NCBI GenBank assembly: GCA_965226885.1
Contig: CBDDEL010000012.1
Location: 64,001 to 128,000, forward strand
Length of the DNA: 64,000 nt
Source: Opitutales bacterium
Lineage (GTDB): Bacteria; Verrucomicrobiota; Verrucomicrobiia; Opitutales; UBA2987
Reading direction: 5' to 3'
The notes under the pieces are model-generated. The model ran no database searches and was not told the DNA's origin. It saw only the letters and a list, made by a program, of their open reading frames with translations. How positions within the stretch are numbered: position 1 is the stretch's first letter; every line of letters starts with the position of its first letter. Below are positions 1 through 64,000 of this stretch, piece after piece. Both the position numbers and the translations under genes were made by a program.

Positions 1-231
1 GTGGACATGGCCGCTGTGGTAGATGTAAGTTCCCGGACTGCTGCCGGCGAGACGCTTGTCCCTGAGATTCCCAGCGGTCCAATTCTGACCACCTGGTTCG
101 AACTCACGGCTCCCCCGGCCGTGTATGGGGACAATTGGCTGGAGGTAACGTTGGTCGAAGCCGATTGCGAACTCTCTCAGGATCTCGTCATTGACGAGAT
201 TGAAGTCTTCATTCGGCCAAAGCGCGCTTAG
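1..231 (+). CDS. 3' end of a hypothetical protein (runs off the window start)
   Basis: Open frame from base 1 to TAG at 229-231 with GC-rich coding-like composition; no recognisable motif. Confidence 0.55.
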   Translation: MDMAAVVDVSSRTAAGETLVPEIPSGPILTTWFELTAPPAVYGDNWLEVTLVEADCELSQDLVIDEIEVFIRPKRA

Positions 232-397
232 ATGAAATGCATCGTCATGAAGGTATATTTTGGGATCAATACAACAAAGATGATGAAATACGAAATCAAT
301 TAGCAGATACTCAGAGTGAATTAGAAATGGTTACAAAGCCTTGCTTTGAAGAGCCGATGAAAACATACACATTATTTACAAAGCAATGGTTCACCAA

Positions 398-479
398 GGC
401 TAAAAAGGCAAGTGCACCCGGACAGCAATAATCTCCGCGGCACTCTGCTTTTTGCCGCCAGTGATTTGCGACGTTATGT
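398..479 (+). other. Degenerate integron attC-like recombination site
   Basis: GGCTAAA-AAGGCAAGTGCACCCGGACAGCAA...CTTTTTGCCGCCAGTGATTTGCGAC-GTTATGT is an imperfect palindrome ending in a GTT R' box; the AAC of R'' is mutated to AAA. Confidence 0.55.
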
Positions 480-551
480 GTCTCTTGACGTGGCTGTTTT
501 ATACAGCGGGACACATTACTCAGTGATAGCGGAAAGTGATTGGAGATTTGG

Positions 552-788
552 ATGAAGAAACTGCCAAGCCATTCCTTGCCAACTTATTCAGAAGAATCCT
601 GCAAGGACGCATTGTTTCATTATACTACCGCGGACGGTTTGCTTGGAATCCTTCGCGACAACGAAATTTGGAGTTCAGCCTATTATTGTACAAACGACGA
701 ATCCGAAGACGAATCCGAACTTAGCGCGGGCGAGAACGTTTTAACACAGATCTTTCGAGCGGATATCATTAAGAAAGGCCGGGCCTGA
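552..788 (+). pseudogene. DUF2971-like protein, N-terminal fragment
   Basis: LFHYTTADGLLGILRDNEIWSSAYYCTND.SE resembles the N-terminus of DUF2971 proteins; early stop and an internal 12-bp duplication at 696-719. Confidence 0.55.
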
Positions 789-1358
789 GAAAACCGACAT
801 GGCAACAATCACCGAGGTCATCAACGCTGTGGAAATTTTATACATTCTGAATCGAGATGAAACTCCCCGACGCAAGCATCGGGGTATCGGGGATGAAAAT
901 ATCTTTACCACAATGTTAATTGACGCAAATCTTCCTTCGGCTTGCCTTGGTCCAATACATATCTCTCCACCAAGGCCAAGGCCCAATTGCCTCGCTCTCC
1001 TACCGTGCCCACATAGTAGCCTGAACTCCAGAAATGCCCGCCCCATAATTCCTTCTTCAGCCACGGCTCCCGTCCACTTCAATGACTCGGCTTGTTCACT
1101 TTTTCTTCTTCCACTCATCCTCTTTATAAGCCACCTATCCCCGACGCAAGCATAGGGGAATTTACAAGTTAAAGATTAAATGACGGCCGGATCAAATAAA
1201 GAAAAATGTCCCTATCTCCCCGAGGAGCGCCTACTACCTTTATATTCAGTGGTCTTATCTTCAGCGATTATAAAAAATTCCTCCTTTTCAAAAGTTTTAT
1301 ATACGGGGGGCTCCGGGCATCATCCCGAGTCGCTGGGAGCTGGAGTAAGGTTTCGGGG

Positions 1359-4172
1359 TTAATTCTTGGGCACCGCGGACACGAAGTCTACGCGAACTTC
1401 ATGGAGCCGGGGTGATCGGCAGGCGTAGGGCGAAACAAACACGGCTCGGTATTGCAGCCATCGGGCGCCGCGGGGGGACCCCTTCAATTTCTGACCGGAT
1501 CGTTCATAGAAGGTATTCGGACCCTGCGGACCCATCCATGGGCTCTGAGAGAGTTCCTCCCTGGTAGGCGCGACTCGCATCTGAAATTTTAACTCTGCTG
1601 GCAGGATTACATCGGCCTTCCAGTGAAGCCGTTTGGCCGTCATGTCCGTCATGTCAAATGGCGGGGAAAAGTAGGACTCATCCGGCTCTCGGGTATAGGC
1701 ATTGCCTCGATCGCGGGCGGTCATGCCGTGGGGGCCCAGGCCCGGCAGACGCGTTGCCGGAGCGGCCAGAAAGCCGTCCGGGCCATTCCAGTAAATCAAC
1801 GAGTCAACCTGATGCCCGATGTCATTGCGGTGGCAGGCCAGGACGAGATCAATCCAACCGTCCCGGTTCAAGTCCACTTGGGTGGCGGCGCCGGAACCTT
1901 CCGCCGGCAGATTGACCGGATGGTCCCAGTCAAGAGCCTTTCCGGTGCCCCAGAATACTTGTGCGGGGATGACCCGTGCCTTGGAGGTCGAGTATCCGGT
2001 GGCAGCCACGTCCAGGTGCCCGTCGCGGTTGAAATCGGCAATGGCCGTGAAGATCGGGGTGTATTCCGCCAGCAGCTTCTGCGAGTTTTCGCTTCGATAA
2101 CCGTCGCGGCTACCGAAGAAGACGTGCATGGTGTCTTTTTGCAGGTGGTAATGCGCAGCGCATGAGACAATCAAATCAAGCCATCCATCGGCATTAAGGT
2201 CAGCGGTGTTCACGGCGATTGGATACGGCACCGGGACGCGCCAGCTGTGGTCCCCGCTAAAGCCGTCGGGCCCACCCAGATAGATGAGGATCTCATTGCG
2301 TTTATCGACGCATAAGATGTCGAGGAATCCGTCCTTGTTGACGTCCGCAAGTTTGCCCGTGTTTCCATAAGTCTCTAATCCCCGCGAACGCGAAAGGGAA
2401 TACCCCGCTTCCGAACCAAAGTAAATCCTCGAAGATTTCGCCAGCGTTTCCGGTTTGGCGTCATACACTTGCGCAAAGGCTAGAATATCGAGGTAGCCGT
2501 CGCGATTGAAGTCGGCCAGCCGAAGGTCCTGGAGGCCATCATTCGCCGGGATGTCCTGAAATCGATCCGTCGCCGGGCCGTCCGGGCCTCCAGGATGGAT
2601 TCGAATGTAGGGGGTCCATCCTGTATCTGTATTGACCCCCGCGTCGACGATGAACTCCGGGTAGCCGTCGAGATCAACATCGGCCACAAGGGCAATGCTG
2701 CTGCTGTCGACGGGGAACTCCAACCGCCGCTCGATTCCATATTCGGCTTTTTCGTTGCCGAGATAGATGTAATTGTGGATTTTGGACAGATGGCCGCCCA
2801 TGGTGTTGTTGAAAACAACCTCCGGTCGGCCGTCCCCATTAAGATCGCCGGCCGTATTGCCGACGGCGCCGCCTGTCGGAAACCAGGTCACTCGATCCAT
2901 GGAGAAGCCCGTTGAGCCGTTCCAGAACACCGCTGAATCAACATCGTAGTTCACGTTGTCGTATTTCCGGCTGACCACCAGGTCCTTTCGTCCGTCGCCA
3001 TCGAGATCGGCCGCCGTGACCCAATCGGTGTGTGTCAGCGGCAACGATAGGTATACCGTCTGAAGATCCGTTCCGGAGCGAATCTCCACACCCTCAGCTG
3101 CGGCCATGAGGAGATCGTTTTTGTCATCGCCGGTGACATCCGCGACATCGATACCGATCGCCCCGGTGCTGAAGATGGAAGAATATCCGGTAGCTTCAAT
3201 GATCCGGGTGTCGTCTTTGTTGAGCTTGCCTTGCCGGTTCCAATAGATCTGGACGCGGTTTCCACCTGAAAAAATGACATCTTCCCAGTTGTCGTGATTC
3301 AGATCGGCAACGATCACACGCAAAGGGTAGGCGGTCGGCAGCCGCACCGGCTCGGATGTATCGAATCCACCCTCCGTGCCCCAGTAGACGTAGGACTCCG
3401 TGTTGTAGTCGTGCTCAACTCGATAGTTCGCCAGGGCAAGATCGACAAATCCATCCTGGTTGAGATCGGCGGCGGCAATGGAGACCGCCGCAATTCCCGT
3501 GATCGCATACTCTTCCGTGGCCTCGGTGAACCGGCGATCTTCTCCGCCCAGATAGACCCGGGCGTGCTTGGGCTCTCCGGGATTATGGGGATCGTTCCAG
3601 GAAGTAGGGAAGATCAGATCCAGGATGCCGTCGCGGTTAATATCTAAGACAGCCACATCGTAGGCCCCGGTCGTTGGCAGGTCGGTTCGCTCGACACCGA
3701 GTCCGTCGGGGCCGCCCCAGTAGACAAACGAGGGAAGCTCCGAGGTAACACCGTTTTGGCCGTTAGCCACAACCAGGTCCGTATGGCCGTCCCGATCGAG
3801 ATCAACGATCCGGCTCATCCAACCGCTATCAGCGGACATCTCCTTCCGGGTCCAACTCTCGCCCTTGTCCTGAAGCGTATAAACATGTGTCGGCCCGCGT
3901 TCGATATAATCGTGCGAATTGGCCAGCACCAGGTCGACGTAGCCATCGTTGTTTACGTCCAGCCGGTGAATCATCTCGATGACGCCATTGGCGTTGACGT
4001 AAAGATTGCTCCCGCCGTCTTCGAACTGCCCCTTCGCAAATTCCTCAAAGCCGCGATGAATCCACGCCTGCTCGCCCGCCTGCGCCAGGTGACTTGCCAT
4101 AATTATAACTAATGAATAAACGATAACCGGTATCTTCACCACTTTCGAGCCAGTTAAACCGAGATTTTCCAT
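1359..4172 (-). CDS. Secreted FG-GAP/VCBS repeat (beta-propeller) protein
   Basis: 937 aa with a signal-peptide-like N-terminus and many DxNxDGxxDL motifs followed by xYWG. Confidence 0.9.
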   Translation of the reverse strand: MENLGLTGSKVVKIPVIVYSLVIIMASHLAQAGEQAWIHRGFEEFAKGQFEDGGSNLYVNANGVIEMIHRLDVNNDGYVDLVLANSHDYIERGPTHVYTLQDKGESWTRKEMSADSGWMSRIVDLDRDGHTDLVVANGQNGVTSELPSFVYWGGPDGLGVERTDLPTTGAYDVAVLDINRDGILDLIFPTSWNDPHNPGEPKHARVYLGGEDRRFTEATEEYAITGIAAVSIAAADLNQDGFVDLALANYRVEHDYNTESYVYWGTEGGFDTSEPVRLPTAYPLRVIVADLNHDNWEDVIFSGGNRVQIYWNRQGKLNKDDTRIIEATGYSSIFSTGAIGIDVADVTGDDKNDLLMAAAEGVEIRSGTDLQTVYLSLPLTHTDWVTAADLDGDGRKDLVVSRKYDNVNYDVDSAVFWNGSTGFSMDRVTWFPTGGAVGNTAGDLNGDGRPEVVFNNTMGGHLSKIHNYIYLGNEKAEYGIERRLEFPVDSSSIALVADVDLDGYPEFIVDAGVNTDTGWTPYIRIHPGGPDGPATDRFQDIPANDGLQDLRLADFNRDGYLDILAFAQVYDAKPETLAKSSRIYFGSEAGYSLSRSRGLETYGNTGKLADVNKDGFLDILCVDKRNEILIYLGGPDGFSGDHSWRVPVPYPIAVNTADLNADGWLDLIVSCAAHYHLQKDTMHVFFGSRDGYRSENSQKLLAEYTPIFTAIADFNRDGHLDVAATGYSTSKARVIPAQVFWGTGKALDWDHPVNLPAEGSGAATQVDLNRDGWIDLVLACHRNDIGHQVDSLIYWNGPDGFLAAPATRLPGLGPHGMTARDRGNAYTREPDESYFSPPFDMTDMTAKRLHWKADVILPAELKFQMRVAPTREELSQSPWMGPQGPNTFYERSGQKLKGSPRGARWLQYRAVFVSPYACRSPRLHEVRVDFVSAVPKN

Positions 4173-4303
4173 ATCATCCGTTAGAATCGTTGAAAATAGC
4201 TAGATTCCAATATTTCGATCCATTTTGCTCCTTTAAATACAATTTGGCAATCTTTCCCTTTGTTATTTGGTGATCAATTCCGCGATATTTAACGAATAGT
4301 TAG

Positions 4304-5870
4304 CCCAGATATTTCGTAAAAAAAGTATCGTTGATATGCTTAACTGCTGATATACAGCAGGATAGATCAATAATTAAAGCAATATCAGCGATGACAAAAG
4401 GTAAACAATTAAAGCTACAGTTGACAAGGGTAAAAGGCCGCCGTGTGCGGGTTGATTTCAAGGGCGGAGAGGTTACTTCGGATGCCGGACTGCTTTTGAT
4501 CCGGGAAGTGGATCGGCAGTTGGGCTTGACCGAACGAGCGGCCCGACAGTTAGTGGACAAACGGCAGAAGGGCAAAGTACGCCATGAGGTATTGGGGATG
4601 CTGCGGCAGCGCGTTTACGGGCTGGTGGCGGGCTATGAGGATTTGAACGACTTTGATACCCTGCGCCACGATCCATTGTTGCAAACGGTAACGGGGCGCA
4701 TTGAAACGTTGGCCAGCGCGCCGACTTTGTGTCGTTTTGAAAACGGGCAGGATCGGCGGGCGGCCTTTGCGGTAAACGAGCTGTTGGTCGAACAGTTCAT
4801 GGGCTCCTTTGCCGAGGAACCCGAAGAGATCATCCTGGACTTTGACGCCACCGACAATCCGGTGCACGGGCTCCAGGAGGGACGTTTTTTCCACGGTTAT
4901 TATGATCATTACTGTTTTCTGCCGCTATATGTTTTTTGCGGTGATCAGCTGCTGGTGGCCTACCTGCGGCCGAGCAAGATCGATGCCAGCAAGCATGCTG
5001 GGGCCATCCTCAAATTGCTGGTTAAACGGATTCGCCAAAGCTGGCCCCGTACGCGGATTATTTGGCGCGCCGACAGTGGATTTTGTCGAGACCGGATACT
5101 CTCTTGGTGCGACCGCAACGAAGTTAGTTACATCGTGGGGATGGCTCGCAATGCACGCTTGCAGCAAGACGCCCAGCAGTTGCAAAAGCAGGCCAAAGAA
5201 TGGTTCGAACTAAGGGGTAAAAAACAACGGTTATTCCAGGACTTCGTCTATGCTGCCGATTCGTGGCGATGGCTGCGGTTGGTCATCCATAAAGCCGAAC
5301 ACACCGCACAGGGGTCCAACCCGCGCTTCGTGGTGACGAACCTGCCGGGCGATCCCCAGGAGCTTTACGACAAGGTATACTGTGGCCGCGGTGAAATGGA
5401 GAACCGAATCAAGGAACAGATGCAATTGTTCAGCGAGCGCACCAGCGCCCATCAATGGTGGGCCAATCAGTGGCGATTGCTCTTGTCGGCGCTGGCCTAC
5501 ACCTTGATGGAAGCCATGCGCCGGTTAGCCTTAAAAGGGACGAAGTGGGCGCGGGCCCAATGCCACACCCTGCGGCTCAAATTAATCAAGATCGGAGCGG
5601 TCATCGTGCGCAACACCCGAACGATTCACTTTCACCTAAGTGAGAGTTATCCTTGGGCCAGTCTTTTCAACCATGCGGCCCGCCGATTGGTGCCAACCTA
5701 AAGGGTGCATTGGTGCTGCCCCCGGCACTACCGAACCAATGGGGGAAAGGGGGCAGTGTCTCTACACCCTGAAAAACACCTAAAAATCAAGACGATCTGC
5801 TCAAAATACAAAGAAATCCATCTCCAATAGCAATAACGAGCCAAACTTTACCCTTCATGAAATATCCGGG
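4304..5870 (+). mobile_element. IS1380-family element, complete copy 1
   Basis: Terminal IRs CCCAGATATTTC / GAAATATCCGGG with TTAG on both sides (4300-4303 and 5871-5874); 1567 bp. Confidence 0.92.
4391..5701 (+). CDS. IS1380-family DDE transposase
   Basis: Motifs TSDAGLLL, LDFDATD, RADSGF and YCGRGEMENRIKE. Confidence 0.93.
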   Translation: MTKGKQLKLQLTRVKGRRVRVDFKGGEVTSDAGLLLIREVDRQLGLTERAARQLVDKRQKGKVRHEVLGMLRQRVYGLVAGYEDLNDFDTLRHDPLLQTVTGRIETLASAPTLCRFENGQDRRAAFAVNELLVEQFMGSFAEEPEEIILDFDATDNPVHGLQEGRFFHGYYDHYCFLPLYVFCGDQLLVAYLRPSKIDASKHAGAILKLLVKRIRQSWPRTRIIWRADSGFCRDRILSWCDRNEVSYIVGMARNARLQQDAQQLQKQAKEWFELRGKKQRLFQDFVYAADSWRWLRLVIHKAEHTAQGSNPRFVVTNLPGDPQELYDKVYCGRGEMENRIKEQMQLFSERTSAHQWWANQWRLLLSALAYTLMEAMRRLALKGTKWARAQCHTLRLKLIKIGAVIVRNTRTIHFHLSESYPWASLFNHAARRLVPT

Positions 5871-6172
5871 TTAGCCGGATATTGTTTGACCATAAACCGG
5901 AGTTTCAGGAGGCGGTACAAACAAATAACCGAGGGTAACGCTTTTGGGATTTTGCAAACATTTCCCAAATTAGCTAAAAGTTTTAATTTTAGCAACGGAT
6001 ACGTGTTGCTGCCCCGTCGGTAAGGTGGAGCAAGCCGTTTTTTTCGAGCCTCCCCCTTCCCCCGGTGCTTTAACAGTTGACGTGTGAAGTGGACGGGGTT
6101 GTTTGGACAATTTTGACGTGGGATTAAGGTGGAAATCGTGTTCATATTATTTTTTAAAAATATATTTTGTCC

Positions 6173-7036
6173 TTAGCCAAAGACGGGCACGCAGGTGCCC
6201 GCAAGCTGTATTGGCGGGGAGGTTGGTTTTGCTCCGATTGCATGGACTTCGGCCGGGGTCCGGTAGCCCAGGGCTTGGTGGGGGCGCAGGTGGTTGTAGA
6301 AGTCCAGGTAGCGGGCTATCCCTTCGCTGGCTTCCTTTGCCGTGGCGTATTCGCGCAGGTAAATGTCTTCATACTTGAGGGTTCTCCAAAAGCGTTCAAC
6401 AAATATGTTGTCCAGGTAGCGGCCACGCCCGTCCATGCTGATGCGCACCCCGGCTTGCCCCAGCACCGAGGTGAACTCGCTGCCGGTAAACTGGCTGCCT
6501 TGATCGGTGTTGAAGATTTGAGGTTGGGCCCGCCTCAGAGCTTCCTCCAGGGCGAGCACACAGAAGCGGCTCTCCAGGGTGTTGGAAAGCTGCCAGCTCA
6601 ACACGTAGCGGCTGAACCAGTCCAACACCACGGTCAAGAAAAGGAATCCTCGGCTCAGCCGCAGGTAAGTGATGTCGCTGCACCATACCTGGTCGGGCCG
6701 CTCGACCGCCAAACCCCGCAGCAGATAAGGGAAAATGCGGTGCTGCCGGTGCCCCTGGCTCAAGTTTCGACGCGGATAAATAGCCTCCAGGCCCATTTGG
6801 CGCATGAGCCGCTGGATGCGGCCTCGTCCCACTGCATGGCCCTCTCGACGTAGCCACTGGGTCATCCGGCCAGAACCAAAAAACGGATATTGGGTGTAGA
6901 GCTCATCCATGCGATGCATGTAGAGAACGTTCTGCTCGCACTGGGCACGGGCCCGATAGTAATAGCTGCCGCGGGCCAGCCCCAGCAACTGACATTGCCT
7001 GCCGATACTGATTTTTCCTTGAAGTGGTTGCACCAT
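6173..7036 (-). CDS. IS3-A transposase OrfB (rve DDE)
   Basis: Motifs WCSDITY, NTDQGSQF and DNIFVERFWRTLKYE. Confidence 0.92.
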   Translation of the reverse strand: MVQPLQGKISIGRQCQLLGLARGSYYYRARAQCEQNVLYMHRMDELYTQYPFFGSGRMTQWLRREGHAVGRGRIQRLMRQMGLEAIYPRRNLSQGHRQHRIFPYLLRGLAVERPDQVWCSDITYLRLSRGFLFLTVVLDWFSRYVLSWQLSNTLESRFCVLALEEALRRAQPQIFNTDQGSQFTGSEFTSVLGQAGVRISMDGRGRYLDNIFVERFWRTLKYEDIYLREYATAKEASEGIARYLDFYNHLRPHQALGYRTPAEVHAIGAKPTSPPIQLAGTCVPVFG

Positions 7037-7046
7037 CTTGCGCCTC

Positions 7047-7352
7047 TCACCAACCGAATTGTTCAGACTTTTTTTTTAGCCAATCGCATTCTACTTTCAG
7101 CTTTCCAATCTCCTGGTAAAGGTGATCTTTTTCCGTCTCGTTGTCCTTGCTGAGAGTCTGCCGCTGGCGCGAAAACAGCTCCGTTGCTCCCTGCAAAAGC
7201 TGCTTCTTCCATTGGGTCACCTGGTTGGGATGCACCTCAAAACGACCGGCGATCTCGTTGATGGTATGAGCGCCCCTGATGGCTTCCAGGGCCACTCGGG
7301 CTTTAAACTCAGCACTGTCTTGTCTTCTCTTTCGTGATTTAATAACATTCAT
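7047..7352 (-). CDS. IS3-A transposase OrfA (HTH)
   Basis: SAEFKARVALEAIRG motif; A9G slippery run near the 3' end suits a -1 frameshift. Confidence 0.9.
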   Translation of the reverse strand: MNVIKSRKRRQDSAEFKARVALEAIRGAHTINEIAGRFEVHPNQVTQWKKQLLQGATELFSRQRQTLSKDNETEKDHLYQEIGKLKVECDWLKKKSEQFGW

Positions 7353-7476
7353 AGGTTAGCGGATTTAGTGGTTCAAGACCACCTTATTCCACTGTCCAGT
7401 TTTCCCCGTCCATTTCAGTGTACTGGATTTGTTGGACACGGGATTCTCTTATATTCATTGTTTATTGATTAGTGTG

Positions 7477-8394
7477 TCAGGCGGCTTGTTTTGGTAAAGG
7501 GTTTTGTTTTCTCGTTGCCCCCCATGGGGGGCAAATATTTTCCTCGAATTGGACTGGGCTTTGGTAACTCAGAGAGGAATGTTTGCGATATCGGTTGTAG
7601 AAGATTTCCACGTATTCGAAGACAGTTGATCGCAGTTCGCGCTCGTCGGCAAAGTGGCGGCCTCGAATCGTGCTGGTCTTGAAGCGGCCGTAGAACGATT
7701 CCATGGCCGCGTTGTCGTAGCAGTTGCCTTGGGCGCTCATGCTCGGCTTCATGCCTAGTTCAGAGACCAGCCTCTGATAGTCGTCGCTGCCGTAGGGGCT
7801 GCCCCGATCGCTGTGATGAATAATCCCGGTGCGCAGTGTGCCGCGGGTCATGGCCGCGGCTTTGAGGGCCTTGCCAACCAGCTTCGCGTCGTTGTGGTTG
7901 GAAACGCTCCAGCCCAGCAGGCGTCGGCTGAACAGGTCCATCACCGTGGCCAAGTACATCCAACCGGCCAGGGTCCGTAGGTAGGTCGTGTCCGCCACCC
8001 AGACCTCGTCGATATGGGTCGGCTGGCCATGCTTTTTAAGCACATTGGGGCTGTAACCATAGGGATGGTTACTGTTGGTTTTTAATGGCTTAAAGCGTTT
8101 ACTCTGGGTGCTTTTGATTCCCATTTCACGCATCAGACGCAGAGCCCGGTCACGGCCGCAATCGATGCCCTCATCATCCTTCAGATGGCGGTGCATTGGC
8201 CGATGCCCATAGCGGCCCTTGGCCTCTTTGTGTACCTTCAGGATCGCCCCCTTGATTCCCTCGTCCTCGATCCGCCGGGCCGAGGGCGCTCGGGGCCTCC
8301 AGCAGTAATAGCCACTGCGACAAATCCCCATCGCCGAGCATATTTCCTCGATCTTGAAGCGCCCCTCGTTGTCTTTGACAAACTGGTACTTCAT
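7477..8394 (-). CDS. IS3-B transposase OrfB
   Basis: Motifs WVADTTY, HHSDRGS and DNAAMESFYGRFK; ATGA overlap with orfA. Confidence 0.9.
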   Translation of the reverse strand: MKYQFVKDNEGRFKIEEICSAMGICRSGYYCWRPRAPSARRIEDEGIKGAILKVHKEAKGRYGHRPMHRHLKDDEGIDCGRDRALRLMREMGIKSTQSKRFKPLKTNSNHPYGYSPNVLKKHGQPTHIDEVWVADTTYLRTLAGWMYLATVMDLFSRRLLGWSVSNHNDAKLVGKALKAAAMTRGTLRTGIIHHSDRGSPYGSDDYQRLVSELGMKPSMSAQGNCYDNAAMESFYGRFKTSTIRGRHFADERELRSTVFEYVEIFYNRYRKHSSLSYQSPVQFEENICPPWGATRKQNPLPKQAA

Positions 8395-8699
8395 TGTTCG
8401 TCCTTGGCAAAGTAGCCCACCGTTTTTTTTAGTATCTGGTTGATCCGCTCCGAGCGGCGCAGCTCTTTGCGAAGACGATCTATCTCGGCCGCCATCTCCT
8501 TCGGACTGCTCTGTCGCTTTGAGGTGGCTTCGCCCTGCTGATCGTCCAGATAGAGCCTCTTCCACCTATACAATTGGTTGGTGTTGACCCCAAGTTTGGT
8601 CGATACCTCGGTGGCGCTCAGACCATCGAGTATCATCAGTTGAACTGCCTCATTTTTGAACTCTATACTGCGTCTTCTTCCCATGCTTCGATTCTCCAT
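8391..8699 (-). CDS. IS3-B transposase OrfA
   Basis: HTH_Tnp_1-like EFKNEAVQL...LYRWKR; one codon shorter than the copy at 62308. Confidence 0.88.
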   Translation of the reverse strand: MENRSMGRRRSIEFKNEAVQLMILDGLSATEVSTKLGVNTNQLYRWKRLYLDDQQGEATSKRQSSPKEMAAEIDRLRKELRRSERINQILKKTVGYFAKDEQ

Positions 8700-8738
8700 T
8701 TAGGAGAATCTCGTGTCCACTTTTTCCAGTGCACATCA

Positions 8739-10212
8739 GTTTTTCAGGGTGTAGAGACACTGCCCCCTTTCCCCCATTGGTTCGGTAGTGCCGGGGGCAG
8801 CACCAATGCACCCTTTAGGTTGGCACCAATCGGCGGGCCGCATGGTTGAAAAGACTGGCCCAAGGATAACTCTCACTTAGGTGAAAGTGAATCGTTCGGG
8901 TGTTGCGCACGATGACCGCTCCGATCTTGATTAATTTGAGCCGCAGGGTGTGGCATTGGGCCCGCGCCCACTTCGTCCCTTTTAAGGCTAACCGGCGCAT
9001 GGCTTCCATCAAGGTGTAGGCCAGCGCCGACAAGAGCAATCGGCACTGATTGGCCCACCATTGATGGGCGCTGGTGCGCTCGCTGAACAATTGCATCTGT
9101 TCCTTGATTCGGTTCTCCATTTCACCGCGGCCACAGTATACCTTGTCGTAAAGCTCCTGGGGATCGCCCGGCAGGTTCGTCACCACGAAGCGCGGGTTGG
9201 ACCCCTGTGCGGTGTGTTCGGCTTTATGGATGACCAACCGCAGCCATCGCCACGAATCGGCAGCATAGACGAAGTCCTGGAATAACCGTTGTTTTTTACC
9301 CCTTAGTTCGAACCATTCTTTGGCCTGCTTTTGCAACTGCTGGGCGTCTTGCTGCAAGCGTGCATTGCGAGCCATCCCCACGATGTAACTAACTTCGTTG
9401 CGGTCGCACCAAGAGAGTATCCGGTCTCGACAAAATCCACTGTCGGCACGCCAAATAATCCGCGTACGGGGCCAGCTTTGGCGAATCCGTTTAACCAGCA
9501 ATTTGAGGATGGCCCCGGCATGCTTGCTGGCATCGATCTTGCTCGGCCGCAGGTAGGCCACCAGCAGCTGATCACCGCAAAAAACATATAGCGGCAGAAA
9601 ACAGTAATGATCATAATAACCGTGGAAAAAACGTCCCTCCTGGAGCCCGTGCACCGGATTGTCGGTGGCGTCAAAGTCCAGGATGATCTCTTCGGGTTCC
9701 TCGGCAAAGGAGCCCATGAACTGTTCGACCAACAGCTCGTTTACCGCAAAGGCCGCCCGCCGATCCTGCCCGTTTTCAAAACGACACAAAGTCGGCGCGC
9801 TGGCCAACGTTTCAATGCGCCCCGTTACCGTTTGCAACAATGGATCGTGGCGCAGGGTATCAAAGTCGTTCAAATCCTCATAGCCCGCCACCAGCCCGTA
9901 AACGCGCTGCCGCAGCATCCCCAATACCTCATGGCGTACTTTGCCCTTCTGCCGTTTGTCCACTAACTGTCGGGCCGCTCGTTCGGTCAAGCCCAACTGC
10001 CGATCCACTTCCCGGATCAAAAGCAGTCCGGCATCCGAAGTAACCTCTCCGCCCTTGAAATCAACCCGCACACGGCGGCCTTTTACCCTTGTCAACTGTA
10101 GCTTTAATTGTTTACCTTTTGTCATCGCTGATATTGCTTTAATTATTGATCTATCCTGCTGTATATCAGCAGTTAAGCATATCAACGATACTTTTTTTAC
10201 GAAATATCCGGG
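8739..10212 (-). mobile_element. IS1380 copy 2, right end truncated by IS3-B
   Basis: Left IR ends at 10212 followed by TTAG; about 90 bp of the right end is missing. Confidence 0.9.
8815..10125 (-). CDS. IS1380-family transposase
   Basis: Near-identical to 4391-5701 (W to C change in ANQCR). Confidence 0.92.
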   Translation of the reverse strand: MTKGKQLKLQLTRVKGRRVRVDFKGGEVTSDAGLLLIREVDRQLGLTERAARQLVDKRQKGKVRHEVLGMLRQRVYGLVAGYEDLNDFDTLRHDPLLQTVTGRIETLASAPTLCRFENGQDRRAAFAVNELLVEQFMGSFAEEPEEIILDFDATDNPVHGLQEGRFFHGYYDHYCFLPLYVFCGDQLLVAYLRPSKIDASKHAGAILKLLVKRIRQSWPRTRIIWRADSGFCRDRILSWCDRNEVSYIVGMARNARLQQDAQQLQKQAKEWFELRGKKQRLFQDFVYAADSWRWLRLVIHKAEHTAQGSNPRFVVTNLPGDPQELYDKVYCGRGEMENRIKEQMQLFSERTSAHQWWANQCRLLLSALAYTLMEAMRRLALKGTKWARAQCHTLRLKLIKIGAVIVRNTRTIHFHLSESYPWASLFNHAARRLVPT

Positions 10213-11523
10213 TTAGGTTGGCACCAATCGGCGGGGCGCATGGTTGAAAAGACTGGCCCAAGGATAACTCTCACTTAGGTGAAAGTGAATCGTTCGGGTG
10301 TTGCGCACGATGACCGCTCCGATCTTGATTAATTTGAGCCGCAGGGTGTGGCATTGGGCCCGCGCCCACTTCGTCCCTTTTAAGGCTAACCGGCGCATGG
10401 CTTCCATCAAGGTGTAGGCCAGCGCCGACAAGAGCAATCGCCACTGATTGGCCCACCATTGATGGGCGCTGGTGCGCTCGCTGAACAATTGCATCTGTTC
10501 CTTGATTCGGTTCTCCATTTCACCGCGGCCACAGTATACCTTGTCGTAAAGCTCCTGGGGATCGCCCGGCAGGTTCGTCACCACGAAGCGCGGGTTGGAC
10601 CCCTGTGCGGTGTGTTCGGCTTTATGGATGACCAACCGCAGCCATCGCCACGAATCGGCAGCATAGACGAAGTCCTGGAATAACCGTTGTTTTTTACCCC
10701 TTAGTTCGAACCATTCTTTGGCCTGCTTTTGCAACTGCTGGGCGTCTTGCTGCAAGCGTGCATTGCGAGCCATCCCCACGATGTAACTAACTTCGTTGCG
10801 GTCGCACCAAGAGAGTATCCGGTCTCGACAAAATCCACTGTCGGCGCGCCAAATAATCCGCGTACGGGGCCAGCTTTGGCGAATCCGTTTAACCAGCAAT
10901 TTGAGGATGGCCCCGGCATGCTTGCTGGCATCGATCTTGCTCGGCCGCAGGTAGGCCACCAGCAGCTGATCACCGCAAAAAACATATAGCGGCAGAAAAC
11001 AGTAATGATCATAATAACCGTGGAAAAAACGTCCCTCCTGGAGCCCGTGCACCGGATTGTCGGTGGCGTCAAAGTCCAGGATGATCTCTTCGGGTTCCTC
11101 GGCAAAGGAGCCCATGAACTGTTCGACCAACAGCTCGTTTACCGCAAAGGCCGCCCGCCGATCCTGCCCGTTTTCAAAACGACACAAAGTCGGCGCGCTG
11201 GCCAACGTTTCAATGCGCCCCGTTACCGTTTGCAACAATGGATCGTGGCGCAGGGTATCAAAGTCGTTCAAATCCTCATAGCCCGCCACCAGCCCGTAAA
11301 CGCGCTGCCGCAGCATCCCCAATACCTCATGGCGTACTTTGCCCTTCTGCCGGTTGTCCACTAACTGTCGGGCCGCTCGTTCGGTCAAGCCCAACTGCCG
11401 ATCCACTTCCCGGATCAAAAGCAGTCCGGCATCCGAAGTAACCTCTCCGCCCTTGAAATCAACCCGCACACGGCGGCCTTTTACCCTTGTCAACTGTAGC
11501 TTTAATTGTTTACCTTTTGTCAT
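10213..11523 (-). CDS. IS1380-family transposase
   Basis: Near-identical to the other copies. Confidence 0.92.
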   Translation of the reverse strand: MTKGKQLKLQLTRVKGRRVRVDFKGGEVTSDAGLLLIREVDRQLGLTERAARQLVDNRQKGKVRHEVLGMLRQRVYGLVAGYEDLNDFDTLRHDPLLQTVTGRIETLASAPTLCRFENGQDRRAAFAVNELLVEQFMGSFAEEPEEIILDFDATDNPVHGLQEGRFFHGYYDHYCFLPLYVFCGDQLLVAYLRPSKIDASKHAGAILKLLVKRIRQSWPRTRIIWRADSGFCRDRILSWCDRNEVSYIVGMARNARLQQDAQQLQKQAKEWFELRGKKQRLFQDFVYAADSWRWLRLVIHKAEHTAQGSNPRFVVTNLPGDPQELYDKVYCGRGEMENRIKEQMQLFSERTSAHQWWANQWRLLLSALAYTLMEAMRRLALKGTKWARAQCHTLRLKLIKIGAVIVRNTRTIHFHLSESYPWASLFNHAPRRLVPT

Positions 11524-11610
11524 CGCTGATATTGCTTTAATTATTGATCTATCCTGCTGTATATCAGCAGTTAAGCATATCAACGATACTTTTTTCACGA
11601 AATATCCGGG
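10213..11610 (-). mobile_element. IS1380 copy 3, lacking its right end
   Basis: Left IR at 11610 followed by CTAG; the element stops exactly at its own stop codon (TTAG, 10213). Confidence 0.9.
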
Positions 11611-12044
11611 CTAGGTGATTGGTAGGGGGGAGGCGATATGTGGACATTGCCGGGGAGAATCCGGGCCCTTCCTTTTATAGGCAAAGTAGGAGTAGATTTC
11701 CTATCTGGATATCCCTGAAGCCTTCCCTGCGAGGCGCCCCTCAATCCACGGGCCAGCCCGCCCCAAAAATAGGTCGGATAATATTCAACAGCCTATCAAT
11801 CGCCCTCATTGACACTCCGGTGGCGATGATTTCTGGAATGACCTCCATGATGCCCATCATACCTTCTTTTTCCAAGGTACCCTGTTTTCATCCGCAACAC
11901 CGCCACAAGCTGCTAAAACACAAGGATTGGGCCGTTTTTCATCCGCAACATTTGAGTTCGATGTGCCGATTCCTTGTGATGTGACCGCCGAAAACACTAC
12001 CATTGCCAGTGAGAGTCTTTCTGGAGAAATTACCGGAAAGACCT

Positions 12045-12311
12045 ATGAAGCAAAAAAGATACACCCCTGAACAAATCATAACGATACTGCGCGAAGTAGA
12101 CGCAGGCAAAGGCATTCAGGATGTCTGTCGGTCCCACAATATCAGTCCTCAAAGCTACCATCGTTGGCGTAAAAAGTATGGCCGCATGGAGCTGCGTGAC
12201 GCCAAGCGGCTGAAGGAGCTGGAGCGCGAGAACACACAGCTTAAGAAGATTGTAGCCGAGCAGATGCTGGAGAACCGTGTGCTCAAGGTGGTGAACGCAA
12301 AAAAATGGTAG
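12045..12311 (+). CDS. IS3-C OrfA
   Basis: MKQKRYTPEQIITILRE...KRLKELEREN, IS407-like; ends in an A7 slippery run. Confidence 0.9.
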   Translation: MKQKRYTPEQIITILREVDAGKGIQDVCRSHNISPQSYHRWRKKYGRMELRDAKRLKELERENTQLKKIVAEQMLENRVLKVVNAKKW

Positions 12312-13144
12312 GCCCGAAGCAGAAAAAGGAAGCGGTGAAGCATGTATTGGCCCAAGGGTCGTGCTCGCTGCGTCGGGCCTGTCAGTATTTTGGGTTGCAC
12401 CGCTCAACCTACCTGTATGAACCCAAGAAAGCTACTGAGTATAGGCATAAACTGGTGGCACGCATCATTGCCTTTTCGAAGAAGCATCCGCGCTATGGCT
12501 ATCGTCGGATCCGCGCTTTGTTGACCCATGAAGGTTGGCCCGTGAGTCGCAAATTCGTCCAAAAAGTGCGTCGTTTCGAAGGACTGGGTGTGCGCCCGTC
12601 TGGCAAGCGCCGTCGCCGGCAGGGCCAATCCACGGCTACCCCGACCCGAGCAGTGCAGCCCAACCATGTGTGGAGTTGGGACTTCGTGGCGGATCGCACC
12701 GACCGGGGCGGTCCGCTCAGGCTCTTGACACTGATCGATGAACATACCCGTCAATGCCTGGCCATTAAGGTTGCGCGCTCACTGAAAAGTGCCGATGTGG
12801 TAGAGGTATTGAACGATGCCATAAGAGAGAACGGCAAACCTCAGTGCATCCGCTCGGACAACGGATCGGAGTTTATAGCCCACCAAGTCAAAGAAGAACT
12901 GCAGCGACAGGAAATTGCCATCGCATACATTGATCCAGGAAGCCCTTGGCAGAATGGACATATAGAATCCTTTCATAATCGTTTGCGCGATGAATGCCTT
13001 AATCAGGAACTGTTCCTGAGCGTGACCGAAGCGCGTGTGGTGGTCGAACAATGGCGACACAAATACAACGCGAAACACCCCCACAGCCGATTAGGCTTTC
13101 TCTCCCCAAATACATTTGCCAGACTCTGGCGAACAATCAACTGA
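12305..13144 (+). CDS. IS3-C OrfB, C-terminus shortened by the IS3-A insertion
   Basis: Motifs WSWDFV, RSDNGSEF and PWQNGHIESFHNRLRDE; 279 aa versus 309 aa in the intact copy. Confidence 0.88.
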   Translation: MVGPKQKKEAVKHVLAQGSCSLRRACQYFGLHRSTYLYEPKKATEYRHKLVARIIAFSKKHPRYGYRRIRALLTHEGWPVSRKFVQKVRRFEGLGVRPSGKRRRRQGQSTATPTRAVQPNHVWSWDFVADRTDRGGPLRLLTLIDEHTRQCLAIKVARSLKSADVVEVLNDAIRENGKPQCIRSDNGSEFIAHQVKEELQRQEIAIAYIDPGSPWQNGHIESFHNRLRDECLNQELFLSVTEARVVVEQWRHKYNAKHPHSRLGFLSPNTFARLWRTIN

Positions 13145-13229
13145 AGTGGACGGGGTTGTTTGGACAATTTTGACGTGGGATTAAGGTGGAAATCGTGTTC
13201 ATATTATTTTTTAAAAATATATTTTGTCC

Positions 13230-14093
13230 TTAGCCAAAGACGGGCACGCAGGTGCCCGCAAGCTGTATTGGCGGGGAGGGTGGTTTTGCTCCGATTGCAT
13301 GGACTTCGGCCGGGGTCCGGTAGCCCAGGGCTTGGTGGGGGCGCAGGTGGTTGTAGAAGTCCAGGTAGCGGGCTATCCCTTCGCTGGCTTCCTTTGCCGT
13401 GGCGTATTCGCGCAGGTAAATGTCTTCATACTTGAGGGTTCTCCAAAAGCGTTCAACAAATATGTTGTCCAGGTAGCGGCCACGCCCGTCCATGCTGATG
13501 CGCACCCCGGCTTGCCCCAGCACCGAGGTGAACTCGCTGCCGGTAAACTGGCTGCCTTGATCGGTGTTGAAGATTTGAGGTTGGGCCCGCCTCAGAGCTT
13601 CCTCCAGGGCGAGCACACAGAAGCGGCTCTCCAGGGTGTTGGAAAGCTGCCAGCTCAACACGTAGCGGCTGAACCAGTCCAACACCACGGTCAAGAAAAG
13701 GAATCCTCGGCTCAGCCGCAGGTAAGTGATGTCGCTGCACCATACCTGGTCGGGCCGCTCGACCGCCAAACCCCGCAGCAGATAAGGGAAAATGCGGTGC
13801 TGCCGGTGCCCCTGGCTCAAGTTTCGACGCGGATAAATAGCCTCCAGGCCCATTTGGCGCATGAGCCGCTGGATGCGGCCTCGTCCCACTGCATGGCCCT
13901 CTCGACGCAGCCACTGGGTCATCCGGCGAGAACCAAAAAACGGATATTGGGTGTAGAGCTCATCCATGCGATGCATGTAGAGAACGTTCTGCTCGCACTG
14001 GGCACGGGCCCGATAGTAATAGCTGCCGCGGGCCAGCCCCAGCAACTGACATTGCCTGCCGATACTGATTTTTCCTTGAAGTGGTTGCACCAT
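13230..14093 (-). CDS. IS3-A OrfB
   Basis: Near-identical to 6173-7036. Confidence 0.9.
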   Translation of the reverse strand: MVQPLQGKISIGRQCQLLGLARGSYYYRARAQCEQNVLYMHRMDELYTQYPFFGSRRMTQWLRREGHAVGRGRIQRLMRQMGLEAIYPRRNLSQGHRQHRIFPYLLRGLAVERPDQVWCSDITYLRLSRGFLFLTVVLDWFSRYVLSWQLSNTLESRFCVLALEEALRRAQPQIFNTDQGSQFTGSEFTSVLGQAGVRISMDGRGRYLDNIFVERFWRTLKYEDIYLREYATAKEASEGIARYLDFYNHLRPHQALGYRTPAEVHAIGAKPPSPPIQLAGTCVPVFG

Positions 14094-14103
14094 CTTGCGC
14101 CTC

Positions 14104-14409
14104 TCACCAACCGAATTGTTCAGACTTTTTTTTTAGCCAATCGCATTCTACTTTCAGCTTTCCAATCTCCTGGTAAAGGTGATCTTTTTCCGTCTCGTTG
14201 TCCTTGCTGAGAGTCTGCCGCTGGCGCGAAAACAGCTCCGTTGCTCCCTGCAAAAGCTGCTTCTTCCATTGGGTCACCTGGTTGGGATGCACCTCAAAAC
14301 GACCGGCGATCTCGTTGATGGTATGAGCGCCCCTGATGGCTTCCAGGGCCACTCGGGCTTTAAACTCAGCACTGTATTGTCTTCTCTTTCGTGATTTAAT
14401 AACATTCAT
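14104..14409 (-). CDS. IS3-A OrfA
   Basis: Near-identical to 7047-7352. Confidence 0.9.
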   Translation of the reverse strand: MNVIKSRKRRQYSAEFKARVALEAIRGAHTINEIAGRFEVHPNQVTQWKKQLLQGATELFSRQRQTLSKDNETEKDHLYQEIGKLKVECDWLKKKSEQFGW

Positions 14410-14693
14410 AGGTTAGCGGATTTAGTGGTTCAAGACCACCTTATTCCACTGTCCAGTTTTCCCCGTCCATTTCACAACAAAGCAGCGGCTGGCTCCATTC
14501 GGCCTACGGCCTCATTGCGCCACCCGCTGCAAAACCTACAATACCAAACCTACGGAAATACTCTCACTTAAAGTGGTAGCAAAGATGGGGTCCGATCACT
14601 TGATTGATGACGAAATAAATGTCGTTCCCCGTGATTGAACCATGGAGAGACAAATACAACAAATACAACGCAAAACACCTCCATAGCCGACTA

Positions 14694-15825
14694 ATACCAA
14701 ATCGCAAAAGGATTGATAAAGATTAAAAAACAGCTATAAAGGCGGAATGAGAAGATATATGGGAACCGATGAAGACCGTGAACGTATCAAGAAATTGCTC
14801 AACAAAGAGGCTGTCGGCTGGCGTAAAGAGCGTTTGGTGGCATTAAAAATGGGCTTCCAGCCGCACCACAGCATTGATGAAATTGGAGCCATCGTGGGCC
14901 GAGGCAAAGCGACGATCCAGCGTTGGTTTGACAAATATCGTGCTGCAGGGCTCGGGGCGGTGCTTACACGCGCCTACAAAGGCGGGATCAAAAGCCGTTG
15001 CGACAAAGAGGTGGAGGCCTTCTTGCTCAATGGTTTGAAGGTCGCGCGCTGGAACACAGCCGTTCAGGCGGGGCAAGAGCTGGAGCGACATTTCGGGCGC
15101 TCCTTCGCCTACAAGACGGTGTGGCGATGGCTAAAAAAATGCGCCGGGGTGCTTCGAGTCCCTCGCCCCGTGCATGAGAAACGGGACTCGGCAAAAGCGG
15201 AAGCGTTCAAGCGAGACTTTTCTAAGATCCTCCAGGAGCTTTCCCTCACCCGAGGCAATCGGGTTCGGGTGTGGTTTGCCGATGAAAGCCGTTTTGGTTT
15301 GCTTCCGGTGTACCGCCGGTGCTGGACGCAAAGAGGGCTTCGGCCGCACAAAAAATATCAGACAAGATACCAGTGGAGCTACTGTTACGGAGCCCTCGAC
15401 GTGGTCAACGGCGAGATGGTATGCATCCAAACCCCTAGCACGAATCTACAGTGGACGGAGGCTTTCCTCCAACAGATCAAAAAGCAATATCCTGAGGAGG
15501 AACATGTGGTTGTATGGGACGGGGCAGGCTTCCATCCGCACGACTCGGAGCACCCCAACGTCCCCCCGGGCATACATATCGTGAATTTGCCGCCGTATAG
15601 TCCTGAACTCAACCCGATTGAAAGACTTTGGGATATGATACAGGATCAAACGGCCAACAAACTGTGGCCGAGCATTGAGCGACTCGAAGAAGTCGTCGCA
15701 ACCCATCTCAAAGACTGGTGGGAGGACACTGAAAAAGTCCTCTCTTTAGTTGGCGGAGGCTGGCAGCACATTCAAGCAAACGCTTCTGCCAAATAACTTA
15801 TTATCATACCTAATGAGATTTGGTA
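14694..15825 (+). mobile_element. IS630-family element
   Basis: IR TACCAAATC / GATTTGGTA with TA on both sides; exact ends uncertain by 1-2 bp. Confidence 0.85.
14747..15796 (+). CDS. IS630-family transposase
   Basis: Motifs WFADESRFG, WDGAGFH and PPYSPELNPIE. Confidence 0.93.
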   Translation: MRRYMGTDEDRERIKKLLNKEAVGWRKERLVALKMGFQPHHSIDEIGAIVGRGKATIQRWFDKYRAAGLGAVLTRAYKGGIKSRCDKEVEAFLLNGLKVARWNTAVQAGQELERHFGRSFAYKTVWRWLKKCAGVLRVPRPVHEKRDSAKAEAFKRDFSKILQELSLTRGNRVRVWFADESRFGLLPVYRRCWTQRGLRPHKKYQTRYQWSYCYGALDVVNGEMVCIQTPSTNLQWTEAFLQQIKKQYPEEEHVVVWDGAGFHPHDSEHPNVPPGIHIVNLPPYSPELNPIERLWDMIQDQTANKLWPSIERLEEVVATHLKDWWEDTEKVLSLVGGGWQHIQANASAK

Positions 15826-16005
15826 TAAGCTTCCTCTCGCCCAATACTTTTGACAGACTCTGGCCAACTTTCAACAAAGCAGCGGCTGGCTCCATTCGGC
15901 CCACGGCCTCATTGCGCCACCCGCTGCAAAACCTACAATATGAAATGGACGGGGAAAACTGGACAGTGGAATAAGGTGGTCTTGAACCACTAAATCCGCT
16001 AACCT

Positions 16006-16311
16006 ATGAATGTTATTAAATCACGAAAGAGAAGACAATACAGTGCTGAGTTTAAAGCCCGAGTGGCCCTGGAAGCCATCAGGGGCGCTCATACCATCAA
16101 CGAGATCGCCGGTCGTTTTGAGGTGCATCCCAACCAGGTGACCCAATGGAAGAAGCAGCTTTTGCAGGGAGCAACGGAGCTGTTTTCGCGCCAGCGGCAG
16201 ACTCTCAGCAAGGACAACGAGACGGAAAAAGATCACCTTTACCAGGAGATTGGAAAGCTGAAAGTAGAATGCGATTGGCTAAAAAAAAAGTCTGAACAAT
16301 TCGGTTGGTGA
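16006..16311 (+). CDS. IS3-A OrfA
   Basis: Same protein as 14104-14409; A9G run at 16281-16290. Confidence 0.9.
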   Translation: MNVIKSRKRRQYSAEFKARVALEAIRGAHTINEIAGRFEVHPNQVTQWKKQLLQGATELFSRQRQTLSKDNETEKDHLYQEIGKLKVECDWLKKKSEQFGW

Positions 16312-16321
16312 GAGGCGCAAG

Positions 16322-17185
16322 ATGGTGCAACCACTTCAAGGAAAAATCAGTATCGGCAGGCAATGTCAGTTGCTGGGGCTGGCCCGCGGCAGCTATTACT
16401 ATCGGGCCCGTGCCCAGTGCGAGCAGAACGTTCTCTACATGCATCGCATGGATGAGCTCTACACCCAATATCCGTTTTTTGGTTCTCGCCGGATGACCCA
16501 GTGGCTGCGTCGAGAGGGCCATGCAGTGGGACGAGGCCGCATCCAGCGGCTCATGCGCCAAATGGGCCTGGAGGCTATTTATCCGCGTCGAAACTTGAGC
16601 CAGGGGCACCGGCAGCACCGCATTTTCCCTTATCTGCTGCGGGGTTTGGCGGTCGAGCGGCCCGACCAGGTATGGTGCAGCGACATCACTTACCTGCGGC
16701 TGAGCCGAGGATTCCTTTTCTTGACCGTGGTGTTGGACTGGTTCAGCCGCTACGTGTTGAGCTGGCAGCTTTCCAACACCCTGGAGAGCCGCTTCTGTGT
16801 GCTCGCCCTGGAGGAAGCTCTGAGGCGGGCCCAACCTCAAATCTTCAACACCGATCAAGGCAGCCAGTTTACCGGCAGCGAGTTCACCTCGGTGCTGGGG
16901 CAAGCCGGGGTGCGCATCAGCATGGACGGGCGTGGCCGCTACCTGGACAACATATTTGTTGAACGCTTTTGGAGAACCCTCAAGTATGAAGACATTTACC
17001 TGCGCGAATACGCCACGGCAAAGGAAGCCAGCGAAGGGATAGCCCGCTACCTGGACTTCTACAACCACCTGCGCCCCCACCAAGCCCTGGGCTACCGGAC
17101 CCCGGCCGAAGTCCATGCAATCGGAGCAAAACCAACCTCCCCGCCAATACAGCTTGCGGGCACCTGCGTGCCCGTCTTTGGCTAA
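16322..17185 (+). CDS. IS3-A OrfB
   Basis: rve DDE motifs as in the other copies. Confidence 0.9.
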   Translation: MVQPLQGKISIGRQCQLLGLARGSYYYRARAQCEQNVLYMHRMDELYTQYPFFGSRRMTQWLRREGHAVGRGRIQRLMRQMGLEAIYPRRNLSQGHRQHRIFPYLLRGLAVERPDQVWCSDITYLRLSRGFLFLTVVLDWFSRYVLSWQLSNTLESRFCVLALEEALRRAQPQIFNTDQGSQFTGSEFTSVLGQAGVRISMDGRGRYLDNIFVERFWRTLKYEDIYLREYATAKEASEGIARYLDFYNHLRPHQALGYRTPAEVHAIGAKPTSPPIQLAGTCVPVFG

Positions 17186-17444
17186 GGACAAAATATATTT
17201 TTAAAAAATAATATGAACACGATTTCCACCTTAATCCCACGTCAAAATTGTCCAAACAACCCCGTCCACTTCAATACCAAACCTACGGAAATACTCTCAC
17301 TTAAAGTGGTAGCAATGATGGGGTCCGATCAAAATCGCAAATAAGGTTGCTATAAGGTTGCTATTGGGATGGAATATGAGTGGCATCGAGATGCTAATTG
17401 GGATCCATTCGCAAAAATACATGGTTTAGTTACAAAAGAATAAA

Positions 17445-17500
17445 ACATAACAAGACACTCAACCGGACGCTTAACAGCACCGATTAGTTTAACGTTCGGC
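17445..17500 (+). other. Integron attC-like site (56 bp)
   Basis: ACATAAC...CTCAACCGGACGC-TTAACA-GCACCGATTAG...GTTCGGC; the bottom strand folds with bulged G and T and two G-T pairs; directly follows a TAA stop at 17441-17443. Confidence 0.75.
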
Positions 17501-17522
17501 CTAATTCAGGAGTACAACAAAA

Positions 17523-18413
17523 ATGAAAATCGAAGATATTCTTTCCACCCCGGCGAAGATTCTGACCAAGGAACAGCGTGAGTTCTACTTCGAGAATGGC
17601 TACGTGCTACTCGAAGGACTTATTTCGCCTGAGTTGATTCATCGTTTACGCGAGGCGACCGATCGAATGATCGCACGTAGTCGTAACGTGACTACTTCCA
17701 ACGCTGTTTTCGATCTCGAGCCAGGGCATTCTGCGAACGAACCCCGGATTCGTCGTTTGTCGAGTCCCGTGGATCATGACCCGGCCTATTGGGAATTCGC
17801 ATCACAGTCGGTGATTGCAGATGTGGCTGCGGATTTGGTTGGACCAGACGTAAAATACCACCACTCGAAACTGAACTTCAAATGGTCCAAAGGCGGCGAA
17901 GAAGTGAAATGGCACCAGGACATTTCCTTTTGGCCACATACCAATTACAGCCCGCTCACAATTGGAACGTACCTTCTGGATGTGGGAGAGGATCAGGGCC
18001 CAATGGGGATTCTGCCGGGAAGTCATAAGGGGCCTCTATTCGACCAGTACAACAGCGATGGAAATTGGGTTGGATGTCTCGGGGAGGAGACGCTTGCTCA
18101 GCTTGATCTGGATCGTGTAAATCACATGACCGGTCCCGCGGGATCCGTGACCGTGCACAACTGCCGTGCGGTTCATGGGTCGAAGGCGAATCAAGCGGCC
18201 AAAGGCCGGCCCTTGCTCCTGAACACCTACTCCTCAGCGGACGCTTACCCCTACACATACAATCCAATCCAGAGTCCCCATTTTGGTGATATTGTCCGAG
18301 GCACGCCTGCCCAATGGGCGCACCACGATGATCGCCCGTGTCAAATTCCGCCAGACTGGTCGGGCGGCTATACATCGATCTATGCTTTGCAGCAAGAAGA
18401 AACACAGCAATAG
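17523..18413 (+). CDS. Phytanoyl-CoA dioxygenase (PhyH) family Fe(II)/2-oxoglutarate oxygenase
   Basis: Motifs FYFENGYV, WHQD (HxD), PGSHK and HNCRAVHGS (distal His). Confidence 0.9.
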   Translation: MKIEDILSTPAKILTKEQREFYFENGYVLLEGLISPELIHRLREATDRMIARSRNVTTSNAVFDLEPGHSANEPRIRRLSSPVDHDPAYWEFASQSVIADVAADLVGPDVKYHHSKLNFKWSKGGEEVKWHQDISFWPHTNYSPLTIGTYLLDVGEDQGPMGILPGSHKGPLFDQYNSDGNWVGCLGEETLAQLDLDRVNHMTGPAGSVTVHNCRAVHGSKANQAAKGRPLLLNTYSSADAYPYTYNPIQSPHFGDIVRGTPAQWAHHDDRPCQIPPDWSGGYTSIYALQQEETQQ

Positions 18414-18417
18414 AAGT

Positions 18418-18441
18418 GTTGCATGAATGTTCGCATGCAAC
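18418..18441 (+). terminator. Hairpin after the phyH-like gene
   Basis: GTTGCATG-8 nt-CATGCAAC perfect inverted repeat; weak U-tract. Confidence 0.35.
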
Positions 18442-18453
18442 TTGATAAGAAAT

Positions 18454-18525
18454 GGCGAACAAATGGATGCATTTGACTTTCATTTCGCCGCGCTTCATGA
18501 AAGCGAGTAATCTAATACGTTCAGG
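18454..18525 (+). other. Integron attC-like site (72 bp, partly degenerate)
   Basis: GGCGAAC...GGATGCATTTGACTTTCAT...ATGAAAGCGAGTAATCT...GTTCAGG imperfect palindrome. Confidence 0.62.
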
Positions 18526-18567
18526 GATCTCCGAGCTGAAACAAGGTATCGTAGGGGGTTAAGATAA

Positions 18568-18949
18568 ATGCCCAAGAAGCCGACCACACCCTTCGGATAC
18601 ATATCATTCTCGAAAGACCGCAAGGTTGACAAGAAGATCTTCCAGCTCTCAGACGATAAGGCCGTTCAAGAAAAGGAAGTGGCCGAGTCGTTCGTGACGG
18701 CTTTCAATAAGCACCCCGAACACCGAAAGATCATTGACTGGTCTGCCTTACCGGAGAACGACCAAGATTTCCTCCTCAAGTTTGGCAATGCTGAGGTCCT
18801 CCTACAAGTGACCGAGCTTGTGGAAAGGGAATTTGTGATCCCGATGACCGAGGAGGAGTACAACGCGGGACAGTCTACTGATGCCTACCTGAAGGATGGT
18901 GGGCCAATACCTTGGCGTATAGACATCGAGAAAAGGGACGAGGCGCTAG
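18568..18949 (+). pseudogene. Hypothetical cassette-like gene truncated by IS1380 at CTAG
   Basis: The ORF reads into the IS1380 IR (EALA-RIFHEG*); it starts 42 bp after the attC-like site. Confidence 0.7.
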
Positions 18950-19449
18950 CCCGGATATTTCATGAAGGGTAAAGTTTGGCTCGTTATTGCTATTGGAGAT
19001 GGAGATGGATTTCTTTGTATTTTGAGCAGATCGTCTTGATTTTTAGGTGTTTTTCAGGGTGTAGAGACACTGCCCCCTTTCCCCCATTGGTTCGGTAGTG
19101 CCGGGGGCAGCACCAATGCACCCTTTAGGTTGGCACCAATCGGCGGGCCGCATGGTTGAAAAGACTGGCCCAAGGATAACTCTCACTTAGGTGAAAGTGA
19201 ATCGTTCGGGTGTTGCGCACGATGACCGCTCCGATCTTGATTAATTTGAGCCGCAGGGTGTGGCATTGGGCCCGCGTGTAAACGCCGGGATGAAACCGGT
19301 ACGGGGGTCGGGGTAAAACCGGTACGCTTGGAATAAGGTTTAGGTTAGTAATTGCAGGTACGTCAAGGTTTAGGGTTTGGGAGTTGGTTTTGGGGATTGG
19401 CTTGGGGTCGGTGAGGAGGCCGGAGGCCGACGAGCCGGGCCCAAGGCGT

Positions 19450-20217
19450 TTATTGTTTTGTGCCACGGCGACGGCGTCGAGCATCGCGCAAGCGGTAGCT
19501 TTGCCCGTTGGCTTCGAGGATATGCACCCGATGGGTGAGTCGGTCCAGCAGAGCTCCGGTGAGCCGTTCGGAACCGAGCACTTCGATCCAGTTCTCAAAG
19601 GGCAGGTTGGTGGTGACGATGAGACTGGTGCGCTCGTAAGCGCGGCTGACCACGTCGAAGAGCAGTTCGGAACCGGTCTTGGAAAAAGGGACGTAACCGA
19701 GTTCGTCGAGGATGAGTCGGTCGAGCCTTTCGAGTTGCTTCATGAAGCGCTGCAGGTCGTGGTTGTCGCGTTGCTCGAGCATATGGGTAACCAGGGCGGT
19801 GACCCCGAAGAAACGGATCCGCCGGCCCTGGGCACAGGCGGCAAAGCCCAGGGCGGTGGCCAGGTGCGTTTTACCGGTACCGGCGTTACCGAGGAGCAGC
19901 ACGTTTTCGCGCTGGTCGACATACTCCCCGCGCATGAGCTCTCGGATGAGCGCTTCGTTGATCGAGGGCTGCGCTTCAAAGGCGAAGCTCTCGAGGGTCT
20001 TGAGCACGGGGAAACGGGCGTTTTTGATCCGCCGCTGGGCGGCCCGCTGTTCGCGTTCAATGAGCTCCCGTTCGACCAGATGCAACAAAAAGGCGGCGTA
20101 ATCGAGCCGGTCCCGGGAACAAGCCGCGGCCACCGCCGGCCATTCGCGCAGGATGGTGGGCAACTTCAGTTTCTTGAGGTGATGGTGTAACAGCAGCTGG
20201 TTTTTTTCTTCCTTCAT
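19450..20217 (-). CDS. istB: IS21 helper ATPase IstB
   Basis: Walker A GNAGTGKTHLA, ILDELGY and ALLDRLTH. Confidence 0.93.
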   Translation of the reverse strand: MKEEKNQLLLHHHLKKLKLPTILREWPAVAAACSRDRLDYAAFLLHLVERELIEREQRAAQRRIKNARFPVLKTLESFAFEAQPSINEALIRELMRGEYVDQRENVLLLGNAGTGKTHLATALGFAACAQGRRIRFFGVTALVTHMLEQRDNHDLQRFMKQLERLDRLILDELGYVPFSKTGSELLFDVVSRAYERTSLIVTTNLPFENWIEVLGSERLTGALLDRLTHRVHILEANGQSYRLRDARRRRRGTKQ

Positions 20218-21719
20218 AAAGCCCCTCCTGGAATCTTGAGCAGTTCGCTGTAGGCACCGAGGTCAGGGGCGGCCACACGGACGTGACGCAGGTGTGGATG
20301 GCCGTCCAGCCGGAAGGTTCTGCTCCCGTAGTCTTCCTGAGGATAGAGATACTGGGCGATGGCCTCACGAGTCAGTCCCCCCACCCGCAGGGCCGAGACG
20401 ACGGCCTGCTGCAAGGCCGCCATGGGGTGTTTCTCCAACAGCCGCAGCACCCGGATATACTCCCGGGTGCCTTCGCCCCCGCATTGGCTTTCGAGCCGGC
20501 GTCTGAGGACCTGCAGGCACTGCGGCAACTGCCAGCCCGAGAGTGGGCGGGCGAAGTCCAAAGCGCCCGGTTTTTTCTCCAGCAAAGCCAGGTAGTGCAC
20601 CGGCTCGAAAGAGACTTGCTCTTTATCCCAAATGCGGCGGTGCCGGGCCACCTCTTGGCCCCCACAGAAGATCACCACCTGCCGACAGGACCCTTCCACC
20701 ACCACCGGATGGTGGGCGCAGCGCACCGGCACCGAATAGTCGTTGCACTCGAAGCGCACCAGCGAGAGGCTGCTGACGCAGGTCGAGCGTTTGCGGCTCG
20801 CTTCAAAGGGTATGGGCGGCAACGCCAGCATGACGGCGCGCTCCTCGGCCAGCAGTTCCTTTTTCACCGCCCTTTTCCCGCGTAATTTACGCTCCATGTC
20901 CCGCTCACATGCCTCCAACAGCTTTGCGTTGAGTTCCTCCAGGTCCCGAACCTGCGGTACCGGTACCAGGAAGTTGGCCCGGGCATAACGCACGATCCCC
21001 TCGACCACGCCCTTCTCGTTGGGCCGGGCGGGCAGACAGAAGTGTTCCTCGAACAGGTAATGGCTCTGTAGCTGCAGAAACCCGTCGGTCAGCTTGCGTT
21101 CACGCGAACCGATAATCTTACCCACCGCCACCTTCGAGTTGTCATAGCTGATGCGCCGGGGCACCGCCCCGAAAAACTCAAAAGCTCGCAGGTGCCCCTC
21201 CCAGAAGCTCTCCGTGCACTCCCGTTCGAACACCTGCACGAAAAAGGCATCGCTGTAGGGCAGGCTCATGGCAAAAAATGGCCGCCTACGCAATTGCCCC
21301 GCCTCCTTCACCAGGGCATGACCGAAGTCCACCTGTCCCTCCCCGGGGCGGTGCTCCAGCGGCACGAACACTTCCCGCCGCCTCGCTCGCAGCTCGGCCA
21401 CCACCTCCTTGACCGCCGTGTAGCCCCCTTGGTAGCCCTTCTCCCGACCCAAACGCTGGTAGATCCGTTTGGCCGTATGGCGCTGCTTCTTGGGCACGTT
21501 CCGGTCCGCTTTGAGCACCTCCTCGATCCAGCCCACATACGGATCGATCTTGCGCTCTCGCCTCTTCTTGCGCCGGTATCCCGGCGGCTGGGAATAGGCC
21601 AGCATCTTTCCCAGGGTCTCCCAGTGCAGTCCCTCTTCTCGCATTACAGAGCGCTTGCTCTGCTTGTCCCGCAGCACTTTGTGCCGCACTCTTGTCCATT
21701 GCTTCATATCTCGATACAC
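20214..21719 (-). CDS. istA: IS21 transposase IstA
   Basis: Motifs GQVDFG, YDNSK and NEKGVVE; ATGA overlap with istB. Confidence 0.93.
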   Translation of the reverse strand: MYRDMKQWTRVRHKVLRDKQSKRSVMREEGLHWETLGKMLAYSQPPGYRRKKRRERKIDPYVGWIEEVLKADRNVPKKQRHTAKRIYQRLGREKGYQGGYTAVKEVVAELRARRREVFVPLEHRPGEGQVDFGHALVKEAGQLRRRPFFAMSLPYSDAFFVQVFERECTESFWEGHLRAFEFFGAVPRRISYDNSKVAVGKIIGSRERKLTDGFLQLQSHYLFEEHFCLPARPNEKGVVEGIVRYARANFLVPVPQVRDLEELNAKLLEACERDMERKLRGKRAVKKELLAEERAVMLALPPIPFEASRKRSTCVSSLSLVRFECNDYSVPVRCAHHPVVVEGSCRQVVIFCGGQEVARHRRIWDKEQVSFEPVHYLALLEKKPGALDFARPLSGWQLPQCLQVLRRRLESQCGGEGTREYIRVLRLLEKHPMAALQQAVVSALRVGGLTREAIAQYLYPQEDYGSRTFRLDGHPHLRHVRVAAPDLGAYSELLKIPGGAL

Positions 21720-22230
21720 TCCTCCTTTCTAGGATAAGCGTACCGGTTTTAAAGCGCCCTCTTTACCGTACCGGTTTTTCCCCGGCGTTTACACCCGCGC
21801 CCACTTCGTCCCTTTTAAGGCTAACCGGCGCATGGCTTCCATCAAGGTGTAGGCCAGCGCCGACGCCGACAAGAGCAATCGCCACTGATTGGCCCACCAT
21901 TGATGGGCGCTGGTGCGCTCGCTGAACAATTGCATCTGTTCCTTGATTCGGTTCTCCATTTCACCGCGGCCACAGTATACCTTGTCGTAAAGCTCCTGGG
22001 GATCGCCCGGCAGGTTCGTCACCACGAAGCGCGGGTTGGACCCCTGTGCGGTGTGTTCGGCTTTATGGATGACCAACCGCAGCCATCGCCACGAATCGGC
22101 AGCATAGACGAAGTCCTGGAATAACCGTTGTTTTTTACCCCTTAGTTCGAACCATTCTTTGGCCTGCTTTTGCAACTGCTGGGCATCTTGCTGCAAGCGT
22201 GCATTGCGAGCCATCCCCACGATGTAACTA

Positions 22231-24047
22231 GAGGCTGTCCCAAAAGGGTGATTTTTGCGAGGGCTTTTGATAGGCGCTCATTCTAGAGGTATTTGCATTT
22301 GGGAGAGTATCAACTTTGCTCTCCTATGACGTTAGGATACTGGTTTTGGGGTCCGGTTGCCTGGGTTTCTTTGTATGAGCCGACAGTACGGCTGTGAAAA
22401 AGTATTGTCCTTGCTTTTCCGCTCTCTAGGCCGCCGCTTTGGTTTTTAGTTCGTCTTGCTGGGCCAGCATCTTGGCTACTTTCCATAGGTTGTGCGAGAG
22501 TACCGACCAGGCTACGCTGATCGAGCGGTTGGCAAAGCCTTTGCTGCGCAACCGCCCGGCCTGCCAGCGATTCTTCAATACCCCGATCCGCCCTTCGGTG
22601 CTGGCCCGGCGCTTTTGCAATTGTCTGAACAGTGGTTCCTCCATCCGTTTTTTCAACTGCTTCGGATCGCGTGGACAGAGCGCGTCGTAGATTCCCTCCT
22701 GGGCTAACTGCCGGCGGGCCCGCTGGGAGGCAAATCCCCGGTCCGCGCACATGGCCGCTATGGGTTCTTCCAGGTTGAAGCGGTTCTGTCTTTGCAAACT
22801 CTCTTGCATTTGTTCATTTTCGCTTGGAGTTCGGCTGCCGTAGAGTTTCCAGTCCAGCAGGTACCCTTCAACGCTTTCTCCCAAAAACAGGGTGTTGCCG
22901 AACTCGACCTCTTGGCCCGCTTTACCTCGCACAATCACCTGCCCATCGAGTTCGTAAACACTCAAGACTTTCTCTGCGTTTTTCACCTGGCGGCCGCCAA
23001 TGATCCGCTCGTGCGCCTGTTTGATGACCACCGGGATTTGCTCGCTCATGCGCTCCATCCGGGCGAGGATCTGTTGGACCTGTTTTTCGCTGTAATCGCT
23101 TTGCTCCCAGCAGGCTTGCAATAATTCCCGGTGACTGCGGGCATGCTCCCCGATCCGTTTGAGCAGCTTTTTCATCTGCCTCAAGATACCCTTGCGCTGC
23201 CGCGCGCTGTCCTTTCGCCGCCGGCTGTGGGTCATCTGTATGCACAGCCGATTCATCTGCCGAGCCAAGGGCTCCGGTTCGATCGGCATGCGATGGCGCA
23301 CACCGGCCTTCTCGCGGATCAGCCGGATCGCTTTGAGCAACGTGCCGGCTACATCCTTGAGTAATACCCAGTCCGTCGGCCAATGAATGTTAGCCTCCAA
23401 ACAGGTGCCGTCGATCAGGCAAATGGTGGGGTCAATCGGCTTGTCCAATCTCACCTGCCGGGCCAGAAGGGCATCGCCCACCACCTCAGTCAAGGTCCGG
23501 TGCAAGGCCCTCAACTGCTCTTCGCTGAAAAACTTCGAGGCCCGCTCCAGGGTGCTTTTGGAGATGCCCCTGATGCCATCGATCTGCCGGACACGGCAAA
23601 AGTCGGCCAACAGATCGCTGCTGCCCAGAGCCCGCGACAAATGCCGAAACGAAATCCCTCCGAGCAGACGGCCCAGCGTATCCATGCGCAGTGCCTTGAT
23701 GGCAAAACTGGCCCGCTGCCGCCGGGCCTTTAGACCCATTGGCGGCCACCCCTCCAAGGCCAGCTCAATGGCCTGCGATTCCACCTCCGAGTCGATCAGC
23801 AGCCGATCGATTCGATCAATGGTGGCGCGGAAGTTATCGTAATCGAGGCACCGGTCGACCACAGTTAAAGCTGGACGCAGGAGGCATTGGATGGCTATAT
23901 TTTTCATAGAAAGGGCTATATTGATTTTCGCTAACTCAATTATAGAACCCTCTTTTGGCCGGATCGAGCAAAAACTTGCTCTTTCCGGCTCTTTTTATCA
24001 ACGTCATCCAGTTGACTATAAAATCTTTATATTTTTGGGACAGCCTC
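22231..24047 (-). mobile_element. IS5/ISNCY-like insertion sequence
   Basis: IR GAGGCTGTCCCAAAA at both ends; TAACTA duplicated. Confidence 0.85.
22426..23907 (-). CDS. DDE transposase (IS5/ISNCY-like)
   Basis: Motifs IDGTCLEANIHWPTD, GKAGQEVEFG, ADRGF and RASTEGRIGVLK. Confidence 0.85.
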   Translation of the reverse strand: MKNIAIQCLLRPALTVVDRCLDYDNFRATIDRIDRLLIDSEVESQAIELALEGWPPMGLKARRQRASFAIKALRMDTLGRLLGGISFRHLSRALGSSDLLADFCRVRQIDGIRGISKSTLERASKFFSEEQLRALHRTLTEVVGDALLARQVRLDKPIDPTICLIDGTCLEANIHWPTDWVLLKDVAGTLLKAIRLIREKAGVRHRMPIEPEPLARQMNRLCIQMTHSRRRKDSARQRKGILRQMKKLLKRIGEHARSHRELLQACWEQSDYSEKQVQQILARMERMSEQIPVVIKQAHERIIGGRQVKNAEKVLSVYELDGQVIVRGKAGQEVEFGNTLFLGESVEGYLLDWKLYGSRTPSENEQMQESLQRQNRFNLEEPIAAMCADRGFASQRARRQLAQEGIYDALCPRDPKQLKKRMEEPLFRQLQKRRASTEGRIGVLKNRWQAGRLRSKGFANRSISVAWSVLSHNLWKVAKMLAQQDELKTKAAA

Positions 24048-24874
24048 TAACTAACTTCGTTGCGGTCGCACCAAGAGAGTATCCGGTCTCGACAAAATCC
24101 ACTGTCGGCGCGCCAAATAATCCGCGTACGGGGCCAGCTTTGGCGAATCCGTTTAACCAGCAATTTGAGGATGGCCCCGGCATGCTTGCTGGCATCGATC
24201 TTGCTCGGCCGCAGGTAGGCCACCAGCAGCTGATCACCGCAAAAAACATATAGCGGCAGAAAACAGTAATGATCATAATAACCGTGGAAAAAACGTCCCT
24301 CCTGGAGCCCGTGCACCGGATTGTCGGTGGCGTCAAAGTCCAGGATGATCTCTTCGGGTTCCTCGGCAAAGGAGCCCATGAACTGTTCGACCAACAGCTC
24401 GTTTACCGCAAAGGCCGCCCGCCGATCCTGCCCGTTTTCAAAACGACACAAAGTCGGCGCGCTGGCCAACGTTTCAATGCGCCCCGTTACCGTTTGCAAC
24501 AATGGATCGTGGCGCAGGGTATCAAAGTCGTTCAAATCCTCATAGCCCGCCACCAGCCCGTAAACGCGCTGCCGCAGCATCCCCAATACCTCATGGCGTA
24601 CTTTGCCCTTCTGCCGTTTGTCCACTAACTGTCGGGCCGCTCGTTCGGTCAAGCCCAACTGCCGATCCACTTCCCGGATCAAAAGCAGTCCGGCATCCGA
24701 AGTAACCTCTCCGCCCTTGAAATCAACCCGCACACGGCGGCCTTTTACCCTTGTCAACTGTAGCTTTAATTGTTTACCTTTTGTCATCGCTGATATTGCT
24801 TTAATTATTGATCTATCCTGCTGTATATCAGCAGTTAAGCATATCAACGATACTTTTTTTACGAAATATCCGGG

Positions 24875-25219
24875 CTAGGCATGAAGCCGAGCATGAGCGC
24901 CCAAGGCAACTGCTACGACAACGCGGCCATGGAATCGTTCTACGGCCGCTTCAAGACCAGCACGATTCGAGGCCGCCACTTTGCCGACGAGCGCGAACTG
25001 CGATCAACTGTCTTCGAATACGTGGAAATCTTCTACAACCGATATCGCAAACATTCCTCTCTGAGTTACCAAAGCCCAGTCCAATTCGAGGAAAATATTT
25101 GCCCCCCATGGGGGGCAACGAGAAAACAAAACCCTTTACCAAAACAAGCCGCCTGACACACTAATCAATAAACAATGAATATAAGAGAATCCCGTGTCCA
25201 ACAAATCCAGTACACGTCA
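24875..25219 (+). mobile_element. IS3-B 3' fragment
   Basis: Matches the end of IS3-B orfB from the CTAG in ELGMKP through the right IR (TACACGTCA). Confidence 0.88.
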
Positions 25220-25845
25220 TGGGCGCTGACGCCAAGATTTCTGCAGCCACATCTTCGATTAACTGTTCCATCGACAAATCGATCCTAAATTTTAAGCCAC
25301 TCACCTGAACATCTTTCTTTTTTTTGGGTTATTTTTCGAGTTTTCCTCTTTCATGGATTAGTTCACCTTATTTTCCACCTGCCTAGAATGTTAGACAGGC
25401 AACGAGCCGCCCAAATTTTCAACTACTTTGGGGCGTCGCCAGTGGACATCGTGGGATATGATTTGAAGGCGATATCCCCAGACCTCTTCACATATAGAAG
25501 ACGCCAATGTTAAACATATGGGGATTGCCCAGGGGGATTGCCCAGATGCCCGACATTACACATTAACCTCCCACAGCCAAATACTACTGGAAATTAAGGC
25601 GAAAATATCCCGGTGCCATCATCGGTTTCGCTTCAGATTTCGCGGATAATATAGCAATGAAAACGACAGAAAAGGGTCAATACAGGAATTATATGTATAA
25701 TCAAATTCAGGTTATTAAAAATAATTCAATATAAAATATCAAAAAATGTTTTTTAATATAACCATTCTTCAATCATGTGAGAAGTGCTCATTGTATAAAC
25801 AGTTAGTATTTGAGAATAAATATTGGCTTTATGTTTGAGGATGTG

Positions 25846-26461
25846 GGTAGTGTATAAAAAAAGAATGTTATTTTGTATTTTTAGCTGTACAAATAGCGTT
25901 AGGCAGTTTATTCTTAGTGCATTAGTGCATGGTTACTAAAATTATTAATTGTCGGCACTGTGGAAGTGAAAATATCATTAAATTTGGCAAGACGCCCAAC
26001 CATAAACAGCGCTACCGCTGCCATGATTGTGGTAAACAAAGCCGCGAAAACCCCACAGTGAAATACACCGAAGAGCAAAAAGAAATGATCCTTCGAGTCT
26101 ATCAGGAACGCAGCAGTCTACGCGGTTTACAGCGCGCCTTCGGGGTGAGTCCCAACACCGTTTTGAGTTGGTTAAAAAAAACGACAATCGCTGCGACCGC
26201 TCAAAAGCACGATTCTTGCGGCCCGCCGCCATGATGTCATTGAACTGGACGAACTGTGGTCTTTTGTGGGGCGCAAGAGCGATGCCCAATGGGTTTGGAT
26301 CGCTCTTTGCCGACGCACCCGTCAAATCCTCTCCTATGCCATTGGGCCTCGGGATTGGTATCGTTGCCGGGAACTTTACGAGCGTCTGCCACGGGCCTAC
26401 AAAAGATGTGCCACCTACAGCGACTTTTGGAGCACTTATGATGAAGTCTTTCCTCATAACC
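25846..26461 (+). mobile_element. IS1-family element truncated by IS21
   Basis: Starts GGTAGTG; InsA zinc ribbon CRHCGS...YRCHDCG (25929-26234), A8C slippery run, and InsB-like ELDELWSFVG...YSDFWSTY cut at 26461. Confidence 0.85.
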
Positions 26462-26634
26462 TGTAAACGCCGGGATGAAACCGGTACGGGGGTCGGGGTA
26501 AAACCGGTACGCTTGGAATAAGGTTTAGGTTAGTAATTGCAGGTACGTCAAGGTTTAGGGTTTGGGAGTTGGTTTTGGGGATTGGCTTGGGGTCGGTGAG
26601 GAGGCCGGAGGCCGACGAGCCGGGCCCAAGGCGT

Positions 26635-27402
26635 TTATTGTTTTGTGCCACGGCGACGGCGTCGAGCATCGCGCAAGCGGTAGCTTTGCCCGTTGGCTTC
26701 GAGGATATGCACCCGATGGGTGAGTCGGTCCAGCAGAGCTCCGGTGAGCCGTTCGGAACCGAGCACTTCGATCCAGTTCTCAAAGGGCAGGTTGGTGGTG
26801 ACGATGAGACTGGTGCGCTCGTAAGCGCGGCTGACCACGTCGAAGAGCAGTTCGGACCCGGTCTTGGAAAAAGGGACGTAACCGAGTTCGTCGAGGATGA
26901 GTAGGTCGAGCCTTTCGAGTTGCTTCATGAAGCGCTGCAGGTCGTGGTTGTCGCGTTGCTCGAGCATATGGGTAACCAGGGCGGTGACCCCGAAGAAACG
27001 GATCCGCCGGCCCTGGGCACAGGCGGCAAAGCCCAGGGCGGTGGCCAGGTGCGTTTTACCGGTACCGGCGTTACCGAGGAGCAGCACGTTTTCGCGCTGG
27101 TCGACATACTCCCCGCGCATGAGCTCTCGGATGAGCGCTTCGTTGATCGAGGGCTGCGCTTCAAAGGCGAAGCTCTCGAGGGTCTTGAGCACGGGGAAAC
27201 GGGCGTTTTTGATCCGCCGCTGGGCGGCCCGCTGTTCGCGTTCAATGAGCTCCCGTTCGACCAGATGCAACAAAAAGGCGGCGTAATCGAGCCGGTCCCG
27301 GGAACAAGCCGCGGCCACCGCCGGCCATTCGCGCAGGATGGTGGGCAACTTCAGTTTCTTGAGGTGATGGTGTAACAGCAGCTGGTTTTTTTCTTCCTTC
27401 AT
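26635..27402 (-). CDS. istB: IS21 helper ATPase IstB
   Basis: As in copy 1. Confidence 0.93.
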   Translation of the reverse strand: MKEEKNQLLLHHHLKKLKLPTILREWPAVAAACSRDRLDYAAFLLHLVERELIEREQRAAQRRIKNARFPVLKTLESFAFEAQPSINEALIRELMRGEYVDQRENVLLLGNAGTGKTHLATALGFAACAQGRRIRFFGVTALVTHMLEQRDNHDLQRFMKQLERLDLLILDELGYVPFSKTGSELLFDVVSRAYERTSLIVTTNLPFENWIEVLGSERLTGALLDRLTHRVHILEANGQSYRLRDARRRRRGTKQ

Positions 27403-28904
27403 AAAGCCCCTCCTGGAATCTTGAGCAGTTCGCTGTAGGCACCGAGGTCAGGGGCGGCCACACGGACGTGACGCAGGTGTGGATGGCCGTCCAGCCGGAA
27501 GGTTCTGCTCCCGTAGTCTTCCTGAGGATAGAGATACTGGGCGATGGCCTCACGAGTCAGTCCCCCCACCCGCAGGGCCGAGACGACGGCCTGCTGCAAG
27601 GCCGCCATGGGGTGTTTCTCCAACAGCCGCAGCACCCGGATATACTCCCGGGTGCCTTCGCCCCCGCATTGGCTTTCGAGCCGGCGTCTGAGGACCTGCA
27701 GGCACTGCGGCAACTGCCAGCCCGAGAGTGGGCGGGCGAAGTCCAAAGCGGCCGGTTTTTTCTCCAGCAAAGCCAGGTAGTGCACCGGCTCGAAAGAGAC
27801 TTGCTCTTTATCCCAAATGCGGCGGTGCCGGGCCACCTCTTGGCCCCCACAGAAGATCACCACCTGCCGACAGGACCCTTCCACCACCACCGGATGGTGG
27901 GCGCAGCGCACCGGCACCGAATAGTCGTTGCACTCGAAGCGCACCAGCGAGAGGCTGCTGACGCAGGTCGAGCGTTTGCGGCTCGCTTCAAAGGGTATGG
28001 GCGGCAACGCCAGCATGACGGCGCGCTCCTCGGCCAGCAGTTCCTTTTTCACCGCCCTTTTCCCGCGTAATTTACGCTCCATGTCCCGCTCACATGCCTC
28101 CAACAGCTTTGCGTTGAGTTCCTCCAGGTCCCGAACCTGCGGTACCGGTACCAGGAAGTTGGCCCGGGCATAACGCACGATCCCCTCGACCACGCCCTTC
28201 TCGTTGGGCCGGGCGGGCAGACAGAAGTGTTCCTCGAACAGGTAATGGCTCTGTAGCTGCAGAAACCCGTCGGTCAGCTTGCGTTCACGCGAACCGATAA
28301 TCTTACCCACCGCCACCTTCGAGTTGTCATAGCTGATGCGCCGGGGCACCGCCCCGAAAAACTCAAAAGCTCGCAGGTGCCCCTCCCAGAAGCTCTCCGT
28401 GCACTCCCGTTCGAACACCTGCACGAAAAAGGCATCGCTGTAGGGCAGGCTCATGGCAAAAAATGGCCGCCTACGCAATTGCCCCGCCTCCTTCACCAGG
28501 GCATGACCGAAGTCCACCTGTCCCTCCCCGGGGCGGTGCTCCAGCGGCACGAACACTTCCCGCCGCCTCGCTCGCAGCTCGGCCACCACCTCCTTGACCG
28601 CCGTGTAGCCCCCTTGGTAGCCCTTCTCCCGACCCAAACGCTGGTAGATCCGTTTGGCCGTATGGCGCTGCTTCTTGGGCACGTTCCGGTCCGCTTTGAG
28701 CACCTCCTCGATCCAGCCCACATACGGATCGATCTTGCGCTCTCGCCTCTTCTTGCGCCGGTATCCCGGCGGCTGGGAATAGGCCAGCATCTTTCCCAGA
28801 GTCTCCCAGTGCAGTCCCTCTTCTCGCATTACAGAGCGCTTGCTCTGCTTGTCCCGCAGCACTTTGTGCCGCACTCTTGTCCATTGCTTCATATCTCGAT
28901 ACAC
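27399..28904 (-). CDS. istA: IS21 transposase IstA
   Basis: As in copy 1. Confidence 0.93.
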   Translation of the reverse strand: MYRDMKQWTRVRHKVLRDKQSKRSVMREEGLHWETLGKMLAYSQPPGYRRKKRRERKIDPYVGWIEEVLKADRNVPKKQRHTAKRIYQRLGREKGYQGGYTAVKEVVAELRARRREVFVPLEHRPGEGQVDFGHALVKEAGQLRRRPFFAMSLPYSDAFFVQVFERECTESFWEGHLRAFEFFGAVPRRISYDNSKVAVGKIIGSRERKLTDGFLQLQSHYLFEEHFCLPARPNEKGVVEGIVRYARANFLVPVPQVRDLEELNAKLLEACERDMERKLRGKRAVKKELLAEERAVMLALPPIPFEASRKRSTCVSSLSLVRFECNDYSVPVRCAHHPVVVEGSCRQVVIFCGGQEVARHRRIWDKEQVSFEPVHYLALLEKKPAALDFARPLSGWQLPQCLQVLRRRLESQCGGEGTREYIRVLRLLEKHPMAALQQAVVSALRVGGLTREAIAQYLYPQEDYGSRTFRLDGHPHLRHVRVAAPDLGAYSELLKIPGGAL

Positions 28905-28978
28905 TCCTCCTTTCTAGGATAAGCGTACCGGTTTTAAAGCGCCCTCTTTACCGTACCGGTTTTTCCCCGGCGTTTACA

Positions 28979-29184
28979 GCTTCTTTGGTGGGAAATTGCC
29001 GGAGTATCCTTTTTGTGCCAGAAAATTTTACAGGAATGCAGACACGGTAGGAGCCACCAAAGTCTTCCCCGCGTGTCCGGTTAATGATTTCCGTAACAGT
29101 TATCCTGCTTCCCTTGGGGTGTTCCCACGCTTTCAAGTGCGGGATTCTTTTTCTCTTATCCGTCCTTGCTTTCATGGGCTCCAT
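28979..29184 (-). pseudogene. Possible N-terminal fragment of an integrase, cut by IS21
   Basis: Basic fragment SYRVCIP...GTKRILRQFPTKEA resembles an arm-binding domain and starts about 110 bp past the tRNA-Asp 3' end; no catalytic domain remains. Confidence 0.45.
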
Positions 29185-29292
29185 ATTGCCAAAAGGTGCC
29201 ACTTAATCAATAAAAAAGAAAGGAAAAGTTAGGACAATATTTTAGGTAATTCTCCAAAACATTGATTAACAATAGGATAGGTATTGGGAAAT

Positions 29293-29370
<78 letters not shown>

Positions 29371-29936
29371 TTTCGGTTCGGTGTGTGGAAGGCTAAAACC
29401 TATGAGTTCATTGTAGCCTGTCAAGTGGTGTTTATGAATATATTTTGGAAAATTCGCCGGAGTTTATTGAATCGGGTCGTTGGGGAAATCGGCCTTTAAT
29501 CTTGTCTTGGCAGTTGCCTGGAGCAAGATTACAGGGGAACCATGCGTGTTTCAATTTTTGGTGAAAAAATAAGGGGGTGGGTTTTAGAATCCTGAAGGTA
29601 TCTTTTCGTTATTAGGCAATTAATCTATTGAATATCAATAGATTATAGAACTATAACTTTTTTGATAAAATTATGCTTGGCCACTTTTATTGCTCTGCTT
29701 GGCCTTTTTCCACTGTTTGGAATGGCTTCAGAGACCCCCTGTAAGTTTTATTTTTTCCTGACACCCCCATCTATGAACCTGATTAACTGATTAACCTAGG
29801 GGGGGCGCCCAATTTCCCTGGTGGCGATATACGTATTAGTCAAATGCCGATCAAAATTTTTTCTGAAAGGGGGGAAAATGTATTCCTGATTTAGGTGTTA
29901 TCCATTACGGTGGAAACGGTGGAAACAAAGAACCGC

Positions 29937-30479
29937 TTACCCTCCCGTACTCAACAATTGGCGATGGGTCCATACAAAAAGGAGAAGAAAGATAAAGAAA
30001 AGGCTGAATACCAAAGGGATGAACGTAACAAGATTCTTCGATGATGTTACACGCATACATCCTTTTTGTAGACTCTCACGCCGTTCTTTGCTCTTAAGGA
30101 ATGGTCGAGGGCATCTATTTGGGAAACCTTGCTCCATCGTTTCTGCGAATTCGTGATTATCGTCAAGGTAATCGCTTGTTCGACGCCCCAAAGGGGCAAA
30201 GATAAAGCCAAGAATGATGCCCAGAATGCATGGGGACGTAAGAAGGACTGCCTTGTCCTCGAACGGGTCAATTCCCACGAAAAGTGCAACCCAGGCACCA
30301 ACTAATATGGATTCGACCACGATCAGGGTGTTGAGGCGGGTCCACCTTATTTGCTCCGAGTGTATCACCAAGGATGTCAAAACGTTGTACATTTCCGACT
30401 CTGCGACGAAATAATGATAAGGATTTTTCGTAGGCTTTTTCTCTCTCAATTCTGAATCTATATCAAATGCACGAACCAT
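29937..30479 (-). CDS. Hypothetical membrane protein (about 3 TM segments), start abutting IS3-C
   Basis: Hydrophobic segments LIVVESILVGAWVALFV, CILGIILGFIF and FIPLVFSLFFIFLLLFVW. Confidence 0.65.
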   Translation of the reverse strand: MVRAFDIDSELREKKPTKNPYHYFVAESEMYNVLTSLVIHSEQIRWTRLNTLIVVESILVGAWVALFVGIDPFEDKAVLLTSPCILGIILGFIFAPLGRRTSDYLDDNHEFAETMEQGFPNRCPRPFLKSKERRESLQKGCMRVTSSKNLVTFIPLVFSLFFIFLLLFVWTHRQLLSTGG

Positions 30480-30567
30480 TATGATGTGACCGCCGAAAAT
30501 GATGTGACCGCCGAAAACACTACCATTGCCAGTGAGAGTCTTTCTGGAGAAATTACCGGAAAGACCT

Positions 30568-30834
30568 ATGAAGCAAAAAAGATACACCCCTGAACAAATC
30601 ATAACGATACTGCGCGAAGTAGACGCAGGCAAAGGCATTCAGGATGTCTGTCGGTCCCACAATATCAGTCCTCAAAGCTACCATCGTTGGCGTAAAAAGT
30701 ATGGCCGCATGGAGCTGCGTGACGCCAAGCGGCTGAAGGAGCTGGAGCGAGAGAACACACAGCTTAAGAAGATTGTAGCCGAGCAGATGCTGGAGAACCG
30801 TGTGCTCAAGGAGGTGAACGCAAAAAAATGGTAG
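30568..30834 (+). CDS. IS3-C OrfA
   Basis: As at 12045-12311. Confidence 0.9.
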   Translation: MKQKRYTPEQIITILREVDAGKGIQDVCRSHNISPQSYHRWRKKYGRMELRDAKRLKELERENTQLKKIVAEQMLENRVLKEVNAKKW

Positions 30835-31757
30835 GCCCGAAGCAGAAAAAGGAAGCGGTGAAGCATGTATTGGCCCAAGGGTCGTGCTCGCTGCGTCGGG
30901 CCTGTCAGCATTTTGGGTTGCACCGCTCAACCTACCTGTATGAACCCAAGAAAGCTACTGAGTATAGGCATAAACTGGTGGCACGCATCATTGCCTTTTC
31001 GAAGAAGCATCCGCGCTATGGCTATCGTCGGATCCGCGCTTTGTTGACCCATGAAGGTTGGCCCGTGAGTCGCAAATTCGTCCAAAAAGTGCGTCGTTTC
31101 GAAGGACTGGGTGTGCGCCCGTCTGGCAAGCGCCGTCGCCGGCAGGGCCAATCCACGGCTACCCCGACCCGAGCAGTGCAGCCCAACCATGTGTGGAGTT
31201 GGGACTTCGTGGCGGATCGCACCGACCGGGGCGGTCCGCTCAGGCTCTTGACACTGATCGATGAACATACCCGTCAATGCCTGGCCATTAAGGTTGCGCG
31301 CTCACTGAAAAGTGCCGATGTGGTAGAGGTATTGAACGATGCCATAAGAGAGAACGGCAAACCTCAGTGCATCCGCTCGGACAACGGATCGGAGTTTATA
31401 GCCCACCAAGTCAAAGAAGAACTGCAGCGACAGGAAATTGCCATCGCATACATTGATCCAGGAAGCCCTTGGCAGAATGGACATATAGAATCCTTTCATA
31501 ATCGTTTGCGCGATGAATGCCTTAATCAGGAACTGTTCCTGAGCGTGACCGAAGCGCGTGTGGTGGTCGAACAATGGCGACACAAATACAACGCGAAACA
31601 CCCCCACAGCCGATTAGGCTTTCTCTCCCCAAATACATTTGCCAGACTCTGGCGAACAATCAACAAAGCAGCGGCTGGCTCCATTCGGCCTACGGCCTCA
31701 TTGCGCCACCCGCTGCAAAACCTACAATACCAAACCTACGGAAATACTCTCACTTAA
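30828..31757 (+). CDS. IS3-C OrfB
   Basis: rve DDE motifs, full length. Confidence 0.9.
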   Translation: MVGPKQKKEAVKHVLAQGSCSLRRACQHFGLHRSTYLYEPKKATEYRHKLVARIIAFSKKHPRYGYRRIRALLTHEGWPVSRKFVQKVRRFEGLGVRPSGKRRRRQGQSTATPTRAVQPNHVWSWDFVADRTDRGGPLRLLTLIDEHTRQCLAIKVARSLKSADVVEVLNDAIRENGKPQCIRSDNGSEFIAHQVKEELQRQEIAIAYIDPGSPWQNGHIESFHNRLRDECLNQELFLSVTEARVVVEQWRHKYNAKHPHSRLGFLSPNTFARLWRTINKAAAGSIRPTASLRHPLQNLQYQTYGNTLT

Positions 31758-32182
31758 AGTGGTAGCAAAGATGGGGTCCGATCACCACAGAGAACAAAGA
31801 AAAAGTCAACTCAGTCGTCAGTGATTGAAATTAAAAGCAAGTCCCAATACCCCGCCCCCAGAAAACTCACATTCTCCCATTTCTTCCAATCAGTAAACCA
31901 CAATTTACTCCGGCTGTGAATGTTCACATGGGATAATGCGCCCCATGGGATAATGCGCCCCTATTGCATATCCAAAAATTATAGATGCTATTTAACCGTA
32001 AAATGAACTATGTACCCTATTGATTTTTTGTTCCAAATAAGTTATACTATCAATTACTTTTCCCTAATCCCATTATTTCTTCAGCTAACTAGAGTTTGGT
32101 GGATTTCGATATCGTTAAACTTCAAATATGGTCGCATTTCCAATTGAGAAGATGTTTGCAAATTCTAAGCCATATAATTCCA

Positions 32183-32614
32183 ATGAATAAAGTCTATATT
32201 GTTGAGGACAATCCAATTTTTTACGATTTGTACTCTGCGTATTTTCAGATGGCTTTATCTGAATTTGATTTGGTGGGAATTGCCCGAGATGGTCAAGAGG
32301 CCTTGCGAGCCTGTGCAGACCTGTTGCCTGACCTCATCCTTTTTGATATCCTGTTGCCCAAAATTAACGGGCTTGTGTTGTTTAAAATTTTTAAGAAAAA
32401 ATACCCCACGATCATTGGGGCGTTTTTTTCGGGTTCCATTGACCTTGGAACCATTAAGGAAGCCATAGTAAGTGGAGCGGACGGATTTATTGAGAAATCC
32501 TGTGGCCTGAAGGAATTGAATAAAGCACTGCCATCCCTCTTTTCCAGAAAGAAGTATTTTAGCCCGAATGTCCATCGTCAGTTACAAATATTAGGTATAT
32601 CTCAAGTGGGTTGA
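32183..32614 (+). CDS. Single-domain response regulator (NarL-type receiver)
   Basis: Motifs VYIVEDN, PDLILFDILLPKINGL and GADGFIEK. Confidence 0.85.
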   Translation: MNKVYIVEDNPIFYDLYSAYFQMALSEFDLVGIARDGQEALRACADLLPDLILFDILLPKINGLVLFKIFKKKYPTIIGAFFSGSIDLGTIKEAIVSGADGFIEKSCGLKELNKALPSLFSRKKYFSPNVHRQLQILGISQVG

Positions 32615-32638
32615 TAAGGAACCGTTATCTTTGGTTTA

Positions 32639-33736
32639 TTGAGCAGCATACATAAAATCCTCGTCGTTGACGATCAGCCCGTAAACGTAAAGTTGCTCCA
32701 GTATGCGCTGGAGCGGAACGGGATGCTGGTCTGGTCCGCCTACAGCGGCCAGCAATGCCTCGATCAAGTTAATAATGAAATGCCGGACCTGATCCTGCTG
32801 GACATTATGATGCCCGAAATGGACGGATTTGAGGTTTGTAAAATCCTCAAAGAAGATGAGGCTACCCAGGCAATCCCCATAATTTTTTTAACCGCGAAAA
32901 CTAGCAAAGAGGGAAAATTGAAAGGGTTGGATGCGGGAGCCGTCGATTACATCACCAAGCCGATCGACCTGGAGGAAACGCTTGCCCGGATAAAGACCCA
33001 GCTCCGTTTTCAGCAGATCAACCGCGAAAACATCGAATTGCAGAAGCGCCTGGCAGACTCACGGCAAACCGCTGCCATTGGGGCAATCGCCCAGGGCATA
33101 TCGCACAATCTAAACAACCTTCTCGGTGTGGTGGTAGGCTATCTGGACCTATTGAAAACCATCAAGGATAACCCGGCAGCGGTCGAGCGTTGCTACAATC
33201 AGATTGGCCAGGCCATTCAAAGAATGGTCAATATTGTCCGCAGACTGGGCAAAATCGCCAATAAAGAACATTTTGCTTTGCAACCTCTGTCGCTGCAGCG
33301 ACTCCTCGACAGCAGCATTCGTCGATTCGAGGCCGAGAACAATACATCCGATTCCATAGTGGTTATCAACCCGCTGGAGAATATTCAGGTGCCGGCCAAT
33401 GCTGAAATCTTTGAAAGCATTCTGGGCAACTTGATGATGAACGCTCTGGAAAGTTACCCAGAAGGAGAAGAAAACCGCAAGGTAACCATTAAAACGGAAC
33501 TAGTCGATTCCGATTCCAAACAGAGCATCCTGATAAAAGTTTTTGACGAAGGCACCGGAATCAGTCCTGAAGTTAAAGATCACATTTTTGAACCCTTTAT
33601 CAGCGGAAAAACCTCCGTCGGCCGTGGAATGGGATTGACCATTGCCCGCAACGGAATACGCAACCTCGGCGGCGAACTTATCCACAAACCGAGAACCCGT
33701 GGCGGAACTTGCGCCGAGCTGTTGCATCCCCTTTAG
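32639..33736 (+). CDS. Hybrid receiver + histidine kinase
   Basis: ILVVDD...LDIMMP receiver; SHNLNN H-box; N, D/G1, F and G2 boxes. Confidence 0.92.
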   Translation: MSSIHKILVVDDQPVNVKLLQYALERNGMLVWSAYSGQQCLDQVNNEMPDLILLDIMMPEMDGFEVCKILKEDEATQAIPIIFLTAKTSKEGKLKGLDAGAVDYITKPIDLEETLARIKTQLRFQQINRENIELQKRLADSRQTAAIGAIAQGISHNLNNLLGVVVGYLDLLKTIKDNPAAVERCYNQIGQAIQRMVNIVRRLGKIANKEHFALQPLSLQRLLDSSIRRFEAENNTSDSIVVINPLENIQVPANAEIFESILGNLMMNALESYPEGEENRKVTIKTELVDSDSKQSILIKVFDEGTGISPEVKDHIFEPFISGKTSVGRGMGLTIARNGIRNLGGELIHKPRTRGGTCAELLHPL

Positions 33737-33742
33737 GTCCCG

Positions 33743-33818
33743 TGATCGGACCACCAAAAATACGGCCACTGCCAGTGAGAGTCTTTTCGGAGAAATTACC
33801 GAATTAGCTCATGACGAA
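33743..33818 (+). mobile_element. Solo left-end remnant of an IS3-C relative
   Basis: TGATCGGACCACC...TGCCAGTGAGAGTCTTTTCGGAGAAATTACCG matches the IS3-C left end. Confidence 0.7.
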
Positions 33819-33894
33819 ATACGGTCGCCCATTCAGTTGCCCCACCACCTTGGAAATGGCGATACCCCGTTCCCTTTTCTTTTCAGGATTGCCA

Positions 33895-34053
33895 GTATCA
33901 AACTATATTGTTCTTGATTTCCGGGGATTCAAGGGAAATGGCATTTGAGTATTAAACTTTATTGTTCTTAGGCATTTCACGTTTCACTTTACACTTGTTG
34001 ATCATCAATGATTTATGAATCCGTCCGGTATCAAACTTTATTGTTCGAGTACA
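33895..34053 (-). mobile_element. Tn7-like left-type end (three spaced TnsB-like sites)
   Basis: Minus strand reads TGTACTCG-AACAATAAAGTTTGATAC; the repeat GTATYAAACTWTATTGTTC occurs at 33895, 33949 and 34028. Confidence 0.72.
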
Positions 34054-34128
34054 TGTAGACGGACAATAAAGTTGTATCCTAGACAATAAACTTGGAAACT
34101 GACCACTCCGCGCCGGACAATAAAGTCG
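34054..34128 (+). mobile_element. Tn7-like right-type end (closely packed TnsB-like sites)
   Basis: TGTAGACG-GACAATAAAGT; GACAATAAA occurs at 34062, 34082 and 34116. Confidence 0.72.
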
Positions 34129-34337
34129 ACTCCTGTCCCTGCCAGGTAGAGGAGTGAACGTAACTTGTTGAATCATAAAGGATTCCGATGATATCCCAGG
34201 ATACATTCAACCTCTGAGGAATCCCCGACTCGGTAGTCAACGGCCAAGTTTGCAACCGCCGTTTGCCATTCCATCCCGAAGACAAGGGCCATCGCCGCAT
34301 CGCGGAGAGATTCCTGCGATCCGATGTCTAGTCGCTT

Positions 34338-36357
34338 CTAATACTTCCTGCTGCGCAGCGTCGGTTCCAAACAAGCCAGCAATACGATATCGAAATCGAA
34401 CGATTTCGCCACGATGACACCCAACCGACGAACCGCCTCGGGCTGCGGATTTCTCAATTTGACGTTTTTTGGAAGTTCTCCTTTCGGTGCATCCGGAACG
34501 TAATCTGGCTGAAGCTGAAATGACACCTTCTCCACGTCATCGATGGTAATCTCTGGGTGAATCGGGCGCAATTTACGCCCTAGCCCGGAAATTTCATAAA
34601 AAAAGTATCGCTGATATGCTTATCTGCTGATATACAGCAGGATAGATTAAACATTAAAGCAATATCAGCGATGACAAAAAGTAAACAATTAGAACTACAG
34701 TTGACAAGGGTAAAAGGCCGCCGTGTGCGGGTTGATTTTAAGGGCGGTGAGGTTACTTCGGATGCCGGGCTGCTTTTGATCCGGGAAGTGGATCGGCGGT
34801 TGGGCTTGACCGAGCAAGCGGCCCGGCAATTAGTAGACAAACGGCAGAAGGGCAAAGTGCGCCATGAGATGCTGGCCATGATCCGGCAGCGCGTTTACGG
34901 GCTGGTGGCGGGCTATGAGGATTTGAACGACTTTGACACCCTGCGCCGCGATCCTTTGTTGCAAACGGTAACGGGGCGCACTGAAGCGTTGGCCAGCGCG
35001 CCGACTTTGTGTCGTTTTGAAAACGGGCAGGATCGGCGGGCAGCCTTTGCCCTGAACGAGTTGCTGGTCGAACAGTTCATGGGATCCTTTGCCGAGGAAC
35101 CCGAAGAGATCATCCTGGACTTTGACGCCACCGACAATCCGGTGCACGGGCTCCAGGAGGGACGTTTTTTCCACGGTTATTATGATCATTACTGTTTTGT
35201 GCGCTGTATGTTTTTTGCGGCGATCAGCTTCTGGTGGCCTACCTGCGGCCCAGCAAGATCGATGCGAGCAAGCATGCCGGGGCCATCCTCAAATTGCTGG
35301 TTAAACGGATTCGCCAAAGCTGGCCCCATACGCGGATTATTTGGCGTGCCGACAGCGGATTCTGCCGGGATCGGATTCTCTCGTGGTGCGAGCGCAACGA
35401 GGTTTATTTTATAGTGGGAACGGCCCGCCATGCACGCTTGCAGCAAGCGGCCCGGCAGTTGCAGGAGCAAGCCAAACAATGGTTCGAGGGTAGCGGCAAA
35501 AAGCAACGGCTGTTTCAGCACTTCGAGTATGGGGCAAAATCGTGGCGGCGCCAACGCCTTATCATCCACAAAGCCGAACACACCGCACAGGGGTCCAACC
35601 CGCGCTTCGTGGTGACGAACCTGCAGGGCGATCCCCAAGAGCTTTACGACAAAGTATACTGTGGCCGCGGTGAGATGGAGAACCGGATCAAGGAACAGAT
35701 GCAATTGTTCAGCGAACGCACCAGCGCGCATAAATGGTGGGCCAACCAGTGGCGATTGCTCTTGTCGGGGCTGGCCTACACCTTGATGGAAGCCTTGCGC
35801 CGGTTCGCATTAAAAGGGACGAAGTGGGCGCGGCTCCAATGCCACAGTCTACGGCTAAAATTAATCAAGATCGGAGCGGTAATCGTGCGCAACACCCGAA
35901 CGATTCACTTTCATCTAAGTGAAAGTTATCCATGGGCCAGTCTTTTCAACCATGCGGCCCGCCGGTTGGTGCCAACCTAAAGGGCGCATTGGCGCTGCCC
36001 CCGGCGCTACCGAACCAATGGGGGAAAGGGGGAAGTGTCTCTACACCCTGAAAAACACCTCAAAATCAAGACGATCCGCCCAAAATACAAAGAAATCCAT
36101 CTCCAATAGCAATAACGAGCCAAACTTTACCCTTCATGAAATATCCGGGGTAGTTCTCTGGCTGCCTCGCTGATCTCGGACTCATCTCTGAACTCGGCTT
36201 CCACTTCTGCCCACTCCAATCGCACCATAACCTTTTCCGTCAGCTGGCGGTCGCCTCTGTTTACCAACATAAGTAAGGATGTGCTGACCCTCAGTTTCCT
36301 GGGTGTTTGCGGAGTTCTCGTCAGCGACCTGCTGCTCATTATGCTGGACCCGCGCAT
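34338..36357 (-). pseudogene. Hypothetical gene split by the IS1380 isoform
   Basis: Removing 34584-36149 and one target copy joins ...SEAAREL to GRKLRPIHPEITIDD... in frame. Confidence 0.6.
34584..36149 (+). mobile_element. Divergent IS1380 isoform with frameshifted transposase (34671-35980)
   Basis: Same IRs and many substitutions versus the other copies; frameshift near 35200; flanks CTAG/GTAG. Confidence 0.88.
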
Positions 36358-36436
36358 TCGCTATGATGAAGGCGCAAGTGGAAAATAAAACATTTTCGCT
36401 GGTCTTTACGACAGGAAAAACTACTTTGATTTTTAT

Positions 36437-37342
36437 ATGAATTCTCAACTGCGAGTCGGAATCATCGGCCTGGACACCTCCCACGTGGCAGGGCTAGCCA
36501 ATTTCCTAAACGATCCTCAGCACAAGGATTTTATCCCCGGAGCCCGCATTACGACGGGATACCCCGGAGGTTCACCGGATTTCGAGAAGAGCGCATCGCG
36601 GGTCGAGGGTTTTACCCGGAAACTGAAGGACGAGTTCGGGGTGGCCTTGGTTGAATCTCCCGAGGAGGTGGCCGAACAATGCGATGTTATACTCCTCACC
36701 TCGGTGGACGGGCGCGTTCATCTCGACCAGTTCTCCCGCATCGCCCCTTTTGGCAAACCGACTTTCATTGATAAACCATTTGCGGTAAGCTCTGAGCACG
36801 CTCGTCAAATCGCGGAACTGGCTGAAAAAAACCAGGTCCCCTTGATGAGTTCATCTCCCTTACGTTATGCCGAGGCTTTGACTGTGGCTCTCGCCGGGCG
36901 CTCGGGCGAAAACATAACGGGCGCTGATTTTACCGGCCCCATGCCAATAGAACCCACCCAACCCGGCTTTTTCTGGTATGGCGTACACGCGGCGGAAGCT
37001 CTTTTTGAAGTCATGGGGCCCGGCTGCGCCGAGGTCCGCGTAACAACTGTGGAAAACCATGACCTTGCCGTCGGCCACTGGCGGGATGGGCGCATAGGAA
37101 CCATCCGGGGATTCCGCGGTTCCGGTTATTACTTTGGCGGCGTCCTCCACACGGATAAAGAAATGATATTCCTCGATCTCGATTCCGGCGAGAAAACAAA
37201 ACACGTTCATCTGACGAAATCCATAATCGAATTTTTCCGCACCGGGATAAGCCCCATCGCTGTGGCCGAAACAGTTGAAGTCATCCGGTTTCTGGAAGCC
37301 GCCAACGAGAGCCGCTTGACCGGTAATACCGTGCCGCTCTAA
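36437..37342 (+). CDS. Gfo/Idh/MocA-family oxidoreductase
   Basis: Motifs RVGIIGLDTSH, FIDKPFA and WYGVH. Confidence 0.88.
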   Translation: MNSQLRVGIIGLDTSHVAGLANFLNDPQHKDFIPGARITTGYPGGSPDFEKSASRVEGFTRKLKDEFGVALVESPEEVAEQCDVILLTSVDGRVHLDQFSRIAPFGKPTFIDKPFAVSSEHARQIAELAEKNQVPLMSSSPLRYAEALTVALAGRSGENITGADFTGPMPIEPTQPGFFWYGVHAAEALFEVMGPGCAEVRVTTVENHDLAVGHWRDGRIGTIRGFRGSGYYFGGVLHTDKEMIFLDLDSGEKTKHVHLTKSIIEFFRTGISPIAVAETVEVIRFLEAANESRLTGNTVPL

Positions 37343-37345
37343 TTT

Positions 37346-38242
37346 ATGATAAATCCTCGGAAGATCGTTGATACCCATCAGCATGTGAACTGGCACCAGC
37401 GTAATGTGTCCGGGTCGATTCGCGATATGGATGAGCACGGGGTCAGCTATTCCTGGCTGCTGACCTGGCTCACGGAACCGGACGACCCGGTGCCGTACTC
37501 GGGTGGCGCGCTCAATCCCGTCAATGTCCGCCTGGACGGGTCGCAAGAGGGCATTACCCTGCGCGATATTGTGGAGGCCAAGGAGAAGCATCCTCAACGA
37601 TATGTGGTGGGCTATTGCCCCAACCCCCGTTGGCGGCTGGCGGCCATTTACCTGCGCAACGCCCACCACATGCATGGGGCTCAAATGTGCGGTGAGTGGA
37701 AGTATCGAATGCTCTTCGACGATCCGCGCTGCCTGGAGATTTTTCATGTCGCGGGCGAGTTGAAAATGCCGGTCGTGCTGCACCTGGACGTGCCCTATTT
37801 GCTACAAAATGGCCGACCCGAGTACCAGCCCGATTGGTACGGCGGAACCGTAGAAAACCTGGAGCGCGCCCTTCAGGCCTGTCCGGACACCATATTCATC
37901 GGGCATGCTCCGGGGTTTTGGAGAGAGATCAGCGCGGATGCGGCCACCGATGGGAAACCCTATCCGGATACACCCATTCCCGCCCCCGGAGAAATCTACC
38001 GGCTTTTCGATACTTATGAGAATTTGTTTGCGGATTTATCGGCGGGCTCCGGCCGCATCGCCCTGCAGCGCGACCCCCAACATGCGGTTTCCTTTTTGCA
38101 AAAATATTCCCATCGCCTGCTCTTCGGGCGAGACCAATACGAGCAGAAACTACACCAGTTTCTGCAAACGCTTCCCCTTGATGAAGCAACCGTTAACCGG
38201 ATTTATTACCAGAATGCGGAGAGGCTGATTCCGGCCCCTTAG
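37346..38242 (+). CDS. Amidohydrolase_2 family protein
   Basis: Motifs VDTHQH, PVVLH, FIGH, LLFGRD and IYYQNAERL. Confidence 0.88.
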   Translation: MINPRKIVDTHQHVNWHQRNVSGSIRDMDEHGVSYSWLLTWLTEPDDPVPYSGGALNPVNVRLDGSQEGITLRDIVEAKEKHPQRYVVGYCPNPRWRLAAIYLRNAHHMHGAQMCGEWKYRMLFDDPRCLEIFHVAGELKMPVVLHLDVPYLLQNGRPEYQPDWYGGTVENLERALQACPDTIFIGHAPGFWREISADAATDGKPYPDTPIPAPGEIYRLFDTYENLFADLSAGSGRIALQRDPQHAVSFLQKYSHRLLFGRDQYEQKLHQFLQTLPLDEATVNRIYYQNAERLIPAP

Positions 38243-38244
38243 AA

Positions 38245-39174
38245 TCATTGATGCGTTGGGCGGGATGCTGCTTCAACCGCCACCACAAGAGCCCCCAGGT
38301 CCTGGATGCGATCACCCAGTTTTGACGGCCGCACGGTGCACAACCTGGCCACCTCGGGTTGGACTTCCCGCAAATACCGCTGGTGCACGAGATTCAGCCA
38401 ATCGCTTCCAAAATAAGAGGCCAGGCTGCCCAAAACGATGATATGCGGACAGAGCAAGTCCGCCAGAAGTGCGCATACGTCGCCCAACGCCTCGGCATTG
38501 AGGCGAATAATCTCCAGGGCATCAGCGTCGCCTTTCGCCGCCAGCACACTGATTTCAGGACCCGAAGGTGGGTTCATTGTCCAACGGCCAGGAAATTTCC
38601 AGGCGGCCAGCAATGGCAAGCCCGTCCCGGAACAATAAGCCTCTACCGTGCCTTCCTTGCCATAAGCGACGGGTCCATGCTGGCGAATGCGCCAGTGTCC
38701 GAGATCGCAGGGGTAGCCACCGGCCCCGCGATGAATCCTGCCATCGAGCACCAGGCCGGCCCCGCAACCCGTGCCGCAAGTCAGGTAAACCAGATGGCGG
38801 ACCTCGCCGTCCGTCCCCCACCGGAATTCCGCCAAGGCGCAGGCCGCCGCGTCATGCTCGACCGCGACCGGCAGCCGCAGTTGCTCTTCCAGCCGTTCCT
38901 TCAAAGGAAGTGCATCCCAACCCGGCAAATGGGGAGGCGACTGAATGATGCCACGATCCGCGTCCAACGGCCCTCCAATCGAAACGCCAACCGCTTTCAC
39001 ACCGGGAAAGATTTTTAGCAATTCCCGCGATCTTTCCCGAATATCCGCCAACATGGCTTCGGGGCCCCGCTCGGCATTTGAGGCCCAGGCTCTGCGCTCG
39101 ATGATTTCGCCCTCAACCGCGCCGATCACGGCGACAGATTTCGTTCCCCCAATATCGAGTCCAAGAAGATGCAT
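38245..39174 (-). CDS. ROK family sugar kinase
   Basis: Motifs GLDIGGTK, EHDAAACALAE and GTGCGAG. Confidence 0.9.
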   Translation of the reverse strand: MHLLGLDIGGTKSVAVIGAVEGEIIERRAWASNAERGPEAMLADIRERSRELLKIFPGVKAVGVSIGGPLDADRGIIQSPPHLPGWDALPLKERLEEQLRLPVAVEHDAAACALAEFRWGTDGEVRHLVYLTCGTGCGAGLVLDGRIHRGAGGYPCDLGHWRIRQHGPVAYGKEGTVEAYCSGTGLPLLAAWKFPGRWTMNPPSGPEISVLAAKGDADALEIIRLNAEALGDVCALLADLLCPHIIVLGSLASYFGSDWLNLVHQRYLREVQPEVARLCTVRPSKLGDRIQDLGALVVAVEAASRPTHQ

Positions 39175-39214
39175 CACCCTTTCCAGCAAGCCAGCATGAA
39201 AATTTCCGCTCTAG

Positions 39215-40787
39215 CCCGGATATTTCATGAAGGGTAAAGTTTGGCTCGTTATTGCTATTGGAGATGGAGATGGATTTCTTTGTATTTTGAGCAGATCGTC
39301 TTGATTTTTAGGTGTTTTTCAGGGTGTAGAGACACTGCCCCCTTTCCCCCATTGGTTCGGTAGTGCCGGGGGCAGCACCAATGCACCCTTTAGGTTGGCA
39401 CCAATCGGCGGGCCGCATGGTTGAAAAGACTGGCCCAAGGATAACTCTCACTTAGGTGAAAGTGAATCGTTCGGGTGTTGCGCACGATGACCGCTCCGAT
39501 CTTGATTAATTTGAGCCGCAGGGTGTGGCATTGGGCCCGCGCCCACTTCGTCCCTTTTAAGGCTAACCGGCGCATGGCTTCCATCAAGGTGTAGGCCAGC
39601 GCCGACAAGAGCAATCGCCACTGATTGGCCCACCATTGATGGGCGCTGGTGCGCTCGCTGAACAATTGCATCTGTTCCTTGATTCGGTTCTCCATTTCAC
39701 CGCGGCCACAGTATACCTTGTCGTAAAGCTCCTGGGGATCGCCCGGCAGGTTCGTCACCACGAAGCGCGGGTTGGACCCCTGTGCGGTGTGTTCGGCTTT
39801 ATGGATGACCAACCGCAGCCATCGCCACGAATCGGCAGCATAGACGAAGTCCTGGAATAACCGTTGTTTTTTACCCCTTAGTTCGAACCATTCTTTGGCC
39901 TGCTTTTGCAACTGCTGGGCGTCTTGCTGCAAGCGTGCATTGCGAGCCATCCCCACGATGTAACTAACTTCGTTGCGGTCGCACCAAGAGAGTATCCGGT
40001 CTCGACAAAATCCACTGTCGGCGCGCCAAATAATCCGCGTACGGGGCCAGCTTTGGCGAATCCGTTTAACCAGCAATTTGAGGATGGCCCCGGCATGCTT
40101 GCTGGCATCGATCTTGCTCGGCCGCAGGTAGGCCACCAGCAGCTGATCACCGCAAAAAACATATAGCGGCAGAAAACAGTGATGATCATAATAACCGTGG
40201 AAAAAACGTCCCTCCTGGAGCCCGTGCACCGGATTGTCGGTGGCGTCAAAGTCCAGGATGATCTCTTCGGGTTCCTCGGCAAAGGAGCCCATGAACTGTT
40301 CGACCAACAGCTCGTTTACCGCAAAGGCCGCCCGCCGATCCTGCCCGTTTTCAAAACGACACAAAGTCGGCGCGCTGGCCAACGTTTCAATGCGCCCCGT
40401 TACCGTTTGCAACAATGGATCGTGGCGCAGGGTATCAAAGTCGTTCAAATCCTCATAGCCCGCCACCAGCCCGTAAACGCGCTGCCGCAGCATCCCCAAT
40501 ACCTCATGGCGTACTTTGCCCTTCTGCCGTTTGTCCACTAACTGTCGGGCCGCTCGTTCGGTCAAGCCCAACTGCCGATCCACTTCCCGGATCAAAAGCA
40601 GTCCGGCATCCGAAGTAACCTCTCCGCCCTTGAAATCAACCCGCACACGGCGGCCTTTTACCCTTGTCAACTGTAGCTTTAATTGTTTACCTTTTGTCAT
40701 CGCTGATATTGCTTTAATTATTGATCTATCCTGCTGTATATCAGCAGTTAAGCATATCAACGATACTTTTTTTACGAAATATCCGGG
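39215..40787 (-). mobile_element. IS1380 complete copy
   Basis: Both IRs present with CTAG TSD; 1573 bp because of an extra GGAGAT. Confidence 0.93.
39390..40700 (-). CDS. IS1380-family transposase
   Basis: Near-identical to the other copies. Confidence 0.92.
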   Translation of the reverse strand: MTKGKQLKLQLTRVKGRRVRVDFKGGEVTSDAGLLLIREVDRQLGLTERAARQLVDKRQKGKVRHEVLGMLRQRVYGLVAGYEDLNDFDTLRHDPLLQTVTGRIETLASAPTLCRFENGQDRRAAFAVNELLVEQFMGSFAEEPEEIILDFDATDNPVHGLQEGRFFHGYYDHHCFLPLYVFCGDQLLVAYLRPSKIDASKHAGAILKLLVKRIRQSWPRTRIIWRADSGFCRDRILSWCDRNEVSYIVGMARNARLQQDAQQLQKQAKEWFELRGKKQRLFQDFVYAADSWRWLRLVIHKAEHTAQGSNPRFVVTNLPGDPQELYDKVYCGRGEMENRIKEQMQLFSERTSAHQWWANQWRLLLSALAYTLMEAMRRLALKGTKWARAQCHTLRLKLIKIGAVIVRNTRTIHFHLSESYPWASLFNHAARRLVPT

Positions 40788-40952
40788 CTAGGCTGTTGCT
40801 TTTTCATTACTAAATGCATTGAACTTAAATCCAACAAGCTGTAGTATTCAATTTACGCAAATTGATTGGTTGGAAACGACAAGATAGAAATTGAGCTTGG
40901 GTTAGTTACTCAGGCATGGTCAAAGATTAATATTTTAGTTGAGAAAACAACA

Positions 40953-41996
40953 ATGACCACAATTTGTGGGAGCGGGAGTGAGAACCGGGAGGTGGTTCTG
41001 CAGATTGAGGGTTTGAAAACCTATTTTTATACGGAGGAGGGAGAAATTCCGGCGGTCGATGGCGTGAATTTGACTTTGGAAAGGGGAAAGACACTGGCCA
41101 TTGTGGGCGAGAGTGGCTGCGGCAAGAGCGTCACGGCTTTTTCGATTCTTAGGCTCATCCAACGACCGGGCAGAATTTTGGGAGGAAAGATAAAGTTTTT
41201 TCCCATGGGAGGGGAAGTGATCGATATGGTTGCTTTGGATGAGAAGGACGAGCGGCTTTATCAAGTACGCGGCGGCAAGATCAGCATGATTTTCCAGGAG
41301 CCGATGACGGCGTTGAGCCCGGTACACACCATCGGCAACCAGATTTGCGAGGCCATTTTGCTGCATCAGGAAGTTTCGGAAACCGAAGCGCGTCGGTTGG
41401 CGGCCGAGATGCTGGAGAAGGTTGGCATTCCCAACCCTGTAGAACGCCTCAACCAATACGCGCATGAGATGAGCGGGGGAATGCGCCAGCGCGCCATGAT
41501 TGCGATGGCCCTGGTGTGCCGGCCGGAAGTGCTCATTGCAGACGAACCAACGACGGCCCTCGACGTTACCATACAGGCCCAGATTTTGAAATTGATCAAA
41601 GACTTACAGAAAGAGATCGGCACCTCGGTTATCTTTATTACCCATGACCTTGGGGTGGTGGCGCAGGTCGCCGACGATGTGGCCGTGATGTATCTGGGGC
41701 GCATTGTGGAGCGAGCCTCGGTTCGGGAGGCGCTGAAATCTCCGCTCCATCCCTATACCATTGCCTTGCTCGAATCGCTACCCCGCATGGAAAGCCATCA
41801 CCAACGCTTGTCGGCCATCACCGGAAGCGTACCCTCGTTGATGGAAATACCGACCGGGTGCCCCTTTCATCCCCGGTGTTCTCACGCCGCGCCGGGTGTC
41901 TGCGATGTTGGAAATCCGCCCCGTCTCGAGGTGCAGAGTGACGGTCGTCTCGTTGCCTGTTTGCGTATAAAGGAGATAGCGCAGGCACATTCCTGA
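40953..41996 (+). CDS. Oligopeptide/dipeptide ABC transporter ATP-binding subunit (OppD/DppD-like)
   Basis: Motifs GESGCGKS, MSGGMRQR, DEPTTALD, HPYT and GCPFHPRC. Confidence 0.93.
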   Translation: MTTICGSGSENREVVLQIEGLKTYFYTEEGEIPAVDGVNLTLERGKTLAIVGESGCGKSVTAFSILRLIQRPGRILGGKIKFFPMGGEVIDMVALDEKDERLYQVRGGKISMIFQEPMTALSPVHTIGNQICEAILLHQEVSETEARRLAAEMLEKVGIPNPVERLNQYAHEMSGGMRQRAMIAMALVCRPEVLIADEPTTALDVTIQAQILKLIKDLQKEIGTSVIFITHDLGVVAQVADDVAVMYLGRIVERASVREALKSPLHPYTIALLESLPRMESHHQRLSAITGSVPSLMEIPTGCPFHPRCSHAAPGVCDVGNPPRLEVQSDGRLVACLRIKEIAQAHS

Positions 41997-42015
41997 ACCA
42001 ATCCGTGAGACAATT

Positions 42016-43050
42016 ATGACAGCATTGGAGGTTAGTTCATGTAGCGAAACGGAGCCCGAGGTGCCCGGAACGGATCTTCTTTTAAGGGTCCGCAATCTGT
42101 GCAAACATTTTCCCGTTTTCAGCCGTGGATTCTTTAAGAAACAAATCGCCACGATAAGGGCGGTTGATCAGGTTTCCTTTGATTTGAAACGCGGAGAAAC
42201 CCTGGGCCTGGTGGGCGAAAGCGGCTCGGGCAAGACCACCTGCGCGCGAACTATCCTGCGGGCTTTGAAACCGACGGAAGGGGAAGTACTGTTCCGGGCA
42301 AACGGTAAGACTATAGACCTGGCCAGAGTCCAGGAGCGTGACTTGAAACCCTTGCGGACGAAGATGCAAATGATCTTTCAGGATCCGTTTTCATCCTTGA
42401 ATCCACGCATGACGGTTGGCGACATCGTGGGCGAGCCGCTGACGATCCACCGCCTCGCCAAAGGTTCAGAATGGGAGGAGCGCATCGTGGAAATGCTGCG
42501 CATGGTAGGATTGAAACCCGAACACCGTCAGAGGTATCCGCACGCCTTCAGCGGCGGTCAGCGCCAGCGCATAGGGATCGCCCGCGCTCTCATAATGCGG
42601 CCGTCCCTGGTGATCGCAGACGAAGCGGTCTCGGCGCTCGACGTATCTGTGCAGGCCCAGGTAATCAATCTGCTCAAAGACCTGCAAAGCGAATTCAATC
42701 TGACCTATATATTCGTGGCCCATGATCTAAGTGTGGTGCGGCATGTATGTGACCGGGTAGCTGTCATGTATGCGGGAAAAATCGTCGAGATAGCGCCCAC
42801 CCGAGACCTCTTTGACGATCCCCGGCACCCCTACACCAAAGCGCTCATTTCAGCCATTCCCAACCCCGATCCGGACATCAAATTAGATTTTTCAATCGGC
42901 GGCGAAGTAGCCGACCCAGGGAAATTGCCGTCCGGTTGTAGCTTTCACCCCCGCTGCCCCGAATGCTTTGCCCCCTGCAAAAGCGAGACGCCCGAATTGA
43001 TCAGGCTGGAGAAAAACCGCCAAACCGCCTGCCACCTCTACCAGCCTTAA
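42016..43050 (+). CDS. Oligopeptide/dipeptide ABC transporter ATP-binding subunit (OppF/DppF-like)
   Basis: Motifs GESGSGKT, FSGGQRQR and DEAVSALDVSVQAQ. Confidence 0.93.
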   Translation: MTALEVSSCSETEPEVPGTDLLLRVRNLCKHFPVFSRGFFKKQIATIRAVDQVSFDLKRGETLGLVGESGSGKTTCARTILRALKPTEGEVLFRANGKTIDLARVQERDLKPLRTKMQMIFQDPFSSLNPRMTVGDIVGEPLTIHRLAKGSEWEERIVEMLRMVGLKPEHRQRYPHAFSGGQRQRIGIARALIMRPSLVIADEAVSALDVSVQAQVINLLKDLQSEFNLTYIFVAHDLSVVRHVCDRVAVMYAGKIVEIAPTRDLFDDPRHPYTKALISAIPNPDPDIKLDFSIGGEVADPGKLPSGCSFHPRCPECFAPCKSETPELIRLEKNRQTACHLYQP

Positions 43051-43172
43051 AAACACCGGAATATGGAAAAACTGCCGTCTATGCAATTGCATAGACGGCT
43101 GTTTTTTGTCATGAGCTTTCGGGTCTTTTCTGCGGAAAGACCCTCATTGGCAATGGAGTGGCTAGTAGCCGA

Positions 43173-44381
43173 CTAAAACAGCTCTTTGACTACCTGGGCC
43201 ATGGCGTCGCCGATCTTTTCCAGGTCTTCCTGGCTGTGGCGGGCCGATATCGAGGTGCGGATGAGGTCTTTGCCCGGGGCTACTCCAGGGGTGACCGCCA
43301 TCACCGTGAAGACTCCTTTTTCCATCAGCGATTTCCAGAAGCGAAAGGTGAGCGCTTTGCTGCCCAGCACGATGGGCACCGCGGGCGATTCGCTGCCCCA
43401 GGTGTCCAGCCCTAGCCCGTTCAGTATTTTGATGTATTGGCGGGTGTTTTCCCACAGCCGCTGGAGGTGCTCCGGCTCCGTTTGGAGGATTTCCAGGGAG
43501 GCTTGCGCGCAGGCCGCCTGGCAGGGGCTGATGGCCGCGCTGAATACGGTCTGTTTGGAATTGGTGCGCAAATAATCGATCACTTCCTTCGAGCCGGCCA
43601 CGAAGCCTCCCGTGCTGGAGAGCGCTTTGGACATGCTCCCGGCGATCACATCAATCGAGTTGGTCACCCCCAGGTGGTCGGCCGTGCCGCGCCCTTCGCG
43701 CCCCAAAACGCCCAGCCCGTGGGCGTCGTCCATTACGATGAAGCAGTTTTTCCCTTTCGTGATTTTGAGAAATGCGGGTATCTGCGCGATGTGCCCTTCC
43801 ATCGAGTAAACTCCCTCGATGACGAGCAGCTTGGGCCCTTGCGGCGGCTCCAGCGATAAAATGTCCTGCAAATCGGCTGGGTTGTTGTGGCTGAAGCGTT
43901 CCACCCGGGCTCTCGACACACAGATGCCCGACCACAGCGAGGAGTGGGCGTTGCGGTCCACCAGGATGAGATCCCCCCTGCAGGCGAAGGTGGCCACCCC
44001 GGACATGCACGAGAGGTAGCCGGCGGCGCTCACATGACAAGCCTCCTTGCCCAGAAAATCGGCCAGCATCTCCTCCAGGGCCAAGTGGTAGCGGCGGCTG
44101 CCGTTGGCCAGGCGGGCCCCGGTGGTGCTGCTACCCCATGTTTCGAGGGCGCGTTTGCCCGCCTTGATGACCTTGGGATGATGGCTCAAACCCAGGTAAT
44201 CGTTGCTGCTGAGCATGACCAGTTCCTGCCCGTTGACCTGGACGTGGGAACCGTTTTGCCCCTCAATAGTGTGGTAGTAAGGATTGTATTTGAGACGCAG
44301 GCGGGTAGCCTCATCCTCCCGGCAACGCCGGCGGATGGAGTTGCCCGTCCTCCTTACCGTAAAAGTCGATAGTTTTTCCAC
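43173..44381 (-). CDS. PLP-dependent alpha-oxoamine synthase (SPT/BioF/Kbl family)
   Basis: Motifs SSNDYLGL, EGVYSMEG, DDAHGLG and GSMSKAL. Confidence 0.9.
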   Translation of the reverse strand: MEKLSTFTVRRTGNSIRRRCREDEATRLRLKYNPYYHTIEGQNGSHVQVNGQELVMLSSNDYLGLSHHPKVIKAGKRALETWGSSTTGARLANGSRRYHLALEEMLADFLGKEACHVSAAGYLSCMSGVATFACRGDLILVDRNAHSSLWSGICVSRARVERFSHNNPADLQDILSLEPPQGPKLLVIEGVYSMEGHIAQIPAFLKITKGKNCFIVMDDAHGLGVLGREGRGTADHLGVTNSIDVIAGSMSKALSSTGGFVAGSKEVIDYLRTNSKQTVFSAAISPCQAACAQASLEILQTEPEHLQRLWENTRQYIKILNGLGLDTWGSESPAVPIVLGSKALTFRFWKSLMEKGVFTVMAVTPGVAPGKDLIRTSISARHSQEDLEKIGDAMAQVVKELF

Positions 44382-44722
44382 TTTGATGTTATTACCTCAG
44401 CAATGGTTGTTGAAAAAGAAGGTAGGTAAACCTTTTGGATTGCACAATAAATACAAGTTATGGAACCAATAGGAAATTCATAAAGCACTATCAGAAAGTA
44501 TATTTACCCGGTTCAAGGCAAGAAAAATTACTAGTTTCCGCTAGGAACTCAAATAGATATATATTCCATTTCATAGTCAGGGAGCGATGACCAAACCACC
44601 GTCTAACCAATTTAAGGGTTCTTACCATTTTGTAAAGTAAGAAGATTAAATTTACGATTTCTTAATTTATCTGAGTTCTCCGGCTGCATAAGCTTTCGTT
44701 TGAATACCTACAGCTTATGCCC

Positions 44723-45868
44723 TTAAAAGAGGACGTTTACATTGTGATTCCAGGTAAATCGCGCGGCATATGTCCTGCCTCCATTCCCCAGTTTTTGTCG
44801 CAATACTTTATCTTCACATAGCTTCTGAACGGTGCCAGCCAATTCCAGAGAGTCGCCCGGCGAAACCAAAATCCCCGTTTCCCCATCCAGAACGGACTCC
44901 TCGATTCCCCCGCTGCGGGAAGCCACAATGGGCAATCCATAACCCGACGCTTCCAGGCAGACAAGACCGAAGCCCTCGACGCTCTTATTATGTAAATGGC
45001 TGGTTAAAAGGAAGATATCTGCCCCCGAATAAATTTCTCCAAGCGATGAATCATCGACTTCTCCCCATATTCTGATTTTAATGTCATGCCGTGAAGAATA
45101 GTGCTCAATTTCACGCAAATAGCTTTTCTGCCCCCGGGATCGGGCAGGCCCGGCAAGCCAATATTCCACCTTCTCTAGCACATCTTTGGGCAACAGCCTG
45201 AGCCCCTGCAAAACCCTCAATTGGCCTTTGCGGGGTGTGATTCTTCCTACCGTCAATAGAATAATCCGATTGTTTTGCTGTTGTTTAATTTTAGACAGAA
45301 TCTTCAAATCGCTGCGCAATGCGCCGGATGTCAGGACCGTTTTAGCCATTGATGAGGGAAATTTTTCAACCAGTAATTTGCGGCAAAAACGGGACACCAC
45401 TCCAATTTTGTCCGCTTTTTGCAGAAGTTTATTGAATAACCAGCGCCGGTGGATCGGGGATGAAAACCGCAATATTTCCGACCCGTGAAGGGTAATGATC
45501 AATTTTTTCCACGAAATGGCCGGAATCCATTGCAGATACATCATGGCCCGCAGTGGGCCCGGTTCCGGCAAATAGACAATTTTATTGGCCAGTAATTTCC
45601 GATGATGCCAAATGTAGAAGCCCAGCCTGAACCTGTCCATCCAGCCCTGGCCCCCTTTGACGGGTAGCTCCCTTACCCAATATGGAAAAGATTTTTCCCG
45701 CAAACGATCATGCCTGGGAGCCCATACCTCCACCTGAAAACCCATTTCGGCGGCACATCGGGCCATTTCCTGCACATAAGTCGATATTCCTGCTTTTCGC
45801 GGGAAAAATTCATGCGTCACCATCACAATTTCAGCATTTGGCAATTTCTCGCTTTCCATGGCAGACAA
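44723..45868 (-). CDS. Glycosyltransferase family 4
   Basis: Motifs VGRITPRKG and EGFGLVCLEA. Confidence 0.92.
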   Translation of the reverse strand: MSAMESEKLPNAEIVMVTHEFFPRKAGISTYVQEMARCAAEMGFQVEVWAPRHDRLREKSFPYWVRELPVKGGQGWMDRFRLGFYIWHHRKLLANKIVYLPEPGPLRAMMYLQWIPAISWKKLIITLHGSEILRFSSPIHRRWLFNKLLQKADKIGVVSRFCRKLLVEKFPSSMAKTVLTSGALRSDLKILSKIKQQQNNRIILLTVGRITPRKGQLRVLQGLRLLPKDVLEKVEYWLAGPARSRGQKSYLREIEHYSSRHDIKIRIWGEVDDSSLGEIYSGADIFLLTSHLHNKSVEGFGLVCLEASGYGLPIVASRSGGIEESVLDGETGILVSPGDSLELAGTVQKLCEDKVLRQKLGNGGRTYAARFTWNHNVNVLF

Positions 45869-45943
45869 ATCAAATGCTCAATTAATGGGTTGATTGCAAC
45901 CTATTGCAAGGCACACAATTTCATTTCATTTCCATTTATAAAA

Positions 45944-47044
45944 ATGAAAATAATGATTCTTCAGGATTTTCTGCGTTCGGGCGGGACTGAGCGGCAAACG
46001 ATTTTCCTGGCCAAACACTTCCGGCGAAGCGGGCATGAAGTATCGCTGCTCACCTTTCGCCCCGGCGGTCGATTATCGTCGCCATGGGCCAAAAATCGCC
46101 CGGACGGAATTTTATTAAAATCATTGCAGAAATTCGACTCGGGCTTGTCGTTTTACGCTCCTGGTTTGATAAATGAGATCGCCCGCCAATCCCCCTATGC
46201 CGTCATGTGCATGGGCCGCATGGCCAACCTATACGGGGGAAAAATACAAAAAAGCTTCCCCAAAATTCGAGTTGTCGGCACTCTGCGCACCGGCAAAAAA
46301 TTGTCTTTCTTATCCGCCAGGTCCCTTAGGGGAGTCGGGGGGATAATTGTGAACAGCCAATGGTGGAAACACCGATTGGAGGGCGATGGCTTTAAGAGCC
46401 ATAAAATCAAAATCATCCGCAATTCCATGACTTTGACCGGCGGCCAGGATGAATCGGCCCAAGATCGAAAATTAGAGAACGACCGCCTCTGGGAGTCTCA
46501 TACCGACGATCCCGCCTGTGTTTTCCTCAGTGTGGCCGCATTTCGGCAGGGAAAAGGGCAAGATGAATTACTCAAGATTTTTTCCCGGCTCGACCCCTCC
46601 CTAAAATGGCGGCTCCGATTTGTTGGCGACGGCCCGAACATGCGCCGCTGCGAAAGATTGGCGGCGCGATTGGGCCAAACGAATCGAGTCGCTTTCCTGG
46701 GCTATATCGACGACCCTCGTGGCCTTTACCGGCAAGCGGATATTGCCGTATCGGCCTCGCAGGAGGATTCCCTGCCCAATTTCCTGATCGAAGCCCAATG
46801 GTATGGATTACCGGTCGTGGCAATGAAATACAGGGGCATTGAGGAGACTTTCCAGGACGGCACGACCGGCCATCTCATTGCACGGGGAGATCAATATGCT
46901 TTTGTGAAAGCCTTGCAAAATATGATCCTCCACGCGGAAAAGCGGAAACAATTTGGCATTGAGGCTCAAGAACATGCCCGAAAGAATTTTCCCCCGCAAA
47001 AACAAGCGGAAAAAACACTTCGGTTTTTATTGGGAAATCAATGA
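45944..47044 (+). CDS. Glycosyltransferase family 4
   Basis: Motifs GGTERQ, KGQ and EDSLPNFLIEA. Confidence 0.9.
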   Translation: MKIMILQDFLRSGGTERQTIFLAKHFRRSGHEVSLLTFRPGGRLSSPWAKNRPDGILLKSLQKFDSGLSFYAPGLINEIARQSPYAVMCMGRMANLYGGKIQKSFPKIRVVGTLRTGKKLSFLSARSLRGVGGIIVNSQWWKHRLEGDGFKSHKIKIIRNSMTLTGGQDESAQDRKLENDRLWESHTDDPACVFLSVAAFRQGKGQDELLKIFSRLDPSLKWRLRFVGDGPNMRRCERLAARLGQTNRVAFLGYIDDPRGLYRQADIAVSASQEDSLPNFLIEAQWYGLPVVAMKYRGIEETFQDGTTGHLIARGDQYAFVKALQNMILHAEKRKQFGIEAQEHARKNFPPQKQAEKTLRFLLGNQ

Positions 47045-47916
47045 CCCCGAAGAATCTTTTGTAAATAATCCCGATAAGGCGAATGGGCCAAAGATTCGAT
47101 CTGGCGCTGCAAAGCCTCGGCATCGATCCAACCCTTGCGGTAGGCGATTTCCTCCGGACAGGATATTTTCATCCCTTGCCGTCTTTCGATGACCTGAACG
47201 AAGTTTGAGGCGTCCAAAAGACTGTCGTGGGTTCCGGTGTCCAGCCAGGCGATTCCGCGCCCCAGTAGCTCCACCCGCAATTGCCCTTTTTCCATATACG
47301 CCCGGTTCAAGTCGGTGATTTCCAGCTCACCGCGCTCGGAAGGTTTTAGCTGGCCCGCCATTCGAGGGGCCTGATTGTCGTAAAAATAAATTCCTGGCAC
47401 AGCATAGGGCGAACGCGGCCGGGCAGGTTTTTCCTCGATCGATAGGGCTTTCCCGGTAGCGGAGAACTCGACTACCCCGTAGCGCCCCGGATCGGATACT
47501 TGATAACCGAAAATAGTGGCCCCTGCCTCCCTGCCATCGGCGGCCAGTAGGGTTTTTGGCAAATTGTGCCCATAAAATAGATTGTCGCCCAAAATGAGGG
47601 CCGAGGGATCCCCATTGAGAAACTCTTCAGCGATGATAAGGGCCTGGGCGAGCCCCTCCGGGCGGGATTGTTCGGCATAGGAAACGCGCATTCCGAACTG
47701 ACTGCCGTTTTGCAGCAAATGGCGAAATAAAGGCAAATCGGTGGGCTTCGAGATGACCAGAACTTCCCTCAGATTCGAAAGCATAAGAACGGACAAGGGG
47801 TAATAAATCATCGGCTTGTCGTAGATCGGCATCAACTGCTTGCTCACGGCCAGGGTCAACGGATACAATCGCGTCCCCGAACCGCCTGCCAATAAGATCC
47901 CTTTTCTCTGTTTCAT
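47038..47916 (-). CDS. rfbA: Glucose-1-phosphate thymidylyltransferase
   Basis: Motifs GILLAGGSGTRLYPLT, SKQLMPIYDKPM, RGELEITD and WLDTGT. Confidence 0.96.
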   Translation of the reverse strand: MKQRKGILLAGGSGTRLYPLTLAVSKQLMPIYDKPMIYYPLSVLMLSNLREVLVISKPTDLPLFRHLLQNGSQFGMRVSYAEQSRPEGLAQALIIAEEFLNGDPSALILGDNLFYGHNLPKTLLAADGREAGATIFGYQVSDPGRYGVVEFSATGKALSIEEKPARPRSPYAVPGIYFYDNQAPRMAGQLKPSERGELEITDLNRAYMEKGQLRVELLGRGIAWLDTGTHDSLLDASNFVQVIERRQGMKISCPEEIAYRKGWIDAEALQRQIESLAHSPYRDYLQKILRGH

Positions 47917-48058
47917 TTTTCCGATTTCCGATGCTGTCTTATGTCATAAGCCATTGTCTGTCAGCGCATGTAAGGCTAAATTTCATGCCCGGAAATTTAT
48001 CGACCTAACCCCTGGGACTTGCCTGAAAATAGATTTTTCCCTCTCCCGGCTCCTCCTT

Positions 48059-50667
48059 TCACCCTTTCGGCTGAAGGATCGAAACGAAGGCATCGGTCTC
48101 GCGAACCGAGGCAAAATCGCCTTCCCGGCGCAGGTCGTCGACTGTCCAGGAAACGACATTGGGAAAGTTTTGCATAAAAGCATCCTGTAGCAGGGACGCC
48201 GCCTGTTCCTTGTCGTCGATGAGGGCGGCGATGCGGGCCCGCATATAGCTGTCCCAGCCATAGGATTCCGGGTAATCGGCAGTGCGCATGTCATTAAAAA
48301 TTTCCAACGCTTCCCTCGTTTCGGCCATGCGGGCCGCGCACAATCCTACATAACCGATGGGAACGGGATACTCGCCATATTCGCTGGCCAAGGCGATGAA
48401 GACTTTTTTAGCCTCCTCATATTTACCGGCCCGGTAGAGAAGTTCTCCATAAAAAAACCGGTGTTGATCGGTTTCCACCATCTTGTCGGGCAGTTTTTCG
48501 ACCCATAGAAAGGCCTGGTCGTAGAGTTCCTTGGCTGCTGAAACATTGCCCTTTGCCGCCAGCACCATGCCCGTGTCGAGAAGCAGCCGCCCGGTCGTCA
48601 TATCTCTCAGTGGCGTAAAACGATAAGAGGAACTGATGCGCCGGTTGACTTCGTTCAATTGGCCCAACTCGGCCAAGGCCAGGGTTTCCGCCCTCAGGGC
48701 GATAAAATTGAATGGAAATTCTTTAACCCCCTCCTGGGCTACTTTCAGGGCTTCCTCGTAGTTGCCCAACTGCCTCTGGGCCACGGAATGAAAATTGTAG
48801 GTATAAGCGTCCAATGGGGTCATGCGCAGCTCCGGATCCGTTTTCTGGAAAATTTCCAGCGCTTCCCTCGGCCGATTCAGCCAGAGCGCCCGAAGCCCCG
48901 CATTGACAAGGGTGCGGTGGGAGGACTCCAGATCAACCAATTGCCTCGCGTATTGGTAGGAGCGCAATACCTCTCCATTGTTCGAGGCTAAAGCAAAGTC
49001 CACATAAGCCTGGTCGAGGTCGTTAAGCTGATTGCCTTTTTTCCTTAAATTCTCGAATAGGGCATTGGCCTGCTGTACTTTATCCAGATTGGCCATGGCG
49101 GCCGCCTTCATCACAGTCGGGGTCATAAATTGAGGGTCCTTTCTCTGGGCTTCATTGAAATTATCGAAGGCTTCCTGGTAATCCCCATGGCCGAAGCTTT
49201 TCATGCCCTCCTCATACAGTTTATAAGCGCTGTACAACGGTGGCCAGTTTTTGGTCGCGTCGGCCAGAAAACGATAGGTGGAATAATAGAGGGACATGGC
49301 GCTGGCCACCCGTTCCTGCAATTCGCCCACTACTTTGCGCGGCGACATCAACGGACCGCTCACCGGATCCATCGAATTGAGCACTTCTCCGGTCTCCACC
49401 AGAATGATCTTGGTCTGTATTTTTAGATCGTAGGTTTGCCAGAAATAGGAGCCGTAGATGGCAATTCCGGCCCCGTTCTGCTCCGCCTGCCCGACGATGG
49501 AACCGCTCGCTCCCCCCTCCACTCCCTGGTTGATAATGGAATCCGCCGACACACGGTTGATTGTGGCCGGAATGACCGACACCAGCTTGGTTCCCTCCAG
49601 CCCCTGGGCGATGGAATCGCAAATCACATTGCCCAGTTTTTGCTCTGCCGGATCGCCCGTCAGGTTTTCGAAAATGGCCACATAAATACGCTTTACGTCC
49701 AGCTTCGGGGTCGTCGCTTCCAGCGCCTCGGTTTTTGCCGTTTCCACCGCCGCCGCGATGGCCGCTTCGGATTCTTCAGTAACTTTGGCTACTTCTTCCT
49801 CTGCCTTGGTGACGGCTTCCTCCTGCTGTTTCAAGGCGGTCTCGAATTGCCCCAAAACATCCTGTAGCTGGCTGGCGGTTTCTTCCTGTTCTCTGGCCAC
49901 CCTGTCGGCTTCTTCCACTGCGGCCGCTGCTACTACTGCTTCCCTGGCCGCCGCCGCTTCTTCCTTGGCCAGTTCTTTCTTCTTAATCAACGGATAGATG
50001 CCGAAGGCGGCCACGGCAGCGATCACTGCGGCGCCGACCAACACCAGGGACATGGTTTTCCGCTTTTTCTTTTTCGGAACCGAGCCTTTTCTTTTCTTGA
50101 CCCCTTCTTCACCCAGATGCGCCTCCAGCAGCAACTGGTAAACGGGCACTTTTTCCCGGATGTTTTTCAGTTCAATGGGGCCCAGGTAGGTGGTGTCCAG
50201 CTTGATGCTGTTTTTCACCACATCGTAAACCGTTTGGGAAATGCAGATCCCCCCGGCTCCGCTTTGGATTCCAGGCGCGAGGCGATGTTCACCCCATCGC
50301 CCATGACATCGGACTGGTTGAAATAGACATCCCCGATATGGATGCCGATGCGGTGCAGGAGCCTTTTCTCATTGGGTTCCTTTTTTGCCAGATCGTGATT
50401 GGCATTCTGGATTTCCATGGCGCAGGCGACCGCCTGGGAGGCGCTGTCGAAATACAGAAGCAGCCCGTCGCCCATCGATTTAAGGACTCTTCCCCCCTTC
50501 TTTTCACAGATTTCGCGCATCATCGTGAAGTCGCGATTGACCCGTTTCAGAGTGCCCATTTCGTCCTCGTTCATTTGGGCGCTGAAACTGGCCACGTCTG
50601 TAAAAACAATGGTGGCCAGGGTGCGTTTGGTAGTGATTTCGGGAGGCAAATTGGTTTCGTCGCTCAT
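48059..50667 (-). pseudogene. Class III adenylate/guanylate cyclase + TM + TPR protein, frameshifted
   Basis: The cyclase domain (FTDVASFS, GDG, GDGVNIASRLE) continues in another frame after a G6 run at 50249-50254. Confidence 0.85.
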
Positions 50668-50841
50668 ATCAGATCATTAAATTATTAATTTATTATGGTG
50701 ATCGAATTACCGTTGGAGATTATATTGTTCAATATTTTCACCAAACTCAACTTAAAGCTTTGTGCGGGTAAATGGCAAGCGGCATTGCAATAGGTTAACC
50801 CTGATAATAATTATCCGGCCTTTTCTGGGTGATCTTCAAGC

Positions 50842-51615
50842 TTAGACTTTCTCCAATGCCTCTTGCACGGCCGGTGGAAAGATAGCGCCCACATCGCCTT
50901 CCAGCCGCAGCGTCACCGATGGCTCGCCGTCATGGTCGGTCGCGCCGCGGTTGATGATGACGTAAGGAACGCCCCTTTGCGCGGCAATCAGCGGCATGGA
51001 GGCTGCCGGATAAGCCGACAGCGTGGAGCCCAAGGCTACCACCAGGTCTGTCTCGATAGCGGCTTTTTCCGCCCCGCGAATATCTTCGCCCCGCAGGTTC
51101 TGGCCGAAACTAATCGTTGCCGGTTTTAAAAAACCGCCGCATTCGCAACAGGGCGGCTTACCTGTCCGGCGAAAATAATCGAAATGCGGACCGGGCAGGG
51201 AACGGCGCTGACAGCTTTGGCACTCGATCTCGGCATTGGTCCCGTGCAATTCTATGACCAGTCCGGGCGAGGCCCCCGCCTTCTGATGCAGCCCATCAAT
51301 GTTTTGGGTGACCACACGGAGGATTTTTCCCGCTTTCTGCAATGACACAATGGATTCGTGGACACTGTTGGGGCGGGCATCCTTAAAATCGTCCCACGCT
51401 TCCAGCTTATAGTCCCAATGCTCGATCCGCGCCTCTTCCGAACGCATAAAATCCTGATAATAGACAGGCTTGCGACGGCTCCAGACACCCCCCGGCCCCC
51501 GAAAATCGGGAATCCCGCTGCCGGTCGATATCCCAGCCCCCGTAAAAATCAAAATCTTCCCACTCCGCCGCAGCAGTTCGCTCAATAATTCTGTAGATTC
51601 TTTGGTCATATTCAT
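50842..51615 (-). CDS. Sir2-family NAD-dependent deacylase (CobB-like)
   Basis: Motifs TGAGISTGSGIPDFRG, TQNIDGLH and ELHG, plus Zn-binding Cys pairs. Confidence 0.92.
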   Translation of the reverse strand: MNMTKESTELLSELLRRSGKILIFTGAGISTGSGIPDFRGPGGVWSRRKPVYYQDFMRSEEARIEHWDYKLEAWDDFKDARPNSVHESIVSLQKAGKILRVVTQNIDGLHQKAGASPGLVIELHGTNAEIECQSCQRRSLPGPHFDYFRRTGKPPCCECGGFLKPATISFGQNLRGEDIRGAEKAAIETDLVVALGSTLSAYPAASMPLIAAQRGVPYVIINRGATDHDGEPSVTLRLEGDVGAIFPPAVQEALEKV

Positions 51616-51625
51616 AGCCCTTTCT

Positions 51626-52531
51626 TCAATGACCCGATTCCCGGTATTTTTTTTCACCCGCAGTGATTCTGACAGACAAGCGATTCTGGGGCGCTGGTAG
51701 CGGGCAGGTGGCAAAATCGGTAAAGGCGCAGGGTGGATTGTAAGCCCGGTTGAAGTCGATTGCATAATTGTCCGAATCGTAGGACTTTTTTACATACAGG
51801 TATCTTCCGCCACCATAGGTTTCTTCTCCATTGGTCGCGTCGCCAGAGATTACATAAAGCATTTCATCGGCAGGATCGCCGACCATTGAGGCTTCCAGGC
51901 GGTAGGTTTGCTTATCGACCCGGAAAACTAGAGTCCCTTTGGAAAGCATATCGATTTGAGTCCCCAGGACTGTCGGAATGGATAAAGTTTTCGGGATTTC
52001 ATATTCCTCGAATCGAGCCTCGATGCGCCAGGCAGGATCCACCTGATATCGCTCCAAACCTTTAAAAGCGAGCAGATCAGGGCTTTCGTAATCGCGCAAG
52101 CGAACGCCATACCTGCTGCTGCGCTCGATCACAAACCATATCAGGGAACCATAGGAAAGCACTGTCGGCTCCCCGCTTTGGTCATTTTTCAGAACCTGGG
52201 CGGTGACGATTTTTTCACCATGCAAAACCCGGATGCCGGCATTTACCTGAATCGTGACCTCCCCCTTCTCAAGGAAAAACGAACCCATCAATTCAGGGCA
52301 TTTCCCCGCCGGGAAAACAATATCGTTGGCAGGATCGGAGCCGAAGCTGTTCTTGCCATCTTTCAGCCATCCCGAAGGAGAAGTTAATGATTTTTCCCGC
52401 TCCTGCTGCCAATTTTTGATTTCAGCGGCATAGGAATCCGCAACGGCAGCTTCTCCATCGGCTGCAAATCCAATAAAAGGGCTAAGAAAAATCAATAAGG
52501 AGCTGAACAAACAAAAAGCCAAAGAAATCAC
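51626..52531 (-). CDS. DUF1684 domain protein
   Basis: Motifs DATNGEETYGGGRYL and DFNRAYNPPCAF...CPLP. Confidence 0.9.
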   Translation of the reverse strand: MISLAFCLFSSLLIFLSPFIGFAADGEAAVADSYAAEIKNWQQEREKSLTSPSGWLKDGKNSFGSDPANDIVFPAGKCPELMGSFFLEKGEVTIQVNAGIRVLHGEKIVTAQVLKNDQSGEPTVLSYGSLIWFVIERSSRYGVRLRDYESPDLLAFKGLERYQVDPAWRIEARFEEYEIPKTLSIPTVLGTQIDMLSKGTLVFRVDKQTYRLEASMVGDPADEMLYVISGDATNGEETYGGGRYLYVKKSYDSDNYAIDFNRAYNPPCAFTDFATCPLPAPQNRLSVRITAGEKKYRESGH

Positions 52532-52691
52532 GGCAGGAGCCTATACCTTTATGTAAGCGCCAGGCAACAGGCAATATCGAGGCCTGAACAGCCACCGCGG
52601 AATACTTGCTGGATTTAATAAAAAATAAAGAAGCGGGAAGATTAATTAGGGGCCAGCCGATTTCGCCAGGTTTTAAGGCCGACTATGCCTC

Positions 52692-53018
52692 CTAATCGTC
52701 GTCATCGTCGTCGTCGTCATTTTCTATTTCCACCTCGATCACCTCGCCCTCGGGAGTGATCTCAATCTCGTATTCCGTGTCACCTACATAGCCCTCGATT
52801 TCATAGATCAGCCCCTTCCTGGTTTCCTCGATTTCGGCATCGGTCAGGATAATTCCTTCCACCGCAGCCTTGGCCGCTGCAATTACTTGCTCCGGGACCT
52901 CCGAGAGCGGGATATCCCTCTCTTTTTCTTTATTCCCGGAAGCCAAAGCAGTCATGCAAAATCCTCCCAATATAATGATGAATAATGCCTTCAAGACTGG
53001 ATTTAATTTTGTTTTCAT
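52692..53018 (-). CDS. Secreted PepSY-like protein
   Basis: Signal peptide, YEIEG...YEIEITPEGEVI and a poly-Asp tail. Confidence 0.75.
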   Translation of the reverse strand: MKTKLNPVLKALFIIILGGFCMTALASGNKEKERDIPLSEVPEQVIAAAKAAVEGIILTDAEIEETRKGLIYEIEGYVGDTEYEIEITPEGEVIEVEIENDDDDDDDD

Positions 53019-53179
53019 TTTTTTCTTTGGTATTGGTTACACATCAAAAATGTTAACCTTTGAATAAACTCAATTTATATAACGAACGGAATCCATCATA
53101 ATAATCCATATAATGAATTATTCAAGCCTGATATTGAACCCGATACCCTTAATAATGCTGCCCCCCCGCAAACTTGAAT

Positions 53180-53659
53180 TCAGTGATGCGGATCCATCGG
53201 TAGTTGGTCTTTATCTGCATTCTCCTCCGTCTGGAACGGTTTTCCAGACAGTTGCCAAGCGATAAAGCCTCCATCCAGATGGTAAAGCTGCTTGAATTCC
53301 AACTTTTTCATCAATTTTTCAGCGCGTCGGCTGCGGCCTTTGGGCACTCCCGCCGCACAGTGCAGCAAATAAGTTTTACCTTTTTCCAGCTTGCCGATTT
53401 TTTCCCCGAAAGCATCTCCGTTAATATTGATATTTATCGCCCCCTCAATGTGGCCGATGGAAAATTCCTGCGGCGTCCTCACATCCAAAACGATCACATC
53501 TTTCTCAGCCGTTAACAATTCCAGCGCTTGGGCGGCATTTAGACTCGAAGATTTGGTATCCCTGGCGCCAGCATCAAATTCAGCCGATTTTTCCGCCACA
53601 GCGAATGGACTCGACCCTAACAACACAGCGATGATTATAAGTAGGTTTGTGAATTTCAT
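53180..53659 (-). CDS. Rhodanese-like domain protein
   Basis: Motifs LDVRTPQEFSIGHIEGA and LDGGFIAW. Confidence 0.88.
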   Translation of the reverse strand: MKFTNLLIIIAVLLGSSPFAVAEKSAEFDAGARDTKSSSLNAAQALELLTAEKDVIVLDVRTPQEFSIGHIEGAINININGDAFGEKIGKLEKGKTYLLHCAAGVPKGRSRRAEKLMKKLEFKQLYHLDGGFIAWQLSGKPFQTEENADKDQLPMDPHH

Positions 53660-53720
53660 TTTTAATCTGCGGTGTCTGCGTTATAATTATCTTACTTAAA
53701 TCGTTGGTTTGTGCACAGGC

Positions 53721-55076
53721 TCAAGACTTTCTCAATTTCTTCAAGGTCCTGGAAAGTTTTTTCCGCGCTTCAGCAGCTTTCGGCATAGCGTTGTTCGAGT
53801 CCAGAGGTTTTTGTTCCTCAGGATCGGCCACGAGGTCGTAAAAGCGGCCGTCGTTATAGAGTTTCCAGTTTTTGGAACGTATCCAGTAAGTCCCCTCATG
53901 TTCGGTATAAACCCACTCGCGCGGCGTATAGGCGCCACCGGTCATCATCCCGGCAAAACTGTGCCCATCGATCTTAAAATCCGGCTTCGAACGGTCCGCC
54001 ATTGCATTCAGTGTGGGCAGAAAATCACTGAAATCAATAAGGTCTGAGGAAACCGAACCGGCTGGAATTTTACCTGGCCAGCGGGCAATGGTGGGAACCC
54101 GTGTTCCCCAGTCGTTGAAACTTTTTTTCCCGCCCCGAATTTTAACCCCATTCATCATCGAAAAATTAGACTCCGACAGGTATTCACCGTTTTCATGGCG
54201 GATGATGGTTGAGTGAGCGGTGCCGTTATCACTGGTGAAAAGGATAACGGTTTCATTTTTCAATCCAAGATCATCGACCGCATCTATGATTTTGCCCACG
54301 ATGCGGTCCATCTGTTCCATCATCTCTCCAAAATTATCATAACGCCCTTTCGGTCCGTAGGGCGGAGGCGGATCAAGGTCGTTAGAAACGGCATGGGACA
54401 AAGCCATCGAGTGATAGGCAAAAAACGGACTGTCTTCCTTATTTTTGTGCCGTCTCATAAAATCGATCAGAAAATCCGCATAAACATCCGGCCCGTAACG
54501 ATCTTTGACATCCTCTCTGAGACGACCGTTTTGCCAGATGCGCGGTTCATGGTAGCGGGGCCCTTCATGCCAGCCAAAGAGGCAGTATTCGTCGAAACCC
54601 AAACGGTGCGGGTGATCCGGTTCATCCTCCAGCTTGGCGATCTGCCATTTGCCCGCGATGGCGGTGGCGTAACCCGCCTTTTTCAGTTCGTGGGCAAAAG
54701 TCTGCATTTCCGCGCGCGCCGGAAAGGTCCCCCATTTGGGGTTACCCAGCCGAAAAGGGTATTGCCCGGTCATAAGACAAATGCGCGTTGGATGGCAGAC
54801 GGGCGCCGAATAAACGTGCTCGAAACGCATGCCCGCCGCCGCCAGTCGGTCGATACGGGGAGTTTTGTAGGATTCGCCCCCATAGCATCCGAGCGCCTCC
54901 CTCCCGACATCATCGAGCATGATCAAAAGGATATTCGGCCTCTCCGTCCCTTTACCCCAACTCTCCGCGGCCCGCAAAGTTCCGGCCAAAGGAAGCGCCA
55001 AACCGGCCTTACCCATGGTCCTCAAAAAATCCCGCCGACTCTTGTTTTTATTTATATTAATATTATTTGAATTCAT
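53721..55076 (-). CDS. Tat-exported sulfatase (S1)
   Basis: SRRDFLR Tat motif, PNILLIMLDD, CHPTR formylglycine motif and FTSDNG. Confidence 0.92.
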   Translation of the reverse strand: MNSNNININKNKSRRDFLRTMGKAGLALPLAGTLRAAESWGKGTERPNILLIMLDDVGREALGCYGGESYKTPRIDRLAAAGMRFEHVYSAPVCHPTRICLMTGQYPFRLGNPKWGTFPARAEMQTFAHELKKAGYATAIAGKWQIAKLEDEPDHPHRLGFDEYCLFGWHEGPRYHEPRIWQNGRLREDVKDRYGPDVYADFLIDFMRRHKNKEDSPFFAYHSMALSHAVSNDLDPPPPYGPKGRYDNFGEMMEQMDRIVGKIIDAVDDLGLKNETVILFTSDNGTAHSTIIRHENGEYLSESNFSMMNGVKIRGGKKSFNDWGTRVPTIARWPGKIPAGSVSSDLIDFSDFLPTLNAMADRSKPDFKIDGHSFAGMMTGGAYTPREWVYTEHEGTYWIRSKNWKLYNDGRFYDLVADPEEQKPLDSNNAMPKAAEARKKLSRTLKKLRKS

Positions 55077-55081
55077 TTCAA

Positions 55082-56053
55082 TTACTCCCATAAATCTGTG
55101 CTTAAATACTTGAGACCCGAATCGTTGATGATGGTGGCGACAGTTTTTCCTATTAGCGGTCCTTCGAGCAGTTTAAGGGCCGCTGCGATGTTGGCTCCAG
55201 AAGAAAATCCCGCGAAGATCCCTTCTTTTTTGGCCAATTGCCGGGCCCAATGGATGGCTTCTTCATCCGAAACCGTTAAAAATCCGTCGATATGTTCACG
55301 GTTCAGGCATTGCAGATCGTTCCGGCAATACCCCCCGCCCTGAATCCGGTGGCTGGGATCGATAAGCGGCTTTCCGGCCAGAATGGCGGCGTTTTCGGGC
55401 TCCACCACGAAACACTGGATGGCCGGATCTCGCACCTTCAAAGCGGCTGCGCAACCGGCAAAAGCGCCCCCCGTTCCCACAAAATCACAAAACCCGTCAA
55501 TCGCTCCATCCGACTGTCGGATAAACTCAGGGCCGGTGTGTAAATAATGGGCCTTGAAATTGCCTTCGAGCAGAAATTGATCGGCCCGAAAGGCGTTTCT
55601 CTCACTGACTATTTCGCGGGCTTTACATTCGACCAACTCAAGATCGCCGCCGGACACTTTGCCCGCAGTCGAATCCGGCAATTGATCCACCAGGACAACC
55701 TCCGCTCCCAAGGCTGCCATCATGCGGGCTCTCTCCCGCGAATTCCCCTTGGACATAACGGCGACAAAAGGATAGCCCTTCACCCCACAGACAATGGCCA
55801 GACCGGTCCCCGTATTGCCGCTGGTCAGCTCCACGACCGTTTGCCCCGGCCGCAGGTCGCCGCTTCTTTCCGCATCCTCAATGATCTGCCGCGCAATCCG
55901 GTCCTTCTTGGAAAAACCCGGATTCAAATAATCAAGCTTGGCCAAAATCCGTCCTTCCAGGCCCAACCCGTCAGTCAACCGGCTCAACTCGACCAAAGGC
56001 GTGGAACCGATTGCCTCGATCGCTGATTTTAAAAGAATTTCTTCCCGGCTCAT
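55082..56053 (-). CDS. PLP-dependent cysteine synthase family protein
   Basis: Motifs IGSTPLV, NPGFSKKDRIA, TSGNTG and GTGG. Confidence 0.9.
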   Translation of the reverse strand: MSREEILLKSAIEAIGSTPLVELSRLTDGLGLEGRILAKLDYLNPGFSKKDRIARQIIEDAERSGDLRPGQTVVELTSGNTGTGLAIVCGVKGYPFVAVMSKGNSRERARMMAALGAEVVLVDQLPDSTAGKVSGGDLELVECKAREIVSERNAFRADQFLLEGNFKAHYLHTGPEFIRQSDGAIDGFCDFVGTGGAFAGCAAALKVRDPAIQCFVVEPENAAILAGKPLIDPSHRIQGGGYCRNDLQCLNREHIDGFLTVSDEEAIHWARQLAKKEGIFAGFSSGANIAAALKLLEGPLIGKTVATIINDSGLKYLSTDLWE

Positions 56054-56111
56054 GGATGAATCTCTTTTATCAGACCATTTAAAAGCGCTACAAATACCAT
56101 TACATTTAAAT

Positions 56112-56187
56112 TGGTGGAGCCGATCGGGATCGAACCGACGACCTCGTCATTGCGAACGACGCGCTCTTCCAACTGAGCTACGGCCCC
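56112..56187 (-). tRNA. tRNA-Ala(CGC)
   Basis: GGGGCCGTAGCTCAG...CGTCG-TTCGCAA-TGACG...GGTTCGATCCC...CTCCACCA. Confidence 0.96.
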
Positions 56188-56574
56188 ATGCCATGGGTGT
56201 TTAAATATGGTTTTATCCAGTAGAGTCTCACATCTCCCGAGTCAATCCGATGTTTGGGCAAGACCTGGAAATAAAAAATTTATTTTCATTAATACTTTTT
56301 TAAGCGAAGATCGCACCTTTAACAAACATAGCGGATTCCGGGCGGCAATGAAGCGGAATCTCATCAAAACCGACTGTTTGTAGCGGAAACACGGCGAACT
56401 TTACAATCGCCTCTTTCGTGACCGGTAGAAAGGGGTTTACGTAGCCTTTGCTGAATTTACCTACGATCATGTTGAACTGCAAATGACAGAGTTCGAGTCT
56501 TTCTTTTGGATGTCAAATTTCTGTTTACATCACAGCTGGACATTGAGTAGGAGAAACGGTATTGAAGGAATGCC

Positions 56575-58221
56575 ATGCCCCCACCCCCAAACCTCATTCT
56601 CCACGACACCCCTACATATCCCGACCAGCTGACCGTCTCCGCCTGGGTGCGGGCCGACGACGACCGGGCCGAGGGGTTGCAGGTGATCGCCTCCCAATGG
56701 CGTCTGCGCCAGTCGTTCGACCGCTTCGCAGGCTTCGATGCCAGTCACATCAACGGGCTGGAGACCTCCGGCTACTTCGGTGCTGTGTTCGACGGCCGCC
56801 ACATCTATTTCTGTCCCGAGCTACACCCCGACGGCGGTCACGGCGTGGTGCTTCGCTACGACACCCACGCCGATTTCCACGACCCGTCCGCCTACCAGGC
56901 CCACGACGCCAATCCCACCGATGGGCTGGAAACCCGCGGCTACTATGGCGGAGTGTTCGACGGCAACTTCGTCTATTTCATACCGCGCCACTGCGACGGC
57001 TACAACCACAGCCATCTGCTCCGCTATGATCCGCGGCGGGACTTCCGCGACCCGGCGTCTTGGAGCGCCTTCGACTTCGGCGAGCGGCAGGACCACCAAG
57101 GCGCGGCCTTCGACGGCCGCTATATCTACTTCTGTCCCGGCTATCGCCAAGACCAGGAGGGCAAGAGCCGCCTGTCCGGTCGCGTGATCCGCTACGATAC
57201 CCATGCGGAATTCTACGACCCCAACAGCTACCAGCGGTTCGACGCCGAGGGGTTGGACGGTCTCGCCGTCGGCTGCTACGACGGTGGCGCTTTTGACGGT
57301 CGGCACATCTACTTCATACCCTTGAGTACTGGCATCGCCCTGCGATATGACACCCATCGGCCTTTTGCGAAGGCATCGTCCTGGCAAACCCGGGACGGGG
57401 GCTCCATCGGCCTCGGCATGTGCGTCGGCTCCGTGTTCGATGGCCGATATCTCTATTACGTACCCTACGGCGACGGCCAGGGGCGGGTGGTGCGCTTCGA
57501 TACCGAAGGGGATTTTCAGTCCCTCGAGGCCTGGACCATGTTCGATGCCGGCGTTACCGATGGCCTGGACACCCGCGGCTTTGACGGCGGTTTCTTCGAT
57601 GGCCGTTACGTCTACTTCGTGCCATTTTTCTTCGATGGGCATTTCCACGCCCGCTGGCTGCGCTACGATACACAAATGCCTTTCGAGAACCCGGAAGCCT
57701 GGGCGGCGCATGAGGCTCCCTCCGCCCATGGGGTCCGGATCGTCGGCTACAACGGCGGCGCTTTCGACGGTCGCTTCTTCTACGCGGCGCCCTGGCGCAG
57801 CCGCTGGGGTAAGACCATGGCCGAGTGGGACATCCACGGCCGCATCGCCCGCTACGATACCCTCGGCGACGAAGGCGCCTTCAGTCTGCGCTACTGCGAT
57901 TATGGTCACAACGGCGGTCTCTGCGCGGCGGTGCCGGGACCGGCTTTTCTGGTCAACACAGCGCAGGGGATACGCAGTATCGCCACCCATCGTCCACTGG
58001 CGCCTGGACGCCACCATCTGGCTGGTGTTTACGACGGCGTTTCGCTGAAGCTCTATATCGACGGGAAAACGGCTGCCGAGCGGACCGCCACCGGTGCGTT
58101 GCTGGACTGCCAGGCGCCCATCGTCACCGGGCGCATCGAAGGGGGCGGGGGCTTGTTCCGAGGGGAAATAGAGCAGGTGGTCGTCGCCCGAGATGCGAAG
58201 TGGATCAAAAAGACCTGGTAA
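56575..58221 (+). CDS. LamG-like protein with seven GxxFDGRxxYFxP repeats
   Basis: Repeats are visible in the translation; LamG motifs LTVSAWVR and HHLAGVYDG...LYIDG flank them. Confidence 0.82.
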   Translation: MPPPPNLILHDTPTYPDQLTVSAWVRADDDRAEGLQVIASQWRLRQSFDRFAGFDASHINGLETSGYFGAVFDGRHIYFCPELHPDGGHGVVLRYDTHADFHDPSAYQAHDANPTDGLETRGYYGGVFDGNFVYFIPRHCDGYNHSHLLRYDPRRDFRDPASWSAFDFGERQDHQGAAFDGRYIYFCPGYRQDQEGKSRLSGRVIRYDTHAEFYDPNSYQRFDAEGLDGLAVGCYDGGAFDGRHIYFIPLSTGIALRYDTHRPFAKASSWQTRDGGSIGLGMCVGSVFDGRYLYYVPYGDGQGRVVRFDTEGDFQSLEAWTMFDAGVTDGLDTRGFDGGFFDGRYVYFVPFFFDGHFHARWLRYDTQMPFENPEAWAAHEAPSAHGVRIVGYNGGAFDGRFFYAAPWRSRWGKTMAEWDIHGRIARYDTLGDEGAFSLRYCDYGHNGGLCAAVPGPAFLVNTAQGIRSIATHRPLAPGRHHLAGVYDGVSLKLYIDGKTAAERTATGALLDCQAPIVTGRIEGGGGLFRGEIEQVVVARDAKWIKKTW

Positions 58222-58580
58222 TCCTCGGGCCCTTAAAACCGCATCTGTCGGGGCAATTTGTACCTATTTAATATCTCAGCATTTCGGCCGGATTGGCAAA
58301 TAGTGCGGCCTCCTTCCGTCAGCAGGACCACCACCAGGGTAAGAAAGCTGGCGTTCAAAACAGCGTCCAGTCTATCTTCCGACAGGTTGGCGAATTCCCA
58401 CCGTCAGCGCGTCATGGCCCAATAGGGCAACAAAACAAACGCGGCCATTTCTCCTTTTAGACTTGATTTGATGAAAAAAACCGCTACACGCAGGCTTTGT
58501 TTTTTCCAAAACCATAATTACACCAATCGAAAATTAATTTCAGAACGGAGAAATCATTCTCAAATAGAATACATAACCTA

Positions 58581-58985
58581 ATGAGCAACAAATCTTTAAA
58601 AAATAAAAAAACGACCGCCCCGAAAAAAGCGGTGAAGAAAACCGTGAAAAAGAAGGCTGCCAGAAAAACGGCCCCCCGCAAACTCCGCACATCAACCCGG
58701 AAAACAGCTCTGAAAACGGCCCAAGCGTCCATCACTACCGTCATCGCGAAAATCGATGTCGGTTTCGGCAATCAGCTTTTCATCCGGGGCAGCGGAGCCA
58801 ATCTGAATTGGGACCGTGGCATTGCTATGGACAATACCAACAGCGATGAATGGAAGCTCACCTCCAGCGAATTCGGGAATGACTTCGAGTGCAAGTTTCT
58901 CATCAACGACCGCATCTGGTCGGCCGGGGAGAACCTTACCCTCAAGGCCGGAAAGCAATTGGTGGTCGAGCCGAAATTTTCCTGA
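58581..58985 (+). CDS. Lys/Ala-rich (histone H1-like) N-terminus plus CBM20-like domain
   Basis: KKAVKKTVKKKAARK followed by IDVGFGNQLFIRGSG..LNWDRG...KFLIND..WS.GEN. Confidence 0.75.
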   Translation: MSNKSLKNKKTTAPKKAVKKTVKKKAARKTAPRKLRTSTRKTALKTAQASITTVIAKIDVGFGNQLFIRGSGANLNWDRGIAMDNTNSDEWKLTSSEFGNDFECKFLINDRIWSAGENLTLKAGKQLVVEPKFS

Positions 58986-59029
58986 CCACCTTCCATTTCC
59001 GGCCCGTCCAGTCCGGCTCAATGCTTCTC

Positions 59030-59692
59030 TCACTCGTCCGGGTCGGGGGATATTTCCATCATTTCCCTTTTTAAAAAGGCTGCCGCTTCCTCCACCGATT
59101 CCGCGCCCAGGGATTCGTAATGGGGAAAGTAGCGCACCTTCATCTCGGCTCTGGAGAAGGGCACCGGCAAGTAGAAGCGATCCCAGCTATGCAATCGCCA
59201 GGATCGCCCCAACCGGCCGGAAATAAGCATGATGGGCGCGCCCGATTTCAGGGCCACACGCACCGCTCCTTTTTTAAAACTGTAACGGGGCCCCCTCGGC
59301 CCGTCCGGGGTCAAGCCGATGTCTTTGCCCGATTGCAGTGCTTTCATCAACTCACGGGAAGATTCCAATGTGCGTTGATTGCTGGATCCGCGCACCGATC
59401 CGAGACCCATCAATGAAAAAAAAGCGGCCAACCAGGCCCCGTCCCGGCTGGCGCTGACCAATCCGCAAACCCCCCGGTGCTTGCGAAAGCGGCGAAAAAC
59501 ACTGGCCGCCAGAAATAGTCGATTATGCCATAGAATAATGACCGTCGGAGAATCCTTGCGCGTTAATATTTCCAATTCATGAGGGTCAATGCGGAGCCGG
59601 ATGGTGGCCCCCCAGAGACGCACCAGAACGCTCAAAGGCCATAATGCCAGCTTGCGCCAACCAGAAATTTCATATACAGGCTCAGGCTCCAT
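59030..59692 (-). CDS. DUF374 / lysophospholipid acyltransferase family protein
   Basis: Motifs LWHNRL, SASRDG, RGSS, TPDGPRGP and SWDRFYLP.PFS. Confidence 0.88.
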   Translation of the reverse strand: MEPEPVYEISGWRKLALWPLSVLVRLWGATIRLRIDPHELEILTRKDSPTVIILWHNRLFLAASVFRRFRKHRGVCGLVSASRDGAWLAAFFSLMGLGSVRGSSNQRTLESSRELMKALQSGKDIGLTPDGPRGPRYSFKKGAVRVALKSGAPIMLISGRLGRSWRLHSWDRFYLPVPFSRAEMKVRYFPHYESLGAESVEEAAAFLKREMMEISPDPDE

Positions 59693-59812
59693 TCAAAAAA
59701 TCTGCGTTTACATTTACATTTACAGGATTTAGCCGACTTTTGGTCAAAAGCAAACCCTTAGCCATCGAAGGCTTCTCCCTCGGCTCCTCAAGACCAAAGC
59801 GGCGCCCACATC

Positions 59813-60361
59813 ATGCCCGATTCACCCCAACCATGCCCCCACCTCCCGCCGGCCTTGCCCGATATGGATTGGAGGTGCCTGCATGCCTTCGGCAAAATCC
59901 GCGATATTGAGTTTTACCTTATGGCCTTGCGTTACGCCCAATACCTTTGGCTCCATGACTCTCCGGCCAGGGCGATCCTATCCATGACCCGTGCACTCTA
60001 TGCGGAACTCGATGGATGTGAGGAACAATTGACTCGATGGCCCCTGCCCTACTGCGCCTTGCAGTGGTTTCTATTAAACTACCGGGAGGACTACGGGTTT
60101 TTGGGCAATCCGCGAATCAGCTACCAGCACCAGGCGGGCCGCATTCGGGGCCGGAGGCAGCAACGGCTATCCTGGCGAGCCTGGGCCTGCTGGCAAATTG
60201 TCAGGCAAGCCAGGCCGGACTTCGCAGCGGACCACAAACACCACATCGAAGAGCCGCAAAAAAACGACATTTTAACAGGCCTGAAAAAGCACGGAATCGC
60301 CCGTGAACCAGAAATCTGGCAGACCGTGGTGGACAATCGAGTAACCGCCAGCACAAAATAG
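59813..60361 (+). CDS. Hypothetical protein
   Basis: 182-aa ORF that fills the gap between its neighbours. Confidence 0.65.
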   Translation: MPDSPQPCPHLPPALPDMDWRCLHAFGKIRDIEFYLMALRYAQYLWLHDSPARAILSMTRALYAELDGCEEQLTRWPLPYCALQWFLLNYREDYGFLGNPRISYQHQAGRIRGRRQQRLSWRAWACWQIVRQARPDFAADHKHHIEEPQKNDILTGLKKHGIAREPEIWQTVVDNRVTASTK

Positions 60362-60410
60362 CCGAACCATCCGGGGCCGCGCGCCAACCGGTATAAGGTT
60401 AAGCTTCATG

Positions 60411-61330
60411 TCAGAAGCTTTTGAACCTGCCCTTATAACGGTGGACCAGTTCCCGCATTTCCCGGGAATTATTTTCTTTCATCCCAAACCCGATAAAATG
60501 AATGCGCGCCTTCTTCTCCAAGTTTCGCTGATAGCTTTCCAAATCCTCGGAAAGTTCGCTCCAGGGCACATTCTCATAGCGTTTATCAGGATGGTTCCGC
60601 TGAAAAGATCCATCCGAAATAATCAGGACGACATCGGGATTAAACTGAAAAGCCGCCCCCAAAACCGATTGAATCCCATTCGGATCCTTCAACGTCCAAT
60701 TACGCCCACTATTACCCGTGGTCTTGAACTCGGTGCGGAGCCATTCCCGGGCCGCCTTTTTGTTGCTCTTGGTAGCCGCAACCAGGTATTCGGCAAAAAG
60801 ATCGTATCGACGGCTGAATTGGATAAGGGCAAATAGACTGTTGGCATTGAGGCTGCCCACGACACTGGCTGTTTCATCCCGGACCCTCAAAATATCCATG
60901 CCACTTTTGGCCATGTTATCGACCACCGAACTAGAAATATCAAAAGCAATCACCAGGCGTTTGGCTTCATCCGAAATACCCAGAATGGAAAATTTGGAAA
61001 CCTCCAAACTCAAGTCCTCCATACCGCTCAACAACCCGCTCCGTCCCAGCAAGGATTCCCCTAATTGCGGGCTTAAACCGCTACTCAAAACCCTTGCATC
61101 CATAAATGGCAGTTGCGGTAGGGTGGGCAAAGAATCGGGTAGCAAATTATCCGAAGTCAGCCTGCTCAGCAAAGCTGGCGGATTCGAAAGCTGCCGCAAT
61201 TCAGCCAACGTGGCCCGATGCTCCAATTCCCTCTGGGGAAGGTAAATGGTCTTCCTGGCCACAAATACAGGTTCAGGACTAAACCGGGGAACGAAAACCA
61301 CCACAAACCCCGTGCCGGCCAGAAGCAATG
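60411..61330 (-). pseudogene. vWA-like domain protein, 5' end removed by IS3-B
   Basis: FDISSS MIDAS-like motif and IISDG; the frame runs directly into the IS3-B IR at 61331. Confidence 0.7.
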
Positions 61331-61393
61331 TGACGTGTACTGGATTTGTTGGACACGGGATTCTCTTATATTCATTGTTTATTGATTAGTGTG

Positions 61394-62311
61394 TCAGGCG
61401 GCTTGTTTTGGTAAAGGGTTTTGTTTTCTCGTTGCCCCCCATGGGGGGCAAATATTTTCCTCGAATTGGACTGGGCTTTGGTAACTCAGAGAGGAATGTT
61501 TGCGATATCGGTTGTAGAAGATTTCCACGTATTCGAAGACAGTTGATCGCAGTTCGCGCTCGTCGGCAAAGTGGCGGCCTCGAATCGTGCTGGTCTTGAA
61601 GCGGCCGTAGAACGATTCCATGGCCGCGTTGTCGTAGCAGTTGCCTTGGGCGCTCATGCTCGGCTTCATGCCTAGTTCAGAGACCAGCCTCTGATAGTCG
61701 TCGCTGGCGTAGGGGCTGCCCCGATCGCTGTGATGAATAATCCCGGTGCGCAGTGTGCCGCGGGTCATGGCCGCGGCTTTGAGGGCCTTGCCAACCAGCT
61801 TCGCGTCGTTGTGGTTGGAAACGCTCCAGCCCAGCAGGCGTCGGCTGAACAGGTCCATCACCGTGGCCAAGTACATCCAACCGGCCAGGGTCCGTAGGTA
61901 GGTCGTGTCCGCCACCCAGACCTCGTCGATATGGGTCGGCTGGCCATGCTTTTTAAGCACATTGGGGCTGTAACCATAGGGATGGTTACTGTTGGTTTTT
62001 AATGGCTTAAAGCGTTTACTCTGGGTGCTTTTGATTCCCATTTCACGCATCAGATGCAGAGCCCGGTCACGGCCGCAATCGATGCCCTCATCATCCTTCA
62101 GATGGCGGTGCATTGGCCGATGCCCATAGCGGCCCTTGGCCTCTTTGTGTACCTTCAGGATCGCCCCCTTGATTCCCTCGTCCTCGATCCGCCGGGCCGA
62201 GGGCGCTCGGTGCCTCCAGCAGTAATAGCCACTGCGACAAATCCCCATCGCCGAGCATATTTCCTCGATCTTGAAGCGCCCCTCGTTGTCTTTGACAAAC
62301 TGGTACTTCAT
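61394..62311 (-). CDS. IS3-B OrfB
   Basis: As at 7477-8394. Confidence 0.9.
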   Translation of the reverse strand: MKYQFVKDNEGRFKIEEICSAMGICRSGYYCWRHRAPSARRIEDEGIKGAILKVHKEAKGRYGHRPMHRHLKDDEGIDCGRDRALHLMREMGIKSTQSKRFKPLKTNSNHPYGYSPNVLKKHGQPTHIDEVWVADTTYLRTLAGWMYLATVMDLFSRRLLGWSVSNHNDAKLVGKALKAAAMTRGTLRTGIIHHSDRGSPYASDDYQRLVSELGMKPSMSAQGNCYDNAAMESFYGRFKTSTIRGRHFADERELRSTVFEYVEIFYNRYRKHSSLSYQSPVQFEENICPPWGATRKQNPLPKQAA

Positions 62312-62619
62312 TGTTCGTCCTTGGCAAAGTAGCCCACCGTTTTTTTTAGTATCTGGTTGATCCGCTCCGAGCGGCGCAGCTCTTTGCGAAGACGATCTAT
62401 CTCGGCCGCCATCTCCTTCGGACTGCTCTGTCGCTTTGAGGTGGCTTCGCCCTGCTGATCGTCCAGATAGAGCCTCTTCCACCTATACAATTGGTTGGTG
62501 TTGACCCCAAGTTTGGTCGATACCTCGGTGGCGCTCAGACCATCGAGTATCATCAGTTGAACTGCCTCATTTTTGAACTCTATACTAAAGCGTCTTCTTC
62601 CCATGCTTCGATTCTCCAT
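62308..62619 (-). CDS. IS3-B OrfA
   Basis: As at 8391-8699. Confidence 0.88.
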   Translation of the reverse strand: MENRSMGRRRFSIEFKNEAVQLMILDGLSATEVSTKLGVNTNQLYRWKRLYLDDQQGEATSKRQSSPKEMAAEIDRLRKELRRSERINQILKKTVGYFAKDEQ

Positions 62620-62801
62620 TTAGGAGAATCTCGTGTCCACTTGCGTCTTCTTCCCATGCTTCGATTCTCCATTTAGGAGAATCTCGTGTCCACTTGCGTC
62701 TTCTTCCCATGCTTCGATTCTCCATTTAGGAGAATCTCGTGTCCACTTGCGTCTTCTTCCCATGCTTCGATTCTCCATTTAGGAGAATCTCGTGTCCACT
62801 T
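62590..62801. repeat. Perfect tandem repeat, 4 x 53 bp
   Basis: Unit GCGTCTTCTTCCCATGCTTCGATTCTCCATTTAGGAGAATCTCGTGTCCACTT starts at 62590, 62643, 62696 and 62749. Confidence 0.95.
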
Positions 62802-62817
62802 TTTCCAGTGCACATCA

Positions 62818-62962
62818 CTACCGAACCAATGGGGGAAAGGGGGCAGTGTCTCTACACCCTGAAAAACACCTAAAAATCAAGACGATCTGCTCAAAATACA
62901 AAGAAATCCATCTCCAATAGCAATAACACGAGCCAAACTTTACCCTTCATGAAATATCCGGG
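62818..62962 (+). mobile_element. IS1380 right-end fragment
   Basis: Matches 5728-5870 and ends GAAATATCCGGG followed by CTAA. Confidence 0.9.
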
Positions 62963-63174
62963 CTAAGACACTTATGGTTGTTAGTAACAGAAGTGATGTA
63001 ACGATTGTTTTCATTTTAAGATATTATTTAGCGTGAATTTTTCATGGTATGGGGACTATCTTATCAAGAACTTCTAGATTTGGCTAATACCCTGATCTTG
63101 CCATTGGCATGCATTTTTCGTATACCCCAGTATTGATGTTGCCCTGGAATCATTCCTCAAATAATTTCAGTCTT

Positions 63175-64000
63175 ATGCGTTACCTTAATCTCATTCTCTC
63201 CATAGCTCTCCTGACTTTGGGATCTGTTTTTCTACAGGCTGATCCCAGTGAAAAAGAACATGCCTGGCCGAATGCCCCGCATGGCTGGCATTTGCAGGAA
63301 CTGGGGCCGCGAACGGAAACGGTGGACACCGCTTCTTATGGTCGAATTGTCCATGTGTCGGCGACAAAGGGAAACGATCGCAAGGGTAACGGTACGCGGG
63401 AAAAACCGTTTCAGACGATTCAGGCGGCACTGAGCGGGGGGAGTGAATCAACCGCAGATAACCGCACGGCAGTGCTGGTGGCGGGTGGCATCTATTCGGA
63501 GACTCCTGTTAAGATGGCGGCTTTCGTCGATCTGTATGGGGGTTACGATCCGGTTTCGTGGGAGCGGAATATTTTTGAGCATCCAACAACGCTGGATGCA
63601 TTAAAGAAGAGCCGGGTTGTGATCGGGAGCGATGATACAAGGCTGGACGGATTTATCGTGACTGGGGGTGAGATTGCAGGGCATGGCGCGGGGATTTACT
63701 GCTACCGGACGTCACCGAAGATCACGAACAATGTGATCCGCAACAACCATGTGCTGGCACCGGCAGACTTCGAGCGCGATGCGGACCGGTTGCGCAAACA
63801 GGGCAACTATGGCGGCGGTATCGGGCTGGAGTATAACTCCAAAGCGAAGGTGCTCCATAACCTGATCATCCACAACACCACAGAGATTGGTTACGGCGCG
63901 GGACTGGGCGCAAAGGACGACTGCATGCCGCAGGTGGGCTATAATGTGTTTTTCGGGAACCGGGCCGGTGCAGGCGATGCGGACGACACCCGGTCCTCCA
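63175..64000 (+). CDS. Secreted right-handed beta-helix (DUF1565 / pectate lyase-like) protein, partial
   Basis: Not in the ORF track because it has no stop in the window: MRYLNLILSIALL signal, GND..GNGTREKPFQTIQAAL, then Asn/Gly-rich helix repeats. Confidence 0.8.
   Translation, partial: MRYLNLILSIALLTLGSVFLQADPSEKEHAWPNAPHGWHLQELGPRTETVDTASYGRIVHVSATKGNDRKGNGTREKPFQTIQAALSGGSESTADNRTAVLVAGGIYSETPVKMAAFVDLYGGYDPVSWERNIFEHPTTLDALKKSRVVIGSDDTRLDGFIVTGGEIAGHGAGIYCYRTSPKITNNVIRNNHVLAPADFERDADRLRKQGNYGGGIGLEYNSKAKVLHNLIIHNTTEIGYGAGLGAKDDCMPQVGYNVFFGNRAGAGDADDTRSS

Follow-up and report, generated by a model that had tools for sequence, protein, structure and literature searches.

A pair of back-to-back transposon ends in the 64,000-nucleotide window analysed here, a contig stretch from the genome of an Opitutales bacterium, is very probably the relic of a head-to-tail array of two Tn7-like transposons of the prototypic type. 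What remains is a left (L) end and a right (R) end in array geometry, which abut without a single base between them at positions 34053/34054. Both elements are truncated, and contigs from public sequencing runs cross the junction.

The junction (34053..34054) reads ...AAACTTTATTGTTCGAGTACA/TGTAGACGGACAATAAAGT..., or more briefly ...GAGTACA/TGTAGACGG..., and is defined by the sequence itself, inverted-repeat analysis, comparison with paralogs and bridging contigs. A preceding sequence-only reading had described it as two Tn7-like ends fused ACA to TGT without a spacer, each starting with TGT plus 5 nt and then a repeat, present three times per side in the spaced-L versus packed-R asymmetry of Tn7-family ends. 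Our results bear this description out. Matches to RACAATAAAGT with at most one mismatch number 10 in the window, compared with 1.40 expected (sd 1.11; 100 shuffles, maximum 4, none reaching 10). Six of the ten cluster at 33902-34126, and the other four are isolated singles, each with one mismatch. On the L side, the cores lie on the minus strand at 34035-34045, 33956-33966 and 33902-33912, and the 22-nt repeats start at 34025, 33946 and 33892, a spacing of 79 and 54 bp. On the R side, plus-strand cores occur at 34062, 34082 and 34116, with 21-nt repeats spaced by only 20 and 34 bp. The innermost copies belong to an inverted repeat whose two 31-nt arms are separated by 0 nt.

The terminal TGT and ACA are each 8 bp from the first TnsB-type site, and this placement, together with repeats of ~20-22 bp that are spaced at L and packed at R, is that of Tn7-type ends. 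The R terminus at 34054 consists of TGTAGACG followed by GACAATAAAGT, and the L terminus, read on the minus strand from 34053, of TGTACTCG followed by AACAATAAAGT; the predicted TnsB sites of both ends have the core ACAATAAAGT in common. Boundaries were set by paralogous copies, in which homology starts or stops exactly at ACA and TGT; at the window junction, neither end lacks a single terminal base. The earlier reading had also noted the absence of tns genes and partner ends from the window. Indeed, no tnsA, tnsB, tnsC or tnsD was detected there by tblastn, so that no tns genes adjoin these ends, and the motif scan detected no partner ends.

The left element is reduced to a stub of ~250 bp (33802..34053, minus strand) that starts with TGTACTCG and carries the three spaced TnsB-type sites. 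Together with the R end, this stub (window 33879-34583) matches two other contigs of the same genome, C17 and C4, at 87%; taken by itself, the L part (33879-34053) is 85% identical to contig C62 of a related genome, G002. The stub is bordered by a solo terminal fragment of an IS3-family element (~59 bp, 33740..33801, plus strand) that matches the left end of IS3-type copies, including window 30497-30558 and ~40 other copies in the genome. The same fragment occurs in the same relative place inside the L ends of G002:C62 and of contig C393 of a third genome, G003, and it marks the inner truncation of the left element. It begins 3 bp past the stop codon of a response-regulator/histidine-kinase gene (32639-33736).

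The right element is longer but interrupted. Its first part (34054..34583, plus strand), with terminal TGTAGACG and three TnsB-type sites, has 94% identity to C16:675323-675845 and 87% to C17. An alignment by eye places the window R end one 20-bp site short of the four-site R ends in C16 and C17. As a separate observation, arrays of TnsB-type sites in this family decay by deletion between 20-bp repeats (window 34062-34100 versus C16:675304-675365), and the R end on G003:C116 is down to one site, a hybrid of its first and last. The stub is then split by an insertion sequence of ~1.57 kb (34584..36150, plus strand) that encodes a DDE_Tnp_1_4 transposase (Pfam, E=1.3e-61), itself divided between two ORFs (34671-35414 and 35234-35980). 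This IS is bordered by a TAG duplication (34581-34583 and 36151-36153), and its uninterrupted target is seen in C16. The second part of the stub (36154..36299, plus strand) is 98% identical to C17:872752-872603, C16:675843-675992 and C4, and homology to full Tn7-like elements ends at 36299/36300, giving an R stub of ~675 bp in all. More generally, two repeat families swamp the genome, the ~1.57-kb DDE_Tnp_1_4 IS and a ~1.83-kb element (e.g. C4:396-2225). Copies of each number in the hundreds, are 90-99% identical, and are in many cases nested or truncated.

DNA unrelated to the transposons starts at the R-stub breakpoint (36300..36390, plus strand). Read by eye, the end of its translation resembles a peptide ABC permease C-terminus, so that presumably the 3' fragment of such a gene adjoins the stub directly. 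An opp/dpp-like operon seems to have been broken up in the 36300 region; ABC ATPase genes occur at 40866-43050, past another IS. The next gene is a native one of the Gfo/Idh/MocA oxidoreductase type (36437-37342, Pfam), and the DNA is orthologous to contig C16 of a congener, G004, from window 36355 onward. Thus, the locus sits between a kinase gene and an oxidoreductase gene, not next to glmS. The G002 ortholog of the kinase gene has a proC-like gene after it, with no such repeats or transposon end, and in G004 the ortholog of the right-hand side has other neighbours. No empty site between the kinase and oxidoreductase genes could be reconstructed from the two relatives compared (G002 and G004). 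The locus is two stubs set between unrelated chromosomal segments.

What elements did these stubs belong to? The sequence-only reading had proposed a motif scan of the whole genome and a search for tns genes, and both were informative. In the window's own genome (G000; 17 contigs, 5.48 Mb), the scan located R ends with terminal TGTAGACGG at C16:675293, C17:~873299 and C4:~22164, and L ends of the window type also on C17 and C4. Matches to TniQ, TnsA_N and Mu-transpos_C (Pfam) are confined to these three contigs, and in each of the three copies the R end is followed by tnsA, tnsB, tnsC and tnsD, with TniQ among their domains, so the ends found in the window are those that bound tnsABCD elements. 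In the C17 copy, TnsA has PF08722 and PF08721 domains and matches PDB 1f1z (E=3e-36), TnsB has a Mu-transpos_C domain and matches Tn7 TnsB (PDB 7pik, E=8e-83), TnsC is of the AAA_22/TniB type, and TnsD has PF15978 (E=1.8e-83) and TniQ domains and matches PDB 8glu (E=1.9e-31). The C4 and C16 copies match the C17 Tns proteins by tblastn. The C17 tnsB reads as two ORFs of 204 and 493 aa.

The R end on C16 lies 23 bp past the glmS stop codon, which is the classic attTn7 position, and C16 carries the sole glmS 3' end found in G000. In congeners, the corresponding distances are 24 bp (G003:C116) and 25 bp (G004:C4). Given tnsABCD behind the R ends and R ends 23-25 bp after glmS, we consider this a prototypic-type, glmS-homing relative of Tn7. 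The ends of this family share with prototypic Tn7 the TGT...ACA termini, three spaced sites at L and three or four packed sites at R, and the full copies share the tnsABCD gene order behind the R end, the glmS position and the TnsA, TnsB and TnsD matches given above for C17. Unlike prototypic Tn7, the window copy is a pair of gene-less stubs, away from glmS. The sequence immediately before the R ends in G000 is GCTGG on C16, TTTGT on C17 and C4, and an L end in the window. In a search for a complete copy, which could reveal a 5-bp target duplication, no element with both its own ends turned up in G000. In G004, the 12.4 kb next to the R end contain no L end of the element, and the contigs of G003 are not long enough to include one.

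The presence of autonomous relatives also bears on the suggestion that the locus is a tandem of non-autonomous mini-elements. The tandem geometry stands. The mini-elements do not, as the R stub runs ~675 bp into the conserved leader of the autonomous TnsABCD copies, and the ends are truncated remnants of autonomous elements. Two further sets of ends were noted in the scan. Contig C4 (29.9 kb) repeats ~10 kb of the C17 tnsABCD element and its L/R junction (C17:864082-873815) at 98-99.9% identity and carries extra IS insertions relative to C17; the repeat stems either from recent segmental duplication or from a separately assembled strain variant. A divergent R-type end at G000:C12:398440-398680 has two sites 20 bp apart and resembles the R ends of G004 and G003:C430. 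By our count, its expected terminal TGT reads CGT, and it looks like another dead end.

The only coding sequence of the full elements that persists in the window is also fragmentary. When the nine ORFs of the C17 element were searched against the window by tblastn, matches were found to pieces of just one, a 220-aa ORF, with residues 85-220 at 34176..34583 (minus strand, 94% identity) and residues 32-87 at 36145..36312 (minus strand). In the full copies, its place is between the R end and tnsA, with the reading direction towards the R end (C17:872498-873157). Its identity among C16, C17 and C4 is 99.5-100%, although the end DNA next to it shows differences of 6-13%. It matches no Pfam or NCBIfam family. 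In Atlas it falls among helix-turn-helix clusters with values of 0.90-0.91, which are below the recognition threshold, and with fewer than 170 shared features, so this is a lead only.

Tandem junctions with an L end facing an R end in the same orientation are not confined to the window; they also occur on C17, on C4, twice in G003, and on a metagenome contig, L114. On C17 and its near-duplicate C4, the same L and R ends as in the window are parted by a 10-bp spacer, GTAGTTTTGT (C17:873300-873309 and C4:22165-22174). A pattern scan of 401 genomes of the order yielded five L/R junctions, three in G000 and two in G003, with spacers of 0, 10, 10, 10 and 9 bp (10 and 9 bp in G003); zero occurs in the window alone. 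Contig L114 has the same terminal 8-mers and a 4-bp spacer, ACAT. It came from a metagenome scan with the 16-nt R terminus, which hit at least 119 stretches, 80 of which were examined; 7 of the 80 had at least two site-like matches, and one (L114) was, by reading, a Tn7-type end.

A wider survey, with a single genome per bacterial or archaeal species, looked for pairs of exact site cores lying 14-34 nt apart; it demands exact 10-mers on both sides and so provides a sample only. Of the 79 loci returned, 17 place ACA and TGT at the offsets expected, and further sites on at least one side are present in 16 of these. Spacers in these junctions from other phyla are 2 bp (one case), 4 bp (five), 5 bp (six), 6 bp (three), 7 bp (one) and 9 bp (one), and none of the 17 junctions with Tn7-type termini has a zero spacer. 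At 0 bp, the window junction departs from the 5-bp target duplication expected to part neighbours in an array. Since relatives show 4, 9 and 10 bp and other phyla 2-9 bp, zero can be placed at the far end of a range. Any spacer below 5 bp (L114 and 6 of the 17 elsewhere) implies either a target that overlapped the resident end or a deletion.

The spacer sequences are informative about how such junctions form. The C17 spacer, GTAGTTTTGT, resembles the G004 glmS flank, ...CTGTAGTTGTT, before the R end there, and the G003 spacers have CTAAT in common with the G003 glmS flank. This resemblance suggests that the spacers are remnants of the att flank, and therefore that the junctions arose by repeated insertion after glmS, not from circles. 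As an aside, the 10-bp spacer in G000 is nearer to the glmS flank of G004 than to that of G000 itself, which suggests, from sequence comparison, that arrays may move or be exchanged as units with their inner spacers carried along. A second observation concerns G003:C430 at ~1245-1262, where a 10-bp spacer, CTAATTGTAA, is followed by an R end starting with TGTAA, placing TGTAA twice in a row. This could be the reciprocal signature left when an element inserts at the outermost 5 bp of a resident R end of the same type; alternatively, it could be att-flank sequence or a short tandem duplication.

So, how might two ends come to abut with no spacer at all? The explanation we favour, with a confidence slightly short of an even chance, is that a newcomer inserted at a 5-bp target formed by the outermost bases of the resident R end. 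Elements of the TnsABCD type insert with the R end towards glmS, so that a newcomer lands between glmS and the resident, with its L end beside the resident R end. The newcomer, here the left element, would have taken as its staggered target the TGTAG with which the resident R end begins. Gap repair would then rebuild the resident end intact, directly against the terminal ACA of the newcomer, so that no spacer would be visible, and the second TGTAG copy would precede the R end of the newcomer, which has since been lost. Later IS insertions and deletions would have left ~250 bp of the left and ~675 bp of the right element, and a rearrangement would have moved the relic away from glmS, a step that we propose because of the extreme IS load. 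We infer the order of insertion and the original glmS position along with the overlapping target itself. The sequence-only reading had held that a zero spacer is not the product of a simple insertion; we disagree, as an ordinary insertion with an overlapping 5-bp target suffices.

Inferred glmS distances in the genus of 20-25 bp leave enough room for the shift of +5 that an overlapping target entails. Several observations argue against it. The same end types are 10 bp apart in C17, and an offset that is fixed per element type, as in C17, would predict ~10 bp and not 0. The window spacer is the sole zero in 401 genomes, with no counterpart among the 17 junctions of other phyla, and the locus is away from glmS. 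Furthermore, given the site core common to L and R, one TnsB could bind both ends, and target immunity, which discourages a close second insertion of such elements (PMC11014353), should then have acted against the newcomer.

Nearly as likely as an overlapping target, yet doubtful taken by itself, is the deletion of a short spacer by slippage. Here the tandem relic would have acquired its zero spacer secondarily, the newcomer having inserted ~10 bp upstream of the resident end, with TGTAG as its duplicated target, to give an intermediate of the form ACA-TGTAG-NNNNN-TGTAGACGG, from which one TGTAG repeat and the spacer were lost through slippage between the TGTAG repeats. The four other junction places in the genus all have spacers of 9-10 bp, TGTAG stands exactly 10 bp ahead of the R end in the glmS flank of G004, and the C17 spacer begins with GTAG. 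Moreover, repeat-mediated deletions clearly struck these ends, both in the window R end and in G003:C116. On the other hand, slippage takes two steps and starts from an unobserved ancestral spacer, and the 4-bp spacer in L114 indicates that offsets are not fixed at 10. Both slippage and an overlapping target predict TGTAG before the R end of the left element. This signature, TGTAG followed directly by TGTAGACGG, is absent from all four R ends in G000, and the R end of the left element is not in the genome. Two specific routes from known sequences were considered and rejected. The actual 10-bp spacer of C17 provides no microhomology for a 10-bp deletion that would give the window junction, and slippage at the 11-bp GTAG repeat of that spacer would remove the T of TGT.

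A junction made by joining two cleaved ends is unlikely. It would have formed either when a circular element was re-integrated by IS or homologous recombination, or when the spacer was cut out and the ends were rejoined. The ACA/TGT junction with nothing between has the look of a precise end-to-end join, the abundant IS copies in the genome could recombine a circle back in, and the common site core means that L and R could belong to one element type. However, the full copies here encode TnsA. TnsA and TnsB together excise Tn7 as a linear molecule whose 5' ends carry 3 nt of flank, and we know of no circular intermediate for elements with TnsA. The sister junctions carry spacers that resemble the att flank, which would not be expected from circles. 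No structural feature of the window separates end joining from a tandem array, the stubs being too short. Nothing calls for the circle re-entry or end joining that the earlier reading had offered, and the sister spacers point instead to insertion at attTn7.

One version of end joining we consider more improbable still. Here TnsAB would have paired an L end with the R end beside it in the array and cut on either side of the spacer, leaving the transposon ends to be rejoined. Abutted ends are well known in insertion sequences, where IS21 tandems and the circles of IS30, IS3 and IS911 are active intermediates made by the transposase, with spacers of 1-3 bp. The window junction resembles these reactive junctions in having two transposon ends back to back with almost nothing between, and differs from them in that both flanking elements are dead stubs and there is no indication that TnsAB made or used the junction. 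If TnsAB did make it, the junction would be the Tn7-family counterpart of the abutted-end junctions of insertion sequences, and back-to-back ends could be sites prone to breakage or rearrangement in genomes that bear arrays. A limited literature search found no report of a zero-spacer Tn7-type junction, which is thin evidence of absence.

The possibility that two ends were wrongly joined during assembly deserves attention in a repeat-rich genome of 17 contigs with hundreds of IS copies, in which L and R ends are multi-copy. Confirmation of the junction in reads had been proposed with the initial description, and contigs from public runs do bridge it. In run X19, a 2435-bp contig spans 33650-34191 and shows 0 differences from the window; the run is possibly the source sample itself and hence may not be independent. 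In run X21, from another study, a unitig covers 34024-34191, also with 0 differences, though it reaches just 30 nt to the left of the junction, one below our 31-nt bridging threshold. Run X23 contributes a 211-bp contig that crosses the junction without a gap but with 16 differences, in which a C17-like L end is joined to a window-type R end. This contig could reflect a genuine variant, or else a graph chimera formed via a single shared 31-mer, and because a chimera is possible its support is uncertain. Run X22 shows the C17-type 10-bp form. Runs X1-X18, which contain just small shares of the sequence, were left out of the comparison. With the X19 contig and X21 unitig both free of differences across their spans, and X23 passing through the junction despite its reservations, an assembly artefact is highly improbable. 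Finally, that the repeats are operator sites of a local regulator, as clustered inverted 11-mers adjoining a two-component system gene might suggest, has next to no probability and is ruled out by the same sequences, in the same order and spacing, bounding paralogous tnsABCD elements in the genome and lying after glmS in congeners, as well as by the lack of such repeats after the G002 ortholog of the kinase gene.

The tandem array has a close parallel in the Tn6022 islands in comM of Acinetobacter baumannii, for which multiple or proximal Tn7-like insertions despite target immunity are described (PMC11014353). In both cases, more than one element of the family occupies or lies near one site, and recombination and insertion sequences reshape the locus later (PMC11014353). 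In that account, 5-bp target duplications mark each Tn6022 event (PMC11014353), unlike the spacer of 0 bp in the window and of 4, 9 and 10 bp in relatives, and, unlike the Tn6022 islands as described there, the window locus carries no resistance cargo.

Overall, we conclude that this is an ordinary decayed Tn7-like array with an unusual yet explainable junction, and that it presents no new mobility mechanism. In this glmS-homing family, the spacers between tandem Tn7-like elements depart from the textbook 5 bp, being 0, 4, 9 or 10 bp, which is a caution for annotation pipelines that set the boundaries of Tn7-like elements by a 5-bp duplication. Spacers of less than 5 bp bear on how strict TnsD positioning is and on how complete target immunity is. 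With this locus, a further prototypic-type Tn7 array, now heavily decayed, is documented in a genome swamped by insertion sequences.
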